64,000 nt of DNA from Rebecca billardiae RCC1528. Its lineage: Eukaryota > Protista > Haptophyta. A program made the position numbers and the translations under genes. The notes beneath the pieces are model-generated. The model was not told where the DNA came from. It was given only the letters and a program-made list of their open reading frames with translations, and searched no databases. The DNA is taken from contig OZ251234.1 of assembly GCA_965240325.2 (NCBI GenBank), forward strand, positions 1,736,001-1,800,000. Direction: 5' to 3'. Positions 1 to 64,000 of the stretch are shown piece after piece; positions within the stretch are counted from its first letter, which is position 1, and the number at the start of each line of letters is the position of its first letter.

Positions 1-1230
1 GTTGCGCTCGTCCGTGTACCGCTTGCGCAGCACGAAGGTCTTCGTCGAGCCGTACAGCAGCGCGGCCACCGCGTGCCACTCCTTCCCCACGCCGTGCGGC
101 AGCCCGAGCTCCTGCGAGTTGAGCATGATGCAGCGGTTCGTGCCGAGCATGCCTCGCTTGATAAACGCGTCGGCGCGGCGGAACTCCTCGAGCGTCTCGG
201 GGGAGTGCCAGCGCGAGGGCTCGAAGAGGACGGAGTAGGTGTCGGGCGAGTGCGCGAACGGCTCGAACCAGTGCAGCGTGAACGGGTCCGACGAGGTCGG
301 CAGCGGCAGCCGCCAGAAGTCCGTTACTGCCTTGAGGACGTAGTTGAGCCCCTGCCACAGCGTCTTGGACGAGCGCGGCCGCGCGTTCGACGCGGGCGAC
401 TGCTCGATGTACTTGAGGTCGTACCGCGAGAGCAGCACCGTCGGGTCGAGCGCGACCAGCTCGTTCAGCCGCTTCGCCTTGAGCGCCGAGTCCGGCGGCT
501 CGCTGTACTCGAACATCGCGCGCTGGCGGCGCTCGTGCGCGAGCTGAGAGATCTGCAGTGCCTGCACCATCTTGAGCACCGTCACGCGCAGCTCGGCGAG
601 GATGTGCGCGGCGTCGGTGTGCAGCTTGCCGATGGACGGGTCGCCGCGCGCGTGGATCGACGCCTCGGAGAACGCGCCCGGCGGCGAGAGCGCCGGGTCG
701 AGCGCCGAGCGCTGCCGCGCCACCTGCATCTTGAAGCGCGTCGCCACGTCGATCAGTGCCTCGACCTGCGCCTCGTACACGGCGACGATCTCGGGGAGCG
801 CGTTGGCCGCCTGCACCTTGGGCGCGAACCAGGCGTTCTTGCCACGCGTCTCCTCCTCCTCCTCCGACCGCCCGCCGCCCTTCTCAGGGCTCCCCTTCTT
901 GCCGCGCTGCCGCGAGCCGCCGCCCGCAACGTCGATGCTCCGAGCGGACGGCAGATCGACCGGGCGGCGCGTGAGCCGCGCGGTGTCGGAGGAGCTGATG
1001 GGCGAGATGGCGCGCGTGCGGCGAGCTCCCGAGTAGATCGGCATCGTCGGCGAGTTGGCCAGCGCCGTCGTCGACTGCAGCAGCCGGCGCGCCTCCATCT
1101 TGGACGAGCGCGACGGCACGAGCTGCTGCCGCCCGCGAGCCGCCGGCTCGCCGCCGCCCGCGCCGAGCTCGCCCCGCGCCTGCTCGGCCCGCGCCTTGAG
1201 CACGGGGCTCTCGTGCTTTGGACGCATCAT
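1..1230 (-). CDS. Uncharacterised protein, 5' part; runs off the left window edge
   Basis: Open frame from ATG-ATG at 1230 (MMRPKHESPVLK...WFAPKVQAANALPEIVAVYEAQV...LWQGLNYVLKAVTDFWRLPLP...) with no stop before position 1. Composition is protein-like with strong GC3 bias. It is missing from the ORF track because there is no stop codon in the window. Confidence 0.7.
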   Translation of the reverse strand, partial: MMRPKHESPVLKARAEQARGELGAGGGEPAARGRQQLVPSRSSKMEARRLLQSTTALANSPTMPIYSGARRTRAISPISSSDTARLTRRPVDLPSARSIDVAGGGSRQRGKKGSPEKGGGRSEEEEETRGKNAWFAPKVQAANALPEIVAVYEAQVEALIDVATRFKMQVARQRSALDPALSPPGAFSEASIHARGDPSIGKLHTDAAHILAELRVTVLKMVQALQISQLAHERRQRAMFEYSEPPDSALKAKRLNELVALDPTVLLSRYDLKYIEQSPASNARPRSSKTLWQGLNYVLKAVTDFWRLPLPTSSDPFTLHWFEPFAHSPDTYSVLFEPSRWHSPETLEEFRRADAFIKRGMLGTNRCIMLNSQELGLPHGVGKEWHAVAALLYGSTKTFVLRKRYTDERN

Positions 1231-2132
1231 CGCCACTCCGCACGGCGCCCACGCCGCTCGACGCTGCGCACGGAGCGGGGAATGGCAACGGGAGCCTGCA
1301 CGATGCGGCCGGCTGCCTGCCCCAGCTCGTGGAAACGCCACTGCGGGTACAGCTGAAGAGCAGTAACGACCTGTTTCAGTGTTTCGCCGGCACTGATCAC
1401 CCGGAGCCCGTAATAGTGAATAGGCTACGCTCGACTTCATCTGACTGACTGTCGCTCTGATGACAGAATGAATCGGCGAGTTGTCTGATAGTGCTCACTG
1501 TGATAGCTGTCCGCGGGGCTTAGCCTCGCGGCGCCGGCGTGCGGCGACACTGCCGCTGCGCCCGCCCGCCGATACCAGAACTTTCGGCCACGGCGCACCG
1601 CCGTGGGGTCGTGTGGGGCGGCGGCTGACTCGGTCACTCGGGTCGGCCGCCGGGTCCCCGCGGCGTGTCTGCCGTGGGATCGCTGCTCGCGCGCCGGGCA
1701 GCTGATGCCGCCCGGCCCCCAGGCTCAACGATGGTGTCGATGAATCACGAAGCCGATCGCGTCGCCCGAGCCCGGAGGGGCCGGAACAGGCGGAATCGCA
1801 AGCCGCATTCGCCACGCCGGCCCAGTCCGATCGGCCGTGATGGAAGATGCATGCACGTGGCGGTTTTGGCATGGCGAGCGGCTCTGTGCCCGCGAAGGCA
1901 GCTGCCCAGAGCAGCTGCGAGCTCGTCGTTGGCACAGCCAGCCCTCGCGGCTTCGCGCGTCCTCCGGCCGGCCATGCTCAACGCTGCCCGTCCGAGCAGC
2001 AACATGCCGCATACGTCGACGGCGGTGGAAGACTCCGTTGGGAGTCGGGGACACGGAGCGGGGGCGCGGGAACGGCGCCCTCGGTCCGGGGCAGCGGGCG
2101 GCGTCGCCAGGCGAGCGTCACGGGGGTCGGCC

Positions 2133-2745
2133 TCACAAGTAGACGTTGCGTTGCCATTCGTTCGCCGCGCCGTTCGCGTCCTGCGAGCTGTTGCCCCCCT
2201 GCGTGTTGTTGGAGCCCCCCGTGCCGCCCGTGCCGCCGGTTAATCCGAGCGAGCTCTGCTGCTGCGAGCCCGGCAGGCCGTAGGCGCCGCCCGCGCCGCC
2301 CGGGCCGCCGGTCCCACCGCCCGCGCCGCCTGCGCCGCCGAGGACGAGCCCGATGTCGCCATTCCCGCCGCCCGCGCCCGCACCGACGTTGTACGCTTCC
2401 AACCTGCCGCCGACTGGCCGCATCGGCGGCTGCGCAAATTGCGCGGCCATCTGCTGCTGCACGGGCGCGCCGCCGAGCGGGCCGGCGCCGAGCGGGCCCG
2501 AGGGCGTCTCCTGAAAGGAGACGATGAGCGAGGCGAGCTTTTTCATGTGATCCCGCGTGACGGACGTGTGGTGCAGCATCTCCGCCTCGAGGTGCGCGAT
2601 CGAGTCCTTGAGCGTCATCACCTCCTCGCGCAGCGCGTTGATGGTCGGCCCCGGCTTCTCTGAGGAGACGGGCGTGCCGGGCATCTCCGACGAGATCTGC
2701 GCGCACGCGGGGCCCACGCCGACGCTCATTGCACCGCCGCCGCCG

Positions 2746-2777
<32 letters not shown>

Positions 2778-3368
2778 GCTGCCGCCACCGCCGCCGCCGC
2801 CGCGGGCGCTGCCCGTGCCGCCATCGATCACCGCGGGCTGCGGCGCCGGGATTGCGCGCGCCGCCATCACCGGCGCGGCCGGCGCAGCGAGCGTAGGCGG
2901 CCCCATGCTGCCGCTTCCTGCATCCTGGTCGTCCTGCGCGGACGACGCGTTCTGCGCGCCCGTGGTGTGCGAGCCCGTATCCTTGGATTTGTTCGTGCTC
3001 GGCACCAGGCGCTTGAACTCGGAGAGCAGGTGCATGCACCCGCGGATGAAGGACGGGTGGGAGAACTCGACCGCGTTCGGATTGCCCGTGCTGTTCGCCT
3101 TCTTCGGGCAGCGCGTGAAGCTGTAGATGTTGAGCTGGCGCATGAACGAGCGGATGTTATCGTGCTTGAAGTACAGCGGCAAGATGTTGCGGGCGAACAT
3201 CTCGGTCTCGTGAATGATGAAGCTCTTCCCTTCCGGCCCCCAGCTCACGCACGGGTGCGAGCCGTCCGGCGGGACGCTGTTGTTCTCGACGATCTCGTAC
3301 AGTTTCAAGAGGAAGGGCGGCACCTTGTCCAGCGTTTCGCGCTGACCGCGCCCGCTCGGTGGGCGCAT
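2133..3368 (-). CDS. HSF: Heat shock transcription factor (HSF DNA-binding domain plus coiled coil)
   Basis: PPFLLKLYEIV...VSWGPEGKSFII...LPLYFKHDNIRSFMRQLNIYSF...EFSHPSFIRG is the HSF DNA-binding signature. A heptad segment INALREEVMTLKDSIAHLEAEM resembles the HR-A/B oligomerisation region. Confidence 0.93.
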
Positions 3369-3787
3369 CGCCTCGCCAGGCTGGAGCGCTCCTGCGCGTG
3401 GGCACTGCCTTGATCAGCCGCAGCGGCGCTCCTGGCCGCGCACGCCGATCAAAGATTGTATGTAGCAAGGTGGAGTCTGGAAGCGACCGCTCGAAGCGCT
3501 CCCGGATGTGTGCTGCGTTTCGTCAGCGGGCGGGGGCGGAGAGAGCTCAGCGAATGAGGGTCGGCGTGCCAGTACCCCGGGTAAGATCCAGTCTCTGACC
3601 TGGTCTGACACTTGACCAGATACTAGAATCTGGGCGCCCCTCCCGCGCACCAAGGGAGGAGCCAAATAATAGGTGAAATTCGTTCACGCTGAAAACCTCG
3701 CGTCTACTCTTTTTGCTGAAACGGACTGACCCTTCGTCACGAAAGCCGCTATTGCAACGCTTGGTCGCTTTTGCTGAACGTCCGGGA

Positions 3788-4901
3788 CAAGGGGAGTCAG
3801 GGTACAGCACGTCCAGTTGGGCTGCAGCTGGAGCTTGGGTACAAAAGCTCCCGCGGCGCAGCGGCACTCGCCGCCGCCGCCGCCGTCGAGGGGCGGTTGT
3901 GGCGCGCACGGCGTGAGCCGCTGCGGGCGCTGAGGTGCGCGCGACGGCGGCGCGCCCGGCGGCGCTGCTGTAGGAGGCCACTGCCCTCCTCTCTGCCCCG
4001 CGCGCTTCGCTCGTCGTCGCCGTCTCCGCGCCTGCGACTCAGCGCGCACGCGAGCGCGGCACCGCCCGGCAGCCGGGGCAATCTCTGCCATGACTGCGCA
4101 TGTGCGTCGCGACCTGGTCGGCCCAGCGCGCGAGGCGCGTGCGGGCGAGGTAGGGCCGGTATGGGCGCGCGCCATGCCGCCTCGACCTTGCGCCGGTGGG
4201 CATGTCGCGGGCCTTGCACCTCTGTCGACAACGTTGACAAACAATGCGGCACCCAAGCGCAGACGTCAGTGTGCACGATCGAGGCAGTAGGCGTACAGAC
4301 GCGATAGTTGCAGAGCTTTTTGTGATCATGCGAGTCATACATTGTCAGTGACTCTCGCCCAGGTCGTCTGCGCGCTGAACTGACGTTTTGACTGAGTGCC
4401 TCGAGATCGCCTCGACGATGGCCCGTGCATTGCTTGAACACAGTCCAAGCGGCCAACCAGACACACGTGCTCAGTTCCCTGTTGTACGCTCTGATGGGCT
4501 TACTTGAGGCGGCATGGCGCGCGCCCATACTGGCCCTACCTCGCCCGCACGCGCCTCGCGCGCTGGGCCGACCAGGTCGCGACGCACATGCGCAGTCATG
4601 GCAGAGATTGCCCCGGCTGCCGGGCGGTGCCGCGCTCGCGTGCGCGCTGAGTCGCAGGCGCGGAGACGGCGACGACAAGCGAAGCGCGCGGGGCAGAGAG
4701 GAGGGCAGTGGCCTCCTACAGCAGCGCCGCCGGGCGCGCCGCCGTCGCGCGCACCTCAGCGCCCGCAGCGGCTCACGCCGTGCGCGCCACAACCGCCCCT
4801 CGACGGCGGCGGCGGCGGCGAGTGCCGCTGCGCCGCGGGAGCTTTTGTACCCAAGCTCCAGCTGCAGCCCAACTGGACGTGCTGTACCCTGACTCCCCTT
4901 G
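3788..4901. mobile_element. Non-autonomous foldback DNA transposon with 396-bp inverted arms
   Basis: 3788-4183 is the reverse complement of 4506-4901 with 2 mismatches, around a 322-bp spacer. Termini are CAAGGGG...CCCCTTG. Direct repeat TCCGGGA lies at 3781-3787 and 4902-4908 (9-bp GTCCGGGAC if the TIR is taken 1 bp shorter). Confidence 0.85.
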
Positions 4902-5090
4902 TCCGGGACCCGTCGTCAAGTTGAAAGTCCACGTGGAACTACCGGATCAAAGGTCCTTTGATCAAAGCATGGCCGAAATGGCGAATCAAAACGCGCCTGC
5001 CATACGAGCAAATAATTGACGCGCGCAAAGCCGTCGGCCACGCGGCCTGCGTCATCAACGCTGCGCGCGACGCGTCGCGCCCTCGCGAGC

Positions 5091-6470
5091 ATGTCGAATG
5101 GCCCGTTTCCCAGGGCGCGCTTTGCCGTGAGCCCGCTCGTCTCGAGCATCGCGCCGTCCAAGACCGTCGCCATCTTCAGCCAGACCTCGGAGATGAAGGA
5201 GCGCGGCGAGGTGGTGAACGGCGCGTTGTGCGTCGGCCAGCCCGACTTCCCGCCACCGCGCGCGGTGATCGAGGCGACAGCCGAGGCGGCCGAGAAGGGC
5301 CTCACCAGATATACGGGCCTGTCCGGTACCGTCGACCTCCGCCAGGCCATCGTGCGCTACCTTCGCGAGAAGAAGGGCGTCGAGTACGCGGAGCGCGAAA
5401 TCATGGTCGCGGGCGGCGGCAAGCAGGCCATCTACGAGGGGATGGTGGCCATGTGCACGGCGGGGGACGAGGTGGTGATCCCGTCGCCCTACTACACCTC
5501 GTATCCGGACATGGTCGCGCTCGCTGGCGCCACGCCAGTCGTCGTCGAGACGACCGTGGCCAACGAGTACGTCCTGACGGCGGACGTGCTCGCGCCCGCG
5601 CTCAAGCCTCAGACGCGCATGGTGATCCTGTGCAACCCGTGCAATCCGACGGGCGCGACGATCCCGCGGGCGCAGCTCGAGGAGATCGCTGCCCTGCTCC
5701 GCCGCCCGGAGCACGAGCACATCCTCGTCCTCTCCGACGAGATCTACGAGCGCATCACGTTCGACGTTGAGCACGTGAGCTTTGCTGCGCTCGAGGGCAT
5801 GCGCGAGCGCACGCTCACCATCAACGGCTTCTCGAAGGCGTACTCGATGACAGGCTACCGCCTCGGTGCGCGCGACGGGCGGGCCTGCGCCGAGGGCACA
5901 CCCTGAACCTCCCCAGCCGGCGCTGTGTGCCTCGGCGGCGCACGGCTCACGCCGCGCGCGCGTCGTCCCCAACTCGCGCCCCCGCCCGCGCGCCCGCCGT
6001 CGGCTGCAGGCTACCTAGCTGCGCCCGAGCCGATCGTGAAGGCGGCAAGCAAGCTGCAGGGGCAGATCTCCTCGTGCGCGTGCTCGATCTCGCAGCACGC
6101 CGGTGTCGCCGCCCTCCGCACGCCCGACGCTGAGCTCGACGCGCACGTCGCCGAGCTGCGCGCCAAGCGCGATCTCGCGCTCGAGCTGCTGCGCGCCATC
6201 CCCGGCGTGACGGTGCCGACGCCGCAGGGCGCCTTCTACCTGCTCCCGGACCTCTCGGCGTACCTGGGGCGGCGCACGGTGGCGGGGGAAGTGCTCCCCA
6301 CAGCCGAGGCCTTGTGTATCCACCTACTCCGCGAGTACAAGGTGGCACTCGTTCCTGGCGAGGCGTTTGGTGCGCCGTCCACACTACGAATCAGCTATGC
6401 GGCCACGCACGACGAGATCCGTGACGCTATCACAAAGCTGAGCACATGTCTTCTCGCGCTGGCAAAGTGA
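5091..6470 (+). CDS. PLP-dependent class I aminotransferase (aspartate/prephenate aminotransferase-like); exons 5091-5865 and 6010-6470
   Basis: Motifs VGQPDF, GGKQAI, PSPYYTSY, CNPCNPTG, SDEIYE, the PLP-lysine motif GFSKAYSMTGYRLGY (rebuilt across GT-AG intron 5866-6009), PQGAFY, VPGEAFG and LRISYA. Confidence 0.92.
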
Positions 6471-6728
6471 GCGCGCAGCGGCTCGGCGGCGGTGGGCGCG
6501 GTCGCGACGGCGCCACCCGCGTGGACCAGGTGCGGCGACCCCCCCTCGCTTCCGAGATTGGTGGGGGCCTGGATAGTGGATTAGTTTAAGTTCTCGGGCG
6601 CGGCGCTGCGCCATCTTTAGTTAGTCTTTCCGGCGCGAAGTTATTCCTGTCTGCTCGTCCCGGTGACAGATTACCGCCACGCGGATTCGGCTCGCGCGTC
6701 CGGCTCATCGACATCGAGATGGCGGCTA

Positions 6729-8657
6729 CCAGGTCGTTCCCCCTGCACTGGGAATCCGCGGTTTCGCACTATTCAGAGCACGAGGCCGCGGCATAGCAAC
6801 GCAGATTTATTCTTCCGCTTGCTCTATCAGACCACTTGAACGATCTAATCGAGGTTTCCAATTGAAAATGACGAAAGTACATCCATCCATTAGAGAACCC
6901 AAATCCCGAGCGCGGCAAAGCCGTGGAACGCAGTAATCAGCCTCGTCAGCGATAGTCCGCTCACGAAATCGAGGCGCTGGAAATGAGTTCTTCGCGTGCA
7001 ACCGCGGAGGCGGGAGCCCTCCCGCGGGTGCGGAGCACCGATTCTGACCCGCCCCCTGCGCCTGCGGCCGGGCGGCGAGTGCGATGCAGCTGGCCCGGCG
7101 CTGGGGGGCGCGGATGTGCTTGCGGAGCCGGCGTGCGTGGACGGGCTGTTGCGGGAGAGTATCTGCCGCCCTCCTGCGCCGCGCGACTTGCGCCACGCCT
7201 CTTTCGCCTCGGCTCAGGGCAGCGCGCACGCGCGCGCCGCCTCCGGGGCCAGCCTTCGGCCTGCGCCGCAGCCGACCGCGCGCGCGCCGTGCGCGGCGTG
7301 GTCGGGAAGGAACGGGCGCGGCTGCCGGGCGAGATGGCGATATCATGTGCGCACGCCATGCCGCCCCGCCACGCCTTGCCGAGCGTGTCGCTGGTCCATT
7401 TGCACGCCTCTTCGAGTTGTCACAAATGGTGTGCACGCGGCCAATCGCGGTCGTGACCGCTGGGGGCCGCGCCCGGGCCAGGGCGCTGCGGGCGCGGATG
7501 TGCTTGCGGAGCCGGCGTGCGTGGACGGGCTGTTGTGGGAGAGTATCTGCCGCCCTCCTGCACCGCGCGACTTGCGCCACGCCTCTTTCGCCTCGGCTCA
7601 GGGCAGCGCGCACGCGGCGCGTCGCCTCAAGGCCAGCCTTGCCTGCGCCGCAGCCGACCGCGTGCGCGCCGTGCGCGGCGTGGTCGGGAAGGAACGGGCA
7701 CGGCTGCCGGGCGAGATGGCGATATCATGTGCGCACGCCATGCCGCCCCGCCACGCCTTGCCGAGCGTGTCGCTGGTCCGTTTGCACGCCTCTTCGAGTT
7801 GTCACACTATGAATGGTGTGCCACGGCCTCGCGGTCGTGACCCTTGCCGGGACGATCATTGAGACACAGAACAGTGCCAAGCGGGCACGCGGGATACTCT
7901 TACATGAATGTTCATCACCACGTGGTCGTGTAGAAGTGCTGGGTGCGACGCTTTCCTCGCGCGGATGCACTTTCATCATCTTCTTCGAGCTCCGAGGTCT
8001 GGCTTCAGGCACGACAAGAAATCAGCACTCGTCAACAGCTGTGCGGATCCGTTATCGTGCCCTTTCGCGGCGCCGCGGGGCGGCATGGCGTGCGCACATG
8101 ATGTCGTCATCTCGCCCGGCAGCACCCCCCGTTCCTTCCCGACCACGCCGCGCACGGCGCGCGCGCGGTTGCGGCTGCGGCGCGGGCACGGTGCGGCCCT
8201 GGCCTCCGAGGCGGCGCGCGCGTGCGCGCTGCCCTGAGCCGCGGCGAAAAGAGGCGTGGCGCGAGACGCGCGGCGCAGGAGGGCGCCATATACTCTCCCG
8301 CAACAGCCTGTCCACGCAAGCCGGCTCCGCGAGCACATCCGCGCCCGCAGCGCCGTGCCCCGGGCGCGCCGGCCGCCAACGGCGCTCGGCCGCCTTCGCC
8401 TGCCCGCCCCGCCGCCGAGGGCAAAGGTCAAGATTTGGTCGGCCCTCGCCTGCCGAGCCGCCACCGGCCGGGGGCTCCCTGCACCATCTATCTCATTGCG
8501 GCTCAATTTTGGGATTGCGAGACCAGCTCATCGATTGACGCACATCCGCACCCGCGAGACCTGAAAATCTTATTCGCGGGTAGCGACGGGTGCGTCCTGC
8601 GGCTGTTTTTCTCGTATGTCCAAACCGCGGATTCCCAGTGCAGGGGGAACGACCTGG
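6729..8657. mobile_element. Non-autonomous Tc1/mariner-like DNA transposon, 1929 bp
   Basis: Perfect 36-bp TIR CCAGGTCGTTCCCCCTGCACTGGGAATCCGCGGTTT at 6729-6764 and, inverted, at 8622-8657. TA flanks both ends (6727-6728 and 8658-8659). No transposase ORF is present. Confidence 0.85.
7107..8346. repeat. Internal ~350-bp repeat unit: two direct copies (~7107-7458, ~7490-7842) and one inverted partial copy (~8078-8346)
   Basis: GGCGCGGATGTGCTTGCGGAGCCGGC...GGTCGGGAAGGAACGGG...ATCATGTGCGCACGCCATGCCGCCCCG occurs twice forward and once reverse-complemented, the latter more diverged. Confidence 0.9.
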
Positions 8658-9479
8658 TAGTCCCATATGTCTGAGTGAGTGATGAGTGAGTGAGACTGTA
8701 TCTCCCCAGTCCCCTACTAATGTTGCCGAGATCGCGTCGCGAGATTGAGGTCGTATATCTCCAGTCGTATGTGATGATATATTTTTTCGCAAAACTTATC
8801 AGCGTGACCCCAGGTCATTTCGTCAGGCGAATATTGACCGCATCCCGAAGTTGGAGAGCCTTATATCTCAAGACGACAGAAAGTTGGAAGTTTTGGGCCA
8901 CACACCCCACAGTGGCCGGGCTCTGACCGGTCGGACCCCTCTAGCTCATAGTCACTCGGATGAAAGTCAAAGCTGCGTGATAACAGCCGCGCCCGCCGCA
9001 ATATATATTATTAATACACGCTATATATATTTAACGACGTGGCAGCATCGGACAAGCGTCAGGCTCAGACTGACTCAGAGTGCAACAGACACATAGAATG
9101 CGTCCGCGCCTTCCGTCCAGGTCAGACAGTGCGCCACCCGCAGCCCTGCCCCCCTACGGGAGCGGGGCCGGGATGGAGCACCGCCTCGGCCTGGGGGCTG
9201 GGGCACGCGGCGGCGACGGCAGATGCCGCCGCGGCCGAGCGCCTTCCGGAGCACTTGGACGCGCTATATATATACTTATAATAATATATTATTTTAAAAT
9301 AATAAAGTTCTGCTACGTGCCCTTAATTATCAGTTTGGCTTTTCGGCGCTAATAATAAAAAATCAGCAGATCCGCAATATGAATATCAATCATCACCGAT
9401 GATCACGACGTTGACGGCGACATGACGAACGACTATGTCAAGGACATCGTCTCGGCGCGCCATGCATTGCTGACGATGA

Positions 9480-12190
9480 CTACGAGTACGACAATGCTGC
9501 TGCCGCTGGCGGGCCTGGCCCGTCGGAGCCCGCGGGCCGGCCGTCCGGCGGCCAGGCCGTCGCGGCCCGAGTAGTCCTGAGCAGCTGATTGATCTCGTCT
9601 GCGATGAGGGCCATCCCGTCGGGTGTCTTGTCGACGCAGTGCGTCAAGCCGGCCGCCGCAAACTCCGACCTGTCCGGACTGCCGATCGGGTCGCCGGTCA
9701 TCCCGATGATGATGGCGCCAAACCCGCGCGCGCGCAGCTCTTTTGTCGCCTCCATGCCGCCCATGTGAGGCATCTGGTTGTCCATCACGACCAGGTCATA
9801 CCCGGGGCGGCCCTCGGCGGCGCGGCGCGCGACGAGCTCGAGCGCCTCGCGCCCGTCGCTCGCGACGTCGCATTCGACGCCCGGCGCGCCGAAGAGCCGC
9901 ACCCCCAGCGTCATCTGCAGCATCAGATCGTCCTCGACGTGCAAGCACACGACCGCTGGGCCTTCAGCCGCGGGCGCGGGCACGGACGACGGGTCGGGAG
10001 TGGCGATCGGCCTGAGCGGGCTGTGGTTCGACGCGGCGATAGCATTGCCTGCCGAGCCCCGGGGAGCGCGCCCCCTCGACTCCCCAGCGCTGCCGGGCGA
10101 GGGTTGGGACGCCTCGCGGCGCAGCCTCACCTCTGCCGCGCTCGCGCGCGCGAGTGCCCTGGCGGCCTCCGCGCGCGAGCGCATCTGCACTGCCTCGTGC
10201 TCGACCGCGCGGGGCAGGAGCAGCTCCATCTCGAAGCGCGTGCCGAGGCCGAGGCCGTCGGAGTGCATGTGAAGCTGCGACTCGTCGTGGAGCTGCAAGA
10301 TCTGCCGCACGATGTTGAGCCCGAGCCCGGTGCCGCCGTTGCCCTGGAGCTGTCCGCGGCCGACCTGCCAATGCCGGCGCGCGCGTGCCGCGAGCAAGGC
10401 GTGAGCGCGCGGTTGAAACGCGCGTCGGTCGGGGGGCTCCCACGCTGCGCCTCAGCCGCGCACTCCCAGCGCATCACGCACGACGCGCCCCCCGCGAGGC
10501 CCCACCCCGCCGGACAGCAGGCACACACACGCACGTGCGCGTGTACACCTGCCGACCTGCGCCGCGCGCGCACCTGCTGGAACACGTCGCCGGAGCGCAG
10601 CAGCGCAAGCTCGTCCGGCGCGAGCCCGATCCCGTCGTCCTGCACGGAGATGAGCACGCGCTCGAGCGCGCGGCCGTCGGCGGCGGTGTGCTGCGGGCCC
10701 GACGCCACGGACACGTGGATGTGCCCACCGCGCTCTGTGAACTGCAGGCGGTCCACCGCCGCGACGTCGACCGCCGCAGGGGCGCGATCGCGCGAGGGCG
10801 CGCGCGTGAGCCGTGGGCTGTGGCTGTGGCGCGCCTCGGCGCTGAGCGAGCCGCGCGCGGCGCAACACGCGCGCCGCCCCGAGGCGCGGCTCGCACACAC
10901 CTTGCTCGCGTTGCTCAGCCCATTGCTCAGGCACTGCAGCAGCCTGCGCTCATCGCCGACCAGCGCGGCCGTCGCCAGCGCCGGCGGCAGAGGCTCGAAG
11001 CTGAGCCGCACCCCCTGCGAGCCGGCGAGCGACGCGAAGGCGAGCTCGGCATCGGCGATCAGTTGAGCGAGCAAGAAGGGGGCGGGGACGAGGGCCATGT
11101 GGCCCGAGTCGATGCGCTCGAAGTCGAGCATGTCGCTCACGATCTGCTCCATCAGCGTCGTGCACGTGTGCACCGCGCTCGTGCACCGCTGCACGAACGG
11201 GTCGGCCAGCCGCGTGTCGGGCGAGAGGTCGGCGAGCGCGTCGGCCATGTTGCGCACGGCGAGCAACGGCGAGCGCAGGTCGTGCATCACGACGCGGATG
11301 AGGCGCGCGCGCGCCTGCGTCGCCACGTCCGCCTCGTGTGCGCGCGCCACCGCCTCGAGCTCCGCGCGCTTCGTCGCGCGCCACTCCCTGGCCGCGCGGA
11401 TGATCTCGTGCCGGTGGTGCCACTCCTGCCTCTCGACCCGGTGCCGGTGGAGCGTGGCTCCGGAGACGGCAAAGGAGAGGAGGACGACGAGTGCGATGTC
11501 CTGCAGCGCGTTGCTCGAGTGCTCCATCGGCAGCAGCACCTCGCCCGCCACGGTCGTCGCCACCGCGCACGTGTACAGGCACAGCACGTGCGGCAGCTGC
11601 AGCGTCGTGAAGAGGGTGCCCATGATCATCACGGCGCACGTGCGCAGCAGGACAGCGACCGCCGGCGGCCCCACGGCGGTCTCGAGCGCGTCGGCCTCGA
11701 GCGCCTCGAGGCGGGTCGGGAAGAAGGTCGTCAGCTTGGCCAGTACCATCGTGAACCACACGACCGCCGCCGCCTCGATCGCCGCGAGTGGCACGCTCTT
11801 CGAGCGGCGCGTCGCGAGCAGCAGCGCGAGCAAGAGGAACGTGACGCCGCAGAACACGACGCCGATCAGGTCGTACAGCGAGAGCGCGCCGCTGTTGCGC
11901 AGGATCGAGATCCCGTGCACAATGGGCGTGATCACGATTGCAAATGTGAGGACGCGGATCATCCCAAGTGTCAGCGAGGCGCGCAGCTCGACGCGGTAGT
12001 CTGCCTCGACGGCGGCGTCCTTGAACCGGCCCCAGAACGTGAGCACGGCGGGGCGCACGCGCTCGAAGGCCTCGTCGTCCAACGCCGGGGGGCTTGGGTC
12101 GACCCCCCCGAGCGCCGGGTGCAGCGAGGTATCGGGAGTAGGCGCGGCCACTGCCACCGATGAATGCCGCGCGCGCGGCCACCACGCCAT
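9480..12190 (-). CDS. Membrane-bound hybrid histidine kinase 1 (multi-TM, HisKA, HATPase_c, REC); exons 12190-10901, 10741-10574 and 10364-9480
   Basis: H-box VMHDLRSPLL, DMLDFERIDSG, N-box NGLSNASKF, G1 DDGIGL, G2 GTGLGL, receiver LHVEDD...MDNQMP...IIGMTG...VDK. Two phase-0 GT-AG introns (10900-10742, 10573-10365) restore the frame. There are about 6 hydrophobic N-terminal segments. Confidence 0.92.
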
Positions 12191-12414
12191 GGTGTCGCTC
12201 GCCGCCGTTGCGGAACGTGTGATGTTGCCTCCCGCGGGCCCGCCTCCGGCTCGGGCGGCGGCGCCGGGCGGCGCGGCACCGAACTAAACTTAGCCCGCCA
12301 TTATTATGAGTATGGGGGTACTGGTAGAGTTAACCAAGTGTGCAGTAAACTGTACTCATCACGAGCCGCGTACGGTCATCATCAACAGTTTGGCGGGCCG
12401 TAGGTCCGCCCCTT

Positions 12415-12543
12415 GTAGTGCCCGGGAAAAAGATAAGAAAAAGAAAAGGAAAAAAGAAAATCGCCTCGCAAAGTAGAAAAGAAAATCGCTTCGCTCACTA
12501 CCGGGCGCCCTCGCAGCTCCCACTGGGGACGCTCGGCCGAAAA
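12415..12543. repeat. Dispersed repeat, copy 1; probable mobile-element terminus
   Basis: GTAGTGCCCGGGAAAAAGA-(A-rich)-AAAGAAAATCGCCTCGC...AAAATCGCTTCGCTCACTACCGGGCGCCCTCGCA...CTGGGGAC is shared with 27520-27671. Confidence 0.8.
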
Positions 12544-13223
12544 CCATATGGCGCCTGGCGCGGAGCGCGTGGGCCGCGCGCGCCGAATCCAACGCCGGCG
12601 CGGACATCGCGCGAGGATTCCCTAGACGGGTTTTCGCCCGATTCGCGATTGCTGCCCTCGTCGTCTCGCGTGCAGGTCGAACGGGGCCCAAATCGGACCG
12701 TTTGATGCGGTACGCTCGGCGCGTCGACACGATCGTGCGACTTGGGGCGATCCTCGCCCGACGTGCACGTCGAAAGCTCGCACCGGCCGTAGCATCATGC
12801 GCTGCGCACGATGACCGCCTCGCGCGATCCACCGTCGCGCGTCGGGCTCGGTGAGAGAAAGCCCTCATCACGAGGCGTCTCGCGGGCGGGAAGCGCCATC
12901 GCACGCGACGCAAGATTTGGCGCGGCCTTCTGAACTCGATCGCCGGAATCCGCGCACCGGACTCAGTCCTCGCTCGCGGTCCGGTCCCTCAGACGAAGCC
13001 CACGTCCGGCCTGCATGGCGTCGACGGTGACCAATGCGACGGAAGCGCAGCGCCAACGGCGTACGACGCGCAGCGGACGCACCTCCCGGGTCTGTCGCCG
13101 TGGCAGCAACCGCGTCATCGCGAGTTGGCGACCCTCGCCGCAGCGCGACACAGACAAGCCCGTGATGCCATCTGCAGAGAGACGGGACGTCGAGCATGCA
13201 ACATCGCCGCGCCATCCTCGTCC

Positions 13224-13758
13224 ATGGCGCAGGCGCTGCGGGACGAGGCGGACGTCGTCACGCCGGTGACGGATGCGCTGCGAATCGTGTGTTTGCTCGA
13301 GCAGCTCGTGCCCGCTCTCGATCGCGAGTGGCACACGCTGTCGCTGTGCGCGCGCGCGCACAACCAACAGCTCCTTGTGCCGCCGAACACGCAGGCGCCA
13401 GACCTGTCGCACGAGGCGAAGAGCGACGACCGCGCGAACGTCATCGCGCTCGTGCTCAGCGTGGCAGCCGTGCACGACGCCAACGCGACCTGCGCCGAGC
13501 CCATCATGCCCGGAGCAGACATCGGCAAGCATCCTCGCGACGACCGCTCTCGGCTGGCGGCAGGAGGACATGCACATGATCTACTCTGGCGGCTTCGTCG
13601 GCGGCGAGGCGCTCGATTACGCCATCGCGGTCGAGATGCGGCACATACAGTGCGTACCCGCGCTCGCGCGGAGCAACGGGCTACCCGCCCCGCCCCGCGC
13701 GCTGCACATTCCCTCGTGGGTGTGGGCCTCGCTGATGCGCCATAAGAGTACAGACTGA
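13224..13758 (+). pseudogene. Frameshifted coding remnant; 3' part weakly resembles the start of a Ulp1/C48 protease domain
   Basis: Protein-like sequence switches frame near 13540-13560. EDMHMIYSGGFVGGEALDYAI...LHIPSWVWASL loosely fits the Ulp1 pattern DLxxLxxGxWLNDxxIDFY...HxFxSFFxxxL. No catalytic triad is seen. Confidence 0.25.
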
Positions 13759-14141
13759 GACGTGTCACACGTCGGGGAGCCAACTTCACGTGTCATCACT
13801 GGTCCTTGCACTCGACTGTCCGTAACCCACGGCCACGAGCGAATGTGGAAAGACGCGAACCCGCAAAGGATACATTGCGACAGCACTGGCACGGCCCGCC
13901 GACTCCCCCGCCCGCCAGGGCACAGTTTTTTAAATTCCCCTTTATAACGGGCTCCGGGTGATCAGACTGGCGGCCGAAGCCTCCAGCCCTACCCTGGCCA
14001 GCCCCCAACCAACCACCACCCTCACCCAACCTCGTGTCTGTGATTATTACAAACGGCAGCCATGCTGACCCAGACCAGCAAAAGGCGTCTCGGGGTACGG
14101 GCGCCGGCGAGCATTTCGCTGCGGCGTCGACGTGCTAGCCG

Positions 14142-14345
14142 ACGGGCGTTAAGGACTTGTTGAAGGACTTGGCGCCCGTCTCGGAGGTGATCGGCGTTGA
14201 TGAGCTCGCTGGTAAGGCGTTCGCCGTCGACGCGAGCATCTGGATCCACCAGCTCGCCGCTGTCCGTGCTGATGTGCTCGAGGCGGGTGATCATGCAACG
14301 GCCTCTTCTTGTCGCGCACGCGACGGCCCCATCGCATGGGGCTGA
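14142..14345 (+). pseudogene. XPG/FEN1/EXO1-family 5' nuclease pseudogene (XPG-N fragment)
   Basis: (T)GVKDLLKDLAPVSEVIGVDELAGKAFAVDASIWIHQ matches the family N-terminus MGVKGL..L...L.GK..AVDASIWLHQ. The initiator codon reads ACG, there is a stop at 14343-14345, and downstream sequence is degenerate. Confidence 0.75.
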
Positions 14346-15834
14346 TTGCACAAGGTTGCCTGCGCGATAATGTTGCGACCGCGTTAGACTCGGCTGCTTG
14401 GAGCGATGCTGCGAATACGTGTGCGCGCCTGTCAACAGCGGGGCAATCCTTCACCGCGCGACTCCACTTGTTTCTGCGTGGGAACGATGGCGCAAGGGCA
14501 AGACCACACCCACCCGTGGCATTTGTAGCCTAGCGATCAGCCAGCTGTTCGGCGCGTGCCACGTGGCTGGCGCTGCTGCACCGCCAGCGGCGCGCGGGCT
14601 GCGCTTTCAGCGCACGGCAGCAGCTGTGGCTGCGACACACCGGTCGAGCCGCGACACGGTGCCTGCTGGCGCATGGCGGCGCATGATTCGTGCACAGCCA
14701 CGACACGGTACGGCAGGGCCGCTTGATCTGCTCGCGCGAGAGCCTCTGGGTGCCAGCTAGCAGGGGCGCCGCACACGCGCCCGCTCGCGCTGCGCAGCAG
14801 ACGGGCGCAGTGTTGCGGGTGCCGAGGGCTGCGCCCGCGTCGCACGAGTTGCTGTGCGCTGCTCGCGGGTGCTCGTGGGTGCTCGCTAAGGCGCGTGGAC
14901 GGTCAGGCCACCCAGCGGCCGACGCGCCTCGTCCGCTGCCGCGAGCACCCCCGCGCTGGCGACTGGCTGTGCCCGTCTGTAGCAGGTTGGCGGTGCATCG
15001 GACGGCGCGCGCCTGGCGAGTGCGCTCAGCGGCATGCTGCTGGACGGTGCACGCCAGGGTTTGCCCCCCACGCGAATATGAATCGCTCCTGGCAGGCTGG
15101 TAGCTTTTAGAGATGGACGACAGATTGCGCCGGGCGGGGCCGCGCTCGGCACCTGGTCGGCCGAGAATCACATCAGCGTGTCGCCGCACTGCATGTCTCT
15201 CATAATATCCGCACTGGAGCACAGTGCACGGCCGCCCGCGCAGCGGCGCCGCCGACAGCCCTGCGACTGGATGCAGCGCGGCAGGTATTAAAAAAAATGA
15301 GCAGAGAGCGTGGCAGCACCGCGCGCACGCACGGCGCAAGCAGCACGCGTACTCGCCGGATGCCCTTACACCTCCGCCACGTGCGCGTGACACGGCGGGC
15401 ACCGAGTCCGGGGCCACGCAGCCTGGCGAGTGCCGCACTAGCAGCAGATATAATATTAATATTGCGGCACTCTCCCTAGACCCTAGACCTAAGACCCCGT
15501 ACTCTATTGAATTAATTCGCGCGCCGGAGACGGCCCTTGGCCGGAGAGTATTAGATAGGCTCATCATATCAGGAGGGCTGCGCCCTCGTGCCTGTGCCTT
15601 TATCAGCATCATGTAACTAGTAGTAGCTATGGCGCGAACCGGCGCGGCGTCTGAAAAAAATAATCATCGGTTTTTTTCGAACATGTTCAAATCCGGCCGC
15701 CACCCGGTGCGGCCTGCGGGGCGGAACCTTGGCAGCGCGATCTGCGCTGCTGCGTGTGGCGTCGGGAGCGATGCACTCACCGCCGAGCCACACCGGCCGC
15801 CCTTCCCGCCGCGAGCCAGCGGGGCACCTAGAGC

Positions 15835-16611
15835 TCACCACGAGCCTGACCAAGACTGCACGCCCACTCGGCCGCCGCCCTTGCGGTGGGGCGGCCCAAA
15901 CCAGGTAGTGGGTGCCCCATAGCCTGCGATGTAGGACGTGGCTCGATTGTCGAAGTCCTCCGTCGCGCGGTTCGCACGGCCGAACGTCGAAGCGAATGGT
16001 GGGTCGCCGTGGGGCGAGAGCGAGTTTCGCTTTGGCCGCGTCGCCAGCAGCGGCGTGCGCTTCACCTCGGCCTCCAGGTCCCGCAGAAAGGACGGGTTCT
16101 CGCGCTGCGCGTCGGCATGCCACGTGGCCAGCGGGCTGTTCGGCTTGGCATGGCGGACGACCGTCGCCTTCGACCAGAATGCGCGCATGCGCTCCGGGTC
16201 CGGCTCCGGCTCAGGCGCCGTGTACGGACGGTGCTGCACGGTTGCGGGCCGTTCCACGTTGCCGATGTCGCGCAGCGTGAAGAGCTGGTGGTGCTTCGTG
16301 TACGGCATCGAGCCCGTGCCCTGCGGGTCCGTCTTCGCGTACGCGGTCCACGGCTGCCGGTCGGAGAACCCGATCGTCGACGGCAGCATGTACTGGGGGC
16401 CCGGCGAAAAGTGCCCGCGCAGAGTGACCGTGTGCCGCTTGCCCATGTACTGCACCTCCGCCGCACGCTCGCGGCCGATCTTCATCGCCGGCGTAGATGG
16501 CTGGCCCCAGGAGGGGTAGACCGGCGAATGCGTATGTTTGTCAAAGTCCGAGTACACGCGGTACTTCGGCCCGGGCGACGCGAGCCCGAGCATCGCTCCC
16601 GGCACGGACAT
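15835..16611 (-). CDS. PG-rich (SPGPxY, ODF3/SHIPPO-repeat-like) protein, probably ciliary
   Basis: Two SPGPxY motifs (ASPGPKY, FSPGPQYMLPSTIG) with intervening P-x-x-x-G motifs. ATG at 16611. Confidence 0.55.
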   Translation of the reverse strand: MSVPGAMLGLASPGPKYRVYSDFDKHTHSPVYPSWGQPSTPAMKIGRERAAEVQYMGKRHTVTLRGHFSPGPQYMLPSTIGFSDRQPWTAYAKTDPQGTGSMPYTKHHQLFTLRDIGNVERPATVQHRPYTAPEPEPDPERMRAFWSKATVVRHAKPNSPLATWHADAQRENPSFLRDLEAEVKRTPLLATRPKRNSLSPHGDPPFASTFGRANRATEDFDNRATSYIAGYGAPTTWFGPPHRKGGGRVGVQSWSGSW

Positions 16612-16824
16612 CCCTGGCCGCGCGCACCCCGACCTCCCGAGAGCTGTGCGGTGCGCCCAGTTGGCAAACACGGCCCGCGCGCCGAGTAAGCACACGTAAC
16701 GACGGAATAGTCTGCTGCGCTGTTCGTGAATCGTGACAAAAAAAACGACCATCGAGGCAAAATGCCCGGATCCAGATCGCAAGTTCGGTCGTGCGCCTGA
16801 AGAACTCGGCTGTGTGCGGGCACG

Positions 16825-18009
16825 ATGGCGCGTGCGTTGGGAGGACTGCTGCGCGCGTTGGGAGGACTGCTGCTATTAACAGGCTACGACCGCGCGAGCG
16901 CTCGGCCTAGCGCGCGCGTCGATCACCACATGGCGCCAAAACATAAGCGCCCCGTGAGCACGCCCGCATTCCGATCCGTGCTCATGACTGGCGGGAGCGG
17001 CTACGTGGGGCGATTCCTGATCGACGCCATCGCGAGCAGGCTGAGTGGGGTGCAGCTGCACTGCGCACATGGGTCTGACCCGGCATTCGCGCTCGACTTC
17101 GCCAAGCAGTGCACGAGCATCTCCATGTTCAACCTCACCGTGGGGGCGGACGTGCGCCGCATCTTCACGCACGCCCGGCCGGACCTTGTGATCCACTTGG
17201 CCGCGCTCTCAGACCCGGGCTACTGCGAGCAGCATGCGAGCGCATGTGAGGCGGTGAACATCCCGCGCCACTTGCTCATGGCGGTCCGCGCTGCCAACGC
17301 GTCGATGATCACCTTCTCCTCCGAGCATGTGTACTCGGGCGCCCTGAACGAGCTGCGCAGTGGGAAGCACCGCGGCTCCGCGGGGGCGGCGTTGTACAGT
17401 GAAGATGACCCAACTCATCCGGTGTGCGTCTACGGCCGGACCAAGGTCGCGCTTGAGCAGGAGGCGCTCAAGATGCTGCCTGGGCGCGTGATCGTGCTTC
17501 GGCTCTCCAGCGTGCTCGGCCCAGTCTCGCGCGGGCGCAGCGCGAAGCAGTCGTACGTTCAGCTCGTGCAGCGCATGCTGAGTAAGGAGAAGGTGTTCCG
17601 CGCCTTCAACGACGAGCAGCGCTCGTTCACGTGGGTGGAGGACGTGGAGCGGGTGGTCGTGCTGCTGATGCAGCGCGGTTGGACGAGGGTGCAGGGCGGG
17701 ATCTACAACCTGGGCTCGGCGCCGCCCGCGATCTACACGCGCGAGAGGCTCGCGAGGGCGATCGCGCAGCAGCTGCTCGGCACGCGGAACGGCTCTCGCG
17801 CCGTGATCGGCGTGAAGCGCGACCCGGCCATGTTCCCGGTCGCATCGCCGCCCAACGCCGCGATGGACAGCACGCACATCAGCCTCATGACGGGCTTGGA
17901 GCTCTCCAACATCCTCCAGCAGATTCGGCGAGAAGTTTCCCGGCAGGCGAGGCGGCGGCTCAATAACGGCTGGACGCCTCTGGCGTCGCCGAGCATGCAC
18001 GGTAGCTAG
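16825..18009 (+). CDS. RmlD/MAT2B-like extended SDR (dTDP-4-dehydrorhamnose reductase family)
   Basis: VLMTGGSGYVG Rossmann motif, PDLVIHLAALS, SSEHVYSG, YSEDDPTHPVCVYGRTK (YxxxK), FNDEQRSFTWVEDV and GIYNLG. Confidence 0.88.
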   Translation: MARALGGLLRALGGLLLLTGYDRASARPSARVDHHMAPKHKRPVSTPAFRSVLMTGGSGYVGRFLIDAIASRLSGVQLHCAHGSDPAFALDFAKQCTSISMFNLTVGADVRRIFTHARPDLVIHLAALSDPGYCEQHASACEAVNIPRHLLMAVRAANASMITFSSEHVYSGALNELRSGKHRGSAGAALYSEDDPTHPVCVYGRTKVALEQEALKMLPGRVIVLRLSSVLGPVSRGRSAKQSYVQLVQRMLSKEKVFRAFNDEQRSFTWVEDVERVVVLLMQRGWTRVQGGIYNLGSAPPAIYTRERLARAIAQQLLGTRNGSRAVIGVKRDPAMFPVASPPNAAMDSTHISLMTGLELSNILQQIRREVSRQARRRLNNGWTPLASPSMHGS

Positions 18010-18165
18010 GCACCAGGCGGCAGCTTGTTGAATCTTGACGGTTATTGGCCCCAGACCTGGCCCCCATCAGTAGCCAGTGCCAGTAGTGCGTGTCACAGTA
18101 TCAAGCCAGCATCAGCGCTTGCCCGGACGGTCCAGAGTGGGGAGCAGATCGATCGAGCAGCAGAG

Positions 18166-18318
<153 letters not shown>

Positions 18319-18529
18319 TGTCGTCGTAATATTCTATCTGCTCGGTCAAGGTCGCCGCCCGGGTTATGTATGGATGACAGACTCACGAGTCACTCATCAC
18401 GCGACTGATGGTCAACTAGGCTTCGCGTCGCTGTGCGGTCATATCAGTGGCCTCGGATCCGCCATTCAGTGCAATGCTACGTACTGACGACACTAATATG
18501 TGGCGGCTGACATGCACATGCCTTATTCG

Positions 18530-18549
18530 ATATATATATATATATATAT
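18530..18549. repeat. (TA)n microsatellite
   Basis: Read directly from the sequence. Confidence 0.9.
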
Positions 18550-20525
18550 GCATTATTCAAAGCGCCCTGCATCATATAGTTACTAGATAGTACCAATGAG
18601 CGCTAAGCTATATATATTGATGTAATATTGGACACGCTGCGCCACTCAGGTGTCGTCAGCGCTAAGGCGGCTCAAGCGCGGCTCATCAGCGCGGCACACG
18701 GGTCGCCGCCACGCGCACCGAGCCCGTCATCGTGGGCGTACTGGCGTAGGAGTAGTGCCTAGTGGACACGGGACCGGGCCATCAGCCGCCGGTACTGCAC
18801 TCTACAGAGTCTACTACAGGGGGTAGCTTGAAACACGTCACTATCACGAGTTCCGGATCAGAATTAAGTTCAGACGAGTCAGAGACTGCGCCTGCCTAAG
18901 TATCAGCCTGTCCGAGCCTGAGCAGGTGACTGCTATTCGGCCCGGCTGTAGTGGGCCACGCATCCCCCATCTGGTGCGACCGCGCCAGGATAGTATTTGA
19001 GCTCATTACAACGACACGCGCGTAGCCGCGTACTCGCGCGCACCGGCCAGCCGCGGCTGCCTGGCCTGGCGGGGCTCGTCCCGGCGAAGAAGTTGACGTC
19101 ACTGCTGGCGTGAGATATGCAGCAAGAGCAGCGCGAGCACGAGCACGAGCAGCAGCAGGCGGAGCACGCAGGTGCTCCTCTGCTGCGAACACGTCACACA
19201 GTGGCTTGGCGCTACACCATACAGCACGTACGGCCGCCGCTCACGCTGCGCAGCCGGGAAAGACACAGCTCGTGCTGGTGCGGGCAGCTGCAAGCGGCCA
19301 CCACCGCAGCCGCGGCGCGCGCGCGGACGCCACTGCGCGCGTGCAGAGCTGCAACTGACGCGAGTGGCGCGACGAGCACGGCGCACAGCGTGCCGCTGCG
19401 CGCATGCGCTGATGAGCGCATGTTGACGCACCGCGCTCCGAGGTCACCCGACGCGCGCGCGGCGCGCGTGGCGGCGCGCCACTGCAGCCGCACCAAATGG
19501 CACGCGCGCGTGGCATGCGCGCGTGACTGCGGCGGAAGCGGTGCTGAGGCACCTGTGCGCGCGCACCGCGAGCGTGCGCCGCACCGCTGCCACGTGCGGC
19601 GCTCCCAACCGGCCAACTCCCCACCGCGCGCGTGCGCGCATGCACGCAGGCTGCACGCACGCGCGCTTCGTGGCGCGCAGGCCGCTGCAGTAAAGGCGGT
19701 CGCCCGGCACATGCTGAGCACGCTGCAGCGCGAGCTTGCGCCACACGCTCGCGCGCCGGCGCCGCGCTCGCGCCGCGCTGCCCACCCACCGCGTGCGCAG
19801 GCCAGCGCCGCAGCACTGGGTAACGCAGCGACGGGCGCGCACGGATTTGGCGCGCTCTGACGATCGCCCCGCTCGAGCGCGGGCCGCGGGGAATGCAGCC
19901 GTAGCCAGTTGTCAAGGCGGTCGGCAGCGGTTCGGGCCCAGCACCGCGGCGTGCACCGTATAACTAAAGCACTGATGCCGGTGGTGCGGATGCGCGCCCG
20001 CCGCCACGTCGTCGTCAGCAGTACCAAGTAGCGTAAAAGGCACTAAAAGCAGTGCGGTCATGATGAACATCCGGCAATCAGCACCGTTCACCGAAATTTG
20101 GTGAATTTGCTAATGAATGATGTGTCGAACTATGACTATGATGACTGGCGACGGCCTCATAATGACTGGATATCACAATAGTCATAAGACGAGGTAATTG
20201 ACGTGTTACTGAATAACGTCGTTTCAGTGCCGAGCAGCTGTATGTTGCAAATGAATACGCCAACACGGAGTAAAGTTACCGGTAGATGACGGGTCTCGTC
20301 AATACATATACGAGAAGCTTGTTGCCGACTGCCGTTGTCATTACTGAACACTGATGACGACAATTGGCCTGAGACTAATCACGTCGTTCACCAATTATAA
20401 CTATTATAAAGACATTGCGCCGCCGGGCTTATGGTCTCTGGCGGGAAGGATTTCGTCCTTTCGAGGGGGAGACACGCCCAGCCCTCCGACGCGCGCAAGA
20501 CGCCCAGCATCTTGCGTGGCGAGTG

Positions 20526-23483
20526 ATGCATATGCACGTCCCTTTTTCTGGCGTGGCCCGTGCGGCACGGGTCACAGCGACGACGCCTTCGCCCGAGACG
20601 CACGCCGCAGAGCGCGCGGACCCCGCGGGTGCTGCCTCGGCCGGCGACGTGGGATCGCACGGCGACGCGCTCTGGCGCGAAGACGTGCCGCTGAACCTCA
20701 GCCTGCCCGACGCGGACTGGTGGGGTGACTGGGTGGACGCGGAGCTCGAAGGCGCGTACCGGCGGGAGAGCATGCTGCCCGACCTCGGCACGTACTTCAT
20801 GCGCGGTGCCGTCGGCATCCTGTGCATTTCCACGCTCTTCGCGATCGTGAGCTACGTCTCGTTTGGCGTCGGCTTCAAGCTCACGCTTGCGGCGACGTCG
20901 TGGGTCATCGCACTCTGCGGCGTGCTCTTCGCGCTCGTGCAGAGGCGGCTGAAGCTGTCTCTCGGGGTCGTCGAGGCGGCGATCATCGCGCTCCTCGTCG
21001 TCTTCACCTCCGTGCCGATCACGCCCGAGCGGCTTGCCAACCTGCTCGAGCGCGCGAGCGACGCGGTGCAGGTGCGCGTTGAGTCGGAGGCGGACATGCT
21101 GGTCGTGACGATGCGCTTCGCCATCGTGCTCTTCTACTGCGCCATCTTCATCCCGCTCCGCCCGCGCCGCTTCGGCGTCTTCATCGGCTGCTCGTGGCTC
21201 GCGCAGGTCTCGCAGCAGCTCCTCCTCGCGCCGGGCTCGACCGCCGCCAACGTGCGCGACTCGCTCAGCATCTCGCTCGCGATGGCGCTCGCGTTCCACG
21301 CGCGGCAGCACATCTTCAAGATCGACCGCGCGCAGTGGCACTTCCACCGCCGCGTGCGCGGCGCCATGCTCGAGCGAACCGAGCAGGAGCGCGCGCACGT
21401 GCGCGAGCGCCTCGAGCTCGCCGAGGTGAGGGCGGGCAAGGAGGCACGCTCGCGGCTCATCCGCGTCGCGATGCACGACCTGCGCAGCCCGCTGCTCTCG
21501 TTGCACTCGATCTCGCAGGCGCTGCAGGCGAGGGACCAGGCGCAGCCGCTCTCTACCATCAGCGAGGTGCTCGGCATGCTCGGCGCGCTCTCCCAGCTCA
21601 TGGAGGCCGTCGTCTCGGACATGCTCGACTTTGAGCGGATCGACTCAGGGCGGATCACGCTCGTGAAGCAGCCCTTCTGCATCTCGGAGGTGCTCGACAA
21701 CGCGCGCGCCACGTTCGCCGCCGTCGCCGCGGCGGAGGGCGTCGAGCTGCGCATCGAGCCGCTGCCCGACGACCTCGCGGCTCCGCGGCGCTTCGAGGGC
21801 GATGCCCGCCGGCTCTCGCAGGCGCTCAACAACGGCTGCAGCAACGCGATCAAGTTCACGGACCGCGGCGGCGCGGTGACGGTGCGCGCGTGGTGCGCGC
21901 CGTCATCGCCAGCCGAGGCAACGCCCCGCGCGCGGGGCCGCGGCTGGCACGAGGTGCACATCGACGTGGTGGATACGGGCGCGGGCCTGTCCGCCGCCGA
22001 GCTGCGCACGCTGCAGGACGGCGGCATCTTCACGCAGGTCGGCCGCGGCCAGCTGCAGGGCAACGGCGGCACGGGCCTCGGGCTCTCGATCGCCAAGGAG
22101 CTGCTCAAGCTGCACGACAACTCGGAGCTGCGGCTGCGCTCGGACGGGGAGGGGAAGGGCACACACTTCGAGATGGTGCTGATGCTCAGGGGCGCGCCGC
22201 CACTCGCGCATCCCGACTCGGCGGGTGTCCGGCCCGCGCACGCGGCTGTCCCCGGCGCCACGGCCGACGGCGACTCGGACCTCTCACGGAGGGGACGCCT
22301 CTCGTCGCTGCTGGCGTCGATCCGGCCGCGCGGCGCTCCTTTCACCGAGCCGATCGGGCGGCGGACAAGTGCCCCAGCGCGAGAGGATGGCGAGTCTCGA
22401 AGCTCTGCGCCAGACCGCGTGCAGGCCGCGCGCACTCCGCCGCACAGCGACCCGCTCACGGATCGGGACTTGGTCAAGGGTGGGCGCAGGCACCCCGCAC
22501 GCGCCAACCCGCCGAGCCTCCAGAGGCGTCTGCGGGGCGGCGCCGACGGCCCCGCGCCGGCGGACGCGCGCGGCGGCGGCGAGAGAGGCACCGAGCCCAG
22601 CGGCGCTGCCGACCCGTCAGCCGCGCGCAAAGCGCGCGCGGCGTCGGGCCACTGGTCAGCGCAGTTTGGAGCGCACTCGCGGTCGGCCGCCTCGCCGCCC
22701 GGCAGCCGCGGCGGCGTGCTCGCGCCGCGAGCAGCGCGCGGCAGCGTCGGCAGCACGGCGCCTGGGCCGTCCGCGTCGGAAGAGGGTGCGCACGGCGTGC
22801 GCTGCCTCCACGTCGAGGTGAGCGCCGGGCAGGCGCCATCGCTGCGCCGCGCCCGTGCGCCGTGGCCCGATGCGCCTGCGCACGCGACGGCCCGAACGCA
22901 CGCCCGCGCGTGCTGATCGTCTCCGCCCCACCCCCCTCTCTCCCCTCTGTCGGTGCCAACCGCCTGCCCGGCCCGGCCCGCCGCGCCCGCGCGCTCGCAG
23001 GACGACAAGTTCGTGCAGATGACGCTGCCGCTCTCCACGTTCGAGCTCGTCGGCGTCGAGTACGACACGGCGGACGACGGCGAGCAGGCGGTGCAGATGG
23101 CGGCGGCGCGGCGGTACGACCTCGTCCTCATGGATAATCAGATGCCCAAGCTCACGGGCGCGCAGGCGGCGCGCGAGCTGCGGCGGCGCGGCTTCACGGG
23201 CCGGATCATCGGCATCACGGGCGACCCCGAGGGCTCGGAGGACCGGCGGGAGTTCGAGCAGTCCGGGCTGGACGCGTGCGTCGACAAGACGAGCGACGGC
23301 ACAGACTTCATCGTGCAAGAGCTGCGCACGCTCGCTGCGGCCGCCGCCGAGCTGGCGCGCGTGTCGACGGTGGCCGAGGAGCAAGCCCGCGCGCCGGGAC
23401 TGCCATCCGCGGCGCGGGACGAGCCGGAGCCAGCGGCGGCGGCGTCGGCGGAGACAACATCTCACCCGCACTGCTGCGCGTGA
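20526..23483 (+). CDS. Membrane-bound hybrid histidine kinase 2 (multi-TM, HisKA, HATPase_c, linker, REC); exons 20526-22817 and 23001-23483
   Basis: AMHDLRSPLL, DMLDFERIDSG, NGCSNAIKF, DTGAGL and GTGLGL. The receiver LHVE|DD is rebuilt across GT-AG intron 22818-23000, followed by MDNQMP, IIGITG and VDK. The start codon is approximate. Confidence 0.92.
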
Positions 23484-23692
23484 CAGGCGCGCTGCCCTCA
23501 TCCGCCACGGGCCTTGATGCAGGCAGGCGGACGGGCGCGGGAGCAGAATGATTAGGATTTAGATAGTGCTGGCACCGCCTTGCAAAAGCAATTATAAATA
23601 ATTGGATGCGCGCTGCAGCAGGCGAATTAGTCGTAGAAGACGACGATGGCGGCTCACGCCGCGCTGTACGGCACATTCGCTGCTTCCCGGTC

Positions 23693-24562
23693 ATGGAATG
23701 GATTGTGGCAGCGTGCGGCGTGGTGGGGACGATTTGCTTTGCCATGATGCTCGCGCCGCAGGCGTGGCTCAACTACCAGGAGAAGAGCGCGTCCGGCCTG
23801 AGCTTCGCGCTGGTCGTTACTTGGCACTATGCGGGCTTGTTTTACGGAGCCTACCTGCTGGAAGAGGGTGCATCCCCTTGGCTGCTCTTATCGCTCGGGA
23901 GTTTTCTTGCCATCTCTTCGATGTTGCAGGCGCAGTTCGCGGTCTACGAGCGCGGGTGGCGCGTGTACGTCCTCGCATTCGCGGCACCAATTGCCATCGC
24001 TTCGGGCGCTGCTGTGTACGCGCTGGCGCGTGTTGCGCCTCTGCTATCGCGCATCGTGGTCCTCGTAACGGGTAATCTCATCCCGAGCGCTCTCTTTGCG
24101 GCTGGATTCGGTCCGCAGTTTCTCATGTTCTGCAGGAAGCAGTCGATAGCTGGGTACTCGTGGGGCGTGACGGGGTTCGATGTGGCAGGCTCAGCTGCAA
24201 ACACAGCTGTGCTGCTGCTCGAAGGCGGCGCCACAAACGTGCATGCATGGCTCGACGCTCTTCCATTCGTGACCATCATCGTGCTGCACGGCGTGCTTGT
24301 GGCCATTGCCCTCTCGATCGTCGCTCAGAACTGGCGGCGGGCGGCAGGCGCTGTCGTACTCGTCGACGGCGAGTGCTTCTACGACGCCGCCGACAGTGCT
24401 GAGCACGGAGCCCGCGCTCCACTACCGCAGTTTGGCGCTGCCATGGGAGAGTCGGCGGAGGCGGGCACAACCCCTAGGCATGCGGGTACATCATCGTCGT
24501 CACGATCTCGGGGTGCACCGCCGCATCAGACGCGCTCGAAGTGCCCAGCTGCCAGTGTATAG
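23693..24562 (+). CDS. PQ-loop repeat 7TM transporter-like protein
   Basis: Two PQ motifs (LAPQAWLNYQEKSASGLS and FGPQFLMFCRKQSIAGYS) and about 7 hydrophobic helices. Confidence 0.87.
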   Translation: MEWIVAACGVVGTICFAMMLAPQAWLNYQEKSASGLSFALVVTWHYAGLFYGAYLLEEGASPWLLLSLGSFLAISSMLQAQFAVYERGWRVYVLAFAAPIAIASGAAVYALARVAPLLSRIVVLVTGNLIPSALFAAGFGPQFLMFCRKQSIAGYSWGVTGFDVAGSAANTAVLLLEGGATNVHAWLDALPFVTIIVLHGVLVAIALSIVAQNWRRAAGAVVLVDGECFYDAADSAEHGARAPLPQFGAAMGESAEAGTTPRHAGTSSSSRSRGAPPHQTRSKCPAASV

Positions 24563-24829
24563 GCGGTGGAATCCGCATGGCGCCCCGGACCCATTCTATG
24601 ATTTAACGACACAGGTAGGACGACGCGGGTCTCCTGATTCGTCGGCGGCAGTGCCCGATCGTCGACACGAAGTCGGCGTTGGTGGCAGAGCATAGCCTGC
24701 ACCGCGATCGTAAAGCTTGAGCGCGGCCTTGAGCTGCTGGAGCGCGATCCACCTGCGCTGCGCGGCTCGCATGGCCCTGCTGTGCCCCGAGCGAGGGCGA
24801 TGGTGCAGGTCCGGATGTCAGCTGGCAGT

Positions 24830-27141
24830 CTCAGCCGCTGGTAGCAGCTGGTCGTACCTGCCCCGTGCTCCCCGGGCGGTCGCGTACGCGCTTGCCGCTC
24901 GAGCCAGCTGGCTGGCTGGCGGCGGCTGGCGCTGCGGCGTCGTCCAGGGTGCGCTTCGTCCGCTGCTGCGGCAGCTCCTCGTCGTCCAAGTCGTCGCCCG
25001 GGGGCGAGTCTCGGTCCTCGTGGAGCGGGGCAGCAGGGACTGGCGTGGGTGCAGCGGTCGGTGCCAGGCGCGCCGCCTTGCGCGCCTGGCGTTCCTTGAC
25101 GGCGCGGCGCGTCGAGGAGCGACGGCTCGATGGAGAACGAATCCGTCGGCCCTCGGCGTCGCGCCGTTGCCCGCGCTTCCCACGCCGGGGCTTCTTCTTC
25201 CGCTTCTGAGAGTGCTGCTGCTCGTCGTTCGCCTGCAGCGCCTCAGCGTCCGAGCCCTGCGCGGCGGGCGGGCGCACCGGCGAGGCCGGCGTGCGCGCTG
25301 CGTGCTGGGCGGTCCGCGGGGGAGCAGTAGGAGGCACGCCACGACCTCCCTTGCGCCGCCGGCGGGGGCCGGCGGTTTTTCCCTGTGGAGAAGCAGGGCC
25401 AGCCTCCTGCGTGGCCGTCCTGGCGATGGAGTGCGTCAGCCGCGTGCCATCCGCAAGCGTGATGGTCCACCAGCGCGAGAGGCCATCCGCGGCGGTGCGC
25501 TTCGATCCGTCACACAGTGCGCGGTCGGAGAAGCGCAGCTCGCCGGGGAAAGTCCCCTCGGGCTCGGTGTTCGTGGCGACGCTGGGCATCCTCGGTCTAC
25601 GTGGCCATGCTGGGAGAAAGGACTGCTGGACGGCCTGTTGCAAATTGAATAAATACCAACAAATATGTGACGGCGACATCCCAGTGGGAATCCGCGTGAC
25701 GCCCGGTTGGATGCAGAGTGTTCTCGACGAGGATGGCGTCTGGACCGCGGGGAACGCGATCGCTGCACCCCTGAGGTTGTCGTGAGTGCAGCAATCCACT
25801 TGCGCCAGGCTGGGGCGTGACCTACGTCGAGAACACTCTGCATCCAAGTGGGCACCCCCTCATGTCCAAGCAGAAGCAGAAGCTCCGCGCGCGGTCGACG
25901 CGGCAAGAAAGCTCAGAAGGGCTGGAGCTCAAGATTCAGCGCATGCTGCAGCCCGCAAGACGCGTGAGGAGGCGGGCACGAGGCGCTACGCAAGTCCCGG
26001 TCGACCTCGATCTCATCGTCCGAGTCCTCAGCTCCAGCGCCGGCCTTCCGCTGGAGCTGCGCCGTCGCGTCGTGCGACGTGCCAGTCGTTGAGCTCGCTG
26101 AAGATGGGGCGGAGCGCGCAGGGACCGGATGTCGGGCGCATGTTGCGCGGGAGCGCGGCACGGCACGGTGCGCACGAGCACGGCCAGCGACACACCCACA
26201 CGCGACCCGCCTGGTCGATGCGCAGGTTGTGGAAGCTCTTCCGGCTTGAGTGCGGGCGCGCTTCTCGTCGCGCGTCGCCGGGTCGATTGTGTCGTAGCCC
26301 GGAAAGTCGCGGTGATCTCGGCGTAGGGTACCACCACACGATCGCGCGTCCTCGCGAGCTGCGCGCGCGTGCGGTTCATAATCAGCTCCGAGCCGCCCAG
26401 CTCCGTGTTCATCTGCTTGGCCGTCCCCAGCCAGCGCGCGATCTCCTCGGTGAAGCTGATAATGCGGGGCGCCCTCCTCGAGCGCCGCCGAGGCCCGAGC
26501 GCATCAGCTCCGGGTTGACACTGGCTCGCAGAGCGCTTCCTGGACGACCAGCAGCGACGCGTGGCACTCATTGAGCCCGGTCACAACGGGGCCATCCCAG
26601 CCGTGGATTACGCCGGCGGCAACTAGTCTGATGACAGTGAATCCTACGAGTACTATCTCATTCTCTTGCAGTACTGTCCTGTTGAGCACCGTTCGGACAC
26701 TGCGCCGTAAGCTTCTACTGATCCTCGACGCTTACCTCTAGACCCCGACACTGCTTTGGGGGCGTCTGGGGACTGATCGTGGCTGGCACCGAGGTGGTCG
26801 ACTTCATCTACTTGGCTGGCGCACCTTCGACTCCTCCAATACCCAGTAGAAGTACCGCGAGCTCTCGTGGTGGCACTCCGAGGAGCGCTGCACCGCAAGG
26901 CGAGCGCAGATTGCAGATGGTGATTGCGAGCGCGCCCGCGGGCGAGACTACGCACAACTCGAGCACGATGGGGAATGCGTTGAGGAAGATCCCGGTCGTT
27001 CTCTCGGCCGCAGACCACAGCATGATTCTCGACCAGATGGCTGAGCGCGCCGACGCGCTCGATCACAACTCGTGTCGGCACTGCACGCGGACGGCGTCGA
27101 CGAGTGTCGACCTGACTGCCGAGCGTGCCGTGGCTGTATAG
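24830..27141. pseudogene. Degenerate, frameshifted and partly inverted coding remnant, possibly from a DNA transposon ORF
   Basis: Protein-like fragments occur in several frames and on both strands (SFHNLRIDQAGRVWVCRWPCSCAPC; EDSDDEIEVD; LSAADHSMILDQMAER). There is an internal 23-bp inverted repeat and no intact gene. Confidence 0.3.
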
Positions 27142-27519
27142 CATGCAGCGTGGCGCACACTCTGTCTAGAACCGTAGGCAAGCGTCGACGCGCGTCGTCT
27201 GGTGCGACGCGCGCCTCCTGAGCGCCTCCCGTGACCGCCGCCGCAGCGCGGCAGCGGCCATCATGAAAAAAATTCGCTCGCCGAAATTCCCTCCGATGTC
27301 GCGTTTGGTCTCACTTCAAAATGCAACAAGCCGGACGCGTGATGACAATTTGCGTCGGAGCCTGCGCGCTAGCTAGCGGCCGCTACAGCTGGCAGACCGT
27401 GACTGCTATATGCCGCGCACCGTATATAGCAGTAATATAGCTATCGCTCCGAGATGTTATGGCGGGCCGCAGTGACACGGGTCACCGCCCCTCAGACTCA
27501 GTGCCTCACTACCCCGGGA

Positions 27520-27671
27520 GTAGTGCCCGGGAAAAAGAACAAATATAAAAAATAAAAATAAAATATATACATAAAGAAAATCGCCTCGCCGTCACAAGAA
27601 TGAAGTAAAATCGCTTCGCTCACTACCGGGCGCCCTCGCACGGCTCCCGCTGGGGACCGCTCGGACGAAAA
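27520..27671. repeat. Dispersed repeat, copy 2 (same family and orientation as 12415-12543)
   Basis: Shares GTAGTGCCCGGGAAAAAGA...AAAATCGCCTCGC...AAAATCGCTTCGCTCACTACCGGGCGCCCTCGCA with copy 1. Confidence 0.8.
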
Positions 27672-27906
27672 TAAGGTCGCGGAGCTGGCCTGCTTGGGGA
27701 GCGTGCAAGTCACACGGGGCCCGCGGGGGCGCCGCGCGCGCGGGGCCCGGAGGCCCGAGCCGCGCTCAGATGATCAGCCGCGCAGCGCTGCAGCGCTCCG
27801 CCGTTACTCAAACTCGCGTTGTAAGTATTATAATACGTGATCTGTGATGCCTCGCGCCAAGCGTCAAGCCCTGCCTCGCGCGCCGGGCTGCTAGTGCTGG
27901 CACTCG

Positions 27907-30515
27907 TCACTGCCGATGCAGCAGGTGGAGCAGCTCGGTCGCGTCGACGCCGAGCACGGCGCACAGCCTCTCGAGCGCGCGCCGCTCCTCCTCCCGCCGC
28001 GCCGCCTCGCCTGCCGCGCCGCCCTCCGCCTCGGCGCGCGCGCCGTCGGCGTGCTGCACGACCAGCTCTGGCAGCGCGAGCGGCGCGCGCTCGTTGGCGA
28101 GGGCGGCGAGAGGGTCGGCGGGCGGCTCCTCGAGCCCCGCGGCGGCGGCGTCGGCGTCGGCGTCGGCGGCGGCCCCAAACGCAGCAAGTAGCTCGCCGCG
28201 GAGGTCGCGGTCGAGCAGGGCTTCGGCCACCTGCTCCGCAGCGGCGAGCGCCGCCGCGTGCGGCGGGGCCTCCCCGCCGCCGCCGCCCGGCGCGGCGCGC
28301 GCGCGCTCGGCAGCGCCCGCGCCGTCCGCTTGCACGTCCACTTGCGCCGCTGCGTCCGCTTGGGGCGCGCGCGGCTCGGCGGCCGCGCCGCCGCGCGCTC
28401 GCGCGCCCGCCGCGCCGCCCTCGCCGATGGGCGCGGAGCAGTGCGGGCACACCGGCCGGCCCAGCCGCACCCAGCGCCCGATGCACTTTGCGTGGAAAAT
28501 GTGGCCGCAGCCGAGCACGCGCGACGTCGCCGGCCGCCGCACGCCGCGCAGGCACACGCAGCACACGTCCGCTCTGAAGGCGCGCAGCTCGTCCGGTGTT
28601 GCAAGCCTCACCGCGCCGAGCCGCCGCCGCGCGGCGAGGCAGCGCCTCACCTTGCGCACGTCAGCGAGCAGCGTCGAGGTGACCCCTGTCACGATGAACG
28701 CTGAGAGTCCCCACGAGCCGCCGCGCGCGCCCGGCGCGCCGCCGCGGTGGAGCGGCCCGCCGCCGTGCAGCGCCGCGCGCGCGAGCGTGCGCACGAGCGC
28801 GGCCAGCAGCAGCGCCGTGCACGCCGCTGACAGAAGAGGCCTGACCATGGCGATGGCGCGCGTGGCCGGCTCGGCGTCCAGACCCTCCGCCGCGCGCGCG
28901 CCGCCGCCGCCGTCCGCGCCCGCGTCGGCGCCGAGGCCTCCAGCCGCCTCCTCCTCCTCCTCCTCCTCCTCGTCGTCGTCGTCCTCGTCGCCGCCGCCCT
29001 CGCTCTCGGCGGCGCCGTCATGCGCGTCGTGCGCGGACGCGCTCACGTCGGCGTCCGCCGCCGCCGGCGCCGGCGCCGCGCCCCGCCGCTGCGCGCGGCC
29101 GCCGCGCGCGCCCGCCGCCGCGCAGCGCGCGGAGCCGCCGCCGAGCGCGCGGCCGAGCGCGAGGCCGCAGCACGCCGCCCTCTCGACCAGCGCCAGGAAC
29201 GGCGCCGTGCCCGAGTGTAGAAGAATGGCGAGGTTGAAGAGCCACAACTCGCCGAACCACGCGCACATGGCGCGCGCCATCGTCAGTGTGAGCAGCACGT
29301 GCGCGCACGCGTACGCGAGCGCGCAGCACAGCGCGCACGCGGCGATGGCGGCGGCGCGAGCGCGCGAGCCCGCCGCCGGCGGCGGCGCGTGCGCCGCGCC
29401 CTCGGCCGCGCCGCCGGCGCGGCCGCGCGCGCGCGCCGCCTCGCGCGCCGCGTGCCGCTGGCGCGCCAGTCCGCGCTCGGCGACACTCAGAGCGTTCATA
29501 ATCGTCACCCGGCACATCGACAGAAGGAGTTCGGACCCAAGCAGCACGGCAAACGCGAGTGGCCGCGCGCCCTCCCACGAGCCCACCGCCGCGGCGCTGC
29601 GCGCGGCCGCGGCCGCGTCCATCCCACGCAGCCGCGCGGCGGCGCGCGCCACCTCCGCGGCCGCGCGCGCCTCATCCCCGTGGCGCTCCCAGTCCGCGAG
29701 CTTGGCGTGGATGACGATGGTATTAATCAGGCCGGTCGAGCCCAGCAGGTGTGCGCTCGCGACGAGCAGCCGCTGCCACGCCGTGCGCGCGCGCGGCTGC
29801 GCCGCGGGCTGCGCGACCCCCGCGAACGCGCGAGGCCACGCGTCGGCGAGCCGGCCGGCGACTGGCTCGCGCTGCCCGCCGCCGAGCGCCGCGTGCGCCG
29901 CACACAACAGCGCAGTCACAGCGGCCACTGAGTAGAGAAGGCAACTGAGCTGCTCGTCGCACGCCGCCGTGCCAAGCACGAGCACGCCCGTCTCCGGCGT
30001 GCGCTGCGTGAACGCGGGGAAGAGCGGCTGGCTGTCAAGAGCCGAGCCCGCCTCAGCAGCAGCAGCCGAGCCCGCCGGCGGCGTGCCCGCTGCGGCCCCC
30101 GCCGCGGCGCCGCCCGGCGCAGGCTGCTCTGCTGCGTCGGCGACTGCGTCGGCCGCGCCCTCGCGCTCGCGCGCCGCCGCGCCGCCCGGCCCGTCCTCGC
30201 CCCCGTCCCCGCCCCGCGCCTCGCGCGCCTCGGCCGCGGACGCCGCCGCGCGCGCCCGAGCCGCCCGCGCGCCGAACCCCGCCGTCAGAGCGCCGCCGCC
30301 GCCGCCAGCCGACAAGCCGAGGGCGCGCGCGCCGCGTGCGTACGCGCGCGCCGCGCCCTCGCCGAGTGCGTCCAGTAGCGCCAGCAGCCGCACGACGGGC
30401 GCGCTGTAGTGCGCGTCGAGAAGGAGGGCGATCCAGCCGTGCGCCTCCGTCTCGCCAGCGAGCGCCAGCTCGATCGCCGTCACCGTCACCGATGCGCCCT
30501 CCGGAGCGGCCGCGC

Positions 30516-30564
<49 letters not shown>

Positions 30565-32139
30565 CACCTCCGCGCCCGCGCCGCCGGCCGGCGCGCCCGC
30601 GCGCGCCTCGGGCTCCGGCGCGCCGTCCTCCGCCGCCTCCGCCTCCGCCGCCGCGTGCGCCGCGTCGCCGAGCGTGCCGCTGTCGATCGTGAGCGTCGCG
30701 AGCGGGTCCGCGCCCGCGGCGAGCAGCGCCTGCACCGCGCGCTCGTGCGCGTTCACGACAGCAGACATGAGCGGCGTCACTCCAAAAGAGTCCGGGAGGT
30801 CGACGGTGGCACCGGACTCGAGGAGGAGGTGGAGGACGTCCATCGAGCCGCCGATCGTCGCCAGGTGCAGCGGCCTTCGCCCGCGCCCGCTCGGCGCGTC
30901 CGGGCTCGCGCCCGCCGCCAGCAGCAGCGCCACCGCCGCCGCGTCCGACTGAATAGTCGCGAACGCGAGAGGCGTCGAATCGTCCTCCTCAAAGCCGGTG
31001 GCGTTGCGGTTAGGCTGCGCGCCCGCGCGGAGGAGCAGCGTGGCCAGCTCGTGCTCCTGCTCCTTGATCGCCATGATCAGCGCCAGACCCAGCACCTCCG
31101 CCGAGTGCCGCGCGGAGGCCGGCGCGTCGGCGTCGGCGTCGGCGGCGGCGGCGGCCGGCGGGTCGGCGGCGGCGGCCGTGCGCGCGGCCGCCGCGTCGGC
31201 GTCCGCGCGCGGCGCGAGCTGCGCGCGCACGGCGTCGGCGTCGGCGAGGAGGACGGCGCGCACGAGCGAGTGGTTGAAGAGGCGCGTGATGCGCTCCTCC
31301 TCGCCCGCGCCCCGCGCGCCCTCGTCGCTCGCCCGCGCGCCGTCGCGCGCGCCCGGCTCGGAGCCATCGGCGGCGCGCGCGGCCGGCAGCAGCTCCTCGG
31401 CCGCTGGCGGCGGCCTGAGCAGAGCATCTGTGAGCCGCGTGAGCTGGGCGCGGAGGGCGCCGACGTCGCCGAGGACGACGGCGCGGACGAGCGGGTGGTC
31501 GAAAAGCTCGGAGAACGCGTCGTCGCCCTCCTCCTCCTCGCCGTCCTCCGCGCTCGCGTCGCGCTCGCCCTCGCTCGACCGCGAGTGCGCGGCCGCGCCG
31601 GCCGCCGGCGCGCGCTCGCGCGCCTCCTCGCTCGCCTCGGCCAGCAGGTCGCCCATGAGGTCGAGCAGCAGGGCCCTCATGTCGGCGAGCCCGCCAGGCC
31701 CGCCCAGCCCTCCGACTCCGCGCGCGCCGCCCTTCGTGCCGCCCTCGTCCGCCGCCGCCGCCGGCTCGGCGGCCGCCGCTGTGGGCTCGCGAGCGTGAAG
31801 AGGCGTGCGCTCGCGGGCCGCGTGCGCGGCGAAGCTCGGCACGCCGCCGGCGGCGAGCAGGACGTCCATGAGGGTGGCCCCCTCCATCTCGTCCGGCGCG
31901 CGCGCCTCGTCCGGCGGCGCCGCCAGCTGCTGCAGCAGCTCGTGCAGCAGCTGCGCGGACGCCCCGAGGGGCTCCGGCTCGGCGAGCGCGGCGCGCGCCG
32001 AGTCGTCGGTGGACGGGTCGGCGCCGTGCGCGGGCGCGGGCGCGCGCATCGTGTCGTGGAGCGAGCGCTCCGCCTCGTCGCGCCCGAGCGCGCTCGCTGC
32101 GAGCAGCGCAGCAAGCCAAGCGCCGCGCATGAGCCGCAT
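27907..32139 (-). CDS. Ankyrin-repeat, multi-pass membrane RING-H2 E3 ubiquitin ligase
   Basis: Signal-peptide-like N-terminus (MRGAWLAALLAASALG). Ankyrin repeats STPLAFA, GRRPLHLA and GVTPLMSA. Several hydrophobic helices. RING-H2 ATPDEL...CCVC...CGHIFHAKC...W...CPHC. Confidence 0.85.
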
Positions 32140-32521
32140 CCGCCGCCAAGCGGAAGTGATGATGGCAGCGTCTGGAGCCGCTCGGGCTGGCCGAACGGGA
32201 GGGGCCGCGCCGCGCCCGCCCGCCGCGCTGGATCCGGACAGCCAGTCAGCCACTCTCAAAACTCAGCAGCGCCCCTCTCCGATGACAAAGATGAACAGCC
32301 GTGATGCCGGTGAAAGGGGTGCCGCGGCCGGCGTCTTTTCATTTTTGTTTGGCGGTAGTGCGCTAGCAAGACTGGTGTGTGACGCTGTCGCGCGCGACAC
32401 TCAATCTCATGTCTCATCGGGCGTCGTCTCGGACAAGCGGAAGGCCGAGCGCGGAGTGGCACTGTCAGGCACACCCTTCACCAGGAGCGCGGTCACTCTA
32501 ACTGAGGCGCACGACTCAGCC

Positions 32522-34794
32522 TCACGGGGCCCCGAGCGCCTCTGCGACGGCCGCCTTGGCGTGCACGCTCACGACAAAGGAGCCAAGCAGCGCGCCCACC
32601 GCGCTCCGCGCCTCGAGCCGCGCGCGGGACAGGTCGCGCTCGAGACCCAGCAGGTCGAGCGTCGCGTATCCGAGCTCGTTGTCGTCGACGCTCGCCGCCG
32701 CGTCGCCGTCGTACACGAGGAACGTCACCTCCGCGTCCACCTCCGCGGCGTCGCGCGCGCGCGTGGCCGCCTGCAGCGGCGCGCGCGGCCGCGGCGCGTG
32801 GCACGGGGAGCGTGTGTTTTGATTGAGCCGTGCGCGTGCGAGCGGGTGCGTGGGCGCGCGCGCGCACCTGCCGCTGCGCCGCAGCCACGCGCAGCACGCG
32901 CTGCCCGTGTGAGCCCGGCGTTGTCTCCACACGCCGTTGCAGCACCTGCGGCGGGCGGCATCGGCGGCGGGATCGGCGGAGCGCGCGCGGCGGTGCGCAC
33001 GCGCGGGCGGCGCGAGCGAGCGCGCGCGCGGTGGCGCGGGTGCGGTGCGCGTGAGTGCGGGGATGCCCCCGCGGCGTGCGGCGGGGCGCAGCGGGGCGCA
33101 CCGCGCGCGCGCTCACCACGTCGATGGACCCGGCGCTGCCCGCGGCTGGCACCGCCACCGGCTCGCTCAGCACCAGCCCGTCCCTGGGCGCCAGCTCGGT
33201 TTGAATCCCGAAGAAGATCTGCATGCCCGCGCGAAGGCCGCCCGCCGCCGCTGGCTGACGCGCGCCCGCGCCGCGCGCCGCCGCCGAGCCCGGCGCGGCG
33301 GCGGCGGCGGCGGTGGGCGGCGGCGCGGGTGTGAAGCCGTGCAGCTTGAAGAGCAGCGCATCCGAGCTACCCAGCACGGCGGGCGGCGGCGGCGGCGGCT
33401 GCGCGGCGGCCTCGGGTGCCACATCCTCCGCCTCCGCCTCGCGCTCGGCGCGCCGGCCGGCGCGCGCGTCGCGCCTAGCGTCTTCGTAAGGCGCCGCCGG
33501 CAGCTGGCTCGCGCCGTCGGCTCCGCCGTCTGGGCGCCGCGCCGCGCGGGCGCGCGCGCTCGCGCCCGCCGCGCCCTCGCCCTCAGCCGCACCGTCGGCC
33601 GCGCGCGCGGCGCGCGCCGACGCCCGCGCCGACGCGGGGCGCGCGTCCGCCGTCGGCGCGGGCTCAAGCGCCGAGGCGGCGGCGGCGCGCGTCGGCGCAG
33701 AGGGCGCGGGCGCGGCGGGAGCTGTCGAGTGCGCGCGCGCCGCGGCGGCGCCCGCCGCCGGCGCGCCGCGCGGCGGCGGGGCGCCCCCCGCCGCGCCCCC
33801 CGGCGCGGCGTCGGCAGCGGCGCGCTCGGCGCGCAGCAAAGCTTCGTACCGCTGCCGCTTCGTCAGCAGCTCGCCCAGCCGCTCCGACTTGGCGCCGAGC
33901 CGCGAGCGCAGCCGCGCGCCGAGCGCCTGCGCCTCCTGCAGAGCAAAGCGACGCTGGGTGGCGCGCAGCGCGGCGCGCTCGCGCGCGGCGGCGAGCGCGG
34001 CGCCGAGGCCCGCGGGCGCGCGCGAGCCCGCCGCCGCCGCGCTCGCGTGCGCGCGCGCCTCCGCCTCGAGCGCCTGCACCGCCGCGCTCGCGGCCAGCAG
34101 CCGCCGCTGCGCCTCGGCGCGGCCGGCGAGCGCGCGAGCGCGCCGCGCCGCCGCCTCCTCCAAGTGAGCGGATAGCGTGGCGCGCACATCGCCCGTGGCT
34201 GGCATGGGCTTGGGGCCGGCGGCGGGTGGTGTGCCGCCGGCGCTCGCGCCGCGCGGCGCGAGCGCGGTGCCGCCGCCGCCGCCCCCGCCGCGCAGCATCT
34301 GCGGCCCCGCCGCGCCACCACCGCTGGCGCCGCCGCCGAGCTCGGCGCGTGCCGCCGACAGCTGCGCCCCTTCTGACAGATAGTGACTTAGCTCGAGCTC
34401 CCGCGCGCGCGCGACGATGCGAAGGTCGGCGGGGCGGACGCGGCGGCGCTGCGCCTCGAGCGCGCGCAGACGCGCCGTCATCGCGTCGAGCTTCGCGCGC
34501 GCCGAGCGCAGCTCAGACCGCAGCCGCTCCAGCCGCTCCGTCTTGGGCGGCGGCGGCTCATGCGCGGAGGCGGCGGTGAGACGACCACCGCCGCCGCCGC
34601 CGCCGCCGCCGCCGACGGCGCCGCCGCCAGCTCCCGCGCCGCCGCTCGCTTCCGCCTTCTCAACCGCGGCGGCGCGCGCCTCCTCGCGCCGCGCCGCGGT
34701 GCGCAGCGTGAGCACCGTGCGCCCGAGCGCCGCCTCCGCCGCCTTGAGCTCGTCCAGCCGCGCGCGCGCGCGCGCCGCCGCCGCGTCACCCGCC

Positions 34795-34837
<43 letters not shown>

Positions 34838-35689
34838 GCGAGCCGCGCCCGGCGCGCGCGGGCGAGCGGCGGCGCGCGCCGCCGCCGCCGCCGCCGCCGC
34901 CGCCGGGCCTCGCGCCGAGCTTCTCGGCGAGCGCGACTGCGTGCGCGAGCGCGGGCGCCGGGATGGCGCGCAGCGCCGAGTCCACCGCCGGCGGGTCGAG
35001 CGCGCGCGCGCTCAGCACCAGCTGCACCGCCGCGGCCTGCACCGCGCGCGCGTCGGCGGCGGCGCGCGAACTGCGCGGCCCGGGCAGTGCGGCCGCGGCC
35101 GCGCGCGCCGCCGCGGCGGCCGACGCATACTGCTTCGCGCCGAAGCGCACGATGCCGAGCACCGGAGGGCGGCGCGGGTCCGCCACCGAGCGGTAGCTCC
35201 CGTACCGCCCGAGCAGCTCCGTGAGCACGCTCATCGCGGCGAGCGCGCGCGGCGCGGCGCGCTCGGCCGCGGCGGCGGCGGCGGCGGCGGCGGCGGCCGC
35301 GCTGTCGGCGTCGGCGGCTGTCTTGTCGGCGCGCATGTCCGCAGCCGCCGCGAGCAGGGCGCGGTCGCGCTCGTCGTCCGCGCCGCCGCGCGCCGCGGCG
35401 ACCGCGTCGAAGACAGCCGCGCACACGCGCGCCGTGCCGATCGCCTCCGCCTCGCACATTGCCAGCAGGGTGCGGAGCGCCTCGCCGCGCGCGCGCACTG
35501 CGTCGGCCGACGGCGGCGAGCGCTCGGAGGCGGGCGCGGGCCCGTGTGGCGCGCGGCCGGCGGCGGCGCGCTCGACGGCGGCGGTGAGCGGCGGCGTGAG
35601 CGTGTGCGCGTGCGGCACGAGCGCGCCGCTCGCCGCCGACGCCGACGGCGTCAGCCCCGGGCCACCGCCGACGCCACCCTCTCCGCCGC

Positions 35690-35726
<37 letters not shown>

Positions 35727-37938
35727 AGCCGCCGTAGGCTGCTGCTGCTGCTGCGGCTGCGGCTGCTGCTGCGGCTGCTGCTGCTGCTGCAGCTGCGGCT
35801 GCGGCTGCGGCTGCGGCATGCCCCGCGCGATGGTGTCGAGCAGGGCGGGGACGAGGAGCTGCGGGAGGACGCGCACGTTCTGCCCGTCCGCGTGCACCGC
35901 GCTCGCGCCGAGCACCGCGCCGAGCAGCCCGCGCGCCGCCCGGCCCACCTGCGCATCCGCCCCCTCGAGCGATCCTTCCAGCATGGCTGCCGCCGCGCGG
36001 AGCACGCTTGCGCCGCGCGCGCGCTGCACGAGCGCGGCGGACTTGCCGCGCGAGCTGAGCTCGGCCGTGGCCTGCTCGAGCGCGGCGCGGCGCAGCGCGG
36101 GCTTGGGCGACGCGAAGTACAGCGCCACCGCCTCGCCGAACACCGCGCGCACCAGCCGCGCCGCGTCCGACTCGGCGCCGCCGCGCCGCGCCGCCGGCAG
36201 CGGCGGCGGCAGCAGCGACAACTCGCGCAGCGGCGGCCGCTGCGCCGTCGTGGCCGAGAGGGGCAGGCGCGCGGCGGCGGCGTCGGGCTCGGGCTCGTCC
36301 TCCTCGGCGTACGCGTCGTGCGGGTACGCCGCCGCGTCGCGCGCCGCGCGAGCCGCGCCCGCCGCCTCCTCCGCCGAGACGGCGCCCGGCGCGCCGCCCG
36401 CGCCGCCGTCCGCGCCGGCTGCCGCCGCCGCCGCGGCCGCCGCCGCGTCTGCTGCCGCGGCCTCGCCGATCGCCCGCTCGCGCTCCGCGGCGAGGGCGAG
36501 GGCGGCGAGGCTGGGCGAGGCGGGGACGGACGCGGCCGCGGGCGGCATGAAGTGGCTCGCCAGCGCCGCGTCGCTCGCCGAGGCGAGCACGCCCTCGCGC
36601 GCGCTCGGCGGCCCGCCGGCCGCGTCGCGCGCCGCGGGCGCGCCGCCGCCGGCGCCGACGCGCGCGCCGTCGCGGCCGCCGGCGGCGCGGCCGCCGTGCA
36701 CCGGGCGCTGGCGGAAGGTGGCGACCTCGACGCAGACGGCGAGGCGCGTCGCGTCGATCGTGCTCTTCAGCCCGTGCGCGCGCGCGTACTCGCGCACGCG
36801 CACCGCCCCCGCCAGCTCCTCCTCATGCGAATCCAACTCGTCCAAAAAACGGTCGAGCGTCGCCACATGCGTTTTCGCGAGCGCGGCGGTTCGGTAGTCT
36901 TCGGCCGCGGAGGCGCGGCGCTTGTCGTCGTCGGCGAGGTCGGCCTGCTTCGAGGCGAGCTCGGCGAAGTCGTGCGCGCCCATCTCCGAGAGCAGCGCCG
37001 GCAGCTCGCCCGTCTCCGCCGCGCGGAACAGCGCGCGCAACGCAGTCGACTCCGTGCGAGCACGTCGGCCGCGCGCCGCCTGCTGCAGCCGCGTCGCCGC
37101 CGCGGCGCGCGCGCCGTGCGCGTGCCGGCGCCACGCGCGCTGGATGTACCGCGCGGCGGCCTCGCGGCGGAGGCGCTCGGCGGCGGTGCGCGTCGCCTCC
37201 TCGCGCTCGCGCGCGCGCGCCTCCGCCGCGCGCCGCTCCGCCGCCGCGCGCTCGCGCTCCGCCGCCGCGCGCGCCGCCGCGGGCGAGGCGCGATAGCCTC
37301 GGCCGAGCGTGCGCGCCGCGCGCTCGCGGCCGCGCGCCTCGGCGGCCGCGCGCGCCGCGAGGTCGCGCTCGGCGGCGGCGCGGCGCTCATCGGCGCGCCT
37401 CGCGTCGAGCAGCGCGCGCGACGACTGCCGCGACATCCGCCCGCGCTGCTGTGCCTGCACGCGCGTCGCGGCGTCGGCGGCGGCGCGCGCCGCCTCCTCC
37501 TCGCGCCGCCGCGCCGCCGCGTCCGCGGCGCGCTCGCGCGCCGAGCGGCCGCGCGCGGCGGCCTGCACGCGCGTGGCGGCGGCCGCGCGGCGCGAGGCGT
37601 CGGCGTCGGCCTCGGCGCGCGCCTTGCGCGCCGCCGCCTCCTCCGCGCTCTCGAGCGGCAGCCCGGACGCCGACAGGCGGCGCGAGGCTGCGTCCGCGCC
37701 GCCCGCGTCGCGAGGTGCCAAGTCACGCCGCGCCGCGTGCGCGCGCGCGCCGGCCTGGATGGTGGTGGCCGCCGCGTCGCGCTCGCGCGCCTCGGCGCTG
37801 CTCACCGACACGGGCTGCAGCACGTCGCCGCCCTCCGGGTCGTCCTCCGCCCGCGGCCCGCGCCGCGCCGCCGACGCGTCCGCGCGCGCCGCCGGCCGCG
37901 AGCCGCGCCGCCGCGCGCCGGCCGCGCCGCCGGCCGCC

Positions 37939-37970
<32 letters not shown>

Positions 37971-40688
37971 TGCCGCCTCGCCGCCGGCCGGCTCGACGCG
38001 CACGGCGGGCGGCGCGCGGCGCTCGGCGCGGCGCCCCGTGGCGCTCGCGCCGCCGAGCGACGCCGCCGACGACGCGACCGACGACGCGTCCGAGTCCTCG
38101 CCGTCGCGCGGCGTGAACCGAGGCCCGTGCACGCGCGCCAGCTCGGACTGATAGACGCCCGCGCGGTGGTCGGCGCCGCGCTTGTGCGACTGGATGGTGG
38201 TGGCGGCGCCGAGCTGGGCGACGTCGGACTCGGACTCGGTCTCGGAGAGCTCGGCGCCGAGGCCGTTGCGCTCCTGCAGCAGCCTCGTCAGCCGGCGCTG
38301 CGCCACTTCCTCCTTCGCCTTTTTGGCGCGATTTGCAGTTTGAATGGTCAGCGCGGCGCGCTCCGTGGCCGCGGCCGCCTCCGCCGCCTCCGCCGCCGCC
38401 TCGGCCGCCTCGTCCTCCTCCGCGGCCTGCTGCGAGAACTTGCCGCTCTGCTTCACGCGCAGCGAGCCCGCCGCCTGCCGCTCGAGCGCGCCGCGCTGCC
38501 GCGCCTGGATCGCCACGGCCGCCGCCTCCTCCTCCGCCGCGCGCGCGGCCGCAGCCGCCGCCGCCGACTCGGCCGCACTTCGCTCCGCGGCCGCGGCCGC
38601 CGCGCTCGCGTCGCGCTCGGCGGCGGCCGAGCGCCGCGCCGCGCGCCCGCGCTCGCCCGACTGAATGCGCACGGCCGCGGCGGCGTCGTCGACGGCCGGC
38701 GTGCGCGGCGCGGCGGGCACGCCGGCTGCGGGCGGCGCGGCCTGCGCGTCGCGTGCGCCGGTTGCGGTGGACGCGCGCGGCGCGGCAGCGCTCGGCGCCG
38801 CGGCTGGCGCGCGCGCCGCGCGCGCCGCCCTGCGCGTCTGCTTGCCTCGCTCCGACGCCTGGATGCGCGCGGCGGCGGAATCCTGCTCGGCAGCCGGCCG
38901 CGCCGGCTGCGCGCCAGCGGCTTCCGCTCGCGCCGGCGCCTGCTGCGCCGCGGGCGCGGCCGCGGCCGCGCCACGGATCGCTGGCAGCGGTTGCGCACCA
39001 TCGCGCGGCAGGCCGGGCCCTGCGTCGGCGGTGCGCGGCTGCGCGGCCGCAGCCGCGGGCTCGGCCGTGGCGCTCGCGCCGCCCGCCGCGCGCGCCGCGC
39101 GCCCGCGCTGCTGCGCCTGAATGCGCGCGGCCGCCTGCTCGGGCGGCGGCGGCGCCGCAGCGGCCCTCGCGGCGGGCGCTGCCGCCGCCGTCGCTGCGGC
39201 GCTCGGCGGCGGCGCGGCGCCGCCACCCGCCGGCGGCGGCGGGCTGGGCGCGGCGGCGCTCGTGCCAAGCCCCACGGGCCGCGCCGCAGCCGCCTCCTGC
39301 GCGGCTGCGTCGCGAGGCTCGGCGGCCGAGGCCTGCGCCGCCGGACCCTGCGCGGCGGCGGCGGCGGCGGGCGGCGGCGCGGAAGCGGCGGCGGCGGGCG
39401 GCGGGCGGGCGATGGACGGCAGTGCGCGTTGCGGCGCGCGCAGCGAGGGGGCGCCGAGGGAGCCGGGCGCGGCGGCGAGCGGCGCGACCGCCGGCGCGCC
39501 GCCGATCCGGCCCGGCGCACCGGGCGCCGCCGCGGTCGTGCCAGGCGCCGCCGCGGGCGCGGGCGCGGCGGTGCGAGGGACGGTGGGAGGCGCGCCGCCC
39601 GCGCCCGCGGCCGCTGGCAACGCGGCGGCGGTCGCTGGTGCGGGTGGCACGGCCGAGCTCGGCGGGATGGGCTGCACGGCGTCGGCCGCCGCCGCAGGGG
39701 CCGCGGCGCCGCGCACGTCCGCGCTCGGCGCGGCCGCGGCGGCTGCCGCTGCGCCGCGCGGTGGCTGAACAATCGGCTGCGCCGCGCGCGGCGGCGGCGC
39801 CGCCGCAGCGGGCGCGGCGGCCAGCGGGCGCGCGGCGGCGGCCGTCGACGCGGCCGTGGGCAGCGGCTCGCGCGGCGGGGCTCTGGCGATGGGCGCGAGC
39901 GGCACTGCCGCCGCGGTCGGCAGCGGCTCGCGCGCTGGCGCCGCCGCGGCCGTCGCCACGGTGGCGCCTGCGGCCGTCGCGGCGGCGGCGCCCGCCGCCG
40001 ACGGCCCGCCCTCGTCGCGGGCGCCGCTCGCGGGTGGGGCCGGGGCAGGCGCCGAGGCGGGCGCGGCGACGGGCGCCGCCGCCTCCGCCGCCATCGACTC
40101 CGCGCTCACCGGCTCCAGCCGCCATCGGAACGAGATCGCGCTCTTTCCGCTAAGAATCTCCTTCTCCTTGTTCCCGGAGAGCAGCTCGCGAACTACCGGG
40201 CGCGGCTCGCTCGCGCCGTCGGCGCCGAGCGTGACCGGCTTCTTGAGGAGCTCGGCCATGCGGCTACGCTTCACCTTGCCCAGCAGCCGCGACGGCTCTT
40301 TCCCGAAGCCGTCGTGGTCCCACACCTCGAGTGAGATCTGCGCGGTCACAGTGAACGCGCTGCCCTTCGAGTCCGCCTTCACGCCCTTGGGCGGGAGCGG
40401 CACGACGAGGCGCACGCCGGGCCAGGCGGGCGTGGCGGTGTTGTCGATGTGCGCCGTCTGCGCGCGCGAGAGCTCCTTCTCCCGCCCGACCAACGGCACG
40501 TCGACGACGCGCAGGCGCACGAACGGATCGGAGCCCTGCGCGTCCGCGCGCTCCGCGGCCGAGCTCGACTTCTTCTTGTCGGCGTCGCGGTTGCGGATGT
40601 GCTGGCACTCGATCTGGTCGATTACGAGCTGCAGCGTCGCGCCCGACTTGGTGGACACCGGCGCCTTGCCCCGGAGGAGGAAGCTCAT
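32522..40688 (-). CDS. Giant Ala-rich ciliary-type protein: N-terminal C2, ~11 IQ motifs, CEP104-like coiled-coil/TOG segment, C-terminal RPGRIP1-C-like C2; exons 40688-33117, 32945-32868 and 32770-32522
   Basis: C2: SDPFVRL...TAHIDNTATPAW...LEVWDHDGFG...LLGK. IQ-like repeats such as IQAQQRG, IQASERG, IQARQRG and IQRAWRR. AEDYRTAALAK/REYARAHGLK and VFGEAVALYFASPKPALRRAAL. The last exon encodes ELGYATLDLL..ERDL..ARLE...LLGSFVVSVHA. Two phase-0 GT-AG introns. Confidence 0.75.
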
Positions 40689-40876
40689 CTCTCCCTCCCG
40701 CGCTTTGATTTGGCCAGGCGGTCAGCGCCTTGGCGCCATGCCGATCGGACAAGTTTGAGTTGTCGATCTGGCCAACCGCCTCCCACGAGTCCGGCGGCGA
40801 CTTTTACAGCCCCCGGACTTTTCGAGAAGTCCAACGACAAAACCGGCTCGGAGCGGCGAGCGCGAGGGACTACCCC

Positions 40877-41689
40877 ATGAGCCTCAACACCGCGCACGCG
40901 CTCAGCGTGGTGGAGTGCGAGTTCGAGCGGAGCGCGGCCGACCTGAAGCAGGTGGAGGCGACGCTTGCCAAGGAGTTCGACGACCTCTACCCCAAGACCT
41001 CGATCAACCCGCACAAGCTGCTGCAGCGCATCGAGAATCTGAGAGCCGAGCTGCCGCAGCTCGAGCGCGAGGCCGACCGGCTCGTCTCGGAGAAGCAGGC
41101 GGCTGTCGCCACGGTCGGGGCGCTGAAAGGCACGCACGCGACCCTCTCCGACACGGCCGCCCGCGCCGATCTGCGCGACGACGACGAGCTCGCCGGCGGC
41201 GCGCGCTCGGTGCACAGCCTGGAGGCTGCGGCCGCGCAGTCGCGGCAGCAGCAGGCGGCAGCCGCCGTCGCGCAGGTGGCCGTGGACGCGGAGCAGCTGA
41301 TCCAGGGGGGCGCGGAGATCGACATCCGCCTTGCGCTGGCCGGTGGCGGCGGCGCGGGCGCGCTCAGCTCGCCCGCCAGCGGCAGCGCGGCCGCGCGCGG
41401 CGGCGGCGGCGCCGGCGCCGGAGCGCCTGGTGGATCGGGCGCGATCGCCGACGCCGAGTGGAGCCAAGTGCCGACGATCATCGCGAACGCGACCTCGCGC
41501 GCGGACGCCGCCGAGCTGGACGCGCGGCTCCGCTCGCTCGCGCACGAGCGCCGCGACGCGCACCTCTCGATGAGCCAGCTCGTCGCGCTCGGGCTCGCGA
41601 GCGGCTCGGAGGACGCTCGGCTGCACGCACTCGGGGCCATCCGGCGCATCGAGCTGCGCGCCAACGAGATCGTGGTCGCCGGCGTCTGA
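40877..41689 (+). CDS. SKA2: Spindle and kinetochore-associated protein 2 (SKA2)-like
   Basis: FERSAADLKQVEATLAKEFDDLYP...NPHKLLQRIENLRAELPQL...LVSEKQ fits the SKA2 N-terminal pattern F..A..DL......L..EF...YP...NP.KL..RI. Confidence 0.78.
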   Translation: MSLNTAHALSVVECEFERSAADLKQVEATLAKEFDDLYPKTSINPHKLLQRIENLRAELPQLEREADRLVSEKQAAVATVGALKGTHATLSDTAARADLRDDDELAGGARSVHSLEAAAAQSRQQQAAAAVAQVAVDAEQLIQGGAEIDIRLALAGGGGAGALSSPASGSAAARGGGGAGAGAPGGSGAIADAEWSQVPTIIANATSRADAAELDARLRSLAHERRDAHLSMSQLVALGLASGSEDARLHALGAIRRIELRANEIVVAGV

Positions 41690-42085
41690 GCGCGGGCCGG
41701 AGCCGCGGCGCGTTGCGGAGGCGGTGGGTGGTAGCGTGCGGCACGGGCACGCGCAGGACTGAGCCTCTCGCCGAGCCGCCGAGCCGCCAGCTCACGGAGT
41801 GTAGTCATCAGCAGCAGCACCCGCGGGTACAGTAGGCAGCTGACGAAGCGCCCGCCCTGATCATCAATCATCATCATGGTGGGTCGGGCCGTCGGGCGGA
41901 CGGGCCTCGGGGCCGACTCGGGGCGGGTCGCCGGTCGCCCGGGTCGGGCGGTCGACCGGACATGACAATGCTCATGCTGCAATGCTGCATCATCAGCCTG
42001 AGAATGAGAGACATCAGCGGTGCGGGTGCGCGCCATCGGTGATCGGAGCAGCAGGATACGATCTTAGTTCTTACGTAACGTATCG

Positions 42086-45000
42086 TCACCGTTGCACGCC
42101 GGCACTCCAGAGTCCGCTGCCATGGCTGCCAGGTCCGTCGTCCGCGTCACCTTCTTTGGGCGCGCGGTCGACGAGCAGCCGGCGCTGCCGCCGCCGCCTT
42201 CGCAGGCGCGCGTGCCGCAGACTGGGCTCCTCCACCTGGTGCGGCACGCGCGCGAGGCAGGTGTACCCCGGCGCAGGCACGGCCATGTGCGGCCGGTGGA
42301 ACCAGAGCTCGCAGCGCTGCTGCGACTCGGCGTACTCGATGCCTGAGCAGCTCACCGTGTGCGCGGAGCACAGCTCCTGGCACGCCTCGAGCGAGCCCAC
42401 GCCGCTCGCCGAGCGGTAGTTGTGCCGCGAGCCCTCGTCCACCTCGTGCAGCCGGCACGCCGCCTCGCGCCCGTCCGAGCGCAGCCCCGAAGAGTCGCGC
42501 CGCGCCGAGTCCCAGTCGTGGGTGACTGCCAGGTACTGCTGCACAGTGCGCACGTGCGCGCGCGGCTCGGCCTCCGCGCTCGCGCCCAGGTGCGGCGTCT
42601 CGCCCTTCATCCACGTGTTCACCATCCCGTTCATCTGGCTGGTGACGATGCCGGTGAAGTCTCGCAGCGCTGCGGCGCGCACAGAGCGCTCGGTGGGATG
42701 GGCCGGGAGCGTCGGGCGCGCCGCGCACACACGCACGCACGCACGCGCACACGCACCCGCGCGTGCGCACGCGCACGCGCACGCGCACGCACGCGCGCAC
42801 GCACCGGTGAGGCAGTAGGACGCGATCTCGTCCTCGTCCCGCGCGGACGTGGAGTTGAGCTTGAGCTTCATCGTCACGCCGACCGCGCACGTCGCGGCGA
42901 TCAGCCCGTCGTCGAGCAGCACCTCGTTGTCGAGGCCGGCGATGATTTCAAACGGCACCAACCGGCGCACGAGCTCGTCTAGATTCACCGAGAGGGCGAC
43001 AGAGTCAAGCAGCCGCTGCAGGAAGCACGAGGACGAGGCGGGCGGCAGCGGCGCCATCACGTCGTCGCCGGCGCGCATGTGCGCGATCGCCGCGTCCGGG
43101 GTGCCGCCCAGCAGCAGCTGGCGCTCGCGCGAGATTTTCATGATGCCTGCGCGGGTTATTTTTATAATTTGTTTTTTGGGGGAGGGGAGAGCGAGGAGGA
43201 ACGCGCGCGGGGCCGCGGGAGCGCGCCGGGGGCCCAGGCCGAGGGGCGTGTGGGCTCGCAAGCGCGGGGTCGCGCGCGCACGGCGCGCGGCCCGCACCCA
43301 CGCGCACTCGGGCACGGCGCACGGCCGAGCGCGCGGCGCAGCCGGCTGGCCGGCCGGGCGCGTGGCGCGCGCACCGTGCAGCGGCTCGACGCGCTGCTCG
43401 GCCGTGCCGCCATACGACAGCAGGACATGCGCATCGAACGTCGAGATCCCGTTCTGCACGACGCTGGAGTGCGTCTCGAGCGTGCCGATGCAGCCGCCGA
43501 TGTTGCGCAGCTCGTCCTCGTTGACGATGTCCTGCGCGCCGGCTGCGCGGCGCAAGGCGGGGCGCGGGGCGGCGCACGCGGGCGTGCGGGCAGGCGGGCG
43601 GCCCGGTGCACCGGCAGTTGGGCGCGGGGCGGCGCGCGGTGCGCGGCTGAGGGCGCGACGAGAGCGCCGGCCGCGCGCACCGGCGCCGAGCGCGCGTGCC
43701 AACGGCCGCGGCCGCGCACGCGCGCGCGCCAACAGCCCCGCCCCCCGCCCCCCCGCGCGCGGCGGACGCGGCCGCACCTCCATGCAGATCATACCGCGCG
43801 CCGCGCCGCGCGGCGGCCGCGTCGCCGCGCGCGCCGCGCGCGGCGTCCTCGCGGCTCGCGTTGGCAGCGATGGCGGCGTATGCGTGCGCGGCCGCGCTCG
43901 CGTCGCCCTGCCACGGGCGGCGCGAGCACAGGCGGAGCGAGAGCGGCGGCACCGCGAGCGAGAACTCGGGCACGCTGCCGAACCGCGCCGCCATCGACGA
44001 GTGCATGCGCGTCCGCTCCGCGTTCGCCGCCTGCAGTTGCGCGCCGTCGAATTTGAACGCCTCGAGCAGCGGCCCGGCGTTCGGGTCGGTGGCGACGTGC
44101 AGCCCGGTGCAGTCCGCGCAGCCCGCGCGGCGCTGCAGCGCGCGCACCGTGCGCTGCAGCTGCTCCTTCCGGTGCTCCGTCATCGCCAGCCGGATGTCAA
44201 TCTCGTGCATCCCGAAATCGGTGCCGAGCGCGCGCAGCCCCACTGCCAGTCGCACGCGGATGCGCGGCGACCTCTCCTCGTCCGCCGCCTCCGCCGCCTT
44301 CTGCTCGCGCGTCAGCCTGGGCGGCTCCGGCGGCCTCGGCGCGGCCTGGTCCGGGTCGCCGCGCACGCCGACCGAGCCGCCCAGCGCCGACGCGAGGTGG
44401 TTCAGCGCGCGCCCCAGCCGCGCCTCGTCCGGCACCCTCAGAGCCAGCAACAGCTCAACGCGCTGCGGTCCCGCGTCGACACTGAACACGCGCGGCGGCG
44501 CGAGCAAGTCGCGCAGCCACGAGGGCGAGAGGCGGCCGTCGCCCGCGACGCTGTCGTCGTCGTCGGCGGCGGCGTCGGCGTCGGATCCGGCGGCGGCGCC
44601 ACCGCCGCCGCCCGAGGCCGAGCCGGCTCTGCTCCCGCCGCCGCCCGCCGCGCCCCAGCCATCGTCCTCGCGCGCAGACGGCGCGAGGCCGAGCGCGCGC
44701 GCCGTCTCGGACTGAGCAAACGGCACGGCGGGGCAGCCGAAGCTGCCGTCGGGCTGGCGGAGGGACCAGAGGTACGTGCCGATCGCGTGGGTCCGGCCGT
44801 ACGAGACCGCGCCGCCGGACTCGTCCCCCGTGTAGCACAGCGTCGGCGTCGCCGTCCCGTCGCGCACGCACGTCTGCGTGGCGTTGGTCCCTCTGTAGTC
44901 TAGCGTTGTGTAACACCCCCACAGCTGGCGCCGCCTGCGCGCGTGCTGCGCGAGGCCGTCCTCGGGCGGGCCGCACGCGTCGTCGAGCGCGGCCTGGAGG

Positions 45001-45863
45001 CAGCCCGGCGTGACCAGCCGCGGGTTCGCCCCCGCCGCCGCCGGAGACACGTGCTGGGCGCGCGCGGCTCGCTCCTCGTGGCTGCGCTGCGCCGCGCGCT
45101 GCCGGGCCAGCGCCTGCTCCGAGGGCGGCGGCGGGCTGGGCGGCGGCATCGGCGGCGGGTAGCGGCCGCAGCCGTGCGCGATGGTCTCCTCGACCCAGCG
45201 CGCGGGCAGCATCGCACGCACGGGCTCCTCCGCCGCCGCGTCGTAGCACGGCGCGGGCGAGCCGTCGCCGGCGATGCAGGCCGAGCCGACGAGCGCGCCG
45301 TCCGTCAGCCGGAAGCACGCCCAGCCAGCGGCGCGGTAGCGCGCGACGGTGCTCGGCGCGAGGCGGTGGCAGCGCGCGTCGAGCCGCTGCTGGATGCACG
45401 AGCCGAGCACGCTCACCGTCACCAGCGGGTACCCGTCCGTGTCCTCCAGCGCGAAGAACGGGTCTGCGAACGTGACGCCCGCCTTTGCGACCGACGTCAG
45501 AAGCACGAGCACGCGCAGCGGGATCTGGAAGGCGCACAGGTCGGGGAGCTCGAGCGCGAGGACCTGCAGCTGGGAGCACACGAGCGGGAGCACCTGCCTC
45601 AGCCCCGACGAGACCACGATCGCCGCGGTCACGAGCAGCGCGACAAGCACCGCGAGCGTCGCGCAGCAGCACTTGCGCTTGCGCGCGCCCCCGAGCGCGG
45701 CGCCGGGGCAGCCACGCAGCGCAGCGCCCGCGAGCGCGGGGTGGCACCGGCGTGCGGCGCCGCCCTTCACCAAGGGGACGGTGTCCGACTCCATCTCCTT
45801 GGTCGGCGCCGCCTCGGCCGGCGCCTCCTCGGCGGGCGCCGCGTCCGCCGCGCCGTCGCTCAT
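42086..45863 (-). CDS. Type II membrane protein with a C-terminal PAN/apple-like domain; exons 45863-43778, 43542-43375, 43146-42805 and 42669-42086
   Basis: Basic/Cys patch followed by one TM helix (KRKCCCATLAVLVALLVTAAIVV). Three phase-1 GT-AG introns give a continuous frame. C-terminal ACR...SLEACQELC.....CSGIEY......CELW...GYTC. Confidence 0.7.
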
Positions 45864-46891
45864 GGATGCCAGGGCGCGCCCTTTGGGCGCCTCTGTCGTT
45901 GCGCACCCGCCACTTCCGCCCCGGCCGGGGCGGTGCCAACTGTGCGCTCGCTCGCCATCACTGGTGGGATGGCGCTGGTTGGCCCACGCGGCCGTGAGTC
46001 GAGCCACACACTTTGCAACGTCCGGCCAAGGGCGTCCGGCCGCACACTCATCACTTCATCAGACGCAACACAGTCGAAGCCGGACGCTGCCGACGCTCGA
46101 GGGAGTCGACGGAGACGCGGTACAAATGTGGCGTGGGCGCGTGGCGCAAGGCGCAGAGCAGGGGGAGGCCCTGACACGGTCTGCACCTACGCGCGCCTTG
46201 CCTGACCGCGCCAGCCGGCGAGCCTCAGTCTGCTGCAGCTCTTCGTCGGCGTGATGCCCCCGCACCGTCGTGCCATGCTACGACGCCGAGACGAGTGGCG
46301 CCCCGCGGTCAGCATCCCGGCAGTCGGACCTCTCGCAAAGATTTGAAAGTGATGGTCGCAAAGCTCGCCGAGCGGTGGCATGCGCACGCACGCTGGTTGA
46401 GCCTGTTCCGCTGCCCTCCCATGCGCGAGCGATGCGACCACGGGGCCGGCAGTGACGCCTACGACGAACGCATGCAAATGCTGGCCGCGGACTGGCGGAT
46501 GCGAGCGTCGCGCTTGTGCTGCGTGGGACCTGCGGCCCTCATTGCAGCTCCTGTGAAGTTTCAGACCTGAGTAGCGCCGGTTCGGTCGCGGCTTGCGTGC
46601 CCGCAAACGCGGCGACCGAGATCACTTGCTGATGCATGTGACAGGGTGAAGAGAGACGGCGGCCATCGTGCGGGTCCGGGCATCAGCGGTCCAACCGTAA
46701 ATACGGGACGCCTCACGCCTGGATTGCGATTGGCTTGTTTTCATTCGTCGACAGCCTCTTTGCGGTCAGCGGAACGACCAGGACCGACGACGCCGCCACG
46801 CGTGTCGGCGTCATCGCCCGCTCCAATCATGGCGACCGCCGCCGCCGTCGGCCACTCGCTGGGGACCGATCAGAGCGCGCACGTGCGCGCG

Positions 46892-49159
46892 ATGCATCGG
46901 CAGTCGATCATCGGCCTCGTCTTCCTCCTACTGCTCGCGCCAGCGGGCCGCTGCTTCACGCCGCAGGCGCCCGCCGCGCGTCGGCCGTCGACCCCGGCGA
47001 CGGCGGCGAGACGAAGCGCTGCATCAAGCCACATTACCCGCGCAACGCACGCGCCAGCCGCGCGAGCCGCGGCCGACCCAGTCCATCACCGCCGCCGATC
47101 GCCCGCACTGCCGACGATGGCATCCGAGAAGCCGTTTAAGATCGAGAAGATCCTCATCGTGGGCGGCGGGAATGCCGCCCACGCGATGGCCGCCCTCTTC
47201 CCCCACAAGGGCTTCGCGTGCAACATGCTCGTGCGCGCGCGCGCGCGCTCGCGCCACGAGCCGTGCCGCGCGCGCGCGCACGCGCTCGCGTGCGACAGCC
47301 GTCTGAGGCGTGCATGGCGCGCGCCTGCGCGCGCGCACGCATCTGTACAGGCCAACTTTGCGGACGAGGCCGAGCGGATCAACGCCGCGCTCGCCGAGCA
47401 GGGCCACATCGCGGCCACGTTTGCGTCGCACAACAACCCGGCTGGCCTCAGTGCGCGCGCGCGCACGAGCACGCGTGGTCACTCCGGCGCGAGCGCGCGC
47501 GCGGCGGCGGCGGCGTCGGCCGTGCTCACGCGATGGCGTTTCGCCGCCCCCGACCCCTCCCCCGCGCGCGCGTGCAGTCAAGGGCCGCCCCGACAAGGTG
47601 TCGAAGGCCGCGGCTGACGTCGTGGCCGGGTGCAACGTGATCATTCTCCCGCTGCCCTCGTTCGCGTACCGCTCGGTGCTGGAGGAGCTGAAGCCGCACC
47701 TCAAGCCGGGGATGCACATCGGCGTGACGCCCGGCCAGGGCGGCTTCGACTGGATCGCGCGCGACGTGCTCGGCGAGCTCTGCTCCCAGCTCGTCTTCTT
47801 CGCGATCATGCCGATGCCGTTCAACTGCCGGATCACCGAGTTCGGCAAGGCCGTGGCGGTGCAGGAGTTTAAGCGGCGGTACCGCATCGGCACGCTGCCC
47901 GCGTCGGCCGAGCCGGCGACGCTGTCGATCTGCGAGCAGCTGCTCGGGCCCACCGAGGTGCGCGCGCCGCGCCGCGCGTGCCCGAGGCTCGCGCGTGGCT
48001 TCCGCCTCTCCGACGGCGCGCGCGCGCGCTCATCCTCCGAGGCACGCGCGCGTGCGCGGCGCGCGCGCACGAACGCGCGCACGCAGTCCTGCGGCCACTT
48101 CCTCGCGACGACGCTGTACCCGATCAACGCGATCATCCACCCGCAGCGGCTCTACTCGCTGTGCCACCCGCCCGGCGGCAAGCCGTGGGCGCCGGACAAC
48201 AAGCTGCCAGAGAACCCGCTTTTCTATGAGGTGCGCACGCGCATGCGCGCAGGCACGCGCGCAAGCACGCGCAAGCACGTGCAAGCACGCCACACTCGGC
48301 CGGAGCGATGGCTCCGCGCGCGCGCGGGCTGGGCGCTGGCCGTGGCTCGCGGTCGCACCGGGGGCTGCGTCCGCCTGCCGCGCGGACGGCGTGCCCGTGC
48401 GCGGCGAGACCGGCCCACGGCGCGCGCAGCTCGCGCACCGCACCGCTCACGCCGCGCCCCTGGGCGCGTCCGCGGCGCGCTTGCCGCCTGCGCGCGCCGC
48501 TGGGGCGCGGGGCGCAGGACATGGACGAGCAGTCGGCCGGGCTGATGGACCAGGTGAACAAGGAGCTCATCGCCGTCTCCGAGGCGCTGAAGGGCACGGG
48601 CATGGCGATCGAGGTGCCGCACATCTTCGACTTCCTGTGCAAGTTCGTGTACGGCGACCCCTCGCCAGACCTCAAGACCTTCTTCGCGACGCAGTCGGCG
48701 TACAAGGGCTTCCGCTGTCCGTTCAAGCAGAGGTGAGCCGAGCGCCGCGCGAGCGCGCGAGCGCGCGAGCGCGCGAGCGCGCGGCGGCGGGCCGCGACGC
48801 GCCCGCCCCGAGCGCGCGGCCCTCCTCACCCCGCGCTCACCGCGCCGCGCCCGGGCGCGCGCGCGCGCCCCACCGCCGCTGCGCCGCCCACCAGCGAGGG
48901 CGGCGGCTGGGACCCGGACTTCTCCAACCGGTACTTCACCGAGGACATCCCTCTCGGTCTGTGCATCTACAAGGGCGTCGCCGACATTGCGGGCGTGGCC
49001 ACGCCGACGATGGACATGGTGATCAGCTGGGCGCAGGGCAACATGGGCAAGGAGTACGTGGTGGGCGGCAAGCTCGCGGGCAAGGACGTCGGGGAGACCG
49101 CCGCGCCGCAGCGCTGGGGCATCACAACGGTGGAGCAGCTCAACCGCGGCTTTGCTTGA
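46892..49159 (+). CDS. NAD-dependent opine (octopine/tauropine-type) dehydrogenase with N-terminal presequence; exons 46892-47230, 47351-47450, 47578-47957, 48087-48230, 48518-48732 and 48895-49159
   Basis: IVGGGNAAH, PGQGGFDW, MPFNCRITEFG, NAIIHP, PLFYE, AYKG..P, PDFSNRYFTEDIPLGL...KGVA..AGVATP.MD.VI.WAQ..MGKEY and APQRWG. Five GT-AG introns join these in frame. Confidence 0.92.
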
Positions 49160-50459
49160 GCCCATCGGCGCGCCCGCGCGATTCGCGCCGTGGGTTCAGG
49201 GTCGTGATGCGCGCCAGCCCAGGCTCGAGGAGTGGCGGATCCGGAACGGATTTGCGCCTCGAGCCTGCCTCCGGACCTGGGCATCAGCGGCACGGGCATC
49301 GCTTCTCAGCTCCCTGGACCTCGGCTGGTTATTCCGGTTTCACGACTTTCACGTCACTGGCGCGCTGTGCTGCCGCCTGGGGCGCCTGGTTCCACTTCCA
49401 GTAGATCAATCAGTGGACTACCATTGGTGATTTGGTCCGCTAAGGCCGGTCAGTCCTAAGGCGGGTCCTGAACGACCGGGCTTCGGCCGTGGAACCGCGC
49501 GGCCTAAGCTGTACTAATACTAGTCGTTATACGACAGTCCGACGTAGACGTAGCAGTTGAGTAGTTCAATATAACCGTCGTCGTCGTCGTGATGAGATCG
49601 AGAGGCTCCGGCTCCGGTCCACCACCCCCCAGCTCCGTTACGTCTTGGCCCCCGCCGTGGGAGCCAAAGTCAACCAAACGGACTATGCAGCGCTCGCAGC
49701 TGAGAGTCCCTGAGTCCGACCCCCGACTGGCGATTGATGCGCATGACTTCAACAAGACTGTTTCAACGTGAACTAGACGACTATACTAATGTCGCAGTCC
49801 GACCACCTCCCTCAGAGGTTCAGACTCGATCATGCTGCTATTAATTTTTACTATGGACGAATTATCCGCCGTTCCTTACTCAGATTTCAGCACAATCCGG
49901 GAGCGTTCCGGACACCTGTAGACATATGCGGAAATGATACCCGGGCTGGGTATTTAGTTATGAAAATAGAGTCTGAACCTATTATTTATTGGAGGTGTCA
50001 CGGCTGATGATCCAGTCTGGCCCGTGGTAATATCGTCCATCCAAAGGACCGCCTGGGGTGGTCTAGGAGCTATATTGTAGATCATCAGAGGTGGCGATCC
50101 CGCCGATTATGCAGTGTCAAGATGTATAACGCTCCAGTGACCGCGGACTGGGGGCCGGGTCCGGACCGCGAAGCCGGAGCCTATAGATAACAGTATGCCG
50201 CCTCGGATGATGCATCTACACGTCTGCGCGTGAGACTCGGACCGCGTGTAATTCGGCGCAGCAGATTCGGGTGCGACGACTCGTGAGTGACTACGACCTA
50301 CTCACTACTGCAGACGTCCTGCTCCGATGGGTCTCTGACGTAATCGTCGCGCGGTTCATCATATCAGCATAATGACGACCGCGCGTCATCCGAGCGCCGG
50401 TGTCGCCGATACGTCGCCGATGAATCAGTACGGACTCCGAGCAGCAAAGCACTAGGTCG

Positions 50460-51548
50460 TCACGGCGATGACGAGCAATTGGCGACAGCAGCAGCAGCGC
50501 CGACGACGCCGCCCCGGTACGCGTGAGCGGACGCCGCCGCCTCTGGTGATGGACGAGAGCCTGGTGGCGCGCTCGACTTTGAGCCGAGGGCCGCCGCCGG
50601 CCAGGGGCCGCAGTTGAGCACCTCCGCCGCCTCCGAGCATTTGCACTCGAGCTGTGCGCACACACCGGTGCGCTTTGGTATGCCAGATCCACACGCGCCC
50701 GCTTGCTCGCCCTCGGCGGCACGCAGGACCGCAATTTCGTGCATCCTGACGCCCCACACGCCCGGGAACTGCACAGAGTTACAGCCTGATGCGGAAGCGT
50801 TCCAGATGGCTTCCCGCTGCGCGACGCGCTTGGGCCACTGCGCCTGTTCTTCGAGGCTCGCGCCGAGGCCAGCCCGGGGTTTGAATACGCACGTGCGGCC
50901 GACGTTGATCCAGATGCCAGTGCCTCTCAGCGCGTAGAAGAAGATGGTGCCATGCCACGGCTCGCGCGCCGTGTGCACGCGCATCACCTCCACCCACGAG
51001 CCGTTGGGCACAGGCGCGCGCGGCCGCGCACTGCGGTGGACAAAGACGCCGTGGGCGCTGTGCAAGGCAAGCCCGTCCGAGTTCGGCTTGCCCACGTACG
51101 CCACGCCGTCGGCCAGGCTATCCACGATGCTGACCGCGAATGGTACCACGTCCGTCGGCGCGTTCGGCAGCGCATGCGCACAGCTGATGTTCAAGGGAGA
51201 TGCCGTGGTGTTGCGGCTTTTATTCCAGAAACGAAATTCGGCGAGCCCCTCCGGCATGAGCCCAGGCGTGCACCTGTACAGCCACTCCAGCTCCTGCACC
51301 AGGTCTGGCACGCGCGCTGCGGAGACGCGCTCCTTGTACACCGCGGAGAGGTACGCCCGCCACTCGTGCAGCCCCGCCGCCAGTGCCGGGTCGGGGGCGC
51401 CCGTTGCCGCACGCGCCAAGCGTGGGGCGAACGTGGCCGAAGGAGGCGCGGAGTTCAAGTGCCAACGCGCTGGGCGTCCCGGCACGAGCTGGCAGCCGGC
51501 CACGACCGCGAGCACGCGCAGCGCGCGGCCATGCTGTCGCCCATGCAT
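50460..51548 (-). CDS. Uncharacterised Cys-containing, possibly secreted protein
   Basis: Single ORF with conserved-looking blocks WRAYLSAVY, PNGSWVEVMR, FYALRGTGIWINVGRT, GCNSVQF, HEIAVL and C-x-C...LNC. No function is recognised. Confidence 0.65.
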   Translation of the reverse strand: MHGRQHGRALRVLAVVAGCQLVPGRPARWHLNSAPPSATFAPRLARAATGAPDPALAAGLHEWRAYLSAVYKERVSAARVPDLVQELEWLYRCTPGLMPEGLAEFRFWNKSRNTTASPLNISCAHALPNAPTDVVPFAVSIVDSLADGVAYVGKPNSDGLALHSAHGVFVHRSARPRAPVPNGSWVEVMRVHTAREPWHGTIFFYALRGTGIWINVGRTCVFKPRAGLGASLEEQAQWPKRVAQREAIWNASASGCNSVQFPGVWGVRMHEIAVLRAAEGEQAGACGSGIPKRTGVCAQLECKCSEAAEVLNCGPWPAAALGSKSSAPPGSRPSPEAAASAHAYRGGVVGAAAAVANCSSSP

Positions 51549-51692
51549 TATGATCTCGTATCCCGGTGGAGTCAAATCATAAATTAGTCCGGCGGAGGCG
51601 GAGTCCGGGGGCGCCCCCGAAGGCCGGTGGCCAGCCAACCAGACAGTGGTGCACTGCCGCCGCCGCCGCTGCCACCGCGCTGCTGACCACCG

Positions 51693-53483
51693 ATGGCGCA
51701 CTCGATCCGGCAGATGAAGCTGGAAGCAGCGGCCACGCGCGTGCGTACGTGCGCGCAGAGCGACTTGAGCCTTCTCACCGAGAGCCTCACCGCGGAGCTT
51801 CAGGATCACGCCCTGTCGCCGTCATACATGAACAACCTCGCCGGCCTGGACGTCTCCTTGCTTGCCAGCGCGCGCACCGAGGTGCTGGCTGGCGTGCACG
51901 CCCTCCTCGACGCGGCGGGAGCGTCGCCGTCGGGCAAGCAGGCGCTTCGAGTTGCGCACGCGGAGCTCATGCGCCCGCTCAAGCAGCTGCGCGACGTCCT
52001 CGCGAAGATGCGCGCTGAGTTTGCAAGCGTGCGCGATCTCATTACCACGCGTGGCGCCCTCCCACGGGAGCACCCGCTCGTGCGCCACTTCCTGCTGAAG
52101 ACGGGATGGGACGCCCAGAGCAACTGGCTATCGCTCTTGCAGAACAGGATGCCCTACTCCGACTTCGAGCCGCTCGACGAGGACGCCCCGCTGCCCATCG
52201 CGCAGCTCAGCGCGGAGGTCGAGCACATGCGCGCGCTGCTGCTGGACGAGGCGTTCCGTCCGGAGACGGTGCATCCGCCCCGCCGCCTCGCGCTGAGCGA
52301 CGGGCGCAGGCTCTCCGATCGCGTGCAAGACTCCATCCGCGCGCTCCTCGCGTACAACCTCGTCCACGTCGCCGACGATGTCTCCAGTGCGATTGCATGC
52401 GCGCGCGCGGCCGCGGCCGAGCCGACAGGCCGGCTGCAAGAGCCGAGCTGGCTCACGGTGCTCAACGCCGCGCGCGCGAGTGCTGAGCTGTACGGCGTGC
52501 GCGTGGGGCACGTCAAGGTCTTTGAGGAGACCGAGAGCTTCGACGAGCCGCACGTGCATGATCTCAAGCAGCGCGGCGACATCCTTCAGCTGGCGCATGG
52601 CGCGGCACTCGAGCTGCGCGAGCTTGTCGAGGCCTTGAGCAAGCTAGAGGAGGAGCCGCTGCCGACGCTCCTCACGTCGGCGCGAAAGCGGCTGGACTTT
52701 GACGACACCAGCGCGAAGCGCAGGCGCGTCGAGCTGGAGACCAACAACACGCCCGAGCCCTACTTGCTCGCGTCGCCGGAGGAAGGTGCGGCCACGGCGG
52801 GAGGCGGCGCATGCGCCGCGCCGAGTGACACGGCCGCGCCGACCGCCGACGACGGCCTGCCGGAGCTGCCAGAGGCCCACGTGCCGCCAGGTGCGAGCCA
52901 GTCGAGCCGAAGCGTCCTCGGCATGCTTCGCGCCTCTATGAGCATCGGGACGCGCATGATGAACGTGCTCACATCGTCGCTCGGTGAGGACGATCTGGGC
53001 GAGCCAGCGCACGACGCGGGCGCGAGCTGCGCCTCTGCCGCGGACTGCTGCATCATCGAGACGCACGTGCTCGCACCGGACGGCGCGCTGATGGAGCACG
53101 AGGATCTGGATTGCCCCAAGATCTGCGCGACGTGCTCGTACACCAGGCTGCGCGACAAGCTGTACATCTCGCTCAAGAACGCTGGCCCCGGAGACGTCGA
53201 GGTGCACGGCTGCCAGCTCGACCTCCGGCCAGCTCGACCGGCAATGGAAAAGCTGTCACGCGAGCACCTGACGTGGCTGGATGGCCTCGTCCGCCTGTCC
53301 TCGCATTACTTCGAGGCGAGTGAGCTCGAGTCCTTCACGGAAGACGTGGATGATCGCATGCATGTGCGCATGTCCGAGACCAGCGAGATTTTGATCCCGT
53401 GGGCTCCGAGCGCCGAGGATGCAGTCGTGGTCAGCAAGATCAAGCTGGATTTGAAGATGCCGAGCTGCTTTGACGGACGTTGA
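51693..53483 (+). CDS. Uncharacterised, probably nuclear protein
   Basis: 596-aa ORF with normal composition and GC3 bias. It contains RKRLDFDDTSAKRRRV, which resembles a bipartite NLS. Confidence 0.75.
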   Translation: MAHSIRQMKLEAAATRVRTCAQSDLSLLTESLTAELQDHALSPSYMNNLAGLDVSLLASARTEVLAGVHALLDAAGASPSGKQALRVAHAELMRPLKQLRDVLAKMRAEFASVRDLITTRGALPREHPLVRHFLLKTGWDAQSNWLSLLQNRMPYSDFEPLDEDAPLPIAQLSAEVEHMRALLLDEAFRPETVHPPRRLALSDGRRLSDRVQDSIRALLAYNLVHVADDVSSAIACARAAAAEPTGRLQEPSWLTVLNAARASAELYGVRVGHVKVFEETESFDEPHVHDLKQRGDILQLAHGAALELRELVEALSKLEEEPLPTLLTSARKRLDFDDTSAKRRRVELETNNTPEPYLLASPEEGAATAGGGACAAPSDTAAPTADDGLPELPEAHVPPGASQSSRSVLGMLRASMSIGTRMMNVLTSSLGEDDLGEPAHDAGASCASAADCCIIETHVLAPDGALMEHEDLDCPKICATCSYTRLRDKLYISLKNAGPGDVEVHGCQLDLRPARPAMEKLSREHLTWLDGLVRLSSHYFEASELESFTEDVDDRMHVRMSETSEILIPWAPSAEDAVVVSKIKLDLKMPSCFDGR

Positions 53484-53880
53484 TGCTCGTCATCCTTCAT
53501 CGATGATGGCGGCGCGCGCAGCAGCTGGCGGCAGCCGTGATGAATCATCGCATATATCCTATACCGTTGATACGTAGCATCACTACCAGCCCGCCGCATC
53601 GTCAGCATCATACTCCTGACCGCACGCCGCCACTAGGCGTACGACCAGCCGGCGCTATGTGGCCCGGCCCGCATCGATTCTGGTAGCAGTTTCACTACGA
53701 CTACTTCAAGGGCGCAGCATCAGCAGGTGTCGCTTGACGGCAGCGCATCGTCATTGCGACAGGCGGCCGATATGATGCATGCAGCGCAGCTGCGATAATA
53801 TATTAGTATTATCATATATAAAATTCTATATCTGAATAACAAAATACTCTGCTGAATTGAAAGTATCAGGCGCTGATTAT

Positions 53881-53882
<2 letters not shown>

Positions 53883-53927
<45 letters not shown>

Positions 53928-53948
53928 CTCTCGTCTCTCTCTCTCTCT
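53883..53948. repeat. (CT)n microsatellite, imperfect
   Basis: Read directly from the sequence. Confidence 0.97.
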
Positions 53949-54270
53949 ATCAAATGCTGTGACAGCCTGCCCTCAGCCGTCAGCGCCGTGCGCTCGGGGA
54001 GTCGGGGCAGCCTCGGGCTGCTGCTGCGCCGCAGCTTGGCGCGACGACAACACCTTGCCACCTGACGCGACGGCACCGACATCACATGCCAACCCAGGTC
54101 GTGCTCTCGCCGCAGAAGCATATATTATTGTCATAATCGAGACGGGGAGTGCAGGGCTGATCGACTGAACCGTTTGATCCGTTGATCGAACGGACTCAAA
54201 GTCAAGCGCATCACATCGGACTCGGCGCGCAAGGCGGAGGATGCGGCTCGGAGAGCTGACAGCGTGACGC

Positions 54271-54957
54271 CTAGCGCACCTCAAAGATGGCGTCACCCTT
54301 CCTGTACGCCGTCTCCGGACGCCCGTCCGCCTTCGCGGCGAATCGCGCGGCGACGAAAAGGAAGTCGCTCAGCCGGTTCAGGTACTGCGCGACATCGGCG
54401 GGCGTGTCACCGGCCTCGACCAGCGGGGTCACGCTCCGCTCCGCGCGGCGGCAGATGGTGCGCGCGAGGTGGAGGGACGTGCTGCACTGCCCACCGGAGT
54501 AGAGGACAAAGTTCGTCAGCGGCGGCAGCGTCTCCTCCATCTCGTCGATCCAGCCTTCCAGCGTCTCCACCTCGCGTGCGTTGAAGATCGTGCGCTCTCG
54601 CTTGCGCTCGTCGGTTGTCGTGGTGTGCGGCGTGGCGATGGCGGAGCCGATGTCGAGGAGCCGGCACTGCACCCACTGCATCTGCGTGCGCAAGCGATCG
54701 AGCTCCGGCGAGCAGAACTCCGCTGCGACCCCGAGTGCTGCGGCCACCTCATCCGTGTCACCCAGCGCGGCAAAGACTGCGTCCGACTTGGGCCTTCGCT
54801 CACCATTGTACAGCGACGAGCGCCCCTTGTCGCCGCCCCGTGTGTAGATCTTCACGCCGCGCGAGAGGCTGGGCGCGGCTGCAGCCAGCGGAGCCTGTGC
54901 GGCGACCAGCCCGCGTTGCACACACCGCCATTGGCGCAGGCATCGCAGCGCCGCCAT
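54271..54957 (-). CDS. MMAB: PduO-type ATP:cob(I)alamin adenosyltransferase, mitochondrial
   Basis: KIYTRGGDKG.SSL..GERR.K...F.ALG..DE, L.DIGS.IATP, LPPLTNFVL.SG, LHLARTICRRAER and YLNRLSDFLFVAAR. The Arg-rich, acid-free N-terminus resembles a mitochondrial presequence. Confidence 0.96.
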   Translation of the reverse strand: MAALRCLRQWRCVQRGLVAAQAPLAAAAPSLSRGVKIYTRGGDKGRSSLYNGERRPKSDAVFAALGDTDEVAAALGVAAEFCSPELDRLRTQMQWVQCRLLDIGSAIATPHTTTTDERKRERTIFNAREVETLEGWIDEMEETLPPLTNFVLYSGGQCSTSLHLARTICRRAERSVTPLVEAGDTPADVAQYLNRLSDFLFVAARFAAKADGRPETAYRKGDAIFEVR

Positions 54958-55142
54958 CGTCGACGATGCTTCTCGACTCTCGAGACGGCGGGATCCACAG
55001 GCTGCCTCAGCATTTTCGTTATATTGGTTTTTTTATTTAGAGGAAACATGCGGGCCGGTCTTTCCCCCGCGCGCGCGCGCCGCGAATTCAATCATGCCAA
55101 TGTCGCTGTCGAGAGTGGGCCGTCGCCGTCCGCAAGGGTGGC

Positions 55143-56501
55143 TCAAGCACTGTCAGCATTGGCGAGCTCCGGTGGCGGCTCAGCCAAAGAGTTCTCCGAG
55201 GACGGCCAGGCTGACCTGGCATAGCCGCCGCCGGGGAGCAGCAGCTCGATGGAGAGCGGGAAGTGGTCGGAGAGCAGCTGCGTCCGAGGCGTCCGCAGGA
55301 CCTCCGCCGCACAGCGCGGCGGTGACTTGGCCGGCGCGCCCCGCAGACTCATTGGGCGTGGCGCCGACGCAGCGTCGTCCGCCACATCGGACGGCGCCGC
55401 GGCCGAGCCGATCGCGGCCGCGCGCGCGCACTCGGCTCCGATCACGCCATCGCCCACGAGGCAGTAGTCCAGCCGCATCGGCGCGAAGTGCATCTGGTCT
55501 GCGTTCAGCTGCGTCGGCACGGTGTGGCGCGCGCCGCGTGCCTCGGCGCCCAGATCGCGGAGCCCGCTCGCCAGCAGGGTGCGCATCGGGGCGTAGTCGA
55601 TGCGGGCCGCGCCCCCGCGGGGGGACGCCGTGAACTTCTTGAGCAGCTGCGCGCGCCGTGGCCCGGACCCGATGCGCCCGAGCAGCCCGGACGCCACGTG
55701 CTCGCGCTCGTCGAGCGGCGAGAGCGTGTTCAGGTCCCCCAGCAGGACAAACGGCCGGCCGCGTGCCGCGGCGGCGCTGGCACGCTCGGCGATGCGCTCC
55801 GCCTCGCGCGCGCGCTGCGCCGTGGAGTGCGGGTCGAGGTGTGTCACGCACACCTCGAGGCCGGTACTCAGGTGCCGCGCGCACAGCAGCCCGTGCGCAA
55901 ACGGCGCCGCCCGCTCCTGCGCCACCGCCTCCAGCGGCTCTCGCGAGAGCAGGCCCAGATGATATCTCGACTTTGCGAGCAGAAGCGCATGCGGCATATT
56001 TACGCGCGCGCCGAGCGCGCGGAGCGCGGCCGCGTCGATGCCGTTGAGCTCGTTGAGGGAGACCAGGTCGTACGCGCCGTCGCGTATCAGCATCTCAATC
56101 TCGTCCAGCCGCCTGCGCCTCGTGGCTGCGCCGCCGCCGCCGTGCGGCGCGGCTTGGACCCAGCTCACCGCGCCATCGAGGATGTTGTAATGCAGCGCGC
56201 GCACGCGGCGGGGGCCGGAACGGCGGAGGGCGCGGGGAAAGCCAGATGCGTTCGCCACGGGGCCATCTGCCGCGGCGCCGCGCTCGGTGAAGCGGGCCGA
56301 GGGAGTCTGCGCGTCGTCGCCGAGCGGCACCAGCAACGGGCGCTGGTCCCCGCCCACGCGCACGGCCACCTGCGTGGCGTTGAGCAGGTTCATGCCGACG
56401 GTGATGCTGGCGATCGAGCTGAAGCGCGAGGCGCAGAGAGCGGCCGACGCGGCGCACGCGACAGCCACCAGGGTCCACATGAGCGTCATGTGCGTGCGCA
56501 T
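55143..56501 (-). CDS. Endonuclease/exonuclease/phosphatase (EEP) family protein with signal peptide
   Basis: HYNI, DLVSLNE, VTHLDP, LLGDLN, RLDY and SDHFP catalytic motifs, plus a hydrophobic N-terminus. Confidence 0.88.
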   Translation of the reverse strand: MRTHMTLMWTLVAVACAASAALCASRFSSIASITVGMNLLNATQVAVRVGGDQRPLLVPLGDDAQTPSARFTERGAAADGPVANASGFPRALRRSGPRRVRALHYNILDGAVSWVQAAPHGGGGAATRRRRLDEIEMLIRDGAYDLVSLNELNGIDAAALRALGARVNMPHALLLAKSRYHLGLLSREPLEAVAQERAAPFAHGLLCARHLSTGLEVCVTHLDPHSTAQRAREAERIAERASAAAARGRPFVLLGDLNTLSPLDEREHVASGLLGRIGSGPRRAQLLKKFTASPRGGAARIDYAPMRTLLASGLRDLGAEARGARHTVPTQLNADQMHFAPMRLDYCLVGDGVIGAECARAAAIGSAAAPSDVADDAASAPRPMSLRGAPAKSPPRCAAEVLRTPRTQLLSDHFPLSIELLLPGGGYARSAWPSSENSLAEPPPELANADSA

Positions 56502-56652
56502 CACTTGCGGTCGGCCATCGTGAGGACGGCTGCTCTCGGCTGCTCATGACTCATGAGCAGCCGCGCGTCCGGGTGGGTGTCCGGGGTGGGGGGTTGCGCT
56601 GTCCACCGCTGGACCGGCCGGGCGCGAGTCGCGAAAGGTCAAAGGTCGCGTC

Positions 56653-59600
56653 ATGCGCGTCGACGACACGGATGCCAGTGGCGCCGTCGATGCCACGGCG
56701 CACTCGCGGAAGCTGCTCGTCTTCAACGCGACGGGTTCGGTGAAGACGTCGTCGTATGTTTTCTCGATCCCACTCCACGACACGGAGCTCGGCGCCCACG
56801 CCACGCGGCTTGGTCACGACCTCGCTTGCCTGCTCTATGTCTCTCACGGACGCGTCGATGGGCTGCCCAGGTCCGTCCAAGAGCGCCTGCCCAATGCGGT
56901 GGTCCTCCTCGAGCTGCCGAGGCAGACGGATGGTGCCAACCTCCTCGCGCACGTGCTGAGAGCAGCGCAAAAGCTTCAGGAACGCGGTGCCATCGCGTGC
57001 CTCGTGCCGCGCAATGACGCCGTGCGCAAGCTCACACGTCACGACGACGTGGACATGACGACGCCCGGGATCCCGATCCTCGGCATTTGGCCGAGCCTTC
57101 ACAACCGGCTCTTGACTGACCTGCGGTCGCGGCAGCAAGATCTGCGCGTGCGCGTTGCTCTCCCCGGCGAGGACATCGAGCTGGGCACGAGCGCGGACGC
57201 GTCCGTCCCCGAGCCGAGCCGCGGCGGCTGGCTCGGCGCGGCGTATCGAGGTATCAAGGTCGCCGTGCTCCATACGATCTTGCGCGGCCCCCCGCCGCCG
57301 TGGGTCCGCCTCAGGGACGCGCTCCTCCTTCCCGACGGCCGCCTGCACGATGACGCGACCGCTGAGCAGGCGGACGAGCGCTTTCAGAACGCTGTGCGCA
57401 CACTCGAGGAGTGCATCGTGCAGAAGAACGCGTCGGCCGACGAGGTCGCGAGCGAGATCGCGCGCACGTGCGAGCTGCTGCTTGGCGCGGTACGCGCCGC
57501 TCGGCCTGACGTCGCCCGCGATCTCCGCCTTCTCGCGCTCGCTGCGCAGATCAGCTCGGCGTGGTCAGGTCACCGCGAGGCGACCGCGAGGGCTGCCGAG
57601 GCGCTCGTCGATGGCTGTCTCCGCCGCGCATCGTCTGCCGATGACTGGGTGCGGACAGTCATCCAACCCATGACATTCATCCTGCACTCCGCCGCCTTCT
57701 GGCCGCTGGTCTATGTCTTACACGACCGATGGCTCGGCGGCGGCGCAGATGCGCGCGCGGCGCGTGCGGCCGAGCTCGTCGTGGCCGCGCACATTGCTGC
57801 GGCTTTGATGGCCCGGGAGCGGCCGGATGACGCGCACGAGGCAGCGGCTGCGCTCCCAGACGTCGATTCCATCGCGAGTTGGGGCTGGCGCAACCCCGTC
57901 TCGGGCGCGGCAGCACGCCACTGGGAGGTGCTCCTCCACACGTCGCGCGAGCACCTGCCGCATGCGCATGCGCTCGAGCTCGAGCTCAGCGCGCCGCAGC
58001 GCCTGCGCACGTTCGTCGGGATGCCGGAGAAGCTGCTCGCCGCTGCGGAGCACGAGGGCGGCGCGCACGCGACAGGCCGTGTTGGCAAGCGGCTCCTCGA
58101 CCATCTGGCCGCGCTGGATGGCGCCGAGCAGCCCCTCTCTGCCGATGTGCTCCGCGGCGCTCTCGCCCTCGCCCGCCGCGTGGCCGTGCACCCGCGCGAC
58201 GCGATCGGCGCCATCCTGAGCACTCGGAGCGCGCTGCACGACAACGCTCTCGCGCTGCTCGGCGAGGCGCGCGGCTGGTCGGCGGCAGACGGCCTGGACG
58301 GCCACTGGCGGCAGACGCTGCTCATGGAGGTCATCCAACACTTCCCTGCGCCGCCGCCAAGGGGAGTCCCGTCGGCGCCGCCGCCACGCGGGGCGCGCGC
58401 GCCGTCCATCGGCCGCCAGCACGATCCGCACAGCATGGCGCCCGCCGCACCGCCCGCCGAGCTCGTGCACGAGGTGCTTGAGCTCGCGGAGGGCATGCCC
58501 TTCGGAGGGCCGACGCGTGCGAGGCTCGGCGAGTGGGCGAGCGGCGCGACGACCGCCATCGCGTCGGCGTCGGCGACGGCGCCGTGCGCGGAGCGCGCGC
58601 TGGCGGTCGGGCTCATCTTCCGGCTGCGCGCCGCGCTGGAGTCTTCTGGCTCGAGCAACGTCGAGCTGCCCGGCTCGAACGCGTTGGAGCTCGTCGGGAA
58701 GCAGCTCGCCGTCCTCGTGCGCGGCGCGCCGGCCGGACCCGCGACCGCGACGACCGCCGTGGCCGAGCTCCTCCTGATCCTCGCCCAGCTGCCCTCGGCA
58801 CTCGTCGGCTCGATCCCGCCTCGCGTCGGCGCAACGGTGGCACGGGCGATGGCGGAGTCGATGCGGCCGCGTCCGTGCGCCGAGGTCTTCGCGGCGCTCA
58901 CGGCGCGGCGCAGCTGGGAGAGCGAGGCGCGCGAGGCGGCAGCCGCCCTCGAGCCTCTCGCGCGCACGCTGCGCACCGCGCACGGCGCTGGCGTGGGCGC
59001 GACCACGACGGCGGACGGGCTGCAGCAGAGCATCTCGCGCGATCTCGCCCGCGAGATTGGTCTCGCCAACGAGCTGGGCGCGCGCTCTGGTGCTGACGGC
59101 GCGCTGCTGCGCGAGTGCGCTGCCGTGCTCGAGAGGTGCACGCGCGAGGCAGTCACGCCGCCGCAGGCGCCGTTCGACCTCCGCGCCTTCGCCCACGGCG
59201 TCGTGCGCGCTCACTGCGAGCAACGCTGGTGGCCGCGCGACCTGCCTCAGCTGCTGCGCGCGGGCGGGCAGGCGCTCGCGCAGCCGCTGCTGAAGATCGC
59301 GCGTGTCGACCCGGACTGCTGCCCGGACCAGGCCTCCTTCCTGCTGCAGATGGGCAGCTCGTGGGCCAGCGGCTTCGAGGACGACTCGCACAGCCTCCTC
59401 GCGCTCGACGAGGTGCTCCTCGACGGCGCCAGCGCGCGACTCGACTCGCTGCGCACGTGCGACGGCCTGGCGGAGCTGCCGTCCGCGGCTCGCGTGCTCG
59501 AGCGCATCGCTGCCGCGCGCGCGCGCGCAGACGAGCTGGCGGCGGCGTGCTGCCTGCCTCCGCCGGCGGAGGCGGTGGCGATCAAGACGGCCCTGGACAA

Positions 59601-62600
59601 GTACGCATCCTGCGCGACCACGTCCATCGACCGGCTTCTGCAGCGCTACACGCGCGGCGGCGAGGCCGAGGAGAGCGGCGCCGGCAGCGCGGTCGAACAC
59701 GCAGGCGCGCACGCGCACGGCGCAGCCGGCGCTGCGGCCGGTGCTCGCGCCGGCGAGGCCGACGGACGGCAGCAGGACGGCTGGCGCGGTCGGCCGCTCG
59801 CGTGCATGGAGGAGGACTACACCACGCTCCATCTGTGGAAGCAGGACCTCCACGAGCCGCTGGCCGACTTGGCCTTCTTCACGCACCGGCCGAGCGCGCT
59901 CTTCGAAGCGAAGCTCGAGCAGCTGCGTGCCGAGCGCGCGCTGCAGCAGCCGCCGGGGGGCCACGCGGCGGCGGTGTGGACGGACGCGGCGCTGTTCGAG
60001 GCGGTGCGAGAGGCCACCGATCGGCTCGGCCGGCTGCTCGACATCGACAACGCCCTTTTCAGTGACATCATCGACGTCGAGCACCACGTCGGCCTCGCAG
60101 ATGTCGACGACGAGCTCAGGGCCATTGCCGACCGCGCCGCGCGTCGCGCTGGCTCCGCCGACGCTGCGGTGCGGGACAGCGCCAACGCCGCGGCCAACGT
60201 GCGGCGTGCGCTCGGGCTGATCAAGCTGCAGCGCCCGATCCGCGGCCTCGTCACGTGCCTCGGCCAGTTCGACTTCGGCTGCGCGCGCGGCGCGCCGGAC
60301 TCGAGCACGCCCGCCACCGGCACCGCGCGCGCCCCGCCTGGGGACGATGCCGCTGCCGCAGCGCCGGGCTCGGCGTTTGCCCGGCTGCGGAACATCGCCG
60401 AGGTGCTCGCCGACGATCAGGGCATGCGCGCGCGGCGCATGGCCGACTGCCGCGCGCTCGAGGACGAGCTGTGGGCCCTCGTCGGCCGCGGCGCTAACGC
60501 CCAGCCCGCCAGCGACGCTGAGGTGAGTGCGCGCAGCTGTGTGTGGCGCGCCGCGCCTGTGCGGCTGCGAGGCCGGCTCTGGCGCTGTGGTCCGCATGGC
60601 CGTTGCGCAGTTGCGCCGCGCGTGCTGCGCGCCGCTGGCTGCCACCGCGCGCTCGTCCTCGGCGCTCAGCTGCCCCACCCGGCCCCCGCGCGCCCGCGCC
60701 CCTCACACGCTCCGCGCGCGCGCAGCGCGTCGCTGCGCCGGAGGGCCTCGCGGAGGCGCTCAGCCCGATGCTGCAGCTGTTCGCGCGCACGTCTGAATGC
60801 CCGGACGTGTGGCGGCTGGTCGGCGAGCGCGGCTGGCACGGCGACGAGGGCCTGGTGCGCTTCCGCGACCAGTGGAAGGTGACGGAGAGCAACGTGACGG
60901 CGAGCGACCAGTACGAGAAGGCGGTGCTCAGCCAGCTCGACCCCGCCGTCCAATGGGCCGCGTTCCTCCACGAGCGCTCGGAGCGCTCCCTGGGGGCCCT
61001 CTGCGCAGAGGTGCTCGGCGCGCTCGAGCCGGGCGGCGCGCTGAGCGTTGGCCTGGACGCGGGCACGATCCAAACGGCGCTGCACACGGTGCAGACGAAC
61101 GTGCGCACGATCCGCGGCTGGTTCGACCGCAGCCTCGGCGGCACGGGCGCCAAGCTCGACGAGTTCCGCCAGCTGCTCGAGGCGCGCGCAGAGTACGTCA
61201 CTCTGTGCGCCGCGCCGGGCGAGCGCGCGCTCGCGAGCGCGACAGCGCGCGTCGAGCTCGGCGTGCGCAAGGTGGACGAGGGGCGCGTGCTCGGCGCGGC
61301 GGAGCTGGCCGAGCTCGCGCACGCGCTCAGCTTGGTGCAGCACGACTCGAGCGCGCACAACCTGCCCATCGCCGACTTCCTCGACGAGCTCGCCATCCAG
61401 CGCAAGGGCGCGGAGCTCGTCGAGCAGCTCGCAGCGATCGGCTGCCCTCCGTACGACCGCGCGGCCGAGCACGCGCTCGGCGCCGTGCTCGGCGGGCGCG
61501 CGGGCGCGGAGCGGAGCACGGGCGCGCTCGCGGAGCGCGTGGCCGAGTGGCGCGCCGAGGTGCAGCGCCAGCGGCTCAGGAACCCCATGCTGTGGCTGCT
61601 CTCCGATGCCGACGCCCGCCGGCTGAGCAGCGATCTCGAGGGCGATCTCGGCGCGCAGACGCAGACCATCGCGCGCGCGCTCTCTCGGCTCGTGCGCGCA
61701 CCCATGGCCGACGTGGCGCGCGCGGTCTACGGCGCGCGGCAAAAGACGCTCGCGACGGCGAAGGAGGGCGCAGCTCTCTCGTGGATACAGCGCGCGGGCA
61801 TCTTCATCACGACGTGGAAGAGCCTGCTCGGCAGCCCGCCACTGCCGACGCGGCCGCCTCTCGAGGGCGCGCGGCCGCCCGCCCCGGCAGGGATCACGCT
61901 GCACAGGCTCGATGGCACGCCGCCGAGCGCGCTCCTGCGGCTGCTCGTGCACGTGTGCGCGGGGCGTGTGCCGGAGAGCTTCGAGCTGCTCGCGTGCGAC
62001 GAGCGCACCTCGGCCGCCGACGTCGAGCTGTTCCTCGGCCGCGCGTCGGGCGACGTGTGCGCGGGCAGGCCGTTCATTCTCGCGCGGGCCGACCGCCTGT
62101 CCACCGCGGCGCAGGAGGCCGTGCGCGCCTTCCTGCTCGGCGCTGAGCGCGGCGGCAGCGCGCAGCTGAGCCTGCACATCACCGTGCACGGCCCGTCCTT
62201 CGTGCCGCCCATGCCGTGGATCGGCACCCGCGTGTGGAGCGCGGGCTCTGCGGATGCGAGCGCGCCCGTGTCCGCGTCCGGCGGCGGCGGCTCGCTCCCG
62301 TCGAGCGCGGCGGTCGCGCAGACCGTCCGCGCGGCTGTGACGGCCGACGCTGCCGTCGAGAGCGTCACGGTGGTGTGGTCCGCGTACGCCGGCGCGGGCA
62401 AGACGCACCTCGTGCGCAAGCAGCTCGCGCGCGAGCCCGACGACGCCCGCAAGCTCGTGCTCGGCCTTGACGAGCACTTCTGCGCGGAGGACGTGGCGGA
62501 GGCGCTCGAGCGCGCCGCGCTGCCGGCGGGCTCGACGGTCGTCGTCCAGCTGCACGCCGGCCACTTCGCGGACGCGGCCGAGCTGGACGCGCTGATGGCG

Positions 62601-64000
62601 CGGGTCGACGCGCTGCTCTTCCAGCTCCTCGTGCAGCGCTACGTCTCGGGCGGCGCGCACAAGCGCTCCTTCACGCTCGCGCCCGGCTCGCGCTGGCGCG
62701 TCTGGGTGGAGGTTCCCAGTGCCATCGGCCATCGCGGGCGCGCGCGCGAGCGCCTTGCTCCGGGTGCGCCCGACGAGGAGCGCGTGGCGAGAGAGCAGGC
62801 GACGTGGATGTGTCGCGTGCTGCCCGCGCTCTGCCTCCTGAAGCACCACGAGCTCTCACCGTCCGCGCCGGCGGTGCTTGACCTGGACCCTTCCGTCGAG
62901 CGCGTGTGCAAGTACCTGCGCGCGTACCGCGATGGCACGATCGACCGCAAGTTCGGCGGCGCGGGGAGCGCGCCCGCGAAGCACCTCGCCCTGTGCATCG
63001 ACGTCTCGGGCAGCATGCGTGGCTCCAAGTTCGAGACGGCTCTGCGCGAGCTGCTCCGCCTGTTCGACGAGCACGCCGTGCCGGGCGACCTGATCAGCGC
63101 GCTCAGCTTCGACCACACGCACCACGTGGCTGTCGAGGCGCAGCCGGTCCCAGCGGACGCGGGTGCGCGGACTGGGCTGCGCGCGCAGCTGGCTGGCTTG
63201 CCCTTCCTCAACGGCGGCACGGACATGTACAACGCGCTCGCGCGCGCGGTGCGGTGCTGCGAGAAGCCGGCCGAGTTCACGGGGGAGTCTTGGATCATCT
63301 GCCTCACCGACGGCGAGAGTGCGCCCACGCTCCCGGCCTCCGGGCTTGAGCCCGCCCTCGACCGCAGCACCAACCTGCACCTCGCCGTCATCGGCGTGGC
63401 TCTGCCCGATCGCCTCAGGCCGCACATCGAGTCGCTGTGCGCGCGACCGCCGGGCAGCCGCGGGCGGTATGTCGAGTGCGGGCAGTCCGCGGACGCCATG
63501 TCCACCGCGTTCGGCGCCGTCGCCGCGCTGCTGCCGGTGAGCCAGACCTTCGATCTCGACGGCGAGCTCTCGGACTCGGAGTGCCACGAGCTGCTCGCCG
63601 CGTACATGCCGCCTCACGTGCGCTCGCCCGCGAGCGGCATGCTGCTGCAGCACTTCTGGGTGCGGTACCTGCACCGCCGCGTGCGCGTGTTCGACGCGAA
63701 CGACTTCTTCAACTACAACGAGGAGCACGACGAGCTCGGCAGCACGATCATGCGCATCATGCTCGAGGAGGTGGGCGCGTCGCTGGCGCCCGACCAGGGG
63801 AAGCACTGGGCGGGCGACGTGCACAGGCAGATGATCTACGAGATGACGGAGGACGGCCCCAAGTTCGCGATGCTGTGCACGGCGCCGGACCTTATCGACG
63901 AGGACGAGCACGACACGATCGCGCGGCTCGGCTTCGACCTGCCCTCCGCCGACGACCTGACGGATCGCGCCTGCCTCGAGCGGCTGCTCGCGCGCGCGCT
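56653..64000 (+). CDS. RNF213/mysterin-like giant AAA+ ATPase with an inserted VWA domain, 5' part; exons 56653-60522 and 60726 to beyond the window
   Basis: Intron 60523-60725 joins the 56653 ORF to a frame that stays open to the window end. That frame encodes LLACDERTSAADVELFLGRA, Walker A WSAYAGAGKT (GAGKT at 62391-62405), LLFQLLV..YV, VWVEVP, VCKYL and ECHELL...FWVRYL, collinear with the RNF213 pre-AAA/AAA1 region. VWA motifs are IDVSGSM, GGT and LTDG. Confidence 0.8.

Follow-up and report, generated by a model that had tools for sequence, protein, structure and literature searches.

The segment 56653-64000 on the forward strand of the window (the whole stretch of 64,000 nucleotides analysed here, from contig OZ251234.1 of the haptophyte Rebecca billardiae RCC1528) is probably part of a giant gene of the RNF213 (mysterin) superfamily, encoding a VWA domain with a MIDAS within its AAA2 module, to which we tentatively assign a ligand-coupling role. 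It forms the 5' part of a single gene of two exons and one 203-nt intron, with 2,381 codons. RNF213 attracts study for its part in vertebrate disease and immunity, and the data below extend its superfamily far past animals, to haptophytes, diatoms, chrysophytes and Picozoa.

Gene structure

The initial annotation had noted an open frame from 60726 to the end of the window, with the rest of the protein lying beyond. The frame is indeed free of stops and frameshifts through 64000 (3,275 nt) and continues past the window end; the gene itself begins at an ATG at 56653, about 4 kb upstream. Exon 1 (56653..60522, plus strand, 1,290 codons) encodes a predicted helical N-terminal arm and a linker region, in which a Pfam scan found no domain; on the orthologous contig L001, the upstream ORF is collinear with it (BLASTP E 2e-19). 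The reading frame of exon 1 degenerates past 60522 and that of exon 2 opens at 60726, and the two are joined by a predicted intron of 203 nt (60523..60725, plus strand), which is of phase 0 and has GT-AG borders (donor GAG/GTGAGT, acceptor CAG/) on the sequence. Exon 2 (60726..64000, plus strand) has 1,091 codons inside the window, runs past its end, and contains AAA1 and the VWA-bearing AAA2, preceded by the last part of the linker. Over its length, the identity is 40% to L001 and about 45% to a protein of the haptophyte Diacronema lutheri, the nearest named relative for the giant gene.

The divergent neighbour (55143..56501, minus strand) belongs to the Exo_endo_phos family with the endonuclease/exonuclease/phosphatase fold (Pfam E 5.6e-14). 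Its translation starts with the ATG at 56501 and has a hydrophobic, signal-like N-terminus, and the head-to-head arrangement at a distance of 151 bp described in the initial annotation agrees with the gap from 56501 to the ATG at 56653. This gene is context and lies outside the machine. An ORF on the minus strand, 57718-60678, was rejected as a gene: it has no Pfam match and is antisense to a conserved exon.

AAA modules in the window

All motifs listed in the initial annotation were found on the sequence at the positions given there: ELLAC..VELFLGRAS (61983-62048), SAYAGAGKT (62379-62405), LFQLLVQRYV (62616-62645), VEV (62706-62714), VCKYL (62904), IDRKF (62940-62954), LSDSECHELL (63567-63596), and FWVRYL (63654). 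The block ELLAC..VELFLGRAS..FILARADRLS forms the C-terminal half of AAA1 (61983..62180, plus strand). It has the beta-alpha-beta-alpha-beta order in the AlphaFold2 model and aligns, via a profile of VWA-less sponge proteins (A4), to EVLLCT..LLLRRC of mouse RNF213 (6tay residues 1288 onward); the aligned block upstream of GAGKT contains no P-loop. The large subdomain of AAA2 (62304..62960, plus strand) has the Walker A motif GAGKT at 62391-62405 and an invariant VEVP at 62706-62717. The pattern GxGK[T/S] is invariant, with G139 and K140 unchanged throughout the alignment of the whole piece (A1), and the predicted beta-3 strand lacks the terminal acidic pair, so that no acidic Walker B is present in the model or the alignment. 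The last segment of the window (63558..63998, plus strand) covers the helical bundle of the small subdomain of AAA2 and the stretch leading to AAA3, with helices at model residues 531-600 and a hairpin at 615-632 in the AlphaFold2 model, and is cut by the window end; in the orthologue P0153 the AAA3 Walker A lies about 45 residues beyond the equivalent point.

The window thus contains an AAA1 devoid of Walker A and B, followed by an AAA2 with Walker A and devoid of Walker B. In mouse RNF213, AAA1 has neither Walker A nor Walker B, and AAA2 binds ATP and does not hydrolyse it, the nucleotide serving as a structural "glue" (PMC7311170). Since AAA1 has no P-loop and the P-loop of the window aligns, via A4, to the mouse RAGVGKS located upstream of the AAA3 Walker A, the module hosting the VWA domain is AAA2 by the naming used for the mouse structure (PMC7311170), and not the first AAA module, as had been assigned initially.

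The VWA domain and its MIDAS

The VWA domain occupies 62964..63539 (plus strand; model residues 328-519). It is recognized by the Pfam families VWA_2 (E 6.9e-9) and VWA, both above cut-offs, and the AlphaFold2 model of the piece (pLDDT 83.2) has the VWA fold at these residues, which VIA-align superimposed on ITIH4 and ITIH1 with Z 22.5 and rmsd 2.2 A over 178-180 residues; more than 600 chains reach Z >= 8. Thus the domain of about 185 residues originally placed between IDRKF and LSDSECHELL is confirmed there, with a length of about 196 residues. Its MIDAS is complete, as had been claimed: the D-x-S-x-S motif is DVSGS at 63000-63014, the threonine is at 63219-63221 (in GGT, 63213), and the aspartate at 63309-63311 (in TDG, 63306). 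The D-S-S-T-D pentad is intact in 19 of the 22 VWA-bearing rows of A1; two of the exceptions have Ser replacing Thr, and the third is a truncated gene model. The mean pairwise identity of the VWA domain (29.4%) has the same value as that of the AAA2 large subdomain, and the domain is conserved as strongly as the ATPase module that surrounds it. It follows the helix CKYLRAY..IDRKF and precedes the helical bundle completing AAA2, and the predicted order of secondary structures would place it on the ring at the junction of the AAA2 large and small subdomains, adjoining the catalytic AAA3.

Relationship to RNF213

Comparison with RNF213 structures had been suggested in the initial annotation, and the part of the model preceding the VWA domain was searched with Foldseek. 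The seven best matches were all RNF213 (E 3.9e-7 to 7.7e-6, TMq 0.45-0.51) and the eighth had E 2.2e-3; between RNF213 and the generic AAA+ proteins that follow, dynein, NorQ, and CbbQ among them, there is an approximately 1000-fold gap in E-values. Among the AAA+ proteins in this search, RNF213 is therefore the nearest in AAA1-AAA2 fold. The downstream parts of the orthologues matched RNF213 alone in the PDB (E 1.2e-17 for L001 and 1.6e-40 for P0153), and align in order to the Walker A and B motifs of its AAA3 and AAA4.

At the sequence level, the window piece in a phmmer search against the PDB matched VWA proteins alone, and in searches with A1 the VWA matches swamp the rest. With the profiles of the two VWA flanks (A2 and A3), a search of the PDB at E <= 10 gave no RNF213 match. 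Both flanks are clearly homologous to A4 (hhalign E 2.4e-73 for A2 and 5.7e-49 for A3), and A4 in turn aligns to mouse RNF213 in AAA1-AAA2 (i-E 8e-4) and at the AAA3 Walker A (3e-12). Since A2 and A3 do not reach RNF213, the link to the mouse protein was made through A4 and the fold search; as judged by profiles, the sequence similarity of AAA1-2 to mouse RNF213 is significant through the sponge bridge and not directly. The initial proposal of an RNF213-like ATPase is thus upheld by the fold search, the orthologues, and the sponge bridge, whereas the direct motif match on which it had relied is insignificant by itself.

The window ends before AAA3-6 and the E3 part of the R. billardiae protein, which are predicted from the orthologues. 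A Pfam scan of P0153, P0007, P0035, and L001 found no RING match at E <= 0.1; a CPxCGR..EGC..M.CGRD finger, similar to the RBR Rcat domain, is present in the closest orthologues. The RZ finger, common to RNF213 and ZNFX1, is a non-RING active site. An E3 activity of the RNF213 type in the orthologues is putative.

Two explanations that deny this identification are highly improbable. The frame at 60726 could be an artefact of a genome with about 75% G+C or a pseudogene, or the VWA domain could be a separate gene or be spliced out; high-GC DNA does yield many long spurious ORFs, such as the one at 57718-60678 on the minus strand. However, 3,275 nt without a stop or frameshift, an identity of 40-45% to orthologues that is unbroken across both VWA junctions, and an identical layout shared by over 20 independent sequences, taken from genomes as well as transcript-derived sets, leave hardly any room for it, and the same continuity over the junctions contradicts the splicing or separate-gene scenario already considered in the initial annotation. 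The alternative that the protein belongs to another dynein-like AAA+VWA family (VWA8, midasin, or a MoxR-VWA fusion), and is no kin of RNF213, finds support in a protein-atlas feature search, where the nearest clusters were AAA_5 and VWA8-like with low scores (0.76-0.77), and in a weak AAA_5 match in the orthologue P0001. Against it, PDB searches with the orthologues at E <= 0.01 yielded RNF213 and one VWA protein, and no midasin, dynein, or MoxR protein; Foldseek puts seven RNF213 entries ahead of much weaker dynein, NorQ, and CbbQ; and in midasin and VWA8 the VWA domain is C-terminal, not within AAA2. The midasin and VWA8 identities, already largely refuted, were rejected on the orthologue PDB searches and Foldseek, and assignment of the ATPase to midasin or a further family, which the initial annotation had kept in mind, is contradicted by searches that favour RNF213.

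Distribution and origin of the VWA domain

The survey of protists for VWA-bearing homologues, proposed in the initial annotation, found many of them. The family comprises 343 cluster representatives from haptophytes, diatoms, chrysophytes, Chrysophaeum, and Picozoa, some of which are automatically named "protein ligase RNF213" or "VWFA domain-containing protein". Carriers of the VWA domain include the haptophyte Diacronema, the stramenopiles Seminavis, Chlorochromonas, and Chrysophaeum, and Picozoa; it occurs in every member of the haptophyte/stramenopile/Picozoa clade and is absent from the sponge clade. No paper in the literature covered describes an RNF213 from protists or one with a VWA domain. 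Of the undescribed algal machine announced initially, the lack of a published account in that literature stands, but many protists carry this architecture and the databases hold it under automatic names; since the sequences are already deposited, the novelty lies in how the architecture is read and not in the existence of the proteins.

In the phylogenetic tree, a single branch (SH-aLRT 99) splits 20 VWA-bearing from 13 VWA-less rows. A word search with the sponge protein retrieved sponge relatives alone and no vertebrate RNF213; for this reason vertebrates are off the tree, which is unrooted, and a gain of the VWA domain in protists and its loss in animals are equally parsimonious. Accordingly, the term "inserted" used in the initial annotation holds in that the domain is extra relative to sponge and mouse proteins, and does not hold as a direction of change.

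Proposed role

The following mechanism is conjectural. The MIDAS would bind a divalent cation and thereby grip a ligand by an acidic side chain; the ligand might be a substrate or adaptor delivered to the E3 part or a segment of the same protein. Ligand binding could then be coupled to the opening and closing of the ring driven by AAA3/AAA4; such coupling is conceivable because the VWA domain hangs at the junction of the AAA2 subdomains beside the catalytic AAA3, and would parallel Rea1/midasin, where a MIDAS domain is docked on the AAA ring. The substrate clamp and the role in defence put forward initially are functions that we infer; in the cell the protein might serve immunity, remodelling, or quality control.

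Two further readings concern the history and use of the domain. It may be ancestral to the whole RNF213 superfamily and lost in the animal line, being then a retained part rather than an algal insertion. This is a serious possibility, although we lean slightly against it: the domain is spread over three or more distantly related groups of eukaryotes (haptophyte, stramenopiles, and Picozoa), one change on the tree suffices, and conservation matches that of the host module; on the other hand, a gain explains the unrooted tree as economically as a loss, gene transfer among plastid-bearing lineages could spread one gain, and vertebrate RNF213 is not among the rows. The MIDAS could also act within the molecule, binding an acidic loop of its own protein as a regulatory latch on the AAA ring, with no substrate capture. 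In Rea1 as in RNF213, insertions near AAA2, AAA3, and AAA5 keep the protein auto-inhibited, and the MIDAS of Rea1 docks on its own ring (PMC7311170), which agrees with a VWA domain inside the ring unit adjoining AAA3. We nevertheless find a latch rather unlikely, as the partner loop it calls for is hypothetical. Moreover, VWA domains fused to or paired with AAA+ proteins, as in MoxR-type systems, usually bind a target. A much more speculative and quite unlikely scenario, going beyond the preferred reading of a ligand-coupling VWA domain, would make RNF213 an old pan-eukaryotic AAA machine that early possessed a MIDAS VWA domain in the ATP-glued AAA2 and an RBR-type cysteine finger; animals would have lost the former and changed the active site, and in protists the VWA domain would serve as a metal-dependent receptor that recruits ligands of viruses or microbes, or host proteins carrying a mark, to the ligase, with ring opening by AAA3/AAA4 in control.

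A natural clade with a classical MIDAS domain in AAA2 beside AAA3 provides a handle on the coupling of ring and ligase and on the choice of targets. Several carriers are culturable, so that MIDAS mutants and viral or bacterial induction can be tested.

Comparison with known systems

Animal RNF213 (mouse 6TAX and 7OIK; human 8S24) is likewise a giant single chain with a long N-terminal arm. It shares with the algal protein a P-loop-less AAA1 and an AAA2 with Walker A only, and with the orthologues also an AAA3 and an AAA4 that each have both Walker motifs, and its motif blocks are collinear with those of the algal protein. The latter differs from mouse RNF213 by the VWA/MIDAS domain of about 196 residues in AAA2: between the aligned blocks the mouse protein has 266 residues over 225 profile columns, leaving no room for a VWA domain. 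Their sequence similarity in AAA1-2 is detectable through the sponge profile alone, and the Pfam scan found no RING in the orthologues, of which the closest have the Rcat-like finger.

The RNF213-like proteins of sponges (Corticium candelabrum XP_062500718.1, Oscarella, Oopsacas, and Amphimedon) have homologous flanks and share with the algal family the P-loop, VEVP, the CKYL helix, and the block RR..FN..GST..ML.EV; some of them contain SAM domains. They have no VWA domain and fall on the opposite side of the tree branch. Since their flanks are separated by only 7 profile columns, the algal VWA is a clean extra domain, and the initial statement that animal RNF213 lacks it at this place is borne out by both the adjoining sponge flanks and the mouse protein.

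Rea1/midasin also combines a six-AAA dynein-like ring with a MIDAS and a regulatory insertion in AAA2 (PMC7311170), and the VWA clade may be viewed as its convergent parallel. However, its MIDAS lies far C-terminal after a long, D/E-rich linker, its AAA2 insert is a helical element, and it is not a ubiquitin ligase; in the algal protein the VWA domain is internal to AAA2, and no midasin chain was among the PDB matches. Finally, the MoxR-type AAA+/VWA systems (NorQ/NorD, CbbQ/CbbO, and RavA/ViaA) and VWA8 similarly join an AAA_5-class ATPase to a MIDAS VWA domain, but these systems have the VWA as a separate protein or a C-terminal domain and build their rings as homo-hexamers of chains with one AAA unit each, NorQ and CbbQ being weak fold matches about 1000-fold below RNF213 in Foldseek.

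Structural evidence for a VWA domain in an RNF213-like ATPase

A direct check of the translation found each motif listed in the initial annotation at its coordinate. Pfam VWA_2 (E 6.9e-9) and VWA were both matched over their cut-offs, and in an AlphaFold2 model of 61983-63998 (26-row family alignment; mean pLDDT 83.2), residues 328-519 (nt 62964-63539) align with VWA domains of known structure (Z 22.5; rmsd 2.2 A over ~180 residues). The metal-binding site of this domain (MIDAS) had been described as complete, and indeed DVSGS (63000), the Thr of GGT (63213) and the Asp of TDG (63306) are all present. The full MIDAS pentad is kept in 19 of the 22 VWA-bearing alignment rows; Ser replaces Thr in two of the others, and the last is a truncated gene model. 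Mean pairwise identity inside the VWA (29.4%) equals that of the AAA2 large subdomain, which argues, at the sequence level, that the VWA is an old part of the giant protein and is under constraint.

The motif-by-motif match to animal RNF213, on which the kinship was originally based, is by itself not significant, because a sequence search of the window piece against the PDB returned VWA proteins only and no RNF213, and the profiles of the two flanks alone also matched no RNF213 there. The assignment as an RNF213-like ATPase is settled by the pre-VWA fold, the downstream parts of orthologues and a bridge of VWA-less relatives. The pre-VWA piece modeled separately (61983-62969; pLDDT 84.9) gave seven best Foldseek matches that are all RNF213 (E 3.9e-7 to 7.7e-6, TMq 0.45-0.51), followed by generic AAA+ proteins from E 2e-3. 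The downstream parts of the gene on the orthologous contig L001 (L001:8799-17099) and of the Diacronema lutheri orthologue P0153 matched only RNF213 in the PDB (E 1.2e-17 and 1.6e-40), being aligned in order to its AAA3 and AAA4 Walker A and B motifs. Finally, the window flank profiles matched A4, the profile of a VWA-less, mostly sponge clade, with E 2.4e-73 and 5.7e-49, and A4 matched mouse RNF213 both in the AAA1-AAA2 region (domain i-E 8e-4; blocks EVLLCT..LLLRRC, the RAGVGKS loop, FLFKLLILQYL and VEIP) and at the AAA3 Walker A (3e-12); by these profile comparisons, this clade bridges the window family to mouse RNF213. The RNF213 scores were not approached by any midasin, dynein or MoxR chain in these searches.

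Position of the VWA domain

In mouse RNF213, AAA1 has neither Walker A nor Walker B; AAA2 has a proper nucleotide site, lacks Walker B and sensor I, and holds ATP as glue to AAA3; the active units are AAA3 and AAA4 (PMC7311170). The window block ELLAC..FILARADRLS is AAA1, since it has no P-loop and pairs in the alignment with the block that opens the AAA core in mouse. The unit after it contains GAGKT, whose G and K do not vary across the family alignment, and in the model no acidic pair is present at the end of the predicted beta-3 strand of this unit. In P0153 the AAA3 Walker A lies ~45 residues beyond the point of the window end. Taken together, these features make AAA2 the host of the VWA and not, as initially proposed, the first AAA module. 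The order of predicted elements (the CKYLRAY..IDRKF helix, the VWA, then a helical bundle of model helices 531-600) suggests that the VWA is located at or just after the large-small subdomain junction of AAA2. The Glu of LGLDEHF (62472-62474; model residue 164) closely follows the predicted beta-2 strand of AAA2. It is conserved without exception in the clades with and without the VWA, and does not occupy the Walker B position.

The observation that animal RNF213 has no VWA at this site was borne out for the mostly sponge clade and for mouse. In hhalign comparisons with A4, the pre-VWA flank stops at column 359 and the post-VWA flank begins at column 367, the corresponding points in the window being ~196 residues apart. 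Likewise, when a sponge protein is the query, each VWA-bearing relative is matched in two parts ~190-210 residues apart. In mouse RNF213, the stretch that separates the two aligned blocks is 266 residues long against 225 profile columns, and thus has no room for a VWA.

Gene structure and genomic context

The plus-strand frame from 60726 is open through to the window's end and has 40% identity over ~680 residues to a protein on another contig. The preceding plus-strand ORF (56653-60882) is protein-like as far as 60522 and degenerate beyond. Splice signals were read from the sequence (GAG/GTGAGT at 60523; the AG of CAG/ at 60724-60725), and with the 203 nt taken out the two frames join in phase 0. 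When the exons were searched one by one, exon 1 (1,290 codons) was collinear with an ORF upstream of the L001 homologue (E 2e-19), which argues that exons 1 and 2 form one gene.

The head-to-head arrangement with an EEP gene at a distance of 151 bp holds for the whole giant gene, whose ATG at 56653 lies 151 bp from that of the Exo_endo_phos gene (55143-56501, minus strand; Pfam domain E 5.6e-14; hydrophobic signal-like N-terminus). The divergent intergenic region between them (56502-56652) may be a bidirectional promoter. Opposite the giant gene run antisense ORFs of great length, reaching 986 codons (57718-60678 and 60666-62849 on the minus strand, and others); they have no Pfam match, and their translations are Arg/Ala-rich. 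Long spurious ORFs abound in the window because of its G+C content of ~75%, and the antisense ORFs are by-products of it.

Distribution and possible function

An exhaustive search yielded 343 cluster representatives at E <= 1e-3, 128 of them at E <= 1e-10. Among named sequences, the VWA form is carried by Diacronema lutheri (KAG8464087.1; 5,721 aa; "VWFA domain-containing protein"), Chrysophaeum taylorii, Seminavis robusta (as three models under the name "protein ligase RNF213"), Picozoa (single-cell assembly) and Chlorochromonas danica. Proteins of this family are thus already public under automatic database names; a literature search of partial coverage turned up no relevant paper on RNF213 in combination with VWA, protists, diatoms or unicellular eukaryotes. 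In an unrooted maximum-likelihood tree of the flanks only, with VWA columns taken out and the rows of P0005 (a truncated model), P0101, P0111 and short fragments left out, one branch (SH-aLRT 99) splits 20 VWA-bearing from 13 VWA-less rows, and the window groups next to Diacronema and L001 (SH-aLRT 98); as the tree is unrooted, gain and loss of the VWA are indistinguishable. One match of the exhaustive search, P0079 (5,306 aa), has 16 tandem stretches, each matching query residues ~485-607, the P-loop strand-helix part of AAA2; from its sequence, it seems to be an unusual repeat protein made from this piece.

The family ends vary by lineage, as P0035 from Picozoa has a C-terminal WWE domain (residues ~4987-5053; Pfam E 8.7e-9), which is common in ligases, whereas some sponge relatives have SAM domains in its place. 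No RING was found in the orthologues by Pfam scan. The closest orthologues contain an RBR Rcat-like finger, CPxCGR..EGC..M.CGRD..GCG..W (L001:13990-14130; P0153 near residue 4704; P0005 near residue 4119), with a weak Pfam IBR_2 match (E 0.012); the same pattern search did not find it in diatom, Picozoa and sponge members. Multiple paralogues in Seminavis and Oscarella are a hint of a possible role in defence.

Judging by its motifs, AAA2 with its MIDAS-complete VWA, beside the catalytic AAA3, binds ATP and probably does not hydrolyse it. By analogy with integrin I-domains and MoxR partners, the likeliest role of the MIDAS is to bind a metal ion that captures an acidic residue, which could come from an external ligand or from the giant protein itself, and such capture would couple binding to opening and closing of the ring. 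A further analogue for this role of the MIDAS is Rea1 (PMC7311170).
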